Below, one piece after another: positions 1 to 64,000 of a stretch of 64,000 nucleotides of DNA. The notes under the pieces were generated by a model that saw nothing but the letters and a program-made list of their open reading frames with translations, searched no databases and was not told the origin of the DNA. Source of the DNA: Botryllus schlosseri (Eukaryota); NCBI GenBank assembly GCA_051294905.1, contig CM119372.1, forward strand, positions 17,424,001 to 17,488,000. The letters run 5' to 3'. Every line of letters begins with the position of its first letter. The stretch's first letter is position 1. Both the position numbers and the translations under genes were made by a program.

Positions 1-1744
1 ACAGGATTAGAAATTTGCAATTGAACTCTCGAATCGAGTTCACATAAACGGTTCACCCGCAACAATGGATGCCTGGTCATCAATCAATGATAAATCATTG
101 TGTTCAACTATAGATAACTAACCTATACGGTAGGTTAGTTATCAATAGTTCAATCAACAACTTGATAATTTATTACGCTAGCGCAGGTCACCGTCATTTC
201 CGGCTAGCAATGGTGAATACCGCTCTGCCATAAATTCTCATCAGCACTTGAAGAAACTGCTCCGCACTGCATAGACGTCATTTCAGCCTGATTTCAAACA
301 CCTTTCGGATCAGGTGGAGATGAACCGTATCACCACACATAAATAAACTTCGTTCGACAGCCTACATTTTATTGTGACGCCATACCTCCATATTTTTGTG
401 TTGTGACTCTTAAGCCAAGATTTTTAATATGCGGCTCGCGCATGAAGCAGGTTGCCCAGAATGCCCACCCTTGCTATATGATATCTCCTAGTAAAGCGTG
501 ATCTCATGGGGATGGCCTAGGCCGTTTTCGAAGCATCTGGGCCATTGCACGTTAAGGTAATATGCCCATTGCCCATTCACATCAGCTGCTTCTCCCTCGA
601 TGGAAAGCTGCTACCATCACCGAAACCGGTTCAGCTAGCGAGTAATAGTGATGTTGGGCCCCGGAGAATAGCTTGTTTCTAAACAATAACAACCAATATT
701 TGAAACTGCAATCCATTTCATCGTTTGAAAACGCGTACTCCTGAAATCTCAAATCGCCGCGTGTTGGTGAGCCCTGCTCTAGGGTTTATCTATTTGTATA
801 ATCTGACTCCAAAGGTGTCGGTGCCTCACCAATCACGAACCTCTCCACACGTCCCTGTACTACGCGTAGACACTAAACACTCACTGGCGTGTTTCAAGCC
901 GGCTTTACGCGAGTCGGGTCTTATTTTGAAAGATAGAATATAATAAAAGTATTTATAACACAGGACTCCGTATATATTCTTCTCTATAAACGTTCGATTG
1001 TTAACACATCAACATATGTGGAGGTCAAGCTGGTACAGCTTCCAAGTTGCGCCGTGTATCTGCCGAACACCTATTCAGCGATCCCTTCCAGTTCTAGGAA
1101 AAAAACAAGACTCCGTGACGGTTGCGTTGCGACATTGTAGAAAAAATAGGCGGGAGGGTTTATATTGTGATTCCTTTTCGAACTATACACCTGATAGATA
1201 TTCTTTTTTGAATATTTAGTAGATATCGTATGTAATTCTTCCACGCCGATAATGGTAATTATTGGTAAAGTGGTCGATTTGGCCAGTCTACGTATCAAAT
1301 CCTGACCTCCCAACCCGACGGCGAACGCATGGGCCAGTCATCACAATACTCTTTTATATTTTCTATATCCAATTTTTCGACTAGGACAATGCTAGGCGAT
1401 CTTTAGATATATGATTGCCACCCGCAAGTTTAAATAAAGTCATGTTGCATTCGGCAAGTGGTCAGCTTAAGAGCCTACCTGGGTCGAAACGGCCGGCAGA
1501 CAGGCGGGACTTAAGGCAATCCACTGATGCTTAGTTTCACGCCGTATCAATTCCTCGGTCATGAATGCCATACGATTCTCTAATACGGACACCGGTTACT
1601 ACAGATATCGTATAGAATAAGTATACATTCAGTTACTTCGCAGTTCCTATGCGAGTTAATGGGAGCCTATAAGCTATATTATATTTCGGTACTATCCCAA
1701 GTCCCAGCGAAAAGACTACTATGTGTTATGTATATGCTACTCAC

Positions 1745-3955
1745 CTTCTTGCAGCTCGGCAATGTCAGATTCAAGGGCACCTACCGCATCACCCTGAATG
1801 ATTTATAAGATATGTTTAAGGACGACAGGCTTCGTGTGGTATAGTTTAAAAGTAGTATCTAGTGCACTATTCGATCAGTCGTTCCATTCTGTGCACTTGG
1901 GGAAGAGACTGGCACAGTGTCCTAAAACTCTAATTGAATACCACGCCATTATGGAAGCAGTGTTGGGATCAAGTAATTAAAGGGGCATTGCCCTCTAAAA
2001 ATCATGTGGTCTCAAATTAAAGGGCAAAACGAAAAAAAATTGGCAGCAGCCGTTTTATTCAGAACACCATCGTAATGGAGCTGCAATTTATTGAAATTTC
2101 AACAAGAACATCGCGCGTCAGCAATCACGCAGAGTTCGAACTTTATATAGTTGTCAATGTTGTCATCCAATGTTATGTAGGAAGTATGTCGTAGTGTCGT
2201 ACACAACAGAAATTGAATACACTAGGCCCGATTTTGACATAAATATCCTGACTGAACATCTTCCGTTGAACGCGGTATCTAAACCACCTTGGCGTGTAGC
2301 CTACGACATATATCCTTCGTAACATCGGCTGACAACTATATAAAGTTCAAACTCTGCGTGACTGCTGGAGCGTGAAGTTCTTGTGGAAATTTCAATAAAT
2401 TGCAGCTCCATTACGGTGGCGTTCTGAAGAAAACGGCTGCTGCCAAATATTTTTCGTTTTGCCCTGCAATTTGAGACCACATCATTTTTAGAATGTAGTG
2501 CCCCTTTAACTTTGAGTCGCAAATCGAGTCAATAAAAACTTCATTGATGTGAAGCCTAATTTTTCTAAGTCACATCAGGCCAGTTTTAAAAGTGACTCGG
2601 GTTGAATTAAGTCATCTCGGGAATCCCGAGTCAATTTCAAGTCATTAAATATTCCCTTTGACTCGCTTGAGTTCACGTGCGAATGCAATACCGCGTCAAT
2701 GTGTTGAACTTTTTTAGACATGTCATTTTAGATCTACTAAGACTATATGAGTCGCAGGTTATGTAGAATAGTAACTCATTTCGTCGCTCGCAGGGTGTAT
2801 CACGAGAGTACAATTCCAGCGACGATTACCAAAACGCTGTAAAGAGGCCCTAACCAAATTTCACTGAAATGGACCAGAACAGTCTCAATTTTGCGGTTAG
2901 TAAGCATCATTATACAGTTCAACTGAATGATAAATGTATGTGTGCGTTTGGTGCCCTATCTCGTAAACGTTGATGCCAACTTACGGATCATTTCACATTT
3001 GTCATGTGTCGAGTTCGAGTCAAGTCAAGTCAAGTCATCTTAGGGTAGTGACTTTGATCAAGTCAAGTCGTCCAAACACGTGACTCGAGCTCCAACTGCC
3101 CCAACACTGCGTGGGATCAGGTTCGACCCCTGGCTATGACGATATGCTATAAGTTAGATGTTTATCTGGACTCCTTGTCACTGTCTGCACTGTAACTGCA
3201 GTGTCTTCAAAATCACCCACTGGCTCAAGGTGAAAATTAGCAATAAAAAGACAACGGCGTTCAGATGTGGAGGAATAACATAGGGGTAAGGAGAGAGAGC
3301 AAGAAAAGGCGTCCCCCCCCGATATAGCGAGCTCTATTAAGTGTTTGCACTTAATAAAATGAATGCCGTGAAGAGCATGATCTTTAGGTATAAAAACACC
3401 ACTACCGTGATGATAATAATGATGATATTAGCAATTATCATTAACATTATGTTATGTAATTTTGCCATATTTATGGGTTTTCGCCTGAATAGGCGAAGAG
3501 CAGTATATTCGCTGAAAGAACTTCGATATTCCGTTTAGAATTCTAGAGGAATGCCAAAATATTATCACATCAGCAGCCAATACTCGTGACAATTCCAAAA
3601 ACTCAAACAACTGACACCAAGTTGACAATAAGATGAAATCAATTCCACTTACCATATCCCCGTAGTATCCCGTAGCACTTATTGAGTGTCCAACAAGAAT
3701 TCCACTGCAAATAAAAGATCATTCCTATAAATATATTGTGACTATGTGTCGCCATCAAATTATGAACTGTTACTTGTATTTGTAGTATTCCCGGATGATG
3801 TTATTGGCGGCACTCATCATTTTATTAGCGGAGGCGCCAATGGGATTGAGGAGGGCTAGTACCTGTTGCTGGGTGGTGCGTTTCGCTGCTCCTTCGACAC
3901 ACTCACACACCAACAGAGTGGCCAGTAAAAACGCTACTACTTTTTTCGACAACAT
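1745..3955 (-). CDS. Styelin-like secreted antimicrobial peptide precursor 1 (spliced; last exon unresolved)
   Basis: Exons 3955-3774 (donor GTAACA, phase 2), 3704-3653 (TTTGCAG acceptor, GTAAGT donor, phase 0) and 1793-1745 (CATTCAG acceptor, GTGAGT donor, phase 1). They give MLSKKVVAFLLATLLVCECVEG|AAKRTTQQQVLALLNPIGASANKMMSAANNIIREYYKYNGILVGHSISATGYY-G-DMGDAVGALESDIAELQE... Exon phases and the YGDM motif match the paralogue at 10207. Confidence 0.8.
1958..3109. mobile_element. hAT-like MITE, family B (CAGTGTTGGG...CCCAACACTG, GACTT/AAGTC subterminal repeats)
   Basis: TIRs and TCAAG repeats are shared with the copies at 19963 and 42232. It sits in an intron of the peptide gene and is interrupted by a TTAA element. 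Confidence 0.7.
1981..2505. mobile_element. Foldback MITE with TTAA TSD (Kolobok-like)
   Basis: TTAA at 1977-1980 and 2506-2509; AGGGGCA...TGCCCCT termini; imperfect inverted arms of ~210 bp. Confidence 0.8.
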
Positions 3956-4230
3956 CGTTGGCTTCGGTCACACATAAAAAGAATATTACATTGTCATTTC
4001 GTAGTATGTAGTAGGCCTATACTGTAAGCCGATATAGAGGAATAGAGCTTCGTACCGTCTTCATTCATTATATCTATTAAATGATCGCTTTTCTACGGAT
4101 GATTTACACGGCAATTACTTTGTCATGATATAAAAGAATCTTCCTGCCACTTACATCTCAAAGCAGTCCCGAAAGCCCTAAAAAGCCGGCAACAAGCTGC
4201 GAATCTATGACTTGAGCAACTCAGTTATTG

Positions 4231-4460
4231 CAAGACACTTACCCCGTCGATTTTCGTCCACAAGTGACTCAGACCAAAATGGAAATTACTCCATCGCGGG
4301 TCGCACGACTGAATTTCGCCTGGCGGATGCGCAAGGATAATTAATTGAATTTCCTGATCTCGTGCCATTCTATATCAGGATGTGGCCTCCTCATTTCCGA
4401 GGACGGGAGTGATGACGCTCGTTTGTTTATGCTTACCGATACAGTGAAAATCCGGCTGTC
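4231..4460. promoter_or_regulatory. Putative promoter/enhancer of peptide gene 1, duplicated at 8355-8580
   Basis: Directly upstream of the minus-strand gene. Motifs retained in both copies: TGACTCA (AP-1) at 4265, ATTTCCG (ETS) at 4393, TGTTTAT (Fox) at 4424, TGAAAATCC (kB-like) at 4445. Confidence 0.45.
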
Positions 4461-4855
4461 GATCGAAATACTCAAAATGACATCTGAGTATTTGGTGTAA
4501 TAATCCAGTGCGTTGTGTTTCATACCATTATCTGAATTCATGCAGCCCTATTATACATATATATATATTTCTTTATACTGCTAATGAATTGGTCACACTA
4601 ACTTGCAATGTAAATGTATTGCTGCGTTGTGCTATACATTCAACTCGTACTCACAGCGCGTCTTCGGCAATTACTACAAGAGCTGAGTGCAATCCTATAG
4701 TGAATCCTATAGTCGAGTATCAATTGTAATGATTCCAGTCGAGTAGTAAGAGTTGCTTTTTAGAGTATCGAAAATTTACGCCTTCGCGTCGAGAGTAATA
4801 TTTTAAAGAAATATAGTTTGAATACTGTGTTTGAATACCGTTGGAGCCTCGAAAC

Positions 4856-6350
4856 CAGAGTTGGATCAATTACCATAGTTCAGTTCAATTACAATTACAA
4901 TTACAATTACTCCCTTGCATGTTTCAATTACATTACAATTACAATTTCTTAATGCTGAAAATATCGAATTACAATTACTGTTAAACATGTAATCAACTAC
5001 AATCACAATTACAATTGCAATTACAATTACTGTTAAACATGTAATTGATTCAGTAGAGAGGTGTTCTTTGACGACCGTAGCGACGTAATTAGCAACAATC
5101 TCAAGCTATTCAGTTTTCATTCATGATAAGTAGAATATTCCTTAATTAAAAGAAAACTCGAACGTATTCGAGCTATTCCTCCTAATCATGAGTACTGAAA
5201 ACTACAAACACAGAAAAATGTTTCAAGCGACTGTTAACAACCAAAAGTTTGAGCGACTAACAGCGAATAGGCTACAGGACAGTCACTGAAATGTAATCAA
5301 ACGATTTGGCTACTCCGAGCTGAGGGAGGATAATGAAATGTAATTGGTGAGGAGTCAGCGATAAGGATGATACCGATAAGATGTGTAAAATTAAAATAAA
5401 TGCATAAGGAAAGAACCTCCTGATAACTACGAATTACAGCATTTTGGTTCGCATTTACATTTTCACTTGCTCGGAAACTGTTAAATTGCATTTGATGAAC
5501 ATTAGGGTGCCAACATTTCTGGCCCCAGTAAATTTGGCCAAGAGTGGAGGCAAGATTGGGATAACATCTCAACAAATGCGTGATCAAGTTTGATGAAGCC
5601 TTTATTGGAAACTTGAATTTATTTTTGCAATTGTTGCAGCAAGCCTCGGTACTGGTCAGAGATTTAAAAATAAAACTATGACTGTGGTGTAGGAAATGGT
5701 TCAGTACAGGTTTCAGAATGTTAGCAATCCTTGCAGATAGTTTGATGGTATGGAAGGTTATGACTGTTGCTGAGAGATTTATCCAATATGAAATTCGGAC
5801 TATACGCAGACTATACGCGCCAAGCGCGGAAAATATTTCAGTTTACCGGAGCTTCGCGCTCCCCTTCAGATGTTTTCACGCCGCCCAAGGGGGGCACGCC
5901 CCCCAGTTTGAGAACCACTGGTTTGGACTATATTGTAATTCACAAAGTTTTCTGTTGCTACTGAAGTATGGGAAACAGTTTAGCGAATTATCTTGCTATA
6001 ACGCGGCACGCATAGAATACCGATGTAAATAGGCTAATTATTTCAGGTGGTGACTGCTGTGTACTAAGTCCTTAAGGCCTTGCGGCCCCTCGTCGTCATC
6101 CTGGTCCGTACCGGATTTTCACTGGTGTGACGAATAAATGGTTGATTGATTGATTATTTTATGTTGTGATTGTCAGGTTTCCACAAAAACTAATTGAAAT
6201 TGTATTTGAGCAAAATTTTTATCACATTACAATTACAATTACAATTACACAAAATAGAAATGCTTCAATTACAATTATAATTACAATTACATGAAAAAAT
6301 GTAATTAATTACATTCCGCTCAATTACAAATTACAATTGATCCAACTCTG
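4856..6350. mobile_element. hAT-like non-autonomous element with (ACAATT)n subterminal arrays
   Basis: TIR CAGAGTTGGATCAATT...AATTGATCCAACTCTG; exact 8-bp TSD CTCGAAAC. Confidence 0.85.
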
Positions 6351-6457
6351 CTCGAAACCCCAGTCATAGCCGTATCTCAGCATTGACAAACATCTTACAG
6401 AAGGCTGGCAGTGTTCAGACCTCGAAATAGTCATGTTCCGAAAACAATCATCTAGCA

Positions 6458-7059
6458 CAGTGTTTCATAAACTTTGTAGGGCTCGTGCCCCTTGAGCTGT
6501 CATGAAATCTTTCTCGTGTCCCCTATCCACGATCGTTACAGCACTTTGTCAAGCCACTCTAAATGCTGATATCGGGTCCTCATAATGTTTCAACACATCT
6601 TTTGTTGATTTCCTGGACAGGAGACATTTCAGCTACTGAAGATATTAATGTCGAAGGTTTAGCCGATGTGTTGTGATTTTAGGGTCCCGATGTTGATCGC
6701 CGCCGGCGGTGCAGCGAAATGCCACTGGTCTTGGCGTGTTCCGGGGTGGAAGTTACGGCCAGCGCCGACATGTCGTAGTGTGACAGTCCATCCCCAGCAG
6801 TTCTGACACCCGTGGACTAAAGAAATATAGCCATCATAAGGCAGCATTCCCTCATATTCGCGAAAAAGTTTAGACTCATCTCTGTGACTTATGTTGTATA
6901 TTTTATTATAAGAAATCCGGCCAATAATATTCCCCCTTAAGCTGATTTGCAAAATAATACAAGTAATTAAATAGCGTAAAATTGCACACTGCATCTCATT
7001 CTCCTAGCTGGGTACTTTGTACCCCAAGGGGTCCGTCGACCCCTGTTTAAGAACAACTG
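6458..7059. mobile_element. hAT-like MITE
   Basis: CAGTGTTTC...AACAACTG termini; exact 8-bp TSD ATCTAGCA. Confidence 0.75.
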
Positions 7060-7628
7060 ATCTAGCATGACGTGGGACTGGGATAATAATTTTACTCGTG
7101 GCCTTACGAATAAACATATTTTAACTTTTTAAGTTTTTTTTTACTGTTATTACATTATAATAGATATAGTACTCGAATAATCGACTTCGAATCGAACCAA
7201 ACATATACTAGATTCTGCCCAGCCCCACCAATTGCTTCGTTAGCAAAAAAGCGTCTTGCGAATGACGGTATTTTCATGAGTAGCCAAATTATGATATGAC
7301 TCCATAAAAACAGTCTGACAGCTGTAAACGTGGACACTGGACATTCCAGTATTCTTTTAGATTTGGCTTATTCACCGCGGCAGCCCGTTTGTGTTTCTAT
7401 TTTTGTACTGTTTTGCTCTCGTCTTACTAGATTACATTATGGTTGAAATGATATGTTGTGCTATATCTATTATGCTATATTTCGTCGTCTTCGTCGCTGT
7501 CATCATCATCAGTATAGCGACATTGATTTCATCCCCCTCACGGTATTGAACAAATGCATCTGCACATTTTTGTCGAAGTGTCTGTCATGTATTATTCACG
7601 ACGGGAGGACCATATACTTAGACGCTAT

Positions 7629-8068
7629 CAGTAACAAAGTGGTTCTACTTTTTGTACTACTCAAGTAAGTTTAGCTTACTTGAACTACTAACCCCTGCGA
7701 TTTTAGACTACTATCACTTCTACTTGAACAGTTATTTAAGCACAACCACTTAATTTTTGAACTGTGGATTTTGAAAAGTAGAAAGTAGTGTGAGGACATG
7801 TTTACATCACTATGTAGGGACATTGCTCATTTTGTGTTAGTCGCGAATATACATCTATAGTAATATCGAAGGTAGCCGCTGCCGATTAATTGTTAAACGT
7901 ATGTAATCCCTCGACCAAATCTACTTGTTGAAATAGCCTACTTACTTTATTCCATGTAGTTCTGGCATATCTTGAAAATTGTTACTTCTTCTAATAGAGT
8001 AGAAATTAACGGGGTGACTTCTACTTCTATACTTGGGTAGCAAAGCTGACTGCTTTGTCCACTTCTGC
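7629..8068. repeat. Old dispersed MITE family rich in AGTAG/CTACT motifs
   Basis: The CAGTAACRAAGT..TTCTACTTTTT..CTCAAGTA head recurs at ~54139 (+), ~53522 (-) and ~58006 (-). Similar decayed blocks lie at ~22300-22750 and ~56100-56390. Confidence 0.55.
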
Positions 8069-8354
8069 ATTTATCATGCTTCATCTCGTTATTCCGTTTC
8101 TAACGGAAGACCTATAAGATATTGTTCACCAGTTTTCGCTGTCCAGACGTTACGGAATTACAAAAATATCTAATAAGGAGAAACTAACGGTACAGTAGAG
8201 AAAGGGGTTTAAATTTTTTTATAAGACAGTGTCCAAGTTAGCTTTTGCGAACCGGACCAAGCTTTCAGTATGAATTGAGTATTCGTTTGTATACTTCCAG
8301 AGTGCCTCATCAAAGCTTGGGAGTCGGCTTTATTCAGTGTTGAAATCTACATAC

Positions 8355-8580
8355 CAAGACACATATCCCGTCAATTTTCGTGCACAAGTGACTCATATGA
8401 ATTTATGTTATTCTATCACGGACCGTCTGACTGATTTTGAACAGGTTGATTCGAAGTGATATCGATTGAATTGGCGGATCCTATGGCATTCTCGTTTAGG
8501 ATATGGCCTCCTCATTTCCGATGGTGGCCGAGAAAACGTGTTTTTGTTTATGAGTATCTAATAAATGAAATTCCAGCTGT
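8355..8580. promoter_or_regulatory. Diverged direct copy of the 4231-4460 block
   Basis: Colinear similarity with CAAGTGACTCA and TGGCCTCCTCATTTCCGA retained exactly; also TGTTTAT and TGAAATTCC. Confidence 0.45.
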
Positions 8581-9654
8581 TTGTTGAGGTAGACTTGGCT
8601 TTATGACAAGAGCACAAATATTCGGTTTTCAATCAATAAAGTGAAGATTATCTCAAATATATTAATTAGTAAATAATATATGTTAGTTCTCCCTTGTTGC
8701 GTCGGATTTCCCACAACAATTCGAATTTGTGGCCTGCTGGCCAACAACAAACTGACTGTTCGGGTATTGATACGCTATGCTTTGTGAACGATGGACCTAC
8801 GATACACTAATATTTACGATGTCAAATAAGTGTGTGAGAAATAGAGTATTTGTGATAACCGACGTAATTTTTCTGTCCATAAAGGCATTGTGGATTGGGT
8901 GACATTTGCATGAACAATGCACATTAAGCAGCCGAGTTATTGTATGATCCAATTGCTTGAAAACCAACACATAAGAGACCCACATCTCTCACCACATTTG
9001 GCGTATTTTCTTCGACAACATTTGTCGTAATACATGTATAGTTATATTCTCCTTGATGCGCTATAACTGTTTGCGTCCAACTTTCTTGGTCCCACCATGC
9101 TAATATTCACACTGTCGAATGTTGTGCCCACGAGTTTGAGCAAATAATTAAACTCGAGAGAGAGTATAGCACGGGCCGGCAACTCCTGAATCCTGATACA
9201 CGAGATCACTTTTCACGGCATCCCAAACGCTTTGACACGCACGTGATTTCTTACCAATTTCAAAAATGCGACATTACTTTCCAAAATGAGCGAACGCCAC
9301 ATTTGCGCGGTTTTACTCGATTGCCTACCATAGTTTTCGCGTCACGATATGCGAGTACACCAAAATACAAGGACAGAGTGTGCCCGAAACTTACTTGCAA
9401 ATCGATATGTTCAACTAGTTCTTGATATTATCGATTTTGGGTTGAGTTACGGGACCGACAATACTAGTCTTCCTACCAATTATTATGTGTACCAACTGAA
9501 TAGCCCGCTGTTTACATTGAGTTCGTATGGAATGGGTGCTATGGTGTCTACTTCCGACGATCTCCCATCAGTATAATGTAAACAGGATAACGATGTACTT
9601 ATCGATTCTTTAGCAGAAAGCTAATCGGTCCTGCGTGCTGGTATAGCTGGCTTG

Positions 9655-9872
9655 TGAGTCATTTGATCAGAGATCTGCAACACGGAGGTGAGATTTGCCG
9701 TTGCTGTTAAACTTTGTCTTGGAACAGTGTGGGTTGATGTGATTGAGCATACGGGCCGTTGTAGCATATCGTGTTCGGTGGAACTTTCCTCGTTTTATTC
9801 GGTTGTATAAGTTCGTGTTGGGCATTGAGTCTTGATTCTCAAATCATTAGCATGACTTAAGACGACGTAAGA
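9655..9872 (+). promoter_or_regulatory. Putative promoter and non-coding first exon of peptide gene 2
   Basis: TGAGTCA at 9655, GGAACTTTCC (kB-like) at 9780, TATAAG at 9806, donor GTAAGA at 9867. An acceptor TTACAG lies just before ATG 10207. Confidence 0.4.
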
Positions 9873-10206
9873 TCTTGTTTACCGTCAGAAACTATAATAA
9901 CTTTGCGGCTTTGAGAAATTCTACAGTACGCTACGACATCTGCATAACACAATATTCGAGTCTACCGTTATACTGTACTAGCAACGAAAGGGGAAACAAT
10001 GGTGTCTCCGTTTGATTTGTTGTGCGTTGGGCAGCGTATCCAGCGACGGTCCGAGAAAAAGTCCATATTTACTGTGTTGGGCATCATGCTAGTAGCGCAT
10101 CTCCTTTCAAATATATTTGACCACAGTTGCTTGAACCGATAGACCTATTTGGTCCTAATGCAGCAATAAATAACACGCTTGACCGTGTGATATTACAGGA
10201 GGGATC

Positions 10207-10715
10207 ATGAATTTCAAAGCTGTGGCTGTAGTGCTTCTGATAGCTTGCCTCGTGATCGAGGACTGCCATGGTACGTACCAATTTGGGGGCCAAAAGAATT
10301 CTGCTGCGCTAAAGAAGAAACTACTTGGACATTTGAACAAGATCTTAAAACTTTCCGCCTCCATCGAGTCAAATGCCAACAAAGTCATCTCAAACTACAA
10401 TCGCTTGAAGTGAGTAAGTAGTTGGTTAGTATGTATAACTGTAGCTAAATCGACCGTGTCTTGATATTAAGAACCTACTTTCTGTCCAACAAAGTCACGA
10501 TTACCGGATTCATTTATGGTGACATGGTAGGCATGATATATCTTTTTACAGCTTTTCGGGGATTATTGATTCTTTCTTTTTATTTAGGACAGGGCTATTG
10601 ATGAAATGGCACAAATCACGGATAAATCAGGTATGGAATCAATTAAAGTAGGACTAACTTTCGCTTCAATATTAACGTCGAGCCAGGTGGAATATTCAAA
10701 ACAATGCTATCGTAA
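10207..10715 (+). CDS. Styelin-like secreted antimicrobial peptide precursor 2
   Basis: Exons 10207-10409, 10472-10526, 10588-10630 and probably 10687-10715 (GACTAAC branch site upstream). They give MNFKAVAVVLLIACLVIEDCHG|TYQFGGQKNSAALKKKLLGHLNKILKLSASIESNANKVISNYNRLKTYFLSNKVTITGFIY-G-DMDRAIDEMAQITDKSGGIFKTMLS*. Introns are 62, 61 and 56 nt; AATAAA at ~10903. Confidence 0.82.
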
Positions 10716-11459
10716 TTCTGAAATGATCGGTTGAAAAGTATGGATCCAGACATCGGGATTATGACAACACAAAGAACCACTCTGGCATGTTGATGACGAA
10801 AAGTTATCCATATTTTTCCGTTACGCCGTTTTTGACAATATATGAGACCGTGTGAGGCAACATGCGAGTGTCAAATCGAGCCCCATAACCTCAACGTACC
10901 AGAATAAATGTTACTTTCAAACAAACTATGTGAGACATAATAGATCGTACAAGATAGCCGTCATCCAAAGTTTGGTCAGTTCTTTCAAAGTAAACAAAGG
11001 AGATGTCAATTCATAAAATGAATGGTTAGTGTCATATTCAAGTACCGCTACCAGAAACGATATCCAATCTCTAATCCTATCCCGTACGACAAAGCAGTCA
11101 GCACTCAGCATCCTCTCGGTAGTGAACATTCTGAACAGTTCTGTAATCCTTGTAGCGTCTGGGCATTCACAACTATGTGTGAAATTCTGCCACTTTTCTT
11201 TCAGCAACGGAGTAAAGAGATGAGGAAAATATGATCCACCTGGCGCAGTTTGAAATTTAGAAGATACTTCGATGAAACGTGTGCAGATGTGTTTGTTCGA
11301 TACTATATGGGATGAAAATAAACAGAGTCCCTGTGTTGATGAATTATGAGTATATGGTGATTGAAAATAGCATCGAGACATATGGTTCAATGTACCATTT
11401 CTACACTGATAACAAAATTATAGAATAGTAAACGAAAAGCTTACCACTGTAGTGAGAAG

Positions 11460-13544
11460 TAGGGATGGTGTGAGCCTCTGAAAGGTTCAGGTTCGTGTGA
11501 ACGCGAACCTTTTTGAAAGGTTCTGTGTGAACACGAACGTGAACCTCATGACGTCACGTGACGTCATATTGCTAATCCCAACCCTATCTTTCAATGAAGT
11601 GATAGCGTATATTAATGTATACCAGGGGTTCTCAACCCGCGGCCCGCGGGCCGCATGCGGCCCGCAGACGATTCTTTTGCGGCCCGCGACAACTTTCGAT
11701 ATGACGCAATTACTACTGGTACAGTATTGTTATGTTCTTCCAGTATTGTTATGGAAGAACAGTTGTTGTAACAAAGCCTAGAAGCTTGAAATGATAGCAC
11801 TATTGTTTCATCAGGAGTTATACAGTTAGCTTGGTTTCAAGCCCAGCAATCCATATTTCGAGGCATTTTTTAAATTGCCGACGTCGTGACGGACGCATTG
11901 TTCAAAATTGCTTGGATTATCGATAAACCGAAGAGTCTTTAACGTACTGTGCGAATATTCGCTGTTTCCGGAATTTAGCAGCAAGTCCAACATCACCTGA
12001 TAAAATTCGAGGCTACAGTTGTCTGATTCAACAGTCACCAGAAGAGTAACAGCTATCTCAGTCGATCTTTTATCGCATGTTTTGAAACATAGTGCGTTGC
12101 CACGCATAGACTACTTTAGCCTAGCATTGGACGAATCCATCGACCGCACACAGTGCACACACATTGCATAGCAAATTATCCAGGTGCGTTTTATCAGAGT
12201 AGACATATTTCCAGAGGAAATGCTGACGGGGCAAACGTGGGAAGGGGACCAGTGAAAAACATAAATTTGAAAAAGCTGGCTTCTGTAACTACTGGTGTAT
12301 GGCTCCAGCCATGGAAGGAAAGAAGAGTTGATTGGTTTGCTCACAAATGTCCCCGAAAATCTGACTTCTTCTCATATCACTGAGAGCTCAAAGTGATAAT
12401 AACCTCTGTAACGAAAATGTCACCGTAATTTTATACTTGCTCGCTCACGCATTGAAACAGCGAGTTCGGTTCTCTGGTGGAAAGGTTTGAAGGGTACATA
12501 TACCAACATGGAAACGAATAGAATGTACGCTCCATGAAGGGATTTACTTGCGCCACTTGAAAATAGATATCCTCACAAAAAACAGCAACTGCAAACTTAC
12601 GAACGCTCTCCATTAATGCTTTAGAATGCATAAAAATGTACTAAATTCCCGTATAAGACTGGTAAATAGGCTACAGTAGCCTAAATTTAATAGTGGTTCA
12701 CAAATACATGGTGATGATGTTCTGCGGCCCGCGGCGCCTTTTAGTGTGAAAATGCGGCCCGTTATACGAGGGAAGTTGAGAACCCCTGATGTATACGATA
12801 CCTAGCGAAGACCCGGGCCACATAATGTCACAATGCTGAAGTGCATATTGGCGTTTTAAACGTCGCTTATTGAGGCAATCAAATGATATAATACTTCCAT
12901 AAAATCAATATTATCCGTCGCTTTGCCAACAATTTCGATGAGGACTTGCCATGGAATATATGCTTACGCCTTAACAGTCTGGGCCAGACCGGACAATGTA
13001 TTCAGCTTCTGAGTATTGCTACATTGATTTTGAGCAGAGTGTAAAACAGGGTTTCTAGACTTGCTACCGATGTTACCCCATTAATAAGTTATACAGCGGT
13101 AGCCAACACCCCAATCGCACGGTTTTTTTTATGATACAATAAACACAAACATCATTCGCTGACTACATGTAGTGTATTTCGCTCGTGACGTTGTGTGATT
13201 GCGAGTCGAGCTCTTAGCAGAGAGTCGCTAAATATTCACAAACGGAAATCAGGATATTTGGAGCAAACTTTTGTAACAAAGCAAGTAAAATTTTTGAGAT
13301 TGTCAAGGTGCATATTCGTTTTGTGTTTATTATTTCTGCTGCCAGCGGCATGCACAGAGTGGCCCGCAGTTGAAATGCAATAAATTTGTACTGAAGATGT
13401 CATAATGAATTAAAAATTCAAAATATATATGAAAAAGGTTCACAGTGCAGAACCTATCAAGGTTCTGTTGTGAACGTGAACCTCTGAATTTCCGAGGTTC
13501 ACACACAGAACGCGAACGTGAACCTCACGTTCACACCATCCCTA
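11460..13544. mobile_element. hAT MITE family A (TAGGGATGGTGTGA TIR) with nested hAT insertion
   Basis: Ac-like TAGGGATG...CATCCCTA termini; exact TSD GTGAGAAG; GAACCT subterminal repeats. Uninterrupted copies at 23296 and 50499. Confidence 0.9.
11623..12788 (+). mobile_element. Internally deleted hAT (Buster/SPIN/GTF2IRD2-type) element with transposase relic
   Basis: TIR CAGGGGTTCTCAAC, TSD ATGTATAC. Fragments YFSLALDESID (~12112) and KKLASVTT..APAM resemble the catalytic-Asp regions of this transposase group. Confidence 0.85.
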
Positions 13545-13904
13545 GTGAGAAGTGAAAAGACAGCAAACGAGCTTACGCATGTCCAGCATTACCGACATAA
13601 GCTAAGCGTCAAAGTGATAGCGTCAAATGCCCACCATGTGCCATTTTCCATTTTAATAATAAAAATAGTGGTATCTTACTCAGTGACGTGCAGTGAGGTT
13701 CGTGGTTCGTTAGGCACTGACCCCTTTAGAGTCAGATTTACCAATACACAAACCCAACGTGGTAGATTATTCAGTTGACGAGTTGACGATTTGCTTCTCA
13801 TCACATTAGCACTCGTCACAAGCAGGCTACGTAAGAAGCTGCTATTATGCATATCCACAATTGAAGGTAGGTGTGGCTGGAAAATATACAGCAGCTATTA
13901 TCAG

Positions 13905-14432
13905 TAGGGCTGGCCGAATTCGAGTACCTGAGTGATTCGATGCTGAATCACGTACTATGCTTCGAGTCGAGTCGAGTATTCGACTATCACTCATTATGGC
14001 GTCATAACAGAAAGTAATATGTCAAAGTCCAAATAAGTAGCTTTTATGCCACCACAAAGAATATAATGCCTGTTATCCATCACATTACCCATACTCAGCA
14101 ATTTTTCGATCATACCGATTTCATTGCACTTTGTGACAACGTTGTGGGATGACCATGACTTCGGAAATGTGGTATTTCCAGTAGCGTTCGTAGCTTTGTA
14201 CTAGTACTTTATACCCTGTTTTGTATGCTGCGGTACGTCCAATCAAGGTTTCAGGGCTTCCACAGTGGAAAATAGTATCGAAGCTAAAATTTTCGTTGAT
14301 AAATTAACTTTCAGTGGCGAGGAGCGTATAATTCCAGTACTCGAAAAATATGGTCCGTTTTTACTCGACTCGAATCACTAAAATTAATACTCGATTCGGA
14401 TTCGAGTACTCGAATCATTGGGCCCAGCCCTA
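13905..14432. mobile_element. hAT-like MITE (TAGGGCTG...CAGCCCTA)
   Basis: Exact TSD ATTATCAG; CGAGTA/GATTCG subterminal repeats. Confidence 0.85.
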
Positions 14433-15884
14433 ATTATCAGTGTAGCAATGTATTTGCTATTTCTATATATGTTAGGGTTTGCATATTTTTGCATCGGGAA
14501 AGGAGGACACTCTTTTCGAATCATAACAGTTAGTTTACCGAAATTTAAAACAGCGGATTTTGATATAATTACTGTAAATGTTATAGTGTTGATTCAAAAT
14601 ATTTCACACCTTTGACTTGACTTGACTCCCAAATTACCCCACTTTTAAACGATTTCACAAGAGTGTTGACATATGGTAACCCTACTATATGTTGGCCGTC
14701 GCAGCTACACGATTCAATTCGTACTACGCCATCGGTTTGCGAAGTCGATGGCCCATTGTTTCACTGCGCTGTGATTTACAGATTGTTAGCCAACAATAAT
14801 AATTGTGACGCTGGTTAATCTGTGGCCCATCTGGGTATTGTTTCTCTGCGTTGTCTTTGTACGAAACAAAGCGGAATCTCACATTACTTGGCAATTTTGA
14901 GAGGGTTTTGATGCTCTGACATTACAAATATTTATATTTTTGGAAGATTTTAGTTATTGTAAATTCTGAGTAGTTTATGATGAATTACGCTATCGCAGGT
15001 GAGGCTTTGCCCCTCTGTTCCTTGCACTATATCGTCGCAGTGGGAACAAAGTATCTTATGTCCATTTTACATATTTTGGGAAAATTAACTTTGAGTGAAG
15101 TTTTCATCTTCTTTCAGCCATATATTGACCCCGATTAACTTTGATACACTGAAACAGACATAACCATGGCTAAGATATGACCGAAAAAAATACAAAAAAT
15201 TTCGAAAAGCCTATTTTTTCAAGATTAAAAAAGGGAGCTTCAAAATTTGAAAACTGGACATAAGGTACTTTGATTCCACTGCGACGAATTATTCTTTAAC
15301 AATAAATATGCAAAATCAGTGATTTGGGGCGTAAAAATGTATAAAATTCCGTCATTCATGAATATCGATAGAAAATACCAATGATTATTATTGGCGTTAT
15401 AATCATTGAAGGTTGCACAATTTTTTTTAGTTCTTTGGACGACAGCTGAGGCACTGCCTCACTTGCCTCCCCTACCGAACGTCACTGCTTCAGACCGTGC
15501 GCGGCGCAATGCATTCGAAATTGAAAATGTTCAGAATGGTGCTACTGCACGCATCTGAAATTTACCACCACAAAGCGGTGCATCGATAGGCTTTTCTTAA
15601 ACGATTCGGGTACGTTTGGCATTCAGCTGTATGATTGACCAGAAGTATGTCGATTGTTATCAAATTTTCAAGTCGAGCTCATTTAGATGCGAGGCACCAG
15701 CGTATTTCGAGTCCAATTAAGCAACCGTCGACTAATATATAGTCTGGGACTCTGGATATCAATATTGAGTAACCACGATTTCAAGAAGTACGGGATGTCA
15801 GATAGACACACAAGGGTACGCATAGGAATGATGACCGAGGTTGCTCTGGCCACAGCTTCTACTTATAAGTTTTACATAAAATAC

Positions 15885-16030
15885 TTGGATTATTGAATAA
15901 CATATTCATATTGAATAAACCCAACTATTTTCGGCTGACACTGGTCAGGGGTAATTGTCAGCAACGAGTAGAGAATTGAAAAGAACATTTTATATCAACA
16001 ATCGTATCACCAATTATGACGTCATGTGCA
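15885..16030 (-). mobile_element. Decayed solo Penelope-like pLTR
   Basis: Colinear with the pLTR at 16261-16400. Degenerate hammerhead core CTGACCA-GTGTCAGCC-GAAA on the minus strand. Confidence 0.55.
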
Positions 16031-16285
16031 GGAAAATTCGAATAATCGAAGCTAGTAGAGCTCAATGTACCGTTTTTAGATTATGCACGAACTCCCTCTG
16101 TTAGCGTAAACTACAATTACTATATGTTGGCGTATTTTGATACAAGCTGACTCCAAGGTACGTCCCAATTTTGGGTCGCTATCGCTTCTGTGATTACGAT
16201 TTCAGAAGGCGGCGTAGAAAATTGAGAAAAATCGGTCTATATAATTACCAATATTCCTATCACATTTGAATAAAATATTCATATT

Positions 16286-16324
16286 TATTCCCGAAGCTTT
16301 TCAGCTGACCCTCGTCAGGGGATA
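16286..16324 (-). ncRNA. Minimal type I hammerhead ribozyme motif (inverted pLTR copy)
   Basis: Minus strand reads TATCCC-CTGACGA-GGGTCAGCT-GAAA-AGCT-TC-GGGAATA. Confidence 0.65.
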
Positions 16325-16568
16325 TCGTCAGCAATATTGCGAGAATTCGAATAACTATGTTCAACAACAATATATATCGCTAATTATGACGTCACACAGA
16401 AAATATACAAAGTTAGGAAAACGAGAGAACTGAAGCGTTGGCATGGAGATAAGATAAGATAAGAGATAAGAGTATGTCATCAAGCGGACAATAACTAATA
16501 AGTTAAGTCATCGGAATGATACCAAACCAAATGAAACCCCCGAAGAAGTCTCTCGTGAAAGTAGGGAT

Positions 16569-17101
16569 GTGTACATTCATCTACCTTGGATTGGCCCGGT
16601 TTCCTATCGATTTGAGAAACAGATAACTTCGGCAGTCTATCGCTGTTATCCAGCGGTGAAAACCAATGTTGTTTTTACCACGATACCAATGTTTTTTGCA
16701 GCCCGAAAGGACGTTCTCCCGGCTTTACAACAAAGTAACGTCATTTATGAATTCAAGTGCCACTGCGATTGTCGGTACGTAGGGAGAACTTCCAAACGGT
16801 TGCAGGACTGTATTAAAGAACACATCCCACCGTCTGTCAAATCTTATATCTCGAAATCGCAGCATAACAATCCGCTTGTTCAGAACATAACCAGGCCATG
16901 GGTCAAAAATCTTTTGTCGGCATACATTTACTAGAAAATCATACATGTGCTGCTAACTACCACGAGGACATGTTCTCTGCATTGGCTAAGGGTCGCAATT
17001 TATTTCATTTGTCTGTTCTTGAGTCCGCCATCATCACTATGAGTAAACCTAGTTTATGCCAACAGAAAGAATTTGTGTATCATTTGAAAATCGTGCATTA
17101 A
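16569..17101 (+). pseudogene. Penelope-like GIY-YIG endonuclease C-terminal fragment (frameshifted)
   Basis: NVIYEFKCHCDCRYVGRTSKRLQDCIKEH, then after a frameshift ...HLSVLESAII..KPSLC. The RT core is absent. Confidence 0.88.
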
Positions 17102-17243
17102 CTTGTTTTGCTTCGCTATCTCCATGCCAACGCTTCAGTTCTCTCGTTTTCGTAACTTTGTATATTTTCTGTGTGACGTCATAATTAGCGATATATATTG
17201 TTGTTGAACATAGTTATTAGAATTCTCGCAATATTGCTGACGA

Positions 17244-17282
17244 TATCCCCTGACGAGGGTCAGCCGAAAAGCTTCGGGAATA
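17244..17282 (+). ncRNA. Minimal type I hammerhead ribozyme motif in PLE pLTR
   Basis: CTGACGA at 17250-56, short stem II (GG/CC), GAAA at 17266-69, palindromic AAGCTT stem III, UC cleavage site at 17274-75, stem I TATCCC/GGGAATA. Confidence 0.75.
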
Positions 17283-17849
17283 AATATGAATATTTTATTC
17301 AAATGTGTTATGAAGTTCTGTACTCCTAAGCGTCTCAATATTCCTATGAATAGCCCTACACTTGTTGAGCATGAGTAGATTCACAACTTTTGCTAATTTA
17401 CCTATACGTTCATGCATTCCCTGTATACTAAAATATTGAATCATTATTTCACATTCAATGTGGGAGAACAGGACAAAGAAGGAATACGGTGCAAAGAAGC
17501 GACACACGACAACAGAGGCTGTCAACAAAGCAAATTTTAATGATGACTTCATTTTAATTACGTGTCTGGTACGGCTGTCTCATTGCGCAAATACTCGCAC
17601 TAAGCCCTATATCTAGCAGTGAACTATCGCTGGAAATGTCATCATGACTCCACGATAAGATGGGAGTGTCAGACAATTTGGAGACAACGAAGGTTGATTC
17701 TGAGTTCACGTAATGCATTTCCGGTTGCGAAAGTGCGAGGGTGTCAAATGATTCACGATTTATAGCCTTGCTTCTGCGGAAGCAGTTCAATTCTGCATTA
17801 CAAGCGTGTGTACTCTTTGATTCGTATAGCTTTCCGCGTAGTCTTCAAA

Positions 17850-20306
17850 ATGGTGAGTATGCATATCCTCTTGAATTGGCATTGTAGTCTATGGATCTCA
17901 AGCGGTGTTTCTCTTTCAGACTGAAATTCCGGAACAAAAGGTCGAAGGTGATATTCCTATATTTTCACTTTAACATGCGATATCCGCATTAGAAATGCAT
18001 TGACGGTTCGCTTTCAGTAGTACGTCTTCTTGTAGTGGTTGAAAGTATGCATTTAGTTGAAACTTGGGCAATGGGTTGGATATTCATGATTGTGATCCGC
18101 GCCTAATACCAGGTCTACGCAATCAAAAGTGAGTAGAACAAGACAACAATATAACATATCACATAGCGCTCTACGCAGTGTACTGTTCCGATGCCATTGT
18201 AAAATTACTCTACTCGGTCGGTGCGGACACTTTGGTTGGCCGCTCACTTTTGGGAGAATCAAGCGACGAAACGACTGCGTCCGATTCGACTGTTCGTTTC
18301 CTGGTCATGCGTGGAGGCAGGCAACGCTTTAAAAACACTGTATGTTCCGTAATAAATGAATTGCGGGTGCACTATAGTGCAGTTATTGGCACTCATTGCA
18401 TAAAAATAACAGGTTCGTCCAGGTTAGTTGTATTGTGCGGTATTTCGATACCAAACGATTCAACAAATGAAGAAATAATGATACTATCACCATGTAACAC
18501 ACACATGTGGGTTGAAAATAGTACTTTTTGATATGCGCACCAACGCAGCTAACTGCCAAACTGACAAGGAAGCGCCTTGACTTTTTTCTTCGTTTGCTTC
18601 AATGAGCAATTTCAGTTATTGTGCTCGACTTCTCTGTACGATTCTGTTCTACCAGATGAACGCAATTGTACCAAAGTAAAAGCGACTCATATGAGTTTAT
18701 TGTCGATTGTTATTGTTACTGAATGGATCGTCATTCTTTCACCGTTATCAGTCTTCACGTGTTGAAACAAACGAAGTACTGTGACGTTGTGACATAACCT
18801 AACGAATTTCGAATCTGTGTCAGAATTCAGCGGAGTTTTACGTGGAATTTTTGCTTTTGTTCCGTTCCCGAGTAGGCTATATTGGTCGAATAAATCGGCT
18901 GTCCGCGTTATCTGGTGTCCGAATTGCGCGGATTGGACTGCAGTTAGCAAGTATGCATTTGTCCACAATGGTCGCACTGATAACTTTACTGTGAACGAAA
19001 ACGTTGAGTCCAGTGGCGCGAACTAGAAATCTAGCGCGTGTTCTAATATGTGACGTCATTATTAAATCAACGCTTGCACTTTGTCAACAATTGACTTTGG
19101 GTTGCACGGAGGGCATGCAATCACATAATCACAAATTGCCGACAGTACTTTTGTAGGAATGGGAAAGCGGTGTAGTGGTGGAATTCTGGTCGTATGAATC
19201 GTCCATATTTCAATGAGGCTGCCACGCGCAAGGGTCGCTATTCTCTGCCCAACCATCCTTACTAATTTTGCTTGATGAAAAACGTTTCACAGAAATCAAA
19301 GAAGCGTTTGAACTTCTCAGTAAAGACGGAGACAACAAAGTACACTTGTGCCAAATCGGAGATATTGTACGGGCTCTAGGAGAGTGCCCGACCAACGAAG
19401 ATATTGTTAAATTCCTCGGAAGCCCTTCCAAAGAAGGTAGATAAAATACCATTACGGACAACCGCAATATCAGATAGGCTAATTATTTACTATAATTGGT
19501 ATTTTCGTAAGTTACCAATTGCAATAGCCTACTACATATCGTTGTGCTTTGTTCCCCCTTAGTATTCATTTATTTATCTGTCTATTCTTTGGTTTGTATT
19601 TCTTATTCATCTGCGTATATTTACATCTTGTCAGCCTTAGTGATTGTACCAATGTACCTGCGTTGGGTGGCGATTAACGGTTACGTTAGACCTTTAAATG
19701 CCCACCAACACCAAATCCGTACCGATTTGACGACTTCTTTTGGATGATTGAGTTGGGCATCTTCTATCTGTATCTGTCATATTATTCGGCGGCAATAGCG
19801 TAGCGAAACGATCGATGCGACGTGTGATTCCGTAAGCCACAAATGCTATTCCAATGGTTATTAACCGGGGCTCAAACAAATATCCGGGGTTCGCAGTTGA
19901 TCTGAACAGTTCATTTATTGCAGTAGTATTACATGTTTAATGTGATTTATTTTAGTGTAATGCAGTGTTGGGATGACTCGAGTCATGACTTGACTCGAGT
20001 CAACTTTTTCGTATGACTTGACTTGACTCGAGTCACTTTGCAAAAATGACTTGACTTGACTTGACTCGGTGCCTCAAAAATGCGGATTGACTCGTGACTC
20101 GGAGCAAAATTTGCGAGTCAATTTCAAGTCATCGAGTAAACGGTAACAATCAAATCACTGCATTTTGTGCATGTTCGTATTGTTCGTGATACGCCTGTGT
20201 GAGGCTTCTCGCTTGTGAGATTAACCAGGCATTCACTGAATGTACGTTTGAATGATCCTCCATTATTGCATCGCAACTAAACGAAATGATCACAGGTTAC
20301 GTTGTC

Positions 20307-20361
<55 letters not shown>

Positions 20362-23300
20362 AACAACAACAAGAATACAACAACAACGTATCTATGTTTG
20401 TCTCCATGTTTTAGACGGCTCAGTGGTAACATTGCGGAGTGATCACCTTTACCAACCCTCCTGTATGATTCAAGTCCATATCAATTTGTTACAACTTCTC
20501 GAGGCTTCGTATTCGTATTGGCTTATATAATAACAGACTGTAGCATAGCTATAAAGTTAGACGCGTATTTTATTTGCGGTTCTACGTGTGCATGATAGGC
20601 GCCTTCTTGCATGCATATTAAACTTTATATTAGTTATTTGATGCAAGATAAATAACAAATTATTCTGTCTTTCACACAGCTAGTGCAATGTAATGACTTT
20701 GAATCGTCACTGATACTTCGAAAATTCAATTTGACTCGAATTGTGACTTGACTCGTGACTCGACTTGACTTGACTTGACTTGACTCGAGTCACATCCAAA
20801 ATACGAGTGACTTAACTTGACTCGAGTCACTTTCGAAAATCGATTGACTCGTGACTCGAAGGTAGTGACTTGATCCCAACACTGGTGTAATGGTTCAAAT
20901 CCACTGCACTAGTTATATTGATATGAGCAAAGGTCAAGAAGCCCACAGCTCTGTGACGTTACAAATACGTCTGTGTCCTACGGTTAGTTATCTACAGTGA
21001 GTGTAGCTCTTGTAGCCCTAACCCAAACTAAAATCGATTTATTTTACATGCAACCTGCGCTGGTGCGCACGGTCTTTTTAGTTTAATCCAATTTATAGCC
21101 AGTCCGATACACGACACGTTTTGTCGCTAGAACTAGATTCAGAACAAATCCAAACATGGAATAGAATAGTTCAAGCTAATTTACGTTACAAAGCCATCGT
21201 ACTTCGTAGTTGCGGTTGTGATGTCGTAAGCACTTAAAACCTCATTATCCTCGCCGCATGGGCATTTTAATGCGTGTTCAGGAATTCCACTGAATATACC
21301 TCACTGCTGGTTCATTATTCTGTTTCTCGATAGATTGGTTGGCTGGAAAACCTATTGCAGCATAACAATCAACATCTCTTGGCTCGTTGGTGACGATTTC
21401 AGATGAAAAGCGCCTTGTAAGACTACATAACGAACCATTTTACTCTCAGTGTCCCCAATCGCCCAGTTTGTGCCAAGGGGACGCTGGCGCACGCTTTGCG
21501 AACTAGAACTCTAGCATGTGTTGGAAATGTATCGGTTGCGTTTGATGGCGAATTCTGAATCATGTCGGTTCCGGCAATATTCGTTCTTCATCAATGGATA
21601 ATCCCATAATTAGGCCTTGGCATGGCATTGAAAATAGCAATTAAATATACCGCGGAGAAGTGATGCCTTACTACAAAAGCCATGGAGCCACGGGATCTTG
21701 ATATCCGCGAAAACAACTACTCACATTTTACTATATAGTGCGCATCCTATCCGGTCTTCGGGCAACTTTTCGACGCTTAATATAAAGATTCAGTGCATCT
21801 CTATTTTGTAATTGGCACCCAAGCATGATTGTATAATGTATACATAGGTAAATAAGTGTTATCTCCGTGGTCATAATCGGAAACAGCGATACACTGACTC
21901 TTCCACAAGGGTATTTCGACCATATAGCACGAACATATTCCACGGTCACGACCCTTTCAAAGTGCAGACGGCCATAAACCTCTACCGGTTGACCATCATC
22001 GTGATACGATCATCGCAGATATGGCCAGCAAGAAGATGACTTGCGAAGAATTCTTGCCAGTATTTGCAAAGATCCAGAACGAAGCCCAGAAAGGAACTTT
22101 CGAAGACTTCATGGAAGGAATGAGAGTATTTGATAAGGACGGGAACGGTACCGTGATGGGGGCAGAAATAAGACACGTCTTGACAACTCTCGGTATAACT
22201 TTTGTCAATTTTTATAGAGAAATTTGCGCAGGTGGTCAGGCTATTCGTATAGATGATACTCATTTATATTTAATGCCGTAAATTTATATTCAATTCAAAC
22301 AGTAGAAGTAGCGCTTTTCCATGTATGTCAAAACTACTTGTAGTAGAGTAATCGAGTTCTGGAAATTACTCGAAGTAGTTTCAAGAAATAGATTGGGATA
22401 TTGTTTTGCAGACTTTTATTGATCAATTGCCGGTGATAACTTTTAAAATTGCGAGAATCCACTAATCACTCCGCAAATAGGTGCAATTGTTAGAATGCCA
22501 TCATATTCTAACGATACAGGTGCTACCTCGCATGGCTCTCGTGCGACCACTCGCAAAAGTGATACTTATTTGTCCAGACGCCACCTTCTACTTGAAAAAT
22601 CTAAATTGCACAAAGTAAGTAGTTTGTCCTCAAAAACTCATAACGTAGAAGTAATTCACATTCATCACGACTTCATGAGTAGGGCAGATAGACAAAACCT
22701 ACTTCTTAACCCACAGAACGTAAAACGTAGAGGTACGTCGTTACTGGCTACGTCTGGAAATTGGCATTCCCATTAGTTTCAATCCATAACCATCTGTTCG
22801 TGATTCAGCGGAGAAACTTACTGCGGCTCAAGTTTCGGAAATCATGCAAGGCCAAGAAGATTCGAGTGGCATCATAGTTTCTGCAGGTAACATAGCATCC
22901 AAATGAGTGAGGAAATAGTTCCGTGATTTTGACTGAACTATTGTCAAACGTCCGCCAACTAGCTATTGATGGAGCTCTCGCTCTAAAATCAGACACTTTC
23001 ATCTGCGACATTCCGACGTTTTCAGTATATACTATACATGATACCACTTCGGAACTAAACTACATGTTGTATGATAATAGTAATTGTAAATGTTGTTTTC
23101 TATATGTATATTGTCTGTGTAGTTGGTCTACTGGTGATGTCTAAAACAAAACAATAAAAAAAACTGTTTTAAACAAGGTTCATGTTTTATACATCAGTGT
23201 TTCACATGCCTTGACATTTTAAATACAGTCCTATTGATAATCCTTCCGTCTTCAGTTCGTGAAATCGCTGCAACAAGCCACTGTTATATGGTTCATAGGG

Positions 23301-24497
23301 ATGGTGTGAACGTGAGGTTCACGTTCGCGTTCTGTGAGTGAACCTCGGAAATTTAGAGGTTCGCGTTCACAACAGAACCTTGGTAGGTTCTGCACTGTGA
23401 ACCTTTTTCATATATTACAATTTTCACTTCATTTTAACATCTTTCGTTCAAATTTATTGCATTTCAATTACGGGCCACTCTATGCATGCCGCTGGCAGTA
23501 TAAAAAATCAACACTAAACGAGCATGCACCTTGACAATCTCAAATGTTTTACTTGCTTTGTTACAAAAGTTTGCTTGAAATATCCAGCTTATCGTTTGTG
23601 AATATTTAGTGACTCTCTGCTGTGAGCTTAAGCCGCAATCACACAATATCACGAGCGAAATGCATAGTGAGCGAATGATGCTTATTCATTATTCAACCAA
23701 TCAATAAGATTGATATCGTTTTCTGACGTAAAAAATCTAGCAGGAGTATGGGGTCAGTCTTGACTTCATATTTTTACTTTATCATCAAAACCCAATCCGT
23801 TCGATTGAGGTGTTGGCTATACTGCTGTATAACTTGCTAATGGGGTAATATCCGCAGCAAGTATAGAAACCCGTTTTACACACTTCTCAATGTCAATGTA
23901 GCAATACTCAGACGCTGAATAAATTGTCCGGTCTGGCCTAGACAGTTAAAGCGGAAGCTTATATTCCTTGGTAAACTCCTCGTCGAAATTGTTGACTAAG
24001 CGACGGAAGATATTGATTTTATGGGATTATTATATCCTTTGATTGCCTCAGTTGATACATTTTGCGACGTTTAAAACGCCAATATGTACTTCAGCATTGT
24101 GGCATTATGTGACCCGAGTCGTCGCTAGGTATCGTGTACAGTGTACGCACTGTGTCACATTAATATAGGCTGTCACTTTATTGAAAGATAGGATTGGAAT
24201 TAGCAATATGACGTCACATGACGTCATGAGGTTCACGTTAGCGTTCACACAGAACCTTTCAAAAATGTTCGAGTTCACACGAACCTGAACCTTTCAGAGG
24301 ATCACACCATCCCTATCATTACATCGTCCTTCGCTGACCGTACATATTACGCAGTACGTTCCATGTCGCCACGGCATTGTTTTCAAATGATCCCGTCGTA
24401 CCGTAACATGGCAACGGCTTGCAGTTCTATTTGCACTAGAATATATATTTCAGATTTCTGCAAATTCCTTCTGGAAGCACCGAAAGCAGCATTTTAG
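17850..24497 (+). CDS. Myosin essential (alkali) light chain, paralogue 1 (MYL6/MYL1/3/4 family), 156 aa
   Basis: Exons 17850-17852 (ATG only), 17920-17947, 19293-19436, 22019-22192, 22809-22886, 24454-24497; all GT-AG; sizes 3/28/144/174/78/44. Protein [19 protein letters not shown]...[23 protein letters not shown]...[20 protein letters not shown] at ~24616. Confidence 0.95.
19963..20884. mobile_element. hAT MITE family B
   Basis: CAGTGTTGGGAT...ATCCCAACACTG; exact TSD GTGTAATG; (GACTT)n subterminal repeats. Confidence 0.9.
20307..20361. repeat. (AGT)n microsatellite inside a MITE
   Basis: Perfect trinucleotide run. Confidence 0.95.
23296..24315. mobile_element. hAT MITE family A (opposite orientation to 11460 copy)
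   Basis: Same TIRs and colinear internal sequence. Confidence 0.9.
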
Positions 24498-25077
24498 AAA
24501 GTTATTGACGTATATCAGAGAAGGAATTTCGCTGTCGCTACTTCCCGCTGAAATTTTTCAGTTTTCCATGGAATTTGATAATAGAATCAACTACGGATTC
24601 CTGCAAAATTGTACAATAAATGGCTAGAATTGTTCGCTTGTGTTTGCAGCTATTTTCGGGTGTAATGACAAAGTGTATATGATGACTTTAGTTTGTGGAA
24701 AACCCAGAGTGCAGATAGTTGTGATAATCGTAGATTAGAAGACATCACGAATCATACACATGTGGAAATGAAAAGAAACGGGTTCTAATAATCGGAATTA
24801 TTAGAAAAGAGCTTCACCATCGTAAAACTTACAGTAAATATATGCAGGCAGTCAATCCGGATTTATGTAACGCCATTCGGAGACGTTGCGAACCGGGTCG
24901 TTGATATATTAGCAAGAGCAAAGTGAAAATTGAAAACAAATTAACACCTATACCAATTAAATGATGGTGTTTCTGACCACCACTCCATACCAGCTGCTGT
25001 ACGACGCAAAGCGAAACATATATAAGAATTGTATTGAACCGAGTATCACTTCATTCGCGTACCAACAAATAGAAAAC

Positions 25078-28000
25078 ATGGTGAGTACGATCTGTATGAA
25101 CTATATTATCGCGATTTCTGCGTCCTATTTATTTTTATTTCTGCTTGTCAGGCGGATTTCAGCGAGAGACAAGTTGAAGGTAGGACTGCTTTATATTCGA
25201 TTACGATACTAAAGAAAGCTTTACTTCACCATAGAGTACGATGCTCACAAATATCCATCATATAGAATAGCCTGTCTGTATTGCAAGTCTGTATAAGTAA
25301 CAAATGTGTCCAGTGCCTGGTGTTTTTCGATTGAGGGGCTGTTGGTGAGAGTTACTACATCTTAGGAAGAACATCTTATTTATCAGATATCAACGAGGCG
25401 ATTGAGCTTTACAGCAAGGATGGAGATAAGAAAATTCACTTATGTCAAGTGGGGGATGTAGTTCGAGCGCTAGGGGAATGTCCAACCAACGAGGACGTTC
25501 TCAAGTTTCTTGGAAATCCTCCAGCTGAAGGTAATCTCTATTTAATTTATGTGATAGCCTAAAGTCCCATGTAATCCATCATACACTGTAAATCCGCAAG
25601 GTCGTATTGAACACTTCATAACACTTTTTTCTGCGTACAGACACACTTTTTGGACATATAAACGCATTGGGCCATTATCGTCGCAACGCTTCTGCGTATT
25701 TCTCCGTTTACATGTAACACTTCACCACTGCGGCTTATTTTCAAGAAAATTTATACTTAGTAATTTATCATCAATTTCGTATTCATAAACTATTGGTACG
25801 TTTGGAGATCACATTAAATCATGGTATATGTAAAATAATATTACTCACTTGACCCAACACTAAGTTAAAGGGTAATATTTCAATATACATATTTCCCTGT
25901 GACGCAGAGGGGTCACCACCTTCGTTACGGTAGAGCGCGCTCGATTTCAGTTTGGATTTGAATTGGTGGTTCGTCAGGCTTCAGGCAGAGAGTAGGGTAC
26001 ACGAAAAAAACTTGGCGAAATGGATATATTGAAGCAGTTTCTGCTACCTGATGGCGTAAAGGATCATAACATCCATGTACTGTAAGGTATGGAAATGCGG
26101 TAAATGTTATTGGATATATGTAATGTGAGGATAGTCATAAAATTAACTCGTTTTGACATTGCAGTAAGGTCGTTTGTTTTAGATGTTTTAGTAGGCTACT
26201 GATATCCCTTATTCATATGAATGTTCGTTAGATCTTTTGTAGTATATGATTCGTCTGATCTTATTGCTGGATGATCGAGCTTCGAATCTGATAATATACC
26301 AGGCTGCGACCAGGTCCAGTACTACGGTACTGATGGGAAGCTGCTATAGAAGTAACTTTTTTGACATATGGATAAAGGAATGTTCTCTCTATCCACACTG
26401 AAATATCCCTATGTAGGCGATATTGTGGTCCATTGTGGACAAGTACTGCAACGTCAGCAATTGAATGCCGGTATGACAGTCATGCAACGGTTTTCATTGT
26501 TTTTCAACTGCAACACATTTTACACTGTACTGTTTATTCCAAGTGGTAAGGTGTTAACTGAAGCGATTTTTTTTGACATGTCAAAATAGGTCAAAATTTT
26601 GTCAAAATTGTACTGTTAGGTCAAAAATTGCCAAAATTCTTTACAAAATCAAAATTTTGTTGGCAACTTGCATTTCGTTTGTATCATAGATGATTGCACT
26701 GTCGGTGAACTTATCATTTTACAATTTACATCTTGTAGCCTACTTTATAGTCCTACCGTTGTAGACGGACCATCGTCTGCTCATTGTGAATCTTAAACTG
26801 TCAAATGAAACAAATACTCAACGTAGCCTATTGCACTATCCTAACTGAAGCAAGACTGCGTGGGCATTGGTTCTTCTATTAGAAACCGTGTGATGAAAAA
26901 TTGGGATGTAGACAACTTTGTCATAATTAGAGAGAGAGTGCAGTGTACGCACAACTTCAGTGTTGCCGGCCAACAACTGCAGCTGGTGAACGTTCTTTCT
27001 TCATTCTTGCCAAGCTACTTAGTTAGGACAGACACTTTCTACCCGAAAATGTAGGAAAGTATCTTTCGTTGTACTACAACAAATTTTTAATTATTTTTAC
27101 CATAATACGAGATGTAACTAATACTACAATTATTCATGGGTCCAGATTTCGATAAAATAAGTTATTTTTCATGTAAAAATTTGTCAATTTTCATGCTAAA
27201 AGATTTTTTTAGGTCAAATTACTTCGGAAGAACTGACAGCTCCAGCCAGAAATAAAGATAAATTCCGGTAATACAGTTCTAACACTATGTGAGGAACACC
27301 TAATTTAAGTACATGGGGTCAAAATTAAGTTTTTCATCATCAAAATATGTGTGAATTTGAATTTTTTAGTCAAAATCTAACCTTTTTAGGTCCAAAACAT
27401 CGCCCCAATAATAGCACAGCCAACAAACAATCTTTTCAACAAACCATGGATCACAAGGGGTAGTATTTGTTTCGCCCAATCCCCAAATTTGACTTTTCTG
27501 AGTTTTTTGTGACACGGTAACTAAACTAAACTCTATTTTGCAGGTAGTATGTATTGAACTTGGCACCTTTTTGAAATGCATTTGCTGTATGGAATACTGG
27601 TAAGCATCACGGTGTTTTGTAAGTGAACTGGTATATCCTTAGAGAATGAATTTGATTCTGTTGCAATCGGTTATCTTTGTGATAAAGATTTTTATGAATG
27701 TTTGCTGATAAAATTTCACAAAAATTGTTAACAATCCAGGAAGTATACTAACTGTGCCAGAGTAAAATTGGTGGTAACGTCATGTGCAACTTTCCATTCC
27801 ATTACTTAATTATTCTATGAAAGACACCCTTCTGTCACGCACAACTTTTTGCAGAAAAAAAAAAACAACTGTATCCAGTATGATATCTGCGTGATTACTG
27901 ATCAGTTCATTTGTATCGCGAATTTTGACAACAAATATTTCTTTTCAATAGTCTTGGATTGATCCTCAAATTCGTTCAACTGATGTCCACTCTTTGAAAA

Positions 28001-31000
28001 GAGCCCCCTGGGTCTACCGTGCCTGCGCTATCAGACAATGTTGACAGTGACGTGAGGAGTCATTCGTAACGGGTTTTGTGCCGGCACAGTCATCTTATGT
28101 GATACAGACCTTTGTCTCAAGAACCCATGGATACATGTGATTATGTAAGCCTATTTATTCATTTTATATATCACCATTGATTATGTAATCTGCTGGTTTT
28201 TGCAGTCCTACTTTTCTTACGAACTATCTCGCAGAGTAGCTTACGGGCTATTCGATATGAGCTGAAAAAGGCTTCATCTGTGTATACTGTACAGTGTACC
28301 CTGAACTGTGTACACTGAACACTGAACAGAGATGTAGTTGAATGTAATGAGCTCGTGTAACTTGTACTTTAACTATTGCTTACTAAACTATAATGGGCTA
28401 GGTCAGTGGTTCTCAACCTGGGGGGCTGAGCACCTCTCCTGCGCTTCTGTAACCTACCTGTGTGAAATATTTATATTTAGCCTACTTCTGCATCAAATTT
28501 ACAATTTTCCTTTGGTATGTATCGTATTTTCTAGAAGCAGCATTTGGATTTGACCAGTAAAAAAAAAGAGCCGCCATGGCACGCCACGAATCAGGGACTC
28601 ATCAAGCCTGGGTTGCGGCTGATGGAAAGAATACAAAAAATGCCCTAATGTGCAGGTAGTATGTATTGCAATTGGCACCTTCTTGAAATGCATTTGTTGT
28701 TAAAAATACTGGTAAGCATCGCGGTGTTTCGTAAGTAAACTGGTATATCCTTAGATAATGAATTTGATTCTGCTGCATTCGGTTATTTTTATGAATGTTT
28801 GCTGGTAAAATTCCACTAAAATGATTAACAATCCAGGAAAGTATGCTACTCGTGCTGGAGTAAAATTGGTGGTAAGGTCACATGCAACTTTCCATTACAA
28901 TAATTATTTGTTCTATGAAAGACACCCTTTTGTCATATACAAATGTATCCAGTCTGATATCTGCGTAATACTGAATGCTGGTGACGTCATATTTTGTGAT
29001 ACGATTTTTGATGTACAACGTTCTTTCGAGTTCTCTACTAGTTGCTGACGAGTCTCAGCCGAAAATATTCAGGCTCATTTCAATATGCATATACTATTCA
29101 ATTTTATATTGAAGTTTTTCACCTCGAAGAAGCTGTTCGAATATTGAATAGTTCCCTTGTATTCCAAATTTTTGAAACAAGTATTTTCTTTTCAACAGTC
29201 TTGAATTGATCTTCAAACTCATCCAACTGGTGTCGACTCTTCGAAAAGACCCCCGGTTCTACCGTGCCTGTGCTAACGGACAATGTTGATAGTGACGGAT
29301 TTTGTGCCGGTGCAGTCATCTTTTGCGATAATGCTTTTGCCTCAAGAACCCATGGAAACATGTGATTATGTAAGTCTATTTATTCATTTAATATATCACC
29401 ATTAATTATGTAATGTGCTGGTTTTTGCAGTCCTAATTTTCCCAATAACTATCTATATATGCGATATAAGCAGAAGAGAGGCTTGATCCGTGTACATTGA
29501 ACAGAGGTGCTCTTGAATGTAAAGAGCTGGGGTAACTTGCATTTAAACTACTGCTTACTGAACTATACTTGGAACATCAAATTGAGATCATTTCCCATGT
29601 CGTGCTAATTCCAAATAATTTCGTTAATTAAATTTAATCAGGAAGGAAGGATTTTGAAAGATTGAGAACAATTACAATTACTGCAATGAAGGAAAAGTAT
29701 TCAACACCTTCGATAAGATATCACAAAGTTTTTTGTACTAAAGACAATCAATGTGTCCTTTGTCTGGTATATTTTCTCGTCTCAATTCAAAGCAGCTATA
29801 AAATCTTAGAATCGAAGTTATATGTAAAGCCTACCGTATGTCAATTATTGTAATGGAAATCCAAACCCATAGGAATAACGATTCTACTATATTTATTTTT
29901 GGATCCTGTTTGCAATCAATTACATTTTCAGCAAAACGAGGTTGATGAAGTCAACTGTCTTCTTCTCCAAGCCAAATTGAGAGACAAGCTAATATAATCC
30001 AAGACCCAAGCGCATGTCTTATTGAAACAGGTATCGTAATCTTTCTGTTTTGTGGACCATACAAATTTACATAGACCGTTCGTAGACGTACATAGACGTT
30101 CTGGAGTTACAGTTCTGCATTCTCACTGTTGCCTGTGCGTCTGAATGTCAATGTAAATGTCAAAATGACCGAATTGAAGAAAACGCAGACCTAATTCAAG
30201 ATATTTTTATTAGTCGTTATGCGAATTTTAGTCCTTCTCAGTGATAGGATTTCACATCTACCCGAGCGCCTTTCCTGCGCTTGTGTAACCTGCATGTGTG
30301 AAATATTTATATTTATTTCTGCATAAAATTTAGAATTTTCATTGACATATTCAAAACTTTGGAATTTAATCACATTTTCAAGGAGCGCAACTTGGAGTCG
30401 ACCAGTAAAAAGAAGCAAACACCATGGCACGCCACGAATCAGAGATTGACAGATCCTGGATCGCAGCTGATGCCAAGAATATAAAACTGCTTCAGTGAAA
30501 ATGGAGTATTCAGAAACATTGTTGACGTTTTGAGCTACTATGCATTGGATTGTCATACCCTGAAGGAGTGGTTCTCAAACAGGAGAAAGCATCTGAAGGG
30601 GCGTGAAGCCGCTGTCAACTAAAATCTTTTTCGCACATGGCAGCTTCTACTTATTTCTCTGTGTATGGTCAGAATTTAATATTTGAATATTCTCTCATCA
30701 ACAACTATTACCGTCACTGCCATCCAACCATCAGTTGGGATTTCTAGCGTTCTGGTTGCGTTTTTTAATTTCATGATACGACGATAAGGGGTGTGTGAAA
30801 TTTTCTTGCTTTCATAACGGGGCGTGTCCAAAAATGTTCAAGAACCAGTGCCCTAATGACTTCCAGATTTCATATTTTGCAGCAGACTGGTAAATAACAA
30901 CAAAATATTTTCTGTAAATCTGCAAAATTTGTATGGACTCAAAGAAACGATTTCTTTGTTATTTAAACAAAAGTGATTGGCATTAACCTGATATAAATAC

Positions 31001-32884
31001 TTGTAATGCAAGCCCTAGAATATTTTTGATGCCTGGTTAGCAGGCCCAATTTCATTAAGAGTAGAAAAATACTTTGAAACTGATACATTCATAGTTTGTT
31101 TATTTACAATAAAATTAGAAATTTACAAGCCATAATTTGATCAGTTTTAAATAAGTTTTAATGATTTGTGTTGATCATGTTTTCCGTTAACGGACGTAAC
31201 CAATGAATTTGATTCCATGCCATTGTCACGAAAGTTAAAGATACTAAATGATATTTTGTTCTCACTATCCCTAATTCCCTATGCATTCATTTTCATGATT
31301 GAGCGAGTTGCATAATATTTGTAGTGAGTTTGCTCTTGATTATTTGTGATGTTCGTGATTTCATGGACTATTCCGGAAACGGTTTCAACTGCTGATCTGA
31401 ATTTATGAAACCCTGTCACAGCAGCTATTGGAAATTTCAATATTTGCACGTATTTAATCACCCAGGTTGGGTATTATAAGCGTCATCTATTCATGAATCA
31501 ATAAAATCTGATTTTATTTTGAGCCCTGCGTTCCGGTGACTAGTCAACCAGCCACTTTGAGGCTGAACACTTTTTAGGTAAACACTTTTAATTTAAACAC
31601 TTCGCAACACTTCTAGGCGTTCAATTTTTGGATCACGTTTCGTGTTCAATTTTCCGGGTTGAGCAACACTTCAAAATTTACAGTGTACAAGTTGCGAAAT
31701 CATGCGTTGAACAACTGACGCAATATTAATGTAAGCACTCGAGCTTCATACATGCAAGTATTCATGTTATTGCCGGGTTTGGTCTGTCATTTATTTCATG
31801 CTTCAGGTGTCTTAATTATATTACGCAGACAACAGCGGGATAAAATGCTCTTCTAATGCAATATTTTAATGATGCAGTTTTCCGTCGGTATCGTCTTTTA
31901 TACCAGTAGCTTGCATAATTAAAGAGCTATAAAGGACATATGCATCATCAATATCATCATGTTACAATAAAATTTTGGAAAACCTGTCGTGCATATTCCC
32001 GATCCTTTCATATAATTCTGGGATACCGTGTACTACATTGCTTGCCGCTGCAGTTCCTCGGTTATATCATTGAGGCAACATAATGATATGCGCTTGATTG
32101 CAATTTAGATATGAAAAGTCATAAGCTCGCTCCAGAAGAATTCATGCCGATTTTCTCCAAAATAATCGCTGAAGCGACTAAGGGCACCTACGAGGATTTT
32201 ATGGAGGGCCTTCGCGTTTTCGATAAGGACGGAGACGGAACCGTGATGGGAGCCGAGATCAGACATGTCTTGACCACGCTTGGTAAGGATGTTAAAAATT
32301 CGCCACTGGAATATTAGCTTTACCGTGTGCATCTCGGATCCCATGTGTAATGTAGATGAACTTACCGAAATCTGTTAGCGACCAAATACCCTTACACGCT
32401 TAACATCTTGCCAATCAATCGATTACAATTTCAAGCGAAATTATGGATTTTACTGCCATGGTCTATATCCCTGTCGCATTTCCGCGCTTCGTGACAGAGA
32501 ATTCCACTTCCATCCAAGTCCTGTTTGAGATACACATTGCTCTTGTTGTGAGAGACATAACCAAGCGCCTTTGTTAAGTGAAAGACAAATGTTAAGGAGT
32601 TTCGCGCTTTCATACACGACCCTTCTTGGTAGGTGAAAAGTTGACAGCTACTGAAGTATCCATGATGATGCAAGGCCGAGAGGATGCGAATGGAATCCTC
32701 CAATACTCTGGTGAGTACACAACTATACATACATGCATAAACATACTCATATACAGGCGATATCAAGCAACGGCGGCAGACGCCCAGGTAGAATTGAACG
32801 ATGTCTGTGATACTAAATGCGATTGCATCTTCAATTTCAGATTTTTGCAAATTCCTTCTCGAAGACCCGCCATCGGCAATCTGA
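25078..32884 (+). CDS. Myosin essential (alkali) light chain, paralogue 2, 156 aa
   Basis: Exons 25078-25080, 25152-25179, 25387-25530, 32109-32282, 32633-32710, 32841-32884; sizes and phases identical to paralogue 1. Protein MADFSERQVEDINEAIELY...RVFDKDGDGTVMGAE...[20 protein letters not shown] at ~32965. Confidence 0.95.
27530..29570. repeat. Diverged intronic tandem duplication (~27530-28400 vs ~28645-29570; part repeated again at ~30265-30480)
   Basis: Long colinear blocks, e.g. TGCAGGTAGTATGTATTG...GAAATGCATTTG and GTGATTATGTAAG...TTTTTGCAGTCCTA, occur in both copies. Confidence 0.85.
28977..29139 (+). mobile_element. Solo pLTR-like insertion with hammerhead core
   Basis: Present only in copy 2 of the duplication. 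TSD AATACTGAAT/AATATTGAAT; contains CTGACGA-GTCTCAGCC-GAAA-ATAT-TC. Confidence 0.75.
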
Positions 32885-33503
32885 AAGACTGCGATTGCGA
32901 ATTTTGATCATGGTGGAATCGCGGCATCAAATGCAAACGGAGGATAGCTTATTGTTTTGGGCGTAATAAATGTTTCATTATTGAGTCGACGTGTATTCAA
33001 TATGCAAATTCGCGTGTGTCATTAGTGTCGAGGATTATAATTAGGTTATAATTCGGTTTGAAATTTGGGATTCGCTGAAGGTTTGCAGATTAGCGTGAGG
33101 GTTCACCGCAGGTTAGTAAAGTTTAAGAACCGTTGGAATATACATTCTTACTTATAGGGCTTCTAGTAATCGCAGGCACAAAATACTTCCGAAAATAACA
33201 ATAATAATATTACCTATACTATTTCACTTGGAAGAGGAGACTTATTTATTCTATTATTATGGCCTGCTCATCGCAATCGTTAGTATTATCTCAGGTTGTA
33301 CAGACCCCTGGCTTGAACCTATGCTAGACAGTCCTGATGTCGGTGCGATATCTCGCTGAAAGACTGAAGTAAATCCATACTGAAATCCAAAGCGGCGGAA
33401 TACCACCTATACCGGCACGATTGAAAATATCGCTTGCGAGGCGGGAAGCACGATAGTGGCATAACTCGAATAAGGGTCAATTAATCAATTTAGTAAACTA
33501 GGA

Positions 33504-33533
33504 TCACATGCTCAACTGATATAATAACACGTG
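33504..33533 (+). promoter_or_regulatory. MITF-type E-boxes upstream of tyrosinase
   Basis: TCACATG (= CATGTGA) at 33504-33510 and CACGTGA at 33528, ~90-120 bp before the ATG. Confidence 0.55.
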
Positions 33534-33620
33534 AAAGTATTATCCATCCTTAATATAGCTGAGCCGTACTAATCCGATGCCGCAAATATAAAGTCAAACT
33601 GGCACCAATGTATCCTACAG

Positions 33621-36307
33621 ATGCACAGAAAAATGATGCAGGTACTGCCGCATGTATGCGTGATGTATATTGCTTTATTGCATACTATGGAGCTCGCCCA
33701 CGGCCAATTTCCCAGACTTTGCACAACTACCGCAGCATTATCGGATCGGGAATGCTGTCCAAGCGTGATAGATGAATATGGTAGATCATCCAAGTGCGGA
33801 CACCACGTCGGCAGGGGGTCGTGTCAAGATATAGAGTTTGAAAGATATGAATTCGATCCTAAGCTCACAATTGATCTGATATTTGATGATAGAAAGGACT
33901 GGCCAAGATCATTTTTTGACAAAGCATGCACGTGCAATGGAAATTTCGACGGGGTAGACTGCAGTGTCTGTAAACCCGGATTTTCGGGGATTCGATGTGA
34001 GGAGAGGAAAAAGAATATAATTCGAAAAAACATTTTATCTTTGTCCGAATCCGAAATGGAAATTTTCATTTTAAACCTTAACAAGTCAAAACACACAATC
34101 AGTGAAGAATATGTCATATTGACCACGAGTTACGATCGAATTCTGTTGGGTGACGATCCGGTTTTTACGAATATATCAATCTACGATTTATTCGTATGGA
34201 TGCATTACTACGCTTCGCGAGATAATTTAGTGCTCGACCTCGATGGTGTCGGCAGCAATAACAAAGCCTTCACGAGTATCTTTGAAAGGTCTAGCGTACA
34301 ATCCGTGAATTTGAAAATTAGTAGTATTTGGGATTACGCCCACGCAGGCCCATCTTTTCTGCCTTGGCACCGGTACTTTATATTAAAATGGGAGGAGGAA
34401 TTCGCTCGCAACGTGGCTCAAGACCCGAATTTCGCGATCCCATACTGGGATTGGACCGAAAGTAGCTCGTGTGAGGTTTGTAACAACAGACTTTTCGGTA
34501 GAAAAGATTCAAATCGTCCCGAACTGATTGACGGAAATTCGTTGTTTTCCGATTGGCAAACAATCTGCAAAAGGCATGGCGATGACGATTACTTGCTTAA
34601 GGGCAGACAGTGTGATGGAACACCGGAAGGTCGAATGTTACGTAATTACGGCGAGTACGACTCCACAGCCAGCTCTGGTCTTCCGACATCACGCGACGTA
34701 GAGAACGTGCTTCAAGTCTCTGAATACGAGACAATACCGTACGACGCGACGTCTGACTACAGTTTTCGCAATGTCCTTGAAGGATTTGCTGATCCGAATA
34801 GCGGGAAAGCGTTGCCAGGATATAGCACAATGCACAACGCAGTGCATCTTTTCATGAATGGAACTATGTCTGAAGTAGGCTCGTCTGCGAATGATCCGAT
34901 ATTTATCGTTCACCACGCGTTTGTCGACGGGCTTTTTGAGGAATGGCTTCGGAAACATCCGCTAGATGGGGTTTTGAATGACCTGAATGCGCAGCGTGAA
35001 AGTATTGCCACGGGTCATAATTTGCAAGACTTTATGGTCCCGTTTTTTCCTTTAGTCCGTCAGATGGAGGGCTATCATTCGTCTGACCGGCTTGGCTATT
35101 CTTACGACTTCATCGAGGACGGAGAAAGTAGCGGCATCACTTACAGTGATCATGATAAACAAACGATAGCAGTGTTGTTGGATGCCGACGCAAGTTACGA
35201 TACTGTGCCTTCGGGCGGGTTTGGGGATGGCCTACCGGCCCCCTATTTCGAAGCTCTTACTGACAACCAACAACCTCGCCAGGTGATCGATGACATGAAG
35301 TGGCAGAATCCAAACATGGAAAGCCGCGGTGGAAACGCAGTGTTGCACGAAGCGAGGCTAGACGGCAATCACGCAGGTGGAGAAATAAATTCCCATGCAC
35401 CAACGGCCGAATCCGATGGGAAGCCAGCAGAAGGTTTCGATGTCGGCAGAAGGGTAAACACAAAATGGGAGCATCTCTTGTCGATTTTATACGATGGAGG
35501 GAGATACATCGCTCAACTTCCGATTCGAGATAAAATTCTATTACTACTGCTGGCTATTGTTACTGCCGTTTGTGTGGTATTTTGGGTTTTACTGTGCTGC
35601 AAATGCCGACGACTTCTGCCAGCAAGAAGGTCCAGATTGTCAAACAAAGGTAAGGTTTGAAATGACGGTAAGTGTGCTCGGCTCATGTGCCTACGTCGAA
35701 ACCACATTTCACAAGATGAGACATTTTCTTGGGGGCATTCTCAAGGACTTAGTTGTGAGATTTACCAGAAGACATTGGATAAAATAATCATACATTTGTT
35801 AGATCTTAACATTCGGTTGGTCGATACTCTCCTGTTTCATATTTAATTGGGAAAATACAATCCTTCAGAGTGTATAATGCATGGGAATATTTATCGAAAT
35901 ATAAAAGCGGTCAGAATTTGTGAAATGGTCTCCCTTGCTAACCACATGATTGGTCATGGGATGGCACATAATGTAGTCGCATATAATTGTCTCTGGAGAT
36001 ATGATATCGCTAATAATAAGGATTACTTTCACAGAATAGCATATTTCGGAAAACAACTATTATTCAGCCCATGCATTACAGTACATGCAATTCATGCAAT
36101 GTCCTGATATACAAACGTGTTTCGGAGACCGTCGACGTTATCATATTTGTCTATTCCACAGATTCTATCGGGCATAACTGTGTTTGTTTACAATCTGAAT
36201 ATGACGATTGTGAAAATCAAGCTCTGCTGAATGACTTCAACGGCTGCAAAACAATTTGTCGATCAAAGAAAAACCGGAATGTAAAGATTCTGCTTGACGA
36301 AATCTGA
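33621..36307 (+). CDS. TYR: Tyrosinase (melanogenic, membrane-bound), 2 coding exons, ~724 aa
   Basis: Exon 1 33621-35649 (donor G|GTAAGG) plus exon 2 36162-36307 (TTCCACAG). Signal peptide ending HG|QFPRLC, Cys-rich EGF-like region, CuA (WMHYY...HAGPSFLPWHR), CuB (HNAVH...ANDPIFIVHH; HH as in TYR rather than LH as in TYRP1/DCT), TM helix, tail with ENQALL. Confidence 0.93.
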
Positions 36308-36776
36308 AATGAATTGAAAGAATTTTAATTGATCATGACCTTTCACTTTTAAATATACGTTTTTTTTCGCATATTCTCAATCCGTATCCATCCCCTTTCG
36401 TGTCTGCCGGTATAGTTATCAGTAACGATATGAAGCATTTAATTCAATGTGGAGGAGGTTGTACAACTGTGCAAATATAAATTGAAGGGTTAAAGTATTC
36501 ACTGGTCACTATCACATGTAATCCGAGAGCTTTGTCGTTCCGCTTCTACCCGGCTGGATCACTTTAAAATTTTGTCTACGGCACGCTGCTAATCGGCAAC
36601 AGGTCAGCGTACCGTACAGGTATAATTGAGGAATAGGATACAGTAAACAAAATACTCCGAGTGAACCCCGTGTCGTGATCATCCCCATAGTTCTTCGGTG
36701 CCAATTGTCCTTTTGTTGCGAAGTTAAGTAGCTTTTCTAAAGATCGAAATCATGTTCCTGATTTGAGGATTTGGAC

Positions 36777-37425
36777 AAAGGGTGGGCAAACTTTTTATCT
36801 CGAGGGCCGCATTAAACTTCGGAATCCATTCGCGGGACGAACTATAGTAAAATCCGCATTGGAAGCCGAAACGCTATCTTCTCTATAATGATATTGTAAC
36901 CGAAGACATAGAGAATTGGAGTATACTTAAGAAGAAACCCAAAACGCACACCCGTCAGAAACATGAACGAGATTCTATAAGCTGACCCTCCTCAATAACC
37001 GATTTGCTCAAATTAGGGATGAAAGTATAGAGCAGGATGGAAATATGAATCTGTGAACAGCGATTGCGACTTTTGGTTTAGCTTCAAAACACACAGTGCT
37101 GACAGCATCATTAACACGTTACAATGCGCTTCGGAAATTGGCGTTCTGTGTTAAACTTGCCATATTCGCGTTCCTTATTGTGAAGACGGCAGCAACATAA
37201 TTTACCATTGTCTCAAACATTTTATTAATTCGGTCGATTTATTTTGCACCTTACTACCATCATAACTTAGCAATATCATGACTAAATAAATACACCAAGA
37301 AAAAGTTTAATCAAGTCGCTGCAGTAATTCGAATTTTACTGAACTTTCAATATTATTATAAAGCTTCTCGCGGCTTTCGCGGGGCACACTAAATGTTGCT
37401 GCGGCCCGTGGTTTGCCCACCCCTG
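36777..37425. mobile_element. hAT-like MITE (GGGTGGGCAAAC TIR)
   Basis: TIR GGGTGGGCAAAC/GTTTGCCCACCCCTG; imperfect TSD ATTTGGAC/ATATAGAC. Confidence 0.7.
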
Positions 37426-38021
37426 ATATAGACATATTGTTCACTGAGAGACATGCATACACTTTCATAAATGAACGTCAGGATGTCAGAGTGCAAAATG
37501 CCTCAGTTGTCGAAAATCACCCTCTCCCCTGTACGACTACATACAGGACCGTAACAGCACTTAGTCAGCACCCCCCGCCCCCCCCCAAAAAAAACGTCGA
37601 TCTATCACCCCCCCCCCAAAAAAAAAAAAATCGGTCTAGACCCCAGGGTGATAAACCGAACTTATGAAGGGCTACATGACGCAAAAGATTTGAAATTGGT
37701 ATTTCTTTAGTGGCAAATAATTTTTCCCTGTGCGATGGCCTTTGTCCTGTGGGGTTCAGATCGCCAGAACAGGATCATTCGGCGCCAGTCATAGATGCTC
37801 TATCCCTTGCTGTGTTCTTGCCTATGTCGATGAGACTTTCGACAACCAAATGATATCGCCAAAAGAACAACACATAGCTCTAGCTCGAAAGCAATAGGTT
37901 CCAGAACTCTGACCTTCGTATGTTTATTACTGACGGAGACGATTTCTCTACTGAGCTAGCAATGAGTTCGCCTCAAAAGTATCCACAGTTATTTTATTTT
38001 CGGACAATCGACCAGGCAAAA

Positions 38022-38690
38022 TCAGACCATTATTTTCAGAGTAATGCTGTTTTCCGCTCCATCCTCATGGTTCACGTGCACTGGGAAATCTCTTCCCGCG
38101 CTGTCTTTACCAATTACTTTTACGCCGGATGGCGTCCGTCTTTTAACGCAGTGTGTTAATCCAATGCAACCAGCAGCGAGTAGCAGCAGTGCCGTTACCA
38201 TAATCATCCACGTCAGTGCCAGTACGCAGAGTTCGCTAAAGAAGTACATACGGTCGGCGGCGTGTGATGCTGACTGGCAGTTCGTCTTCTGGTGCTGCAC
38301 GGGTAGTTCAGTTTTACCCGTGTCTGTCGATGGCTTGACGGCATTGCTAATTTTCTTCCGCAAAAGGTTTTGGATTGATTTATTGTTGCGTCTATTGAGT
38401 TTCTGCCTCCCACTCAGCTCGACTAGCGGCTTTTGCCTGATTCCACAGCAAGGTGGATAAGAGGACGACGAAATCGGGCATATGCACGGATCTTCGTAGG
38501 TAATACTGGAATCGCTTCCAACTGGCGGAATAAGATACTCCCCCTTACGGGGAATGCCTTGTTTTTCAGCCGCCCTTGCGGATAACTCCAGAAACGGCGG
38601 TAGAAAATACTCGCGCGCCGTCACTTCGAGTATTACCACCGACAATGATGCCAATACATGCAGCATTTTACTACGAAATTTCAGAGTCAT
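38022..38690 (-). CDS. Orphan single-pass type I membrane protein (~222 aa)
   Basis: Long ORF with first ATG at 38690; hydrophobic signal (MLHVLASLSVVILEVTA), CICP...PPCC cluster, basic stalk, TM LCVLALTWMIMVTALLLLAAGCIGL followed by KRR. Confidence 0.6.
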   Translation of the reverse strand: MTLKFRSKMLHVLASLSVVILEVTAREYFLPPFLELSARAAEKQGIPRKGEYLIPPVGSDSSITYEDPCICPISSSSYPPCCGIRQKPLVELSGRQKLNRRNNKSIQNLLRKKISNAVKPSTDTGKTELPVQHQKTNCQSASHAADRMYFFSELCVLALTWMIMVTALLLLAAGCIGLTHCVKRRTPSGVKVIGKDSAGRDFPVHVNHEDGAENSITLKIMV

Positions 38691-41439
38691 TGTATTCTCT
38701 AAAAACAACGCAGTTCGTTAAATGTGTTTACCGCGGAAAACATTAGAGCTGCTATACCAAATCGCCAGGAAACAGGTCACAGCATTTATCGTCGTTCGTT
38801 TCATAGATGATTTATCGATATAATAAATTTTCTCACTCAAAACCGTTCGTTAACTTAGGCTAAGAATTGCGACATTGTAGCCAAACAGGGGCCGGAAACT
38901 GGCCAGCCTCAGGTCAGTTCTAGTTGATTTGGTTCGACCAGCGCTTGGGCACGCGACGCAATATTTTATTCAGTTAGTTAGGATTAGAATTATTCGCGCT
39001 GCTGTTGCACTGCACTGCTTGGCTGGACTCCAGACGACAGCAACTGATACGAGTCTTCTTTTTAAACTTTAAACCAAAAATTTATGTTACGTTGCACGCA
39101 TTGAAGAAACCACCACAAAAACATTTGAACAACCTAAGACCTCTCGCTGATGACCAGTGCACTATCATATAACTACAGGGAGAGTTCGTGCCTCTCAGGT
39201 TTTAACTAGGCAGTTGTGAAGACGCCTTTGATCTTTACATTACAGTCGATCAGTGTCGTATCGACATTATATGAATATTTTCGTTCACAACGTTCGCCCT
39301 GTCTGCTCTAATCAACGTTCACTCGTTCATTGTTATATATATACCTATCGATTACTAACCTTCAACTGATCCGACGCGCTGCCTCACAAAAGCCTAGAAG
39401 TGGGCCGTGCCACAATTCGGCAGCTAGGGATTATTAATAAAGAATATCGGTCTGGTGTAAATGACCATTGTAGTCGAAAAACACCATGATGCCACAAACC
39501 ACAACAACATCCGTAGGTTAGTAATCTATAGTACAACAATATTGCGCGTTGGCTCCTTGGTATCCATAGTTGACCCATATATCTCCCTTCGTATCCTTCT
39601 ATCAGGCCTGACCTTCAAAAACACTGTCGTCCTCGAGTCGCCTATGTAGGTAGACAGAATTTCGATAACTGCATGCGTTTTGAAGACTGCTTCATGCGAG
39701 AACCGGCAGTAATATTTATCTGCTGAAAATTATGGACCATTTATTGCTTTTAGGTCGACCTTCCGTCATTAACTGCTGAACCTATTTGTAAATGTAAATG
39801 GGATATTGGAATGTGGATTATCTAGGCCGGCGGTGATTGACATTGTAATTGTTCCTCTATTTGTAGGGAAGGAGGAGGGAGTTGCATTGGAAAGTTTATT
39901 GCATTATGGATCCCGCTGCCGTTGTGATAATGATCCTGTATTATAGTTACTGTCGTAACGCAGGCTGTGGTAGAGTAGCAGTTTGTTTTACAATCAGCTC
40001 TGCCGGCGTAGGCCTACAACACTATGAGATATAGTTCTCAAATGTCAAGAGGAAGAGTCGAGACCAAAAGTCGGCAACAGAGATATTGCTACAGTTAACA
40101 TGATTCAGCATTGTAGTAAAACGCAGTTCCTGCTATCTTACATATACTGATCAGATTTACCGGCCATACAGTATATACGATTGGAGTCAAGTAGAACTCA
40201 TTATTATCATCAACCATACTCAGGGCAATCACTCATAATCTCATTACGGAATACCATTCTCATAATTGTTGATAACTGATGTTGCATAATCCTAATATGT
40301 AGCATGATGTAATGGCAAACAACTGATAAACCAATCGAGGAACAAGGCCAACGGCGACAAGCCCCTAAGTCAAAGTCAGGACAATCTCATAGCCACAAAT
40401 ACCACCAGCAACCATACAATGGATTTTGAGAGATGAAAAACATTTTGAATTAAGACAAACAGGGCGTGTTTCTACCTTACATTGTCATACAGCTACATAT
40501 AGTAGTTATGTATTCCATTGCTGCAATACTGATGGGCCTGGTTCGAACCTAGCGTATAGTCGGAGAATCCTCATCGCAATCACAGCTATAAGTTAGTGGA
40601 TTACGCAAAAAAACGTATGGGTCAACTGCATATGACCAAAACAGCAACCACAACAATAACAACACACATCTGATTTGTGTGCATATGGAATATCAGATTT
40701 AGCTTAACATTTATTGATTATAATAATTTAATATGGGTCTTAATCATTATAACCATTCATTCATTCATTGATTATAACCTTGCACTATTTTCGTAGAATG
40801 TCATGAAAATATTTCTAAAAGTGTCCATCCAAGAATAGCCAATTGATACGTATCCTAATATCATATATTTCTAATGAGCACTACCAGACCATAGAGCATG
40901 TCTTCTTTCATAGATATATGATAGAGCAGTGGTTCTCAACCGGGGGGTCCGCGAAGCATTTTCAGGGGGTCCGCGTAGCCTCAAAATAGTTGATAAGCTA
41001 ATTTGTATTTTTTTTAATTCGGAAAATCACGAGGCAGTTTCGCTTCATTACAAGTAAAACTCCAGAGCTCAGATCAACAGAATGGCAGTCTGAGGTGAAA
41101 TATCCTTCTGAGCAGACTCATTTTTATTGCTAAATCACCGATAGCTTACGGATACAAACATTTTCCTGTTTGGAGGTGTTTTGTTAGGGATTGCGGGGTA
41201 AAAAGTTGGATGAGTAAGGTCATGCACGGTGACTTCGAAATGTTTACAAAAATCCATTTCTCCCGTGTTATATACCACCATTTTCTGCTATAACTTCAAG
41301 ATAAGCTGCTAGATAGAAATGGAAAGGAAAGGACGTAGTTTTATTTTTGTCCTTGATGTTTTGCGGCATATACACCGACCCATGATACACATACACACGA
41401 TCTGCACATATGCATATCATGAGTACTCATGAGTACTCA

Positions 41440-41662
41440 GATATGCATATGCCGCTGGACAAGGAAGGTGCAGATATAGCCTTGTACGGCTTTCTAAGCC
41501 TTTCACCACCCCTCCATGCTATCGCAGTAATGCATGAGCGCCAAGCAGGGAAGCCATATACAAGTGTTATTAATCAGGTCTTTGGTCTGACCCGGCCGGG
41601 GATCGAACCCACGACCTACCGATCAAGAAGCCCGACGCTTAACCATTACGCTATCTTGTGAC
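41440..41662 (-). mobile_element. tRNA-derived SINE (Meta-SINE-like central domain)
   Basis: A box TAGCGTAATGG and B box GGTTCGATCC, followed by GGCCGGGTCAGACCAAAGAC...CTTCCCTGCTTGGCGCTCA. Confidence 0.7.
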
Positions 41663-41679
41663 CAGGATTGACGTAATAT

Positions 41680-42120
41680 CAAGGGCGGGCAACTTCTCCA
41701 GTCGGCTGCCGGATATGGGAAAATTAGGTACTTGGCGGGCCAGATTCCTGAATTGCTACATAAATCGCGTATTTTTCCACCTATACAACGAATAAATCAT
41801 ATCTATTGTAACCTTTAAGTTTAAATTAGAGACCAAAAACAGTATTTACACTATTGGATTACTCGTACTGTAATTCAATATCTGTTGAAGTCAATGAGAC
41901 GTATGTGTTAATGAAAGTTGTCAACAAGTTCCTTAAAATCTGGCTGCATGTTAGCCGTAGAAACCCTTGGGAAAGAATGCAAGTGAACGTCACAGCTAAA
42001 TTGTCAATGTTTATGGTCCAAAATGTTCGCTCGCAAATGTATGTAGACCCGCGGGTCACATTATCATGGAAGACCGGAAACTGTCTGCGGGCCACTCAAA
42101 ATCCGTATGTTGCCCGGTTT
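41680..42120. mobile_element. hAT-derived element related to 62995-63551
   Basis: Shared head GGGCGGGCAACTTCTCC.GTCGGC..CCGGATATGGGAAAAT and shared internal sequence. Confidence 0.65.
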
Positions 42121-42231
42121 TGCGTTATATGTTCATTAAAAAAAAATTGTCAATTGGCGGTGAATATGGTATCTGTTGACGAATATGTAGCAATCAATTA
42201 CACCACCGGCATCGTATCATTTACCATTATA

Positions 42232-43194
42232 TAGTATTGGGATGACTCGAGTCACCTTTTTCGTATGACTTGACTTGACTCGAGTCACTTTGCTAAAATG
42301 ACTTGACTTGACTCGAGTCACTTTGCTAAAATGACTTGACTTGACTCGGCGTATTAGAAAGGTGGATTGATTCGTGACTCGGAGCAAAATTCACGAGTCA
42401 ATTTCAATTCATCAAGTAATCGGTGGCGATAAAAATCACTGTATCTTGCATATGTTCGGATTGTTCGCGAAACACTGGTGTAACCAGTAAGAGCGACCAA
42501 TCATTCAATGGTCGTGCGTTTCACTGGGTCTCCATTGTTCTCTAACAAATACGTTGAACGCAAACGAAGTGATCGAAGCTTACAGCTTACGTTGTCGTAA
42601 ACTAGTAGTAAAGTAATAAAATAGAAAATGTCTATTTCTGTTCCCTATGTTCTTACCTCAACCATTGAAGTCAAATTCGAATATAGTCTATAAGAGTCTA
42701 TGTAGTCCTCAATCATTGCTGCAGGCTGGAATTGTATCATATCAATTTGTAAATGGGTAATGTATTGTATCTTATTAATTCGTTTCTCTATTCTGTATTT
42801 CGGATAGTAAAGTGGTAACTATAAACTGAGGCTATGCAATTACTTACGTAGTTTAGCAGTTCTACGTGTATGTGGGCGATACAGCACCTTCTTGCGTGTA
42901 TATTTAACTCAATATTCTTTCATCGGCTCGGAATTAATGACCACTCAATCAGTCTTTCAGACAGCTAGCAAAATGCAATGACGTAATCATGTCACATACT
43001 TCAAAAAGGCAACTTGACTTGAATTGTGACTTGACTCGTGACTTGACTTGACTTTTGTCACCTCCAAAAATTGAGTGACTTGACTTGACTCGATTCACCT
43101 TCGAAAACCGATTGACTTGACTTGACTCGAGTCAAAATGTGCAATGACTCGAAATGACTCGTAACTCGAAGGTAGTGACTCGATCCCAACACTG
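42232..43194. mobile_element. hAT MITE family B
   Basis: Colinear with 19963-20884; ends ATCCCAACACTG. Confidence 0.85.
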
Positions 43195-44893
43195 CCGCTA
43201 ATACAAATTACATTTTTGAAAATACAGAATGTAAGTGACTGACATCGATTGACAAACAAACAACATTTGATTGACATATATCACAATGATTTGGTGACTT
43301 CGTAGTGCATATACCAGTTTTGGACAATGGAGTTTGTATGGCACATATGCAAGCAAGCCAAATGAGCAAATATTTGTCCAAATTTATCTTTGTAATTATA
43401 TTTTATTTCTGAATTGTGACCGTTTTGTCCTTGCCTTGTTTGCATTCCTCTCTCCATTGAATGTCTGCCCAGCGCGATAAGATGTCCAGTCCATGTGTAC
43501 GGGTGTACTGTACGACTGTACGTGTACGTCTACTTGTAACTTAATGGAGTACGTATTGAAATCAGTCATATAGGAGGCGCTGTCTACGCCGGACCCCTAT
43601 GATCAGCAAATGTGCATCGATCAAAACTTCTAATACTCGTCATTTGTCGATGATCAAAATATTCTACCAGTCCTACATTCTCCGATTTGCAACAGATGAC
43701 TTAATCGCTGTTACACAAATCTATAGATGTAATAATAAGCCGCAATTGACAAATACCAACACGTGCTATATTATGCACAATACATCATTCGATGGCGATT
43801 ATCAAGTCTCTGAGATAGTTCTGTATGGAGCTTCACTCATTTAGCAATAGATTGTGGCGGCCCGCGACCAGTATGTGTAATTGTGTATTCATAAATCTTG
43901 CAGTTAAACCTGTTTCAGAGGCGTTATAGCAATATTTGTCGAACCAGCATGCATAAAGTAATACCTAATGGCATTAAGCTAATGCCAAGAAAAAAACTCG
44001 AAGCCGCAGTGATAATAGTTACCATACAATTTCCCAAATGATCTTCCGAAAGCGTCACATTAGCACTGTATGGTCAACTGCTGCCGAAACGAGGATCGTT
44101 TAGTGGTGGATCGTTTATTATCAGCAAACTCGTTAAGTCAGCAGTCATTGCTAATCTCAATTAAGGACAGACAGAGGATATTGGACTGACGATTATCTAT
44201 GCTGACGCCGTTTGACGAGTTGTTCTTAGACAAGCAAATTCTGGAAAGAAACTCTCAGCATGTTTATACCACTGTCAATCCAAACATGTAATGGTCGTAT
44301 ACTACCATTGATCTCGAGGTAAAGGCAATGCCGTCTTCAGGTTTAGGGGCTCGAACTCTTTTCCAAATCCTCAAATTCAAGTTACTGTTGCGCCGGCGAC
44401 CAATATTACTCGCGAATTCGATCTAGCCTACCCGTGTCGAAATCTTGGATTGCGCGATACGTTGATTGATCAAAGAGAATAGCAGACATGGCGACACCAA
44501 TATGACAACACAGTTTTAAAATACACATTTTCTTTCTGATGTACGCGAAATGAACTGCCGTGGACGTAACATTCACAATTGCAAACTCTAATTACAAACA
44601 ATGCTATGACAAGTAGCTCTACCTGCCAATAGGCGTGTTATAGGTTACCGCCGAATACTTTAAGAATTGAGAAGTCGATCAGTATTTAGATTTTCGGAAT
44701 CAGTGCGACAGTTACATTAGATTAATACCAGGTATAACAAATTCTAAGCTATTTACGATGAATTGCGTTATCAATGGTGAGGCTTGGCCCGTCTGTGCCT
44801 TACCTCTCGTTTCACGCTTTATTTTCGAACAATAAAATGCAAATTGTGTGAATTTGGGAGAAAAATGTTCAAAATCTAGTCATTCATGAACGG

Positions 44894-45513
44894 TAGGGCT
44901 GTTCGAAAATAACCTTTTTTCCTGAATCTTGTTGGTTACGTGATTAAATTGTTAGGTTGCCTTAAAAAACGACGCACACCAAATTTGAATTCATTCCAAC
45001 CAACATTCGCGGATTTCGTAGAGTTTGAAAATTTTTAATTTGCCCAAAAACGCAAAAAAAATTTCTTTTTGAACTTTTCTGCCAACCCCATGAAATTGTT
45101 GGGCTGTCTTCAAAAACTATGCAAAACAAATTTGACTCAATTCCAAGCCGTAGAAGCGGAGTTATTCCTGTTTTTCGATGATAATTCTTGGATTATCCAC
45201 CGATCAAGGATAATCCCAGAATTATCGAATTAAAACTGAAATAACTAAGCTTCTACGGCTTGGAATTGAGTCAAATTTGTTTTGCATAGTTTCTGAAGAC
45301 AGCCCAACAATTTCATGGGGTTGGCAGAAAAATTTAAAAAGAAATTTTTTTTGCGTTTTTGGGCAAATTAAAAATTTTTCAAACTCTACGAAATCCGCGA
45401 ATGTTGGTTGGAATGAATTCAAATTAGGTGTGCGTCGTTTTTTAAGGAAACCTAACAATTTAATCACGTAACCAACAAGATTCAGGAAAAAAGGTTATTT
45501 TTTAACAGCCCTA
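44894..45513. mobile_element. Near-perfect palindromic (foldback) hAT-like MITE
   Basis: TAGGGCTGTT...AACAGCCCTA; inverted arms of ~280 bp; TSD ATGAACGG/ATGAACAG. Confidence 0.9.
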
Positions 45514-47240
45514 ATGAACAGCAATAGAAAATACCAATAATAATTGAAGGTTTCAAAATTTTCGTTTACAGCTTAGAGTGGGTATTGACCTGTATAGATT
45601 GCTGTAGTGACCATGTTTGGCTCCACCTACGCATGTGATCATGAGTTCTCGCATTTCAAAGGATCATCACGGGGAACCTACGTTCTCGTAATTCAAGTTT
45701 TGCATGCTCAAGTAAGGCAGCCAGCATGATTAGTTCGAGTTTTTACAGAGAAAAAGTGGCGCACACGACGAATCCCATATATAGTGAGTTCGGATTATAG
45801 TGCTACGATGACGTCAGGAATTTTCAATTGTGGCGTAACAGCGGATTGACATGTATGGCTCTTTGGGAGGTGAATGGGAAAAAATAAGGCCAATAGGGCT
45901 CTACGGACAAAAAAGGTTCCCGACCACTGCTGTACGCTGTGCACTGTGCAGTGTGCAACTATGTATAATTGTACAGTCCATTGTACATTGTACATTGTAC
46001 GATGCGGTGATGGGTAATGCACCTGCACGGCGCTTATCGCGGGCTATAGTTCCATTGTAAGTGATATCGATGATTCGTACAAGATTACGTCGACTGCGCA
46101 GGCATGGATTAACATTTGAGATTTGATACACGGTCAGTTGGTCAACTATTTGTTCCATATGATATTCGTGAAATGCGTCACCATATTTCTCGCTCGCCAA
46201 CACAATTTTTATTATGATAACGAGGGCACAAGCAGATAGGTTTTGGTTTTATGATGAATCCCTTTCATGCTGCTAATACGATGCAACTTACAGTTTGGTG
46301 TAAAGAAATTTAAGCAAGGATATCATCAAATTTGTGCTGCATTGCCGTTGACTTTCCGCAAGAATTACAATGACGAGCAAGCATGAACCTCAAAATCGGG
46401 TTAGCTTTCCGAAAATGAATGTGAAATTGATCTGGTCGTGCCATCCCAATCCCAATAAGTATTATTATGAAATATCAACATCTTCTCAAACGTGTTCGTG
46501 ATTAAATATTGAGATTATATATGTCACCATATATCATCCTTACTCGCTATATACACATCACACATCGTATTCATTATGTGAACCCGCTCCACAGGTCATT
46601 TGGAAAAGGCTCGTATATCAATGCTATTTGAACATAGATAAAATATATACACGGTAATTTGACGCGAAAATAGTTTTGAAAACATTCATAATTGTCTTCA
46701 TTAATGTTTGACGCGTTGACGTGGAGGTAAACTAACGTTACGTGAACTAACGGTAGGGTACGGAACAATATCGTAACTTAGTGCAGTATCGTACTTGACG
46801 AATAAATATCGTACCGTAGTTACGTACTGTACTTTTTGCCGAAATCGAAACGTACTCAAGTTCTGTACCCTGAATGGCTTGTTTTACGGCGCACATACGT
46901 AGAACTCCATAATACGTAGATATGCCATAAACGTCTGATATGCGTATCTTCGTTGGTAGTATATCTGTAACTGAATTTCGTCATATCGTCAGGTCCGCAT
47001 AAGCCTCTGTCGATTCTTCCGGTAATTAAAATCGGTTTCAACTGAGCCGAATACGATAAGTCAGCGTGTAGATTCATATACAATAGCAATCGTTATGACA
47101 CGTGCTGCTTTAACCCTCAGCAAACCACTGCACATTTTCACTGAGCGGCGCTGTTCAGGTCACGACGGAAAAGTGAATCGCTAAACAAAACATGAAAGGA
47201 AGGGTACGTTCGTAGAAATATTCTATTGTCTCTATTTATT

Positions 47241-47255
47241 GTTGCTATGGTTTAC
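47241..47255. promoter_or_regulatory. RFX X-box-like motif upstream of SPMIP4/C7orf31
   Basis: GTTGCTATGGTTTAC, followed by a candidate donor (AG|GTAATA at ~47302). An acceptor TTGCACAG lies at ~48735, before the ATG. Confidence 0.5.
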
Positions 47256-48790
47256 CGACAATAAAAAATTGTCATATAATACCTTATGTATTCCTAAGGA
47301 GGTAATAAATTGTTGGCCGGCCCGAAAATTGGTGGCGACAATATGAACTTAGTAGAGGAGCTGGTGGCTACCATAAGTACACGGGATATATAGTTCTATT
47401 TAAGAGTATATCGAGACAAGTACTTGAGTCACAGAAATAAGTTGGTTTTATTTGAGTTTTATATCTATGTACAAATGATGGCATATTTCACAATTGCACT
47501 GGTATTACATCAGAGAGGATGAGAAACAAGCCAGGTAGGGGTCCATTTCCGTCCACTATTGGAACTGAACTGAATTACAAATGTAAAACAATCTAAATTA
47601 CGACTAGGTTATCAAATTGTCTGTGATGCCATTGATGAAGTACATTTTGTGAAACCCTATGACTTCTGAAATTCGTTAATTAGGCCTATTCGGACACAAT
47701 TCAAGTTCCTTGTTTTGTGTAAATTGTCATTTGCGCGCTGACAATAGACGAAACCTTGTCAGCGTGAGTTTCCTATAGAGTTCGTACAAGAGAACATGTT
47801 ATTTATGCAACATATCGCTGATCCTTGCTGCCGTACCTCAAGGACTCGAATGTGTTGTAGTAGGGTGATAAGACGCCTTAGCCTATTGTTTGTAGTTCTA
47901 CATTGTAAAGGGGATCCATTATATATAGTAGCATGGTAGCTTTTGTCTGTTTAACGACATTGTTTCGATAAAGTGGTTATAAGACCTATAGAATTGCTCT
48001 TACGATACTCGAGACGGAGTCAGGTGAAGTGGGTGGTACATTCCTCGATTAAAGGTCAAATTGGAAGCTGCATGTGACTATAAGGATTGAATCAAGGATA
48101 GAGGAGGCAAGTTACCACGGACATGGCATATAGCTTATTTTACAATCACGTGCGAAACATCTAGCATAGGATGTTCAGTATAGTAGATGTTAATGTGGCA
48201 CTACTTAATTTTTTACTGCGATCCAATCTCTACATACGATCGGCTTAGATATGAATTCAGATATGAAAACGATTAATATTCACAAATTCGAATCTATTTT
48301 TAAATGTTCGTTCATCAATATCAGGAATATATCGAACTATTGCCCAAACAAGCATGCATGCGGAAACGTGTATTGTACTTGACTGAACCAGTTAGTACAC
48401 GTTCTATAAACAACGATCCTTAGCCTACTCAGCGTAGCTGTTCAAATATCGCTTGCGCATTGGTAGAAGAGCGCCATTGTCATTATCACGTCACCTAACC
48501 AACCGAATATGTGCGCCGTGTGTGCTTAGTAAATGTTCCGTAAGTTTGCTAACAATTCCATTTTTATGTTGTTATCAGTGCATCGCCACCTTTCTTTTGG
48601 CCTTGATCAGAACTGCTTACCTCGGTATAAGTCACATGAAGACACTTCAAGCTACTTTTGTGCGTGTGTGTTTTGCAGTCATCCCAGAAGAAATTTGATC
48701 ACGCAGCAGAAGTTCATACTTTTAGTCTTGCACAGGAATAATGTAGGCGCACTTTAACGCAATTGCAAAATAACCTAAACACTGTCTACA

Positions 48791-51700
48791 ATGGCTGCTG
48801 CAGAAACAGCACTACCGCTGAGCTACTTCTATCCGAAGATTGAAGGATCAGAACATTTGTCTCAAAATCTAGCCTCTAATGAATTGTTCACGCCTCTCCA
48901 GCCAAGCAGAATCACTGTGAGCCAGTCAAAGTAAGATTATGGAACGATTTGAGAGAGCGGTTGATAACTGGATTTCTATTATTTTCGTCTCAGTTTCGAA
49001 CGACATCGCGCAAGTATCGAAAAACAACCTCATTTGCCATGGGGCAGAGCCCGTGAGTACGGTGGATTGCAGAAAGTGCAGCTACCCAGCGAGTTTTTTA
49101 AACCAAAAACTTTTCCACCGGACGTTGTACAAAAGGTAGGAGATACCCAAAATTCATGATGAAACGTTCAGTGTCGCCCACGATTAACTATATGGTTCTG
49201 GCCCGTCCCATTCGGCGTGTATACCATCGCAACTGCTGCTTTAGCACTTGAATTTAATAATTTGGGTTGCGACATTCATTTTCGTAGTATCCTTGCCCTT
49301 TTCTGCCTTATAGAACAGAACTCGTATGCATTGGCCATAACAATTTGCACTGTCACTGGACCAATACTTCCTAGCTTATATCAGTTGGTTCGTGCCAGAG
49401 TTTTCATAAGTCGAAACGGTGATATCAAAGATACGGTGACGTAGTATCCGAGATACGTAACGTATTCAAATAAGTCTTCATTATTATTATTTTATACCAT
49501 TGCTGATGCCAATCAACCCAATTGTAAATCGGGTACCGACGGAAACCCGAATCTGCGTTATTTTCAGGGACATAGACACTATGGATCCGGTGCCTCCGAC
49601 CCCAGGGATTACAACGAGCAACAATTCTATGACATCACAAACCTGAAGAGGAGTGACGTTCGCTCCAACGACCAGCTGCTGCCTAATGCTCCTTCGAAGC
49701 AGATGAAGTAAGCATAGTATGCTATGCACAATTGCACATCTCTCTTACCGCATTTACGAATGATAACATTAATCATAATACATAAGAAATGCATGTGTCA
49801 TCTATGTGCTTGATTTCTGACGACACTATTGTCGATTTATATTGCCTATCAAACCTAGCCAAAGGATACATATGATTTTCGGTCAATTCCTTCAACTTGA
49901 AATTGTGGTCCGATAAACATCTTTCAATTTTATAAAGTATAAACAGTTTGTTCCGTGTAACAGGTATGCATTGTTGTAGTCCGGTAGAATTATCCCACAT
50001 ATGTTACATACGGTATGCCGAATCCGTTCTCACTGCGTAGTTCCTCTAGCCTAGCGATATCCAAAACACAATTAAATTATACCGCGTGTATAATGTAATT
50101 CTCGTTGTGCCCAATCCTACACACGATATTTGAGCATCAGGCGCACTTGAAAATTTCAATTCGTTTCAGCGAAAAGCAAATCGATCTCCCTTTCCCTGCC
50201 GAGCACCCATACTATTCTCATACTTCACGATTAGCAGTCATACCAAAGTTCAACACTCCCGATGATCCGGCCGCTGGAGATCCGCATCGATCAGATTCGC
50301 CTTTACACGCAAACGCAGCTGCCAACGGCTACCGAGTTTTGATACTTAGTAAAACTAAAGGTTGGTGTTGATAGCCGAAATGGCAGTTTTTACACTGTCC
50401 AAGTGTCCAAGCTCATTCACTCATGATCGTGATTCGTACCGAAGTAGGCCTACTACTTTTTATGGGTATCAGAGGTGGCTAGTAATGACGTTCTGCAGTA
50501 GGGATGGTGTAAACGTGAGGTTCACGTTCGCGTTTTGTGTGTGAACCTCGGACATTTAGAGGTTCACGTTCACAAACGAACCTTGGTAGGTTCTGGACTG
50601 TGAACCTTTTTCATATATTACAATTTTCACTTCATTATAACATTTTTTGGTTGAAATTTATTGCATTTCAACTGCAGGCCACTCTATGCATGGCACTGGC
50701 AGCATAAAAAATCAACACTAAACAAGCATGCACCTTGACATTCTCAAAAGTTTTACTTGCTTTGTTTCAAAAGTTTGCTCGAAATATCCAGCTTTCCGTC
50801 TGTGAATACTTAGTGACTCTCTGATGTGAGCTTCACCCCCAATCACACAACACCAAGAGCGAAATACACTATACATGTGGGTAGTCAGCTAATGATGGTT
50901 ATTCAACCAATCAATGAAATTGATATCGTTGTCTGATGTAAAAAATCTGGCAGAAGTAGGGGTCAATCTTGACTTTATATGTTTATTGTATCATAAAAAC
51001 CAAATCCATGCGATTAGGGTGTTGGCTACTGCTGTATAACTTGTTAATGCGGTAATATCGGTAGCAAGTATAGAACCCGTTTTACACTCTGCTCAATATC
51101 AACGTAGCAATACTCAGACGCCGAATACATTGCCCGTTCTGGCTTAGACCGTTATGGCGTAAGCTTATATTCCCTTGCAAGTACTCGTCGAAATTGTTGG
51201 CAAAGCGACGGACGAGAGTGATTTTATGAGATTATTATATCATTTGATTGGCCCAGTTCATACATTTGGCGGCGTTTAAAATGTCCATATGTACTTCAGC
51301 ATTGTGGAATTGTGTGGCCCGAGTCGTCGCTAGGTATCGTGTACATTAATATAGGCTATCACTTCACTGAAATGTAGGGTTGGAATTAGCAAAATGACGT
51401 CACGTTCGCGTTCACACAGAACCTTTCAAAAAGGTTCGCGTTCACACGAACCTGAACCTTTCAGAGGTTCACACCATCCCTATTCTTCAGGCTTTTTCGA
51501 AGTGTCTAAGTAGATATTACTGCTTACTATAACTTTCTTTATGTTTTAGACTACTCCAACCTATTCAGATAGCAAAGTGTTACGGAATGATGGCATACTG
51601 AGAGTATTTTCTATAATAGCGATGGTGATGGAATACTGCGTAGTAATTTCTTTGATTTAAAGATAGAAAGAAAGGGGAATTTGGTATTTCCATAAATGAA

Positions 51701-54700
51701 CTATTATGTAGAGTCGAGATCACTGGTTTTTCAATGCGATCAGAAGGCGTTCGTCGATCGTCTTCCGCAATATCTTACCTCGAACCTAATGTTTGAGGTG
51801 CACCATATCGAAGAGAGATTCAAGAACATCCATTCGAGAGCGGAAAATACGCCCTAACTTGGAACGGAGAAAAAGACTTTTATCAGCTTATGAAGTCACC
51901 CGCAGGCGGACAGCAACCATACTATCCAAGCCCGCCAAAACTCGTACGTATATACAGTATAGGCCTACACATTTATCAAGTACACGATTGATGCTGGACA
52001 TTCATCTATTGGACAGTTGATGTTAAAGACACAGGCCTGTTTACTTAGGCGTGACTATTTTAATGCGAGACTTATACTGACAGAGTTTCTTTCACGCTGG
52101 CCAGGTCCATCCTAACTTACGCCTGCGCGATGAAAGCCAAAGGCTGGAATTGAGAACTGTCAACTGCTTGAGAAACGTTGAACGCGAACAATGGAAGACG
52201 CACTACCAATATAATTACACAGGTATGCCCGTCACGTATTATTTAAATCGTGATGTTAGGTAATTTAATGCGTGAAACCGCGTCTAAAATGACTCCTACA
52301 ATAAAATTATGTTGATTCAGGATATGGTGAATCAAACGCTATGCATTTGGATGACTACCATAAAAAATCAGTAGCGGAACTTACAGGCGGAAGGGACTCG
52401 AGAAATGATGAATTGGTAAATACGAAATCATATTTATGGGCTGAATAAGCATTCAGCTACAAAATATTTCACCAGCTTCCGAAATCAGTTCCTATACTGA
52501 CCTCTCCAAGAGCGATGGAAGGGAGATACGGTCGATTGTATCAAGGCAGAAAGCCGATTGTTGCTCCTGTACGATATCCGGACGAAGAGCCCGAACCAGA
52601 TTCACCGGATGTCATGGACTTCAAGCTATACTCATCTCTACCCGAGAAGTTAACCAAGTCAAGATACAAAGATGAATGGTAACTGATAATGATAACCAAA
52701 TAATGGTTGATATTGAGATTATTGAGAATTATGTAGAGGTTATTATTATTATTATTATTATGAACACTTTACCACTATTCAGCGGACAGTCCTCCAAGTT
52801 TATAATCCGGTCCAGCTGTAGCAAGGCCCGCAAAAACTTTGAGCGCGAAACCAAGTAGTTTTCTCGTGTAATTGACGCTATATTAAACCAGAACTCTTTC
52901 CCTTCTGAGCGCGGAGTGGTCTCGAATCCGAACCAATAAAGCCATGCTCCGTATACGGGTCGCCTATGAACAGTGAACACTGTTATACTACGAGTTTTCC
53001 ACGCGGGAATGCATCAATTGTGACTTTTTTTGACATTAACATCGAAATAATACCATTTCCACGTTACAGAATGCTGGATTCCTGTACTGGTCAAAATAGT
53101 TATCGATGGTACTAACTACAAATAACAATAGCGACTTCCAAGATATGTAAATATACTACTTAGAATAGCAGTAGAAAATGAAGATTTGAAAAGTACTCAA
53201 TTAACTCCTTTCAAAAAGGTATAGATTTGGTCGAGACCTCGTAGCTATTATCACAACTGACGCCAGATGCAAAATGACTAAAGCCACTGCGAAATGGTGC
53301 TATTTTCCAAAATATATTCCATCACCGTCATACAGAGGCTATTTCACTCATAAACATGCTTGAAGTATATCCCGAAACTATACTTTCTACTTTACCAAGT
53401 CCAAAGTCTAAAACGTAAGCAGTAGAGAAAGCAGTTACAAAACATATAGCCACTTGAGTAAGTAGTACAAGATAGGCAAACCGACTTGAGCACTGCGGAA
53501 AAGTAGAAATATTTCGTTACTGATCAACTCTGCTGGATTTACACTACAATGGGGGTACCTACAACACCCCCACCCCCTCTTTTCTAATTGGTGGTAGTGA
53601 TTCAAAGAAAAGATAGTCTTTCATTTCACGTCGCGATATCCTTATATTTAAATCTTTTACGATCGAGCATTATGCCACTTAAAGCTGGTGCATGACGATA
53701 TTAAGTGCTTTTCGGTAACTGTGTTGTCGCATCTCCTAGGTATAATACTACAGATGATGGTTTGGAGAATATCAATACTTTCGAGTCCACTCGCCGCAGT
53801 AAATTGCAAGACGGCGAAAAATTTGACTGGAAGAAGTATCAGCTTTCTCAGCATCCTGACAGAGGTATTTACGAATTCCGAATACGATATATCGCCCCAA
53901 AATTAAAGCAAGTAATGCCTGATCATCTGAATAACTACTTGGGCCTATTCATTATCGTTTGCATCCATTGGTACATCCGCGGCCACGAATCGATTATGTA
54001 GATATTTTGCACGTTATTCATTATCAAATTCCTACTTTGTCCCGCCTCGTGGGTTGAGCTGAGTTGCGTCAGTCACATATCATATCGTATATGGGGAGAT
54101 ATTCATGTTAATATTGCTAATTGTTATCGGAGGCACAGTCAGTAACGAAGTACTTCTACTTTTTCGAGTGCTCAAGTAGGTTTGCTTACTCGTGCTACTT
54201 ACTCGAGGTGTTATGATTGTAGCCTACTTTTTTGGCAAAACTACTAACTTTTTACACTTTGGATTTTGTAACGTAGAAGATAATTTTGGGTTAAGTTTAC
54301 ATCGCTTTTGTAATTGAAATGGTCACAAGAACTGCGTTAAATAACTCTTGTATCACCGAAAGTATTTTCTAAGATTTTACCTATCCGTCGTGTCGTTAGT
54401 CAATTGGCATACTCGAGTAGAAGCATCTTGTAATTTGGAAGTAGGTAACATATGATACTAATATATGGTGCTAAGATATGAGAACACTCGACCAAATCTA
54501 GTATATGCAGCTTATTTTGATTTTCCCACTTCCACTTGAAATAATTTTGGCATGTCTTGGAAATCGCTATTTCTGCTGGTAATTGAGTAGAATTTTACTA
54601 CATTACTTTTACTTGCATTCGAGTATCATCGCTGGCCACTTGAACCACATCTGCTATGAATTCGGAGTGGCGCCTATCTCCGTCTGCAGTCGTGTCGGCC

Positions 54701-55433
54701 ACGGACGAGAATAAGTTAAGCGTAAATGATGGAAATAATCGGAAAATAGCTTTGTGAGCTATTGAATTATGGAGTCATGATATGAGAACGGTTCAAATAC
54801 ATTAATGGTCGCTGTATGAAACTATGCATTTCGCGACTGGGAAAAATAGTCTCGGCTGTGTCGGTAGATTGTACTTACTAAACAAGACTTTTAGTATGGG
54901 AAATATGTGGAAATGTATTAATTATATTTAAGGTTAATAATACATGCCCCAAAAAGCAACGTACGGTCATGTTCATATCGACATTAAAAATTATTTATAA
55001 TAACAGCGATTACTATTATGGGAAACACGAGCGATCTTCTATATCTGTGATTGCAGCTTGTTTTTATTCCACGTGTTGCTTGCCCGTTTGAATAGTCTTC
55101 GGGGAGCTTAAATCAATTCACTATTGGCAACTGTTTCTGTCACGTAGAACATTATCGCCACTGTAACTTGCCTTGAATGCAGTCATTAAATTGAACTGGG
55201 CTCTGACTTTCTCCTTCGGTCCAGGTTTAGACATTGTGAAGGACAAGAAGATGTCGGAACCGGACCCACTATCCATCGGTGCGTACAAGAATCTTCCTAA
55301 AAGAATAGAGGAGCAGGAGAACGCATCCGAAGCCAGGCAAACCTATTTGAAAGACTCCGGAGAGGAACGAAAAGAAAAGTTTGATGTAATAACACTATAC
55401 TAGGGTTGCTATATAGGCCTATCTGTTAACGAA

Positions 55434-55488
<55 letters not shown>

Positions 55489-58400
55489 CCCTAAATGTAA
55501 TACACGAAAACAGAAGCTTTGAGAACCCGGTTTTCGGGGCGTCTTACAATTCTATACTTCTGCTTTTAGTTGAGTTTGAATTTACGGCATCATTTCTACT
55601 GTATTCGAGTATATAGACTAAACGATTACTTTGATCACCTCTGATACGTGCAAGTACTGGTGGATTAATACCAGAGCGTTTACATCGTTAATTTGCCGTT
55701 TAGAAAATCGATAAATTTCACGAGCTGCAGAGTTTGGAGATGCAATACCTTGCTGACCACGACCTTCACGCCCTAAGAAACAAAACCGACCAGATGGGAA
55801 ACAGATTGGAGCCAAGCGCCCTCGACCAACACGCTATTCAGGTAAGGCAGATTTCAACTGAACCGGTTTAGATATGGGATATCTCTTACGTTCAGGCTAT
55901 GATCGATGATACCCGAATGCAGATGCTACTTCGCGGCACTGGAAAGAAAGAGCGGTTCGACACAGGGCTGAAATACAGCACCGAAAAGATTTCGGACAAC
56001 GATCTCCTCACAGATCTCCACGACAGGTTAGCGCGCGTGCGCACATTTTGATGAGAGTTACTGCTACTCGGCAAGGTCAATAACCAGAGGAGGAGGTGGT
56101 AGACTGGTAGTTGTGGTTGGTACTGAAGTAGAAGTAGAAGTAGCGATTTCGAAGACAAAACTACTCCAAGGGGAAGTGGAAAATGAATATTTGAAAAGGA
56201 CTCAGTAATTAGTTTTAAAAAGTAGAATTAGTCTACAAGTCACACCTCTTTGGAGCCGTTCTAGTGACGAACATATCCACTTCACAAGATTAAGAGTCCT
56301 AAATGCGGTAGAGTTTGGGCAAAAACACTCGTAAGTAGAAGTAAACGTGGTCTAAACACACAACCACTTAAATAAGTACTGCCACCACTGTCAATAACGC
56401 CGCACATTTTCTCTTTGAACAAAAAGGCAGCTGGACGGGTACAAGACTTTTCAAAAGCACTGGCTAGAAGAAATACCCAAAGTGGAATCGCCGAGACAGA
56501 ACCACGTAGGCGAACTGAGCGGTTACGTCAACAGAACCAATCCGTTTTCGCTCAGTCTGAACAGCGCGCGGGAACCGAAAACTGCGCGCGAAGGAAACGG
56601 CTCCAGCTTTCGAACTTCTTCAACCGGGAGTATTTTGAAAACGCCGGGATCCCCGCCCAGAACGGGTTCGAGCAAAAGCATAACATTCAATGAGGTGAGA
56701 CGCGGTTCGACATTGGTATAGAACATAGAGAGGGCAATATGCTCTTGCGCAATCAAGCATCGGGTTTTTGACCGTGTGACGTCATGATTATTTGACACGC
56801 AACAGAATCTATTTGCGACGTCATGTCGTCGTTATAAAATTGTCTGCTTACACTTGAGGTATAGTGCTGATATGTCTTGGAAATCGTTTGAGTAGAAGTT
56901 GATGGAATTAGCCTACTTCCGCTTGTGCGAAAAATTATCGAGACGACAAATTTCGCGTCATCAGAAGGGGCCGCTCACACTTTCATCTGTGTGCCTTGGA
57001 GTCAACATTTATCAAAATACATCAGCCCGAGCTTTTTCTACAGAAGGAGTTCGTGCACCATCTTAAAATGGTACATTGAACGTTCTCATATTTGAGATTT
57101 CATTCCATGCTGGTAACGTCATATTTTGTGATACGATTGTTGTTATACAATGCTCTTCCCAATTCTCTACTAGTTGCTGGCGATAACGCCTGACGAGTCT
57201 CAGCCGAAAATATGCGGGTTCATTTGAATATGAATATACTATTCAATGGAATTACTTCTATTTCAAAGGTTTATTGCTTATTAAGGCCTAGCGCAGTATA
57301 CAGTGCTGTGCTAATTCGGTCACAGGGCCTCCCAACACACCATGCAAATGTCATTTAGTCCTAAGCATGTCATATTCGCTTTGGTTCTGCAAAAGCATGG
57401 GAAAATCTTAACCCATAAATCGCGTCGGAGCCTTCGGGGCTTCGCCACCCTCTCGGGCAATTCATGGTCTATATCGCGGCCTTCGAGCATTGCGGTAAGT
57501 CGACTTGCTCCACATGATCTATTAGTGGAAGCCTCCTTCAAAAACGACGGCTGCGATTTCCCGGAGGTCCATGACTGTCATGCACACATATCTACTCAGT
57601 TCTTCCTCGCGCTTCCGACGTCCCATGATCCTCTCTAATCCAGCACTAGACCGGCGACACGTATCTCCTCCATCTTTTTTCGTGATGTTGCCCACTGCAC
57701 TATATGTGGAGTCTGGTATTTCTGTACTTTAACTAATTTTATCACCTCTGCTTAGGCCAGGGACGTTGCCGGTACAAAAATATGGTCGGATCAACAATAT
57801 TATCGCGATACATGGGCTATTTCACACAGTTTTTATGACCGTTTTGCTCTCAAAACTACTTTTCAAAATCGAAAATAGCTTTTGCCTACAGAAACTGTTC
57901 AAGTAGAAATGGAAGTAGTCTATACAATCATAACCACTTTAGTAATTCGTGCAAGCAGGTAAAACCGAATTGAGTACCCGGGAAAGGTAGCAATATTTCG
58001 TTACTGACCAGTGACCACATCTGCTTACAAGCAACGTGTGTTATTATTTCTAAAACACTTCAGGTTGTGCGAGTGGCGTCTTCGGAGTACGGCGACAAGT
58101 TCCGAATATCGACATCCTTGCTAACGAAGGCTGATGACGAAAGCGCGAAAAGAGAAAATAACAAGTATAGCAAGAGATCCCCCACCCCGCTACCGTCTCC
58201 TATTCGAGTTCGTCGCGAGCCGTCAATTCAGCAAGGTTAGTACGGAACACGCGGCCTTCTATTGATCAGAGAATCACCAGCGATCAGTTGGCATATGTGA
58301 TCACTACGGGCAGTCGAATTCATCGTTTGGTACTAGACATTCGGCCTTTGAGATCGAAGAAGTCTATACTTGATTGTGATTATGCTAATTTGCCTTCTAT

Positions 58401-59224
58401 AGTTACTTTTGCCCGGACGTCGTCAGTAAGGAAGTACTCAAATAGGCTTTGCCTATGCTTGCACTATTTGCTCTAGTGTCAGGGTGACCAGCCTGTGGCC
58501 CGCGAGCCGTATATGGCTCGCGAGAAGGTTCTGAGTGGCCCGAAATTAGTTATATTATTAAATGTTAATTACCCATTTAATTTATTATGAACTTGCAGGG
58601 TCAACCGAAACTTTAATTATGGCTGACAGCAAAATTTGGTATGTCGATGCCTAAAAAAGCAACATTTCCGACTTATTGGTAGGCATATACGTGAATCTGC
58701 GGTTTATTTATATGGAATATGGTGCTCTTTGATACGACTGATTCTCTTTCATCTTTTCATCCTTACTTCACCCGCAGGAGTGTCACCCAGAGGACCGGTT
58801 CTGCGAAGCACAAACGGATTTCCGCATCGCGACTCCACGCCCCAGCCACAACCCACCTGGAAGTGGAACTACGACAGCCGTTCTGAAGCTGAATTTGACC
58901 ACCTTGCCTGGACCCCAAGGCCCCACTCAGCTATGCCGCAAACATCCCTACTCGATATTCAGAATAGTTGGACAAAGGTAAGACATCGACAGACTATCTT
59001 CGCAGTAATTCGAGAACGTCGTGTTTCAGAGTGACGCGCACAAGAGGCTGCACGAAAACTTCCCGGAGAACTCCCCGGATTATCGCGACAACTATAGGGA
59101 TTACGAATTAGCTGACAAGTCCGCCGATTTGCGTTTCACGCGGTCGGCCGTGCATCGGGAAAAAAGACACCTATTTTACGGTTATAACGGATATCACTTT
59201 CACAATGGGAACCCCGTCGTTTAA
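48791..59224 (+). CDS. SPMIP4: C7orf31 / sperm microtubule inner protein 4 orthologue (~15 coding exons)
   Basis: Exons 48791-48930, 48994-49135, 49568-49707, 50170-50360, 51798-51943, 52105-52222, 52321-52415, 52476-52678, 53740-(53864 or 53911), ~55225-55385, 55704-55841, 55896-56026, 56427-56694, 58064-58235, 58778-58977, 59030-59224. Motifs SNELFTPLQ, LPWGRAREYGG, GHRHYG, PAEHPY, LDDYH, PQTSLL and RHLFYGYNGYHFHN match human C7orf31 as I recall it. Confidence 0.88.
50499..51482. mobile_element. hAT MITE family A
   Basis: Same TIRs; TSD TTCTGCAG/TTCTTCAG. Confidence 0.9.
55436..55485. repeat. (GT)n microsatellite
   Basis: Perfect dinucleotide run. Confidence 0.95.
57109..57247 (+). mobile_element. 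Solo pLTR-like copy with hammerhead-like core
   Basis: Colinear with 28977-29100; CTGACGA-GTCTCAGCC-GAAA-ATAT-GC. Confidence 0.7.
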
Positions 59225-59361
59225 GACCTGGAAACAGTATATTTGCGCACTTGCACATCATAACTAAGAATGCACTTAATAGTTTTCACGGCCTCGAGAG
59301 CTACTCTCAGTGATTCGTCCGTTCACATCTCCAGTTCGCATTAAATTCCTGACGTTGAAAC

Positions 59362-61253
59362 CAGTGGCGGCTCGTGACAATATCGGGTGGTGGGGCAAGG
59401 GCTGCAAGCGACTTTTTATCAAGATGACGTCACTATGGCGTTTTCCAACGTAAACAAGTAACTTAATGATGGTACGGTAACATGAATTTCCCGGCAACAG
59501 TGATTTTAACGTATGTGCCACGAGAGGTCCGCTGGTGAGCTGTGACTTGAAGTGTGGTAACTGCGTAAACGGCGTACGGAACAAAGATTCAACACGGTTC
59601 ATGTTCGCATTAGACCTGACTAATTATCTGCAGAAATGGAAATGACTATAACTCGAGAGATAGCGTAAGCCTAATTGGAAAGGTCAACGAATTCGGACAG
59701 ATACGCAATTGTTATCTCATAGATTGGGCCTGTCCTATTGAATCCAAAACATCATTGTAAAGGACTAGGAATAGCAGCCTCGGAAATTTGGTCTCGGTAC
59801 AGCATAAGAGATTTTGGCCTTGAAACTGGAGACTGTAACACGACACATACGTTTTTATTACTGTCTTATAGGTCTGCTGCGAAATCGCCTTTGAAAAATA
59901 TATTACCGAATAAATACGTGGATGAAAGCCCTAAACTTGGTACACTGTTACATGACATTATCGAGAAGTGGCCTCATGGCCCTTTTCGGTATGGTACACT
60001 GTCAAAATTAATGCGAACAGACCAACACCGAATTTTGCGTAAAATTTACTGAGGAATAGGCTGATCAAGTGACGGGGGGGTTGTACGCAAATGGCTTGAA
60101 GGCCACAATTTCACGATGAAATTGACATTGGAGAATATACGATCAAAGTAAATATTTGAATGCAAACTGAGAATGATATCATCATCTCACTTAACGGTAC
60201 CGCAGATACACCGGCTTTTGCGTGAAATCCGCAATGTGTTGTAGGCTAAAGTGTCAGATCGGAGCACATCTTTACCATACTCGACCTTGATAACGAAATT
60301 ACTGCCCTAATCATTGAGTGTCAACCTTGAGACTTGGCACAGCGTTCGATACTAAAATCAAGACATACCGTGCAAAAGCTTATGACGGATCTAGGTAAGG
60401 AGCATCGTTAAAATCAATAGAGACCAATACCGGCTTTGCGTATAATCTGTTAGCGACAAATGACGAGTCAGCTCTCACTCGAATTAAGAAACGAAATTAC
60501 CACTAACACAGTTCAGTGACAAACTTAAAACTTGGTACAGCGTTCGATACTAACATTAAGACTTACCGTGCCAAATGTCATAACCGATCTCAGTATTGAA
60601 CACCGTCAAAACCAATGGATACCAATACCGGCTTTTGAGTAAAATCTGTTTGCGATACATGACGGATCAGCACACACTCAACTTCGGAAACGGAATTACT
60701 ACCCTAAACTTTAAGTAGAAACCCTGAAACTTGGGGCAGTGTTAAATACCACCATCACGACATGACAGAACAAGTTTCAAGAGTTTTCATGGTGTGAAAC
60801 CCCATTAAAATCGACCTATACCAGCAAAGGTCGACTAAACGCATATGACGGTAACAGAGTTCAGCCATAGATACGATTGTTACATCACACCTTAAGGGCA
60901 CAGAGCTATCGTGCCCCGGTTGCTCGGTAATTTTATGAATAGGAGAGAGTAAATCACCGTTTCTTTATTGTGCGCGGTTTTGAGAGAATAGACAGTGAAA
61001 GCTTGTTATGAGCGCTACCGGGGTAAGCCCCGGCTAGGCATTCGCAAAGCGAAAACACAGAAGAGAATTCGATTTTCGCAAAGACTTCGCTATATATGGG
61101 CATTTACAAGCGAAAGGACAAGAAGTATACGATTTTCGCTGTGATTTCGGTTTATATAGATAGGTGTGCGTCTATAAATGGTAAAGAATTGTTATTGAAC
61201 AGAATTTTAGGTGGGGCAATGCCCCAGTTGCCCTATAGGACGAGCCGCCACTG
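59362..61253. mobile_element. hAT-like non-autonomous element with nested tandem-repeat element
   Basis: TIR CAGTGGCGGCTCGT/ACGAGCCGCCACTG; exact TSD GTTGAAAC. Confidence 0.85.
59850..60933 (+). repeat. Helentron/DINE-like element with ~200-bp internal tandem repeats
   Basis: ACCGGCTTT recurs at ~60209, 60429 and 60626 (ACCAGC at ~60820); ACTTGG motifs recur; 3' hairpin GGGCAC-n9-GTGCCC precedes a T-run. Confidence 0.55.
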
Positions 61254-62187
61254 GTTGAAACTATTGTGTTACCACAGTGTCCGGGTTCTCAAGGAGTAGG
61301 AGTTACCCGAGTGATTTTAGTCCGAATCTAGTATTAACCGTAGCGTATTTGAGTATCACTCATAACGACGTCATAAAATCATGGAGGATGTGGAAGGTTA
61401 AAATATGTACCTTTCATGCGACCGCAAAGGAAATAACGCCAGGGCTACACACCACATAAATATAATAGGTATTTTTCGACCGCACCTATTTCGTTACACT
61501 TCACTCACTCCACTCTCATTTCTGTATTTTTCAAGACCCTGCAATTGCAGTGCGATCGAGGATGATGTATAGAGCCCTAGTTATTACCACTGATCGGTGT
61601 ACTACGAGAAATGCACAAGACAGTTTTCCTTCCAACGTGGTCGCATTTATTTATGTTTCTCCAACGTAAAATGCTATCACGGTAATGATCAGATTACAAG
61701 ACCCAGAAAACCATAGTGACAATTACCAACCCAACTTCTCGAATATAACGGAATCATTTGAGTAGTCGCTTTTGGTTTCAATTTCAACATGTTACGTACA
61801 ACCAAGCGAAAACACTAAGACAGGGGTTCTTAAAGTATGGGTAGCGACAGCATCAGTGGGATCTTGTAATTTTAATATGTATTCAACATTTGTTGAATTT
61901 CTTGCAACAAATAATTTTCGTCGCGCTTCGCCCGATATCCTATGGATAAATTGTTCATTTTTTCGAAGATATTTGAGTTCTATTAGCAATAAGCGATGCA
62001 CGTAGAAAAATCCTTACTACAATATGGCTTTATCATGAAAATATGCCGACCTTTGTAGTAGGCTACACAAATTGGAATGGATTCGTGATAAGTTTTGCCC
62101 GACATTGGCTTCTCTGTGAAACACCGCCGGAGACCGTAGGGCTGCATTAGTCCAGCGGTGTGCGTCGGGTGCGGGCATATTTTTTGC

Positions 62188-62752
62188 TCAGGTATTTCGA
62201 GACCAACCCCTTTCGCGTCGGGACACATGAAGACATGAAGTTTTGACCAACACGGCTTGGCCACGTGCGGCGCTAAAAACATCGGCGGCGATTAAACCTG
62301 AACCGACATTGACCGTCTCTGGTTGGCCAAAACCTTCGATATTGATATGTCCGGTCGGCGAAATGGTCGCTACGGAATAGTCCCCTCCTTGCAATCTGAG
62401 TAGACAGTAGTAGAAATGCGACCCACAGAAGAAAATAATTGAAATCGCGAGCGTCAGTCATGTTTCGTAGAGCTGCGTTGCGCACGACTGTTGTCTGCGC
62501 CTTCTATAACTAATAACTATATGTTATACATTTCCGTAAAAATGTAGCATACGTAAAAATGGATTATTTTTTATAAGTGAGGGTTGTGTCAGATTTGGGT
62601 CGCAGTCTAAAAAGTTTAAGAACCACTGCACTAAAACAATCAACTATCACCCAACGTTCATAGCAGAATTGGTTGTCCAATTTAAGATAACGCAGTGGGA
62701 AATGCGGCTGTTGGTCATCATCGTAAAGTTCGAGTTCGACATTGAAGTTATG
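62188..62752 (-). CDS. Possible exons of an unidentified minus-strand gene
   Basis: Pyrimidine-rich acceptor TACTCAG at ~62396 precedes a GC-richer open frame (LQGGDYSVATISPTGHINIEGF...). An upstream protein-like stretch reads DHNFNVELELYDDDQQPHFPLRYLKLDNQFCYERW. Phases were not reconciled. Confidence 0.3.
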
Positions 62753-62994
62753 ATCTTCCCATGGAAACAAAATTAAAATCAGATATGTTTAAAAGGGTGA
62801 AGGAATTGTAGAATATTAATATACGCAAGCTGAGAAAATCCTCATCACAAGACATGAACGATTAAACATGAACATGGCAAACTACTTGCACTATATATTC
62901 AGTTATGCGCTGTGCAGACATGTAGCACTAGAACATAGCGCATATAAGTAACCTGAAGTTTCATGAACAATGATGGGACCGAGATATCTCTGTG

Positions 62995-63551
62995 CAGGGG
63001 CGGGCAACTTCTCCGGTCGGCAGGCCGGATATGGGAAAATGAAGCACTTGGCGGGCCGGATTAAAAGGAGTATATACATTAATGGCGTATTTATCCACCT
63101 TTACAAGGAATAAATCGTATTTAATGTAAACTTTAAGTTTATAGCATAGAGACCAAAAACAGTATTTAATGAATTTATTCACAGTAGCAGTTGCAGTCAA
63201 TCAGACATCTATTATCGGTCAGAGTTGTCAATAAGTTCTTTGAACTCTGGCTGCATGTCGTATGTAGAAACCTTTAGTGAAGACTGCACGCTAACATCAG
63301 TTATATTGGAACGCAACCATTTATCGTTAATGTTCATGGTCGAAAATATATGTAGCCTACACCTTAACAGAGCAAGTAGTTTCATATCCATCTTTCTCAC
63401 GTAGGCAAACTTGGATTCATTCTGTGACGCATAAAATTTGTCAATACTTTCAGAATATAATTTCACTTCCAGGGTCAAAACTCTCTGCGGGCCGGTCAAA
63501 ATCCCTTCGCTGGCCGGATCCGGCCCGCGGGCCGTATGTTACCCGTCCCTG
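62995..63551 (-). mobile_element. hAT element with transposase C-terminal (dimerisation domain) relic
   Basis: CAGGGGCGGGCAAC...GTTACCCGTCCCTG. The minus-strand IFSTMNINDKWLRSNITDVSVQSSLKVST resembles the hATC C-terminus. Confidence 0.7.
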
Positions 63552-63855
63552 CTCATGCAGTCTACACATGCAGTGGCTTGATTCCTGAAATTGGATCGCA
63601 ACAAAGCATGATGTCATTGGTGTGCATCACTCTTACTGTGAAGCAGGGGTGTCAAACATAAGGCGCGTGGTTCTGGAAAATGGTTGTATTATCCGGCACA
63701 TTTCTAACAAACGTTGACATTTATGGTTATGAAATATCTTCATAAAATAATACCTCAAGACAGCAAATGTCGAGTATGTTCATAAGCCACGTACCACATA
63801 ACCATCCGAAAGTGGTGTTGCTGGTACACTGCAGTCACCATCAGCAACAAGTAGC

Positions 63856-63974
63856 CAGACTTGGACAACTAGATAATTCTAGTTGTCTAATTTCACTAAA
63901 TTAGATCGAAATGCCAGTAATCTAAATCTAATCTAATTTGGAAAAGCGGAAAATGTTCTAGTTGTCCAAGTCTG
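63856..63974. mobile_element. 119-bp hAT-like MITE
   Basis: TIR CAGACTTGGACAACTAGA/TCTAGTTGTCCAAGTCTG; TSD CAAGTAGC/CAAGCAGC. Confidence 0.8.
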
Positions 63975-64000
63975 CAAGCAGCTGCCATTGACACCCAATT

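Follow-up and report, generated by a model that had tools for sequence, protein, structure and literature searches.

Two divergent spliced genes of Botryllus schlosseri and their resemblance to ascidian linear cationic antimicrobial peptide precursors

Introduction

Among the antimicrobial peptide precursors described from ascidians are the styelins of Styela clava, whose acidic pro-piece begins with Asp-Met. Styelins A-E (Lee et al., 1997; Zhao et al., 1997; Taylor et al., 2000, as cited in PMC8659048, PMC8719109 and PMC7387483) derive from precursors in which 22 aa of signal precede a Cys-free helical peptide of 31-32 aa; an amidation Gly follows, and then a pro-piece of 26 aa (PMC8659048), with cleavage N-terminal of Asp (PMC7387483). 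PMC8659048 also describes styelin D with 6-bromo-Trp at position 2 and four DOPA residues formed from Tyr, and a KHK motif is conserved according to the botryllin paper (PMC9966394). Botryllin from Botryllus schlosseri was termed 'styelin-like' on 30-37.5% identity of its short mature part; its precursor of 158 aa has a signal of 23 aa, and the peptide itself measures 37 aa, carries a charge of +11 and keeps the KHK motif (PMC9966394), which indicates that styelin relatives can occur in longer, divergent precursors. The clavanins of Styela clava, described as 23 aa long and His-rich, are amidated helical blood-cell peptides with a reported cut N-terminal of Asp-Asp (PMC7387483). In Ciona, the linear cationic alpha-helical antimicrobial peptide (LCAMP) precursors of PMC7387483 (Ci-MAM-A, Ci-PAP-A and others) contain a signal, a cationic helix and an anionic helical pro-region in this order, lack Cys after the signal and carry acidic residues instead of basic motifs at the boundary, with a hydrophobic-Gly-Asp junction in some entries.

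Gene structure and expression

Within a window of 64,000 nt of Botryllus schlosseri DNA, raw reads of four RNA runs (X14, X17, X18 and X20) were mapped to positions 1-11200. Sequence reading and RNA reads identify two divergently transcribed genes, gene 1 and gene 2 (Table 1), and junction reads for both agree with the head-to-head spliced pair of the original prediction. Counted from the ATG, the coding exons measure 182/52/49 nt in gene 1 and 203/55/43 nt in gene 2, which gives intron phases 2, 0 and 1 in both genes; the reads confirmed these coding introns, as well as their proposed equivalence in position, with GT..AG ends on each gene's own strand. The phase-2 intron lies within a Lys codon before T-Y and the phase-0 intron directly after G-D-M; the predicted second coding exon ending in Y-G-D-M and followed by an acidic exon was recovered in both genes.

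Furthermore, both genes contain a 5'UTR intron, whose end is separated from the ATG by 6 or 8 nt. Loose template-switch oligo letters (1826 reads in X18, 54 in X14) before 9661 place the transcript start of gene 2 at this position. The original models included neither the last exon of gene 1 nor the 5' non-coding exon of either gene. A fourth exon of gene 2, which they placed at 10687-10715, did not hold: loose read ends behind 10630 match the window from 11205 onward (5154 in X18, 108 in X14 and 207 in X20), the acceptor before 11205 being ...ttcag, and the protein thus ends three residues after exon 3. The acceptor at 10687, absent among the joints listed (a list that leaves aside 44 weaker ones), may see minor use.

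Records mapping to the 11.2-kb stretch numbered 44,839 of 9,981,950 in X18, 4,457 of 9,211,280 in X20, 1,930 of 12,895,792 in X14 and 113 of 6,908,460 in X17. Levels of the two genes vary in parallel over the four runs, with extreme abundance in one; the exon-1 bin depths of gene 2 and gene 1 were about 5183 and about 1470 in X18, and 4.6 and 1.1 in X17. Coding-exon variants in the RNA are either synonymous or conservative.

Table 1. Features of the two genes and of a related non-coding copy, in window positions. X18 counts of the junctions between coding exons are sums of both orientations.
Feature	Position	Strand	Evidence and remarks
Gene 1, 5' non-coding exon	4243..~4285	-	Joint 3961/4243 (25 reads in X14, 258 in X18, 207 in X20), CT..AC ends; depth at 4275-4336; upstream end approximate, some reads extend to about 4340
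Gene 1, first coding exon	3774..3961	-	Joints 3961/4243 and 3704/3774 (2682 reads in X18); ATG at 3955..3953; signal of 22 aa plus most of the helical middle part; ends phase 2
Gene 1, second coding exon (52 nt)	3653..3704	-	Ends ...T-G-Y-Y-G-D-M, phase 0
Gene 1, third coding exon (49 nt), acidic	1745..1793	-	Joints 1792/3652 (2415 reads in X18) and 1093/1745 (1840 in X18, 262 in X20, 34 in X14); ends phase 1
Gene 1, last exon	900..1093	-	Joint 1093/1745; depth 749-1122; seven further residues, stop 1073..1071, then 3'UTR; 3' end approximate
Gene 2, 5' non-coding exon	9661..9687	+	Template-switch oligo letters; joint 9685/10197, cut +2 (3532 reads in X18)
Gene 2, first coding exon	10199..10409	+	RNA joints, including 10409/10472 (7666 reads in X18); ATG at 10207; 22-aa signal and long basic helix; ends phase 2
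Gene 2, second coding exon (55 nt)	10472..10526	+	Ends ...G-F-I-Y-G-D-M, phase 0
Gene 2, third coding exon (43 nt), acidic	10588..10630	+	Joint 10525/10587 (5098 reads in X18), loose end behind 10630; phase 1
Gene 2, true last exon	11205..11340	+	Loose-end letters behind 10630; three further residues, stop 11213..11215, AATAAA at 11317; 3' end approximate
Decayed copy of gene 1 promoter and 5' exon	8355..8580	-	blastn, 70% identical

Paralogy and relatives

Judged by sequence, gene 1 and gene 2 are old paralogues whose similarity is well above chance: without the signals, the local alignment score of 66 was reached by none of 3000 shuffles, and the BLASTP alignment spans 87 aa at 29% identity. 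The genes also have introns at four common positions, including that in the 5'UTR, and a common block in their 3'UTRs. Database searches retrieved only two relatives, P0001 and P0003, both of which are unspliced exon-1 fragments whose ends coincide exactly with the exon-1 boundary. P0001 shares 55% identity with exon 1 of gene 2 (E 1.4e-13), and P0003 is similar to gene 1 (profile E 3.4e-4). In the genome that contains the window, P0001 matches gene 2 best and P0003 matches gene 1 best; the two are probably orthologues, one for each gene, from another organism. These relatives also have Tyr-rich ends, with A-Y-Y-Y or A-Y-Y. Neither exon-1 product has a match in Pfam, and a HMMER search with these products revealed no named family among 1.84 billion representative proteins.

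Protein properties

The full proteins are 101 and 103 aa long (about 80 aa after signal removal); in each, the signal is followed by a helical middle part that lacks Cys, and a Gly/Asp boundary separates this part from an acidic tail. The predicted 22-residue signal of both genes, already part of the original prediction, fits the -3/-1 rule (ending V-E-G and C-H-G). The predicted mature lengths of 53 aa (gene 1) and 61 aa (gene 2) were reproduced, as were the corresponding net charges, +4 and +9. The acidic tail comprises 25 aa with a charge of -9 in gene 1, whose whole pro-protein has a net charge of -5, and 19 aa with a charge of -4 in gene 2. The predicted middle peptides of gene 1 and gene 2 contain 0 and 3 Phe and 5 and 4 Tyr, respectively; they have no Trp at all. 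Tyr clusters flank the middle part, with ...G-Y-Y or ...F-I-Y before the Gly and T-Y-Q-F opening the gene 2 peptide.

An AlphaFold2 model of the gene 2 exon-1 product alone contains helices at residues 3-25 and 32-67, with block-mean pLDDT of 82-89 over residues 41-68. Amphipathicity of both predicted peptides is modest: the maximum hydrophobic moment is 0.59 in gene 1 (reached by 12 of 2000 shuffles) and 0.50 in gene 2 (253 of 2000). The screening criteria of PMC7387483 were run by our own script on 18-residue windows, with a hydrophobicity scale entered by hand. Cationic windows passing them numbered 26 in gene 2, 14 in P0001 and 10 in P0003, and no 18-residue window of gene 1 has a charge of +3 or more; passing anionic windows numbered 15 in gene 1 and five in gene 2. 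Gene 2 thus passes the published Ciona criteria, whereas gene 1 fails as too weakly cationic.

Proposed processing and class

Each gene is best explained as encoding a short pre-pro-peptide (about 100 aa) destined for secretion, and the predicted layout is the one published for the precursors of ascidian linear cationic antimicrobial peptides, among them the styelins. The signal would route the protein into the secretory pathway, the Cys-free middle part would form a long helix, and the acidic C-terminal tail would act as a neutralising pro-piece. A cut before Asp at the conserved Gly/Asp-Met boundary, which coincides with the phase-0 intron, would remove the tail, in agreement with the processing suggested for Ciona LCAMP precursors, and the newly exposed Gly could serve as amide donor by the route reported for styelins. 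The released peptide might then act on microbial membranes. We consider it about an even bet (roughly 0.5) that the genes form a new family in the broad class of ascidian LCAMP precursors, the styelins having been compared by printed features and short motifs. Membrane action would apply clearly to the gene 2 type and less clearly to gene 1.

The precursors share with those of Ciona the order of parts, the absence of Cys after the signal and the acidic, non-basic boundary, including hydrophobic-Gly-Asp as in some of the entries. In addition, the acidic helix given for Ci-PAP-A contains A-D-M followed by Asp/Glu/Ala/Leu-rich letters and, by eye, resembles the gene 1 tail. In contrast, their lengths lie slightly above the 50-100 aa limit of that screen, and their signals, by inspection, bear no resemblance to the two consensus signals printed in the paper. 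The predicted peptides are also far longer than the printed ascidian peptides, and this length, the charge of gene 1, the modest amphipathicity and the lack of a Pfam or named-family match count against the LCAMP reading.

Relationship to styelins

The original prediction went further and regarded the products as amidated styelin-family peptides, that is, long-form homologues of the Styela clava styelins with an extra N-terminal helix. Its general part stood, namely the precursor layout and the Gly before Asp-Met, and the styelin layout on which it drew agrees with PMC8659048 in signal, peptide length and amidation Gly. Part order and sizes correspond to those of styelins, with a 22-aa signal, Gly before Asp and a tail of similar length in gene 1 (25 versus 26 aa); moreover, the styelin pro-piece starts with the same Asp-Met, and the products are Tyr-rich at the same relative place as the DOPA residues of styelin D. 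However, the Gly/Asp boundary and acidic tail are not specific to styelins, because several Ciona precursors, among them unrelated candidates, have both (PMC7387483, Table 1). Four styelin hallmarks were absent: the peptides are much longer than 31-32 aa, contain few or no Phe, and have neither the KHK motif nor Trp at position 2; in addition, gene 1 is only weakly basic. Likewise, botryllin differs by description in its shorter and more strongly charged peptide with KHK, as do clavanins in their size and His-richness.

The likeness of gene 2 to styelin C also proved weak. The 13-residue styelin C motif named in the prediction aligns to gene 2 over the exon 1/2 junction with a score of 25, a value reached by 106 of 3000 shuffles, and its score against gene 1 was reached by 513 of 3000. 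The printed styelin A/B 12-mer scored at chance level against both genes (1742 and 2155 of 3000 shuffles). No significant match emerged from the short motifs compared. The 495.5-Mb genome contains no site encoding S-V-S-N-F-x-K-K-H-K, and allowing at most one mismatch gave one match, in an unrelated stretch, versus four control matches. True membership in the styelin family appears rather doubtful.

Alternative functions

Alternatively, the products might remain uncut as small secreted helical proteins, in which the acidic tail folds back to form a hairpin or bundle with the basic helix, or else pairs with the partner product. Their role would then be that of carriers or of abundant components of granules, matrix or tunic. 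This is consistent with a proposed boundary devoid of dibasic and furin sites, the net acidic and weakly amphipathic gene 1 product, and the parallel levels in four runs at gene ratios of 0.9 to 9, such abundance being typical of structural or secretory products. We nevertheless regard it as unlikely, since Gly-Asp-Met is kept exactly in paralogues of 29% identity and in a divergent RNA allele, which argues for a functional site, and a cut before Asp that requires no basic sites has ascidian precedent (PMC7387483).

A role as precursors of Tyr/DOPA peptides oxidised by tyrosinase, with cross-linking, metal binding or cytotoxic chemistry in place of membrane attack, would accommodate the Tyr clusters at both ends of the middle part, the textbook amidation/convertase site of P0001 (A-Y-Y-Y-G and four Arg directly after the signal), a tyrosinase gene 23 kb away (33573-35660) and the DOPA peptides of tunicate blood cells (PMC3039461), but is highly improbable given that neither gene 1 nor gene 2 shares the N-terminal Tyr cluster and the basic site and that a 23-kb neighbourhood is weak evidence in an animal genome.

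A decayed promoter copy

RNA depth was zero in all four runs over positions 7107-9350, which include the decayed copy of the gene 1 promoter and 5' exon. The copy has the same orientation as gene 1, and its splice donor GT is changed to AT.

Gene structures and transcript evidence

The window consists of AT-rich animal DNA with a GC content of about 40%. Positions 1500-11000 were read, the landmarks of the original prediction were located and its proposed exons were translated. The RNA basis was provided by the raw reads of four runs bearing the same species label (coded X14, X17, X18 and X20), which were aligned on window positions 1-11200. For both genes of the divergent pair, coding exons 1-3 were recovered as originally proposed, with every junction backed by RNA reads and with GT..AG ends on each gene's own strand for the introns between them. 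Counted from the ATG, the coding exons measure 182/52/49 nt in gene 1 and 203/55/43 nt in gene 2, which places the introns in phases 2, 0 and 1 at equivalent places in both genes, reproducing the predicted and now RNA-backed pattern. Translation of the RNA-confirmed exons likewise bore out that the second coding exon closes with the codons Y-G-D-M in both genes and that the following exon is acidic.

The gene 2 exon previously placed at 10687-10715 was rejected as the main form, as X18 reads splice from 10630 to 11205: 5154 of them continue past 10630 into letters matching the window at 11205, after a ...ttcag acceptor. With this last exon, the gene 2 protein stops three residues past exon 3 and is 103 aa long. 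The last exon of gene 1, which begins at 1093, contributes seven mostly acidic residues to a total of 101 aa. Furthermore, a short 5' non-coding exon precedes the coding part of each gene; the intron after it stops 6 nt short of the ATG in gene 1 and 8 nt short of it in gene 2. The RNA reads thus confirm the original observation apart from one exon, which is corrected, and add three new ones. The second coding intron is 30 times longer in gene 1 than its equivalent in gene 2 (1859 bp vs 61 bp), and this greater length may be due in part to a pair of inverted repeats inside it (about 60 bp each and about 300 bp apart), which looks like a small inverted-repeat transposon.

Coordinates of the gene pair and of other features in the window, with supporting spliced reads from run X18
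Feature	Strand	Position	X18 reads	Remarks
Gene 1 5' non-coding exon	minus	4243 to about 4285		
Gene 1 ATG	minus	3955		divergent from gene 2
Gene 1 junction	minus	3704/3774	2682	
Gene 1 junction	minus	1792/3652	2415	
Gene 1 junction	minus	1093/1745	1840	
Gene 2 5' non-coding exon	plus	9661-9687		cap site marked by template-switch oligo letters before 9661
Gene 2 ATG	plus	10207		divergent from gene 1
Gene 2 junction	plus	10409/10472	7666	
Gene 2 junction	plus	10525/10587	5098	
Gene 2 third coding exon, second form	plus	10588-10630		RNA only
AATAAA	plus	11317		downstream of gene 2 last-exon start
Inverted repeats in gene 1 intron		about 2040-2100 and 2390-2460		
Common 3'UTR block, gene 1	minus	900-1000		
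Common 3'UTR block, gene 2	plus	11290-11340		
Copy of gene 1 promoter and 5' exon	minus	8355-8580		compare 4231-4459
Probable transposable element		about 4838-6362		inverted ends about 4838-4870 and 6330-6362
EF-hand frame	plus	21928-22281		
Tyrosinase frame	plus	33573-35660		

Read counts on the aligned stretch indicate that the transcripts are plentiful in some samples and almost missing in others, with 44,839 reads among 9,981,950 records in X18, 4,457 among 9,211,280 in X20, 1,930 among 12,895,792 in X14 and 113 among 6,908,460 in X17. Gene 1 and gene 2 transcripts accordingly represent about 0.45% of the reads in the X18 library, and the levels of the two genes move in parallel across the four runs (ratios 0.9 to 9). 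Read variants inside the coding exons are synonymous or conservative. In a second form of the third coding exon of gene 2, 6 of 30 bases are changed and the residue substitutions are conservative; this form is found in about 38% of the X18 reads leaving exon 2 (3181 loose ends vs 5098 joints). It has no match in the 495.5-Mb assembly at up to 3 mismatches and probably represents a divergent allele of the sampled animals rather than a paralogue.

Predicted precursor layout and comparison with ascidian LCAMPs

By the -3/-1 rule, the signal is predicted to be cut after residue 22 in gene 1, gene 2 and the two database relatives P0001 and P0003, in agreement with the 22-aa signal first proposed for both genes. 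In gene 1, the predicted mature peptide between signal cut and Gly (the middle part) comprises 53 aa with a charge of +4 (Tyr 5, Phe 0) and is followed by a C-terminal tail of 25 aa with a charge of -9. The corresponding parts of gene 2 comprise 61 aa with a charge of +9 (Tyr 4, Phe 3) and 19 aa with a charge of -4. Neither middle part contains Cys, the boundary to the tail is Gly followed by Asp-Met in both proteins, and our computation returned the same mature lengths and charges as the original prediction. The AlphaFold2 model of the gene 2 exon-1 product, based on a four-sequence alignment, contains one long helix (residues 32-67) after the signal helix, with a mean pLDDT of 72 overall and of 82-89 for the blocks across residues 41-68. 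The maximum hydrophobic moment reaches 0.59 in gene 1 (attained by 12 of 2000 shuffles) and 0.50 in gene 2 (253 of 2000), and the amphipathicity of both proteins is moderate.

Ascidian linear cationic alpha-helical antimicrobial peptide (LCAMP) precursors are described in PMC7387483 as being without basic processing motifs. The criteria of the same paper call for a short secreted precursor, between 50 and 100 aa long, that has a signal and lacks Cys downstream of it, for an 18-residue cationic window (hydrophobicity 0-0.6, moment 0.1-1.0, charge +3 to +10) and an anionic C-terminal helical region with a charge of -10 to -3. Gene 1 and gene 2 encode a signal and no Cys past residue 22, and at 101 and 103 aa both proteins lie marginally above the 100-aa limit. 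The window criteria were run in our own re-implementation and not on the HeliQuest server, and passing cationic windows numbered 26 in gene 2, 14 in P0001, 10 in P0003 and 0 in gene 1, which contains no 18-residue window with a charge of +3 or more. Anionic windows passing the sequence criteria numbered 15 in gene 1 and 5 in gene 2. The cationic segment is helical, as the LCAMP definition has it, in the AlphaFold2 model of the gene 2 exon-1 product. Judged from their sequences, both genes fit the general ascidian precursor layout well, including the Gly/Asp boundary, and gene 2 is a stronger defence-peptide candidate than gene 1.

Paralogy and database relatives

With the signals removed, the gene 1 and gene 2 proteins align with a local score of 66, which was reached by none of 3000 shuffles, and BLASTP gives 29% identity over 87 aa. 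Four intron positions are common to the two genes, and a short block (...GAGTCC(C)TGTGTT...) recurs near both 3'UTR ends. Taken together, these features identify gene 1 and gene 2 as old paralogues; the 3'UTR block may likewise reflect their common origin, or else be an element that both use for 3' processing or regulation. A third member was not found by tblastn of both spliced proteins on the whole window.

The large database searches took the exon-1 products, and statements on the parts downstream of exon 1 rest on local analysis. Word-index searches of a 5.8-billion-cluster collection with each exon-1 product alone found no protein. HMMER with the gene 2 exon-1 product against 1.84 billion representative proteins retrieved P0001 (55% identity, E 1.4e-13), and a profile search brought in P0003, which is gene 1-like. 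Apart from these two relatives, each an unspliced exon-1 fragment, the HMMER and profile searches listed only a doubtful match to P0002, a tandem-repeat protein of 820 aa in which 6 stretches matched (E 9.6e-6) and which was discounted as a repeat-boosted match. P0001 and P0003 both derive from assemblies of public runs, where they are reading frames in unspliced genomic sequence, and both end exactly at the exon-1 boundary. Their best matches in the B. schlosseri genome (495.5 Mb, 219 contigs) are gene 2 for P0001 and gene 1 for P0003, so that the pair seems to have one orthologue per gene in another organism; the duplication giving rise to the pair would then predate the split from that organism. 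Residues 66-74 of P0001, directly after the predicted signal cut, read A-Y-Y-Y-G followed by four Arg, which looks like an amidation plus convertase site, use of which would release a very small amide rich in Tyr. This site is missing from gene 1 and gene 2.

Pfam searches with both exon-1 products at E up to 1 gave no family, and the Cecropin profile (PF00272) was unmatched by either product at the same threshold. The ESM Atlas gave no usable match, and JGI metagenome contigs yielded 317 pattern matches with 0 relatives by tblastn. Six-frame searches of the B. schlosseri genome with gene 1, gene 2, P0001 and P0003 found no additional paralogue, the P0001 search giving one weak match on another contig (E 0.95, internal stops). 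This search is insensitive, because the gene 2 query misses gene 1, and the family therefore has at least two members, with more distant paralogues possibly present. The genome-wide pattern of G-D-M plus splice donor matched 10 times vs 15 control matches; one of the 10 is gene 1 and the other 9 are unrelated by translation.

Relationship to styelins and putative processing

We propose that the locus is a conserved divergent gene pair whose secreted pre-pro-peptides follow the ascidian plan of cationic helix and acidic tail, are probably cut at Gly/Asp-Met and probably serve in defence, a reading to which we assign a probability of about 0.5. Processing would take place at the Gly/Asp-Met boundary, which coincides with an exon border. 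Within a known kind of system, the pair constitutes a new family that has as yet no annotation. If its products are active, the helical, salt-tolerant peptides with which sea squirts defend themselves would gain a new and unusually long family.

The genes had originally been claimed to encode amidated 'long styelin-like' host-defence peptides. Styelins are products of blood cells with antimicrobial activity at high salt, and their pro-piece is acidic and begins with Asp-Met. In PMC8659048, the styelin precursor is described as a signal of 22 residues and a peptide of 31-32, after which come a Gly that signals amidation and a pro-piece of 26 residues; in styelin D, position 2 is occupied by 6-bromo-Trp and DOPA occurs four times. 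Cutting N-terminal of D in styelins and of DD in clavanins is described in PMC7387483, and a KHK motif common to styelins and botryllin in PMC9966394. A 22-residue signal is also predicted for gene 1 and gene 2, and at the level of sequence the Gly donor and cut before Asp of styelins have a counterpart in their ...Y-G-D-M. Both tails are acidic, and that of gene 1 is close in length to the styelin pro-piece (25 vs 26 residues), whereas that of gene 2 measures 19 aa. In contrast, the 31-32 residues of the styelin peptide compare with 53 and 61 aa from signal cut to Gly, and the Phe-richness of styelins is not shared (Phe 0/53 and 3/61 aa). The KHK motif is absent from both spliced proteins, P0001 and P0003, and Trp occurs nowhere in the gene 1 or gene 2 protein.

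Styelin similarity was tested on short motifs only, namely a printed partial styelin A/B sequence and the 13-mer cited in the original prediction. For the printed styelin A/B 12-mer, the alignment score does not rise above chance (reached by 1742 and 2155 of 3000 shuffles), and the 13-mer scores 25 on gene 2, which was reached by 106 of 3000 shuffles, compared with 513 of 3000 for gene 1. No styelin-sized match was listed by HMMER with gene 2 exon 1, which overlaps the styelin-like part by about 12 residues, and the printed styelin A/B core motif is encoded nowhere in the 495.5-Mb genome, the 1 match at 1 mismatch (vs 4 control matches) lying in an unrelated stretch. The proposed styelin-like layout with its Gly/Asp boundary is borne out, but the peptide length, Phe-richness, KHK motif and Trp at position 2 known from styelins are lacking, and the 13-mer match is weak. 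Support for membership of the styelins as such is slight, and we consider it rather doubtful that the two genes share specific common ancestry with styelins.

The genes could instead encode an uncut secreted helical protein, which we judge unlikely. With a conserved Gly/Asp-Met boundary that falls on an exon border and with no basic cleavage site, the locus is a clean handle on precursor cutting. It is quite improbable that the pair represents the first sighting of a conserved two-gene ascidian 'long styelin' locus related to styelins, in which an acidic pro-piece exon module, joined at the phase-0 intron at Gly/Asp-Met, would lie behind several peptide families (styelins and possibly Ci-PAP-like precursors, for which an acidic helix with A-D-M is printed), a single protease would cut before Asp, followed by amidation, and the Tyr-rich ends would be DOPA substrates. 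The pair also holds a lesson for annotation: database searches were nearly blank, though the transcripts account for about 0.45% of one RNA library.

Local copies and neighbouring genes

A segment on the same strand as gene 1 copies the gene 1 promoter and 5' exon with 70% identity. Its splice donor has changed from GT to AT and RNA cover is absent, and the segment probably remains from a copy that was lost. The 23-bp block GGATRTGGCCTCCTCATTTCCGA, which sits about 100-140 bp upstream of the gene 1 start region, is almost unchanged in the gene 1 promoter and in this copy and is a candidate regulatory site. Between the genes lies a stretch of about 1.5 kb with inverted ends, just within both of which arrays of the hexamer ATTACA were observed; this stretch has RNA cover at a low level and is probably a transposable element.

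At a distance of 23 kb from gene 2, a single-exon reading frame of 695 codons encodes a tyrosinase central domain (Pfam E 3.6e-39) and a hydrophobic C-terminal stretch, and also gives a weak EGF-like match (E 0.01, under the Pfam cut-off). Tyr is abundant in the peptides of the pair, as DOPA is in styelin D. In addition, an EF-hand match (best Pfam E 8.8e-05, under the curated cut-off) was obtained in the window for an open frame of exon size; as we read it, this frame resembles proteins of the myosin light chain type, and it indicates that ordinary animal genes flank the pair.
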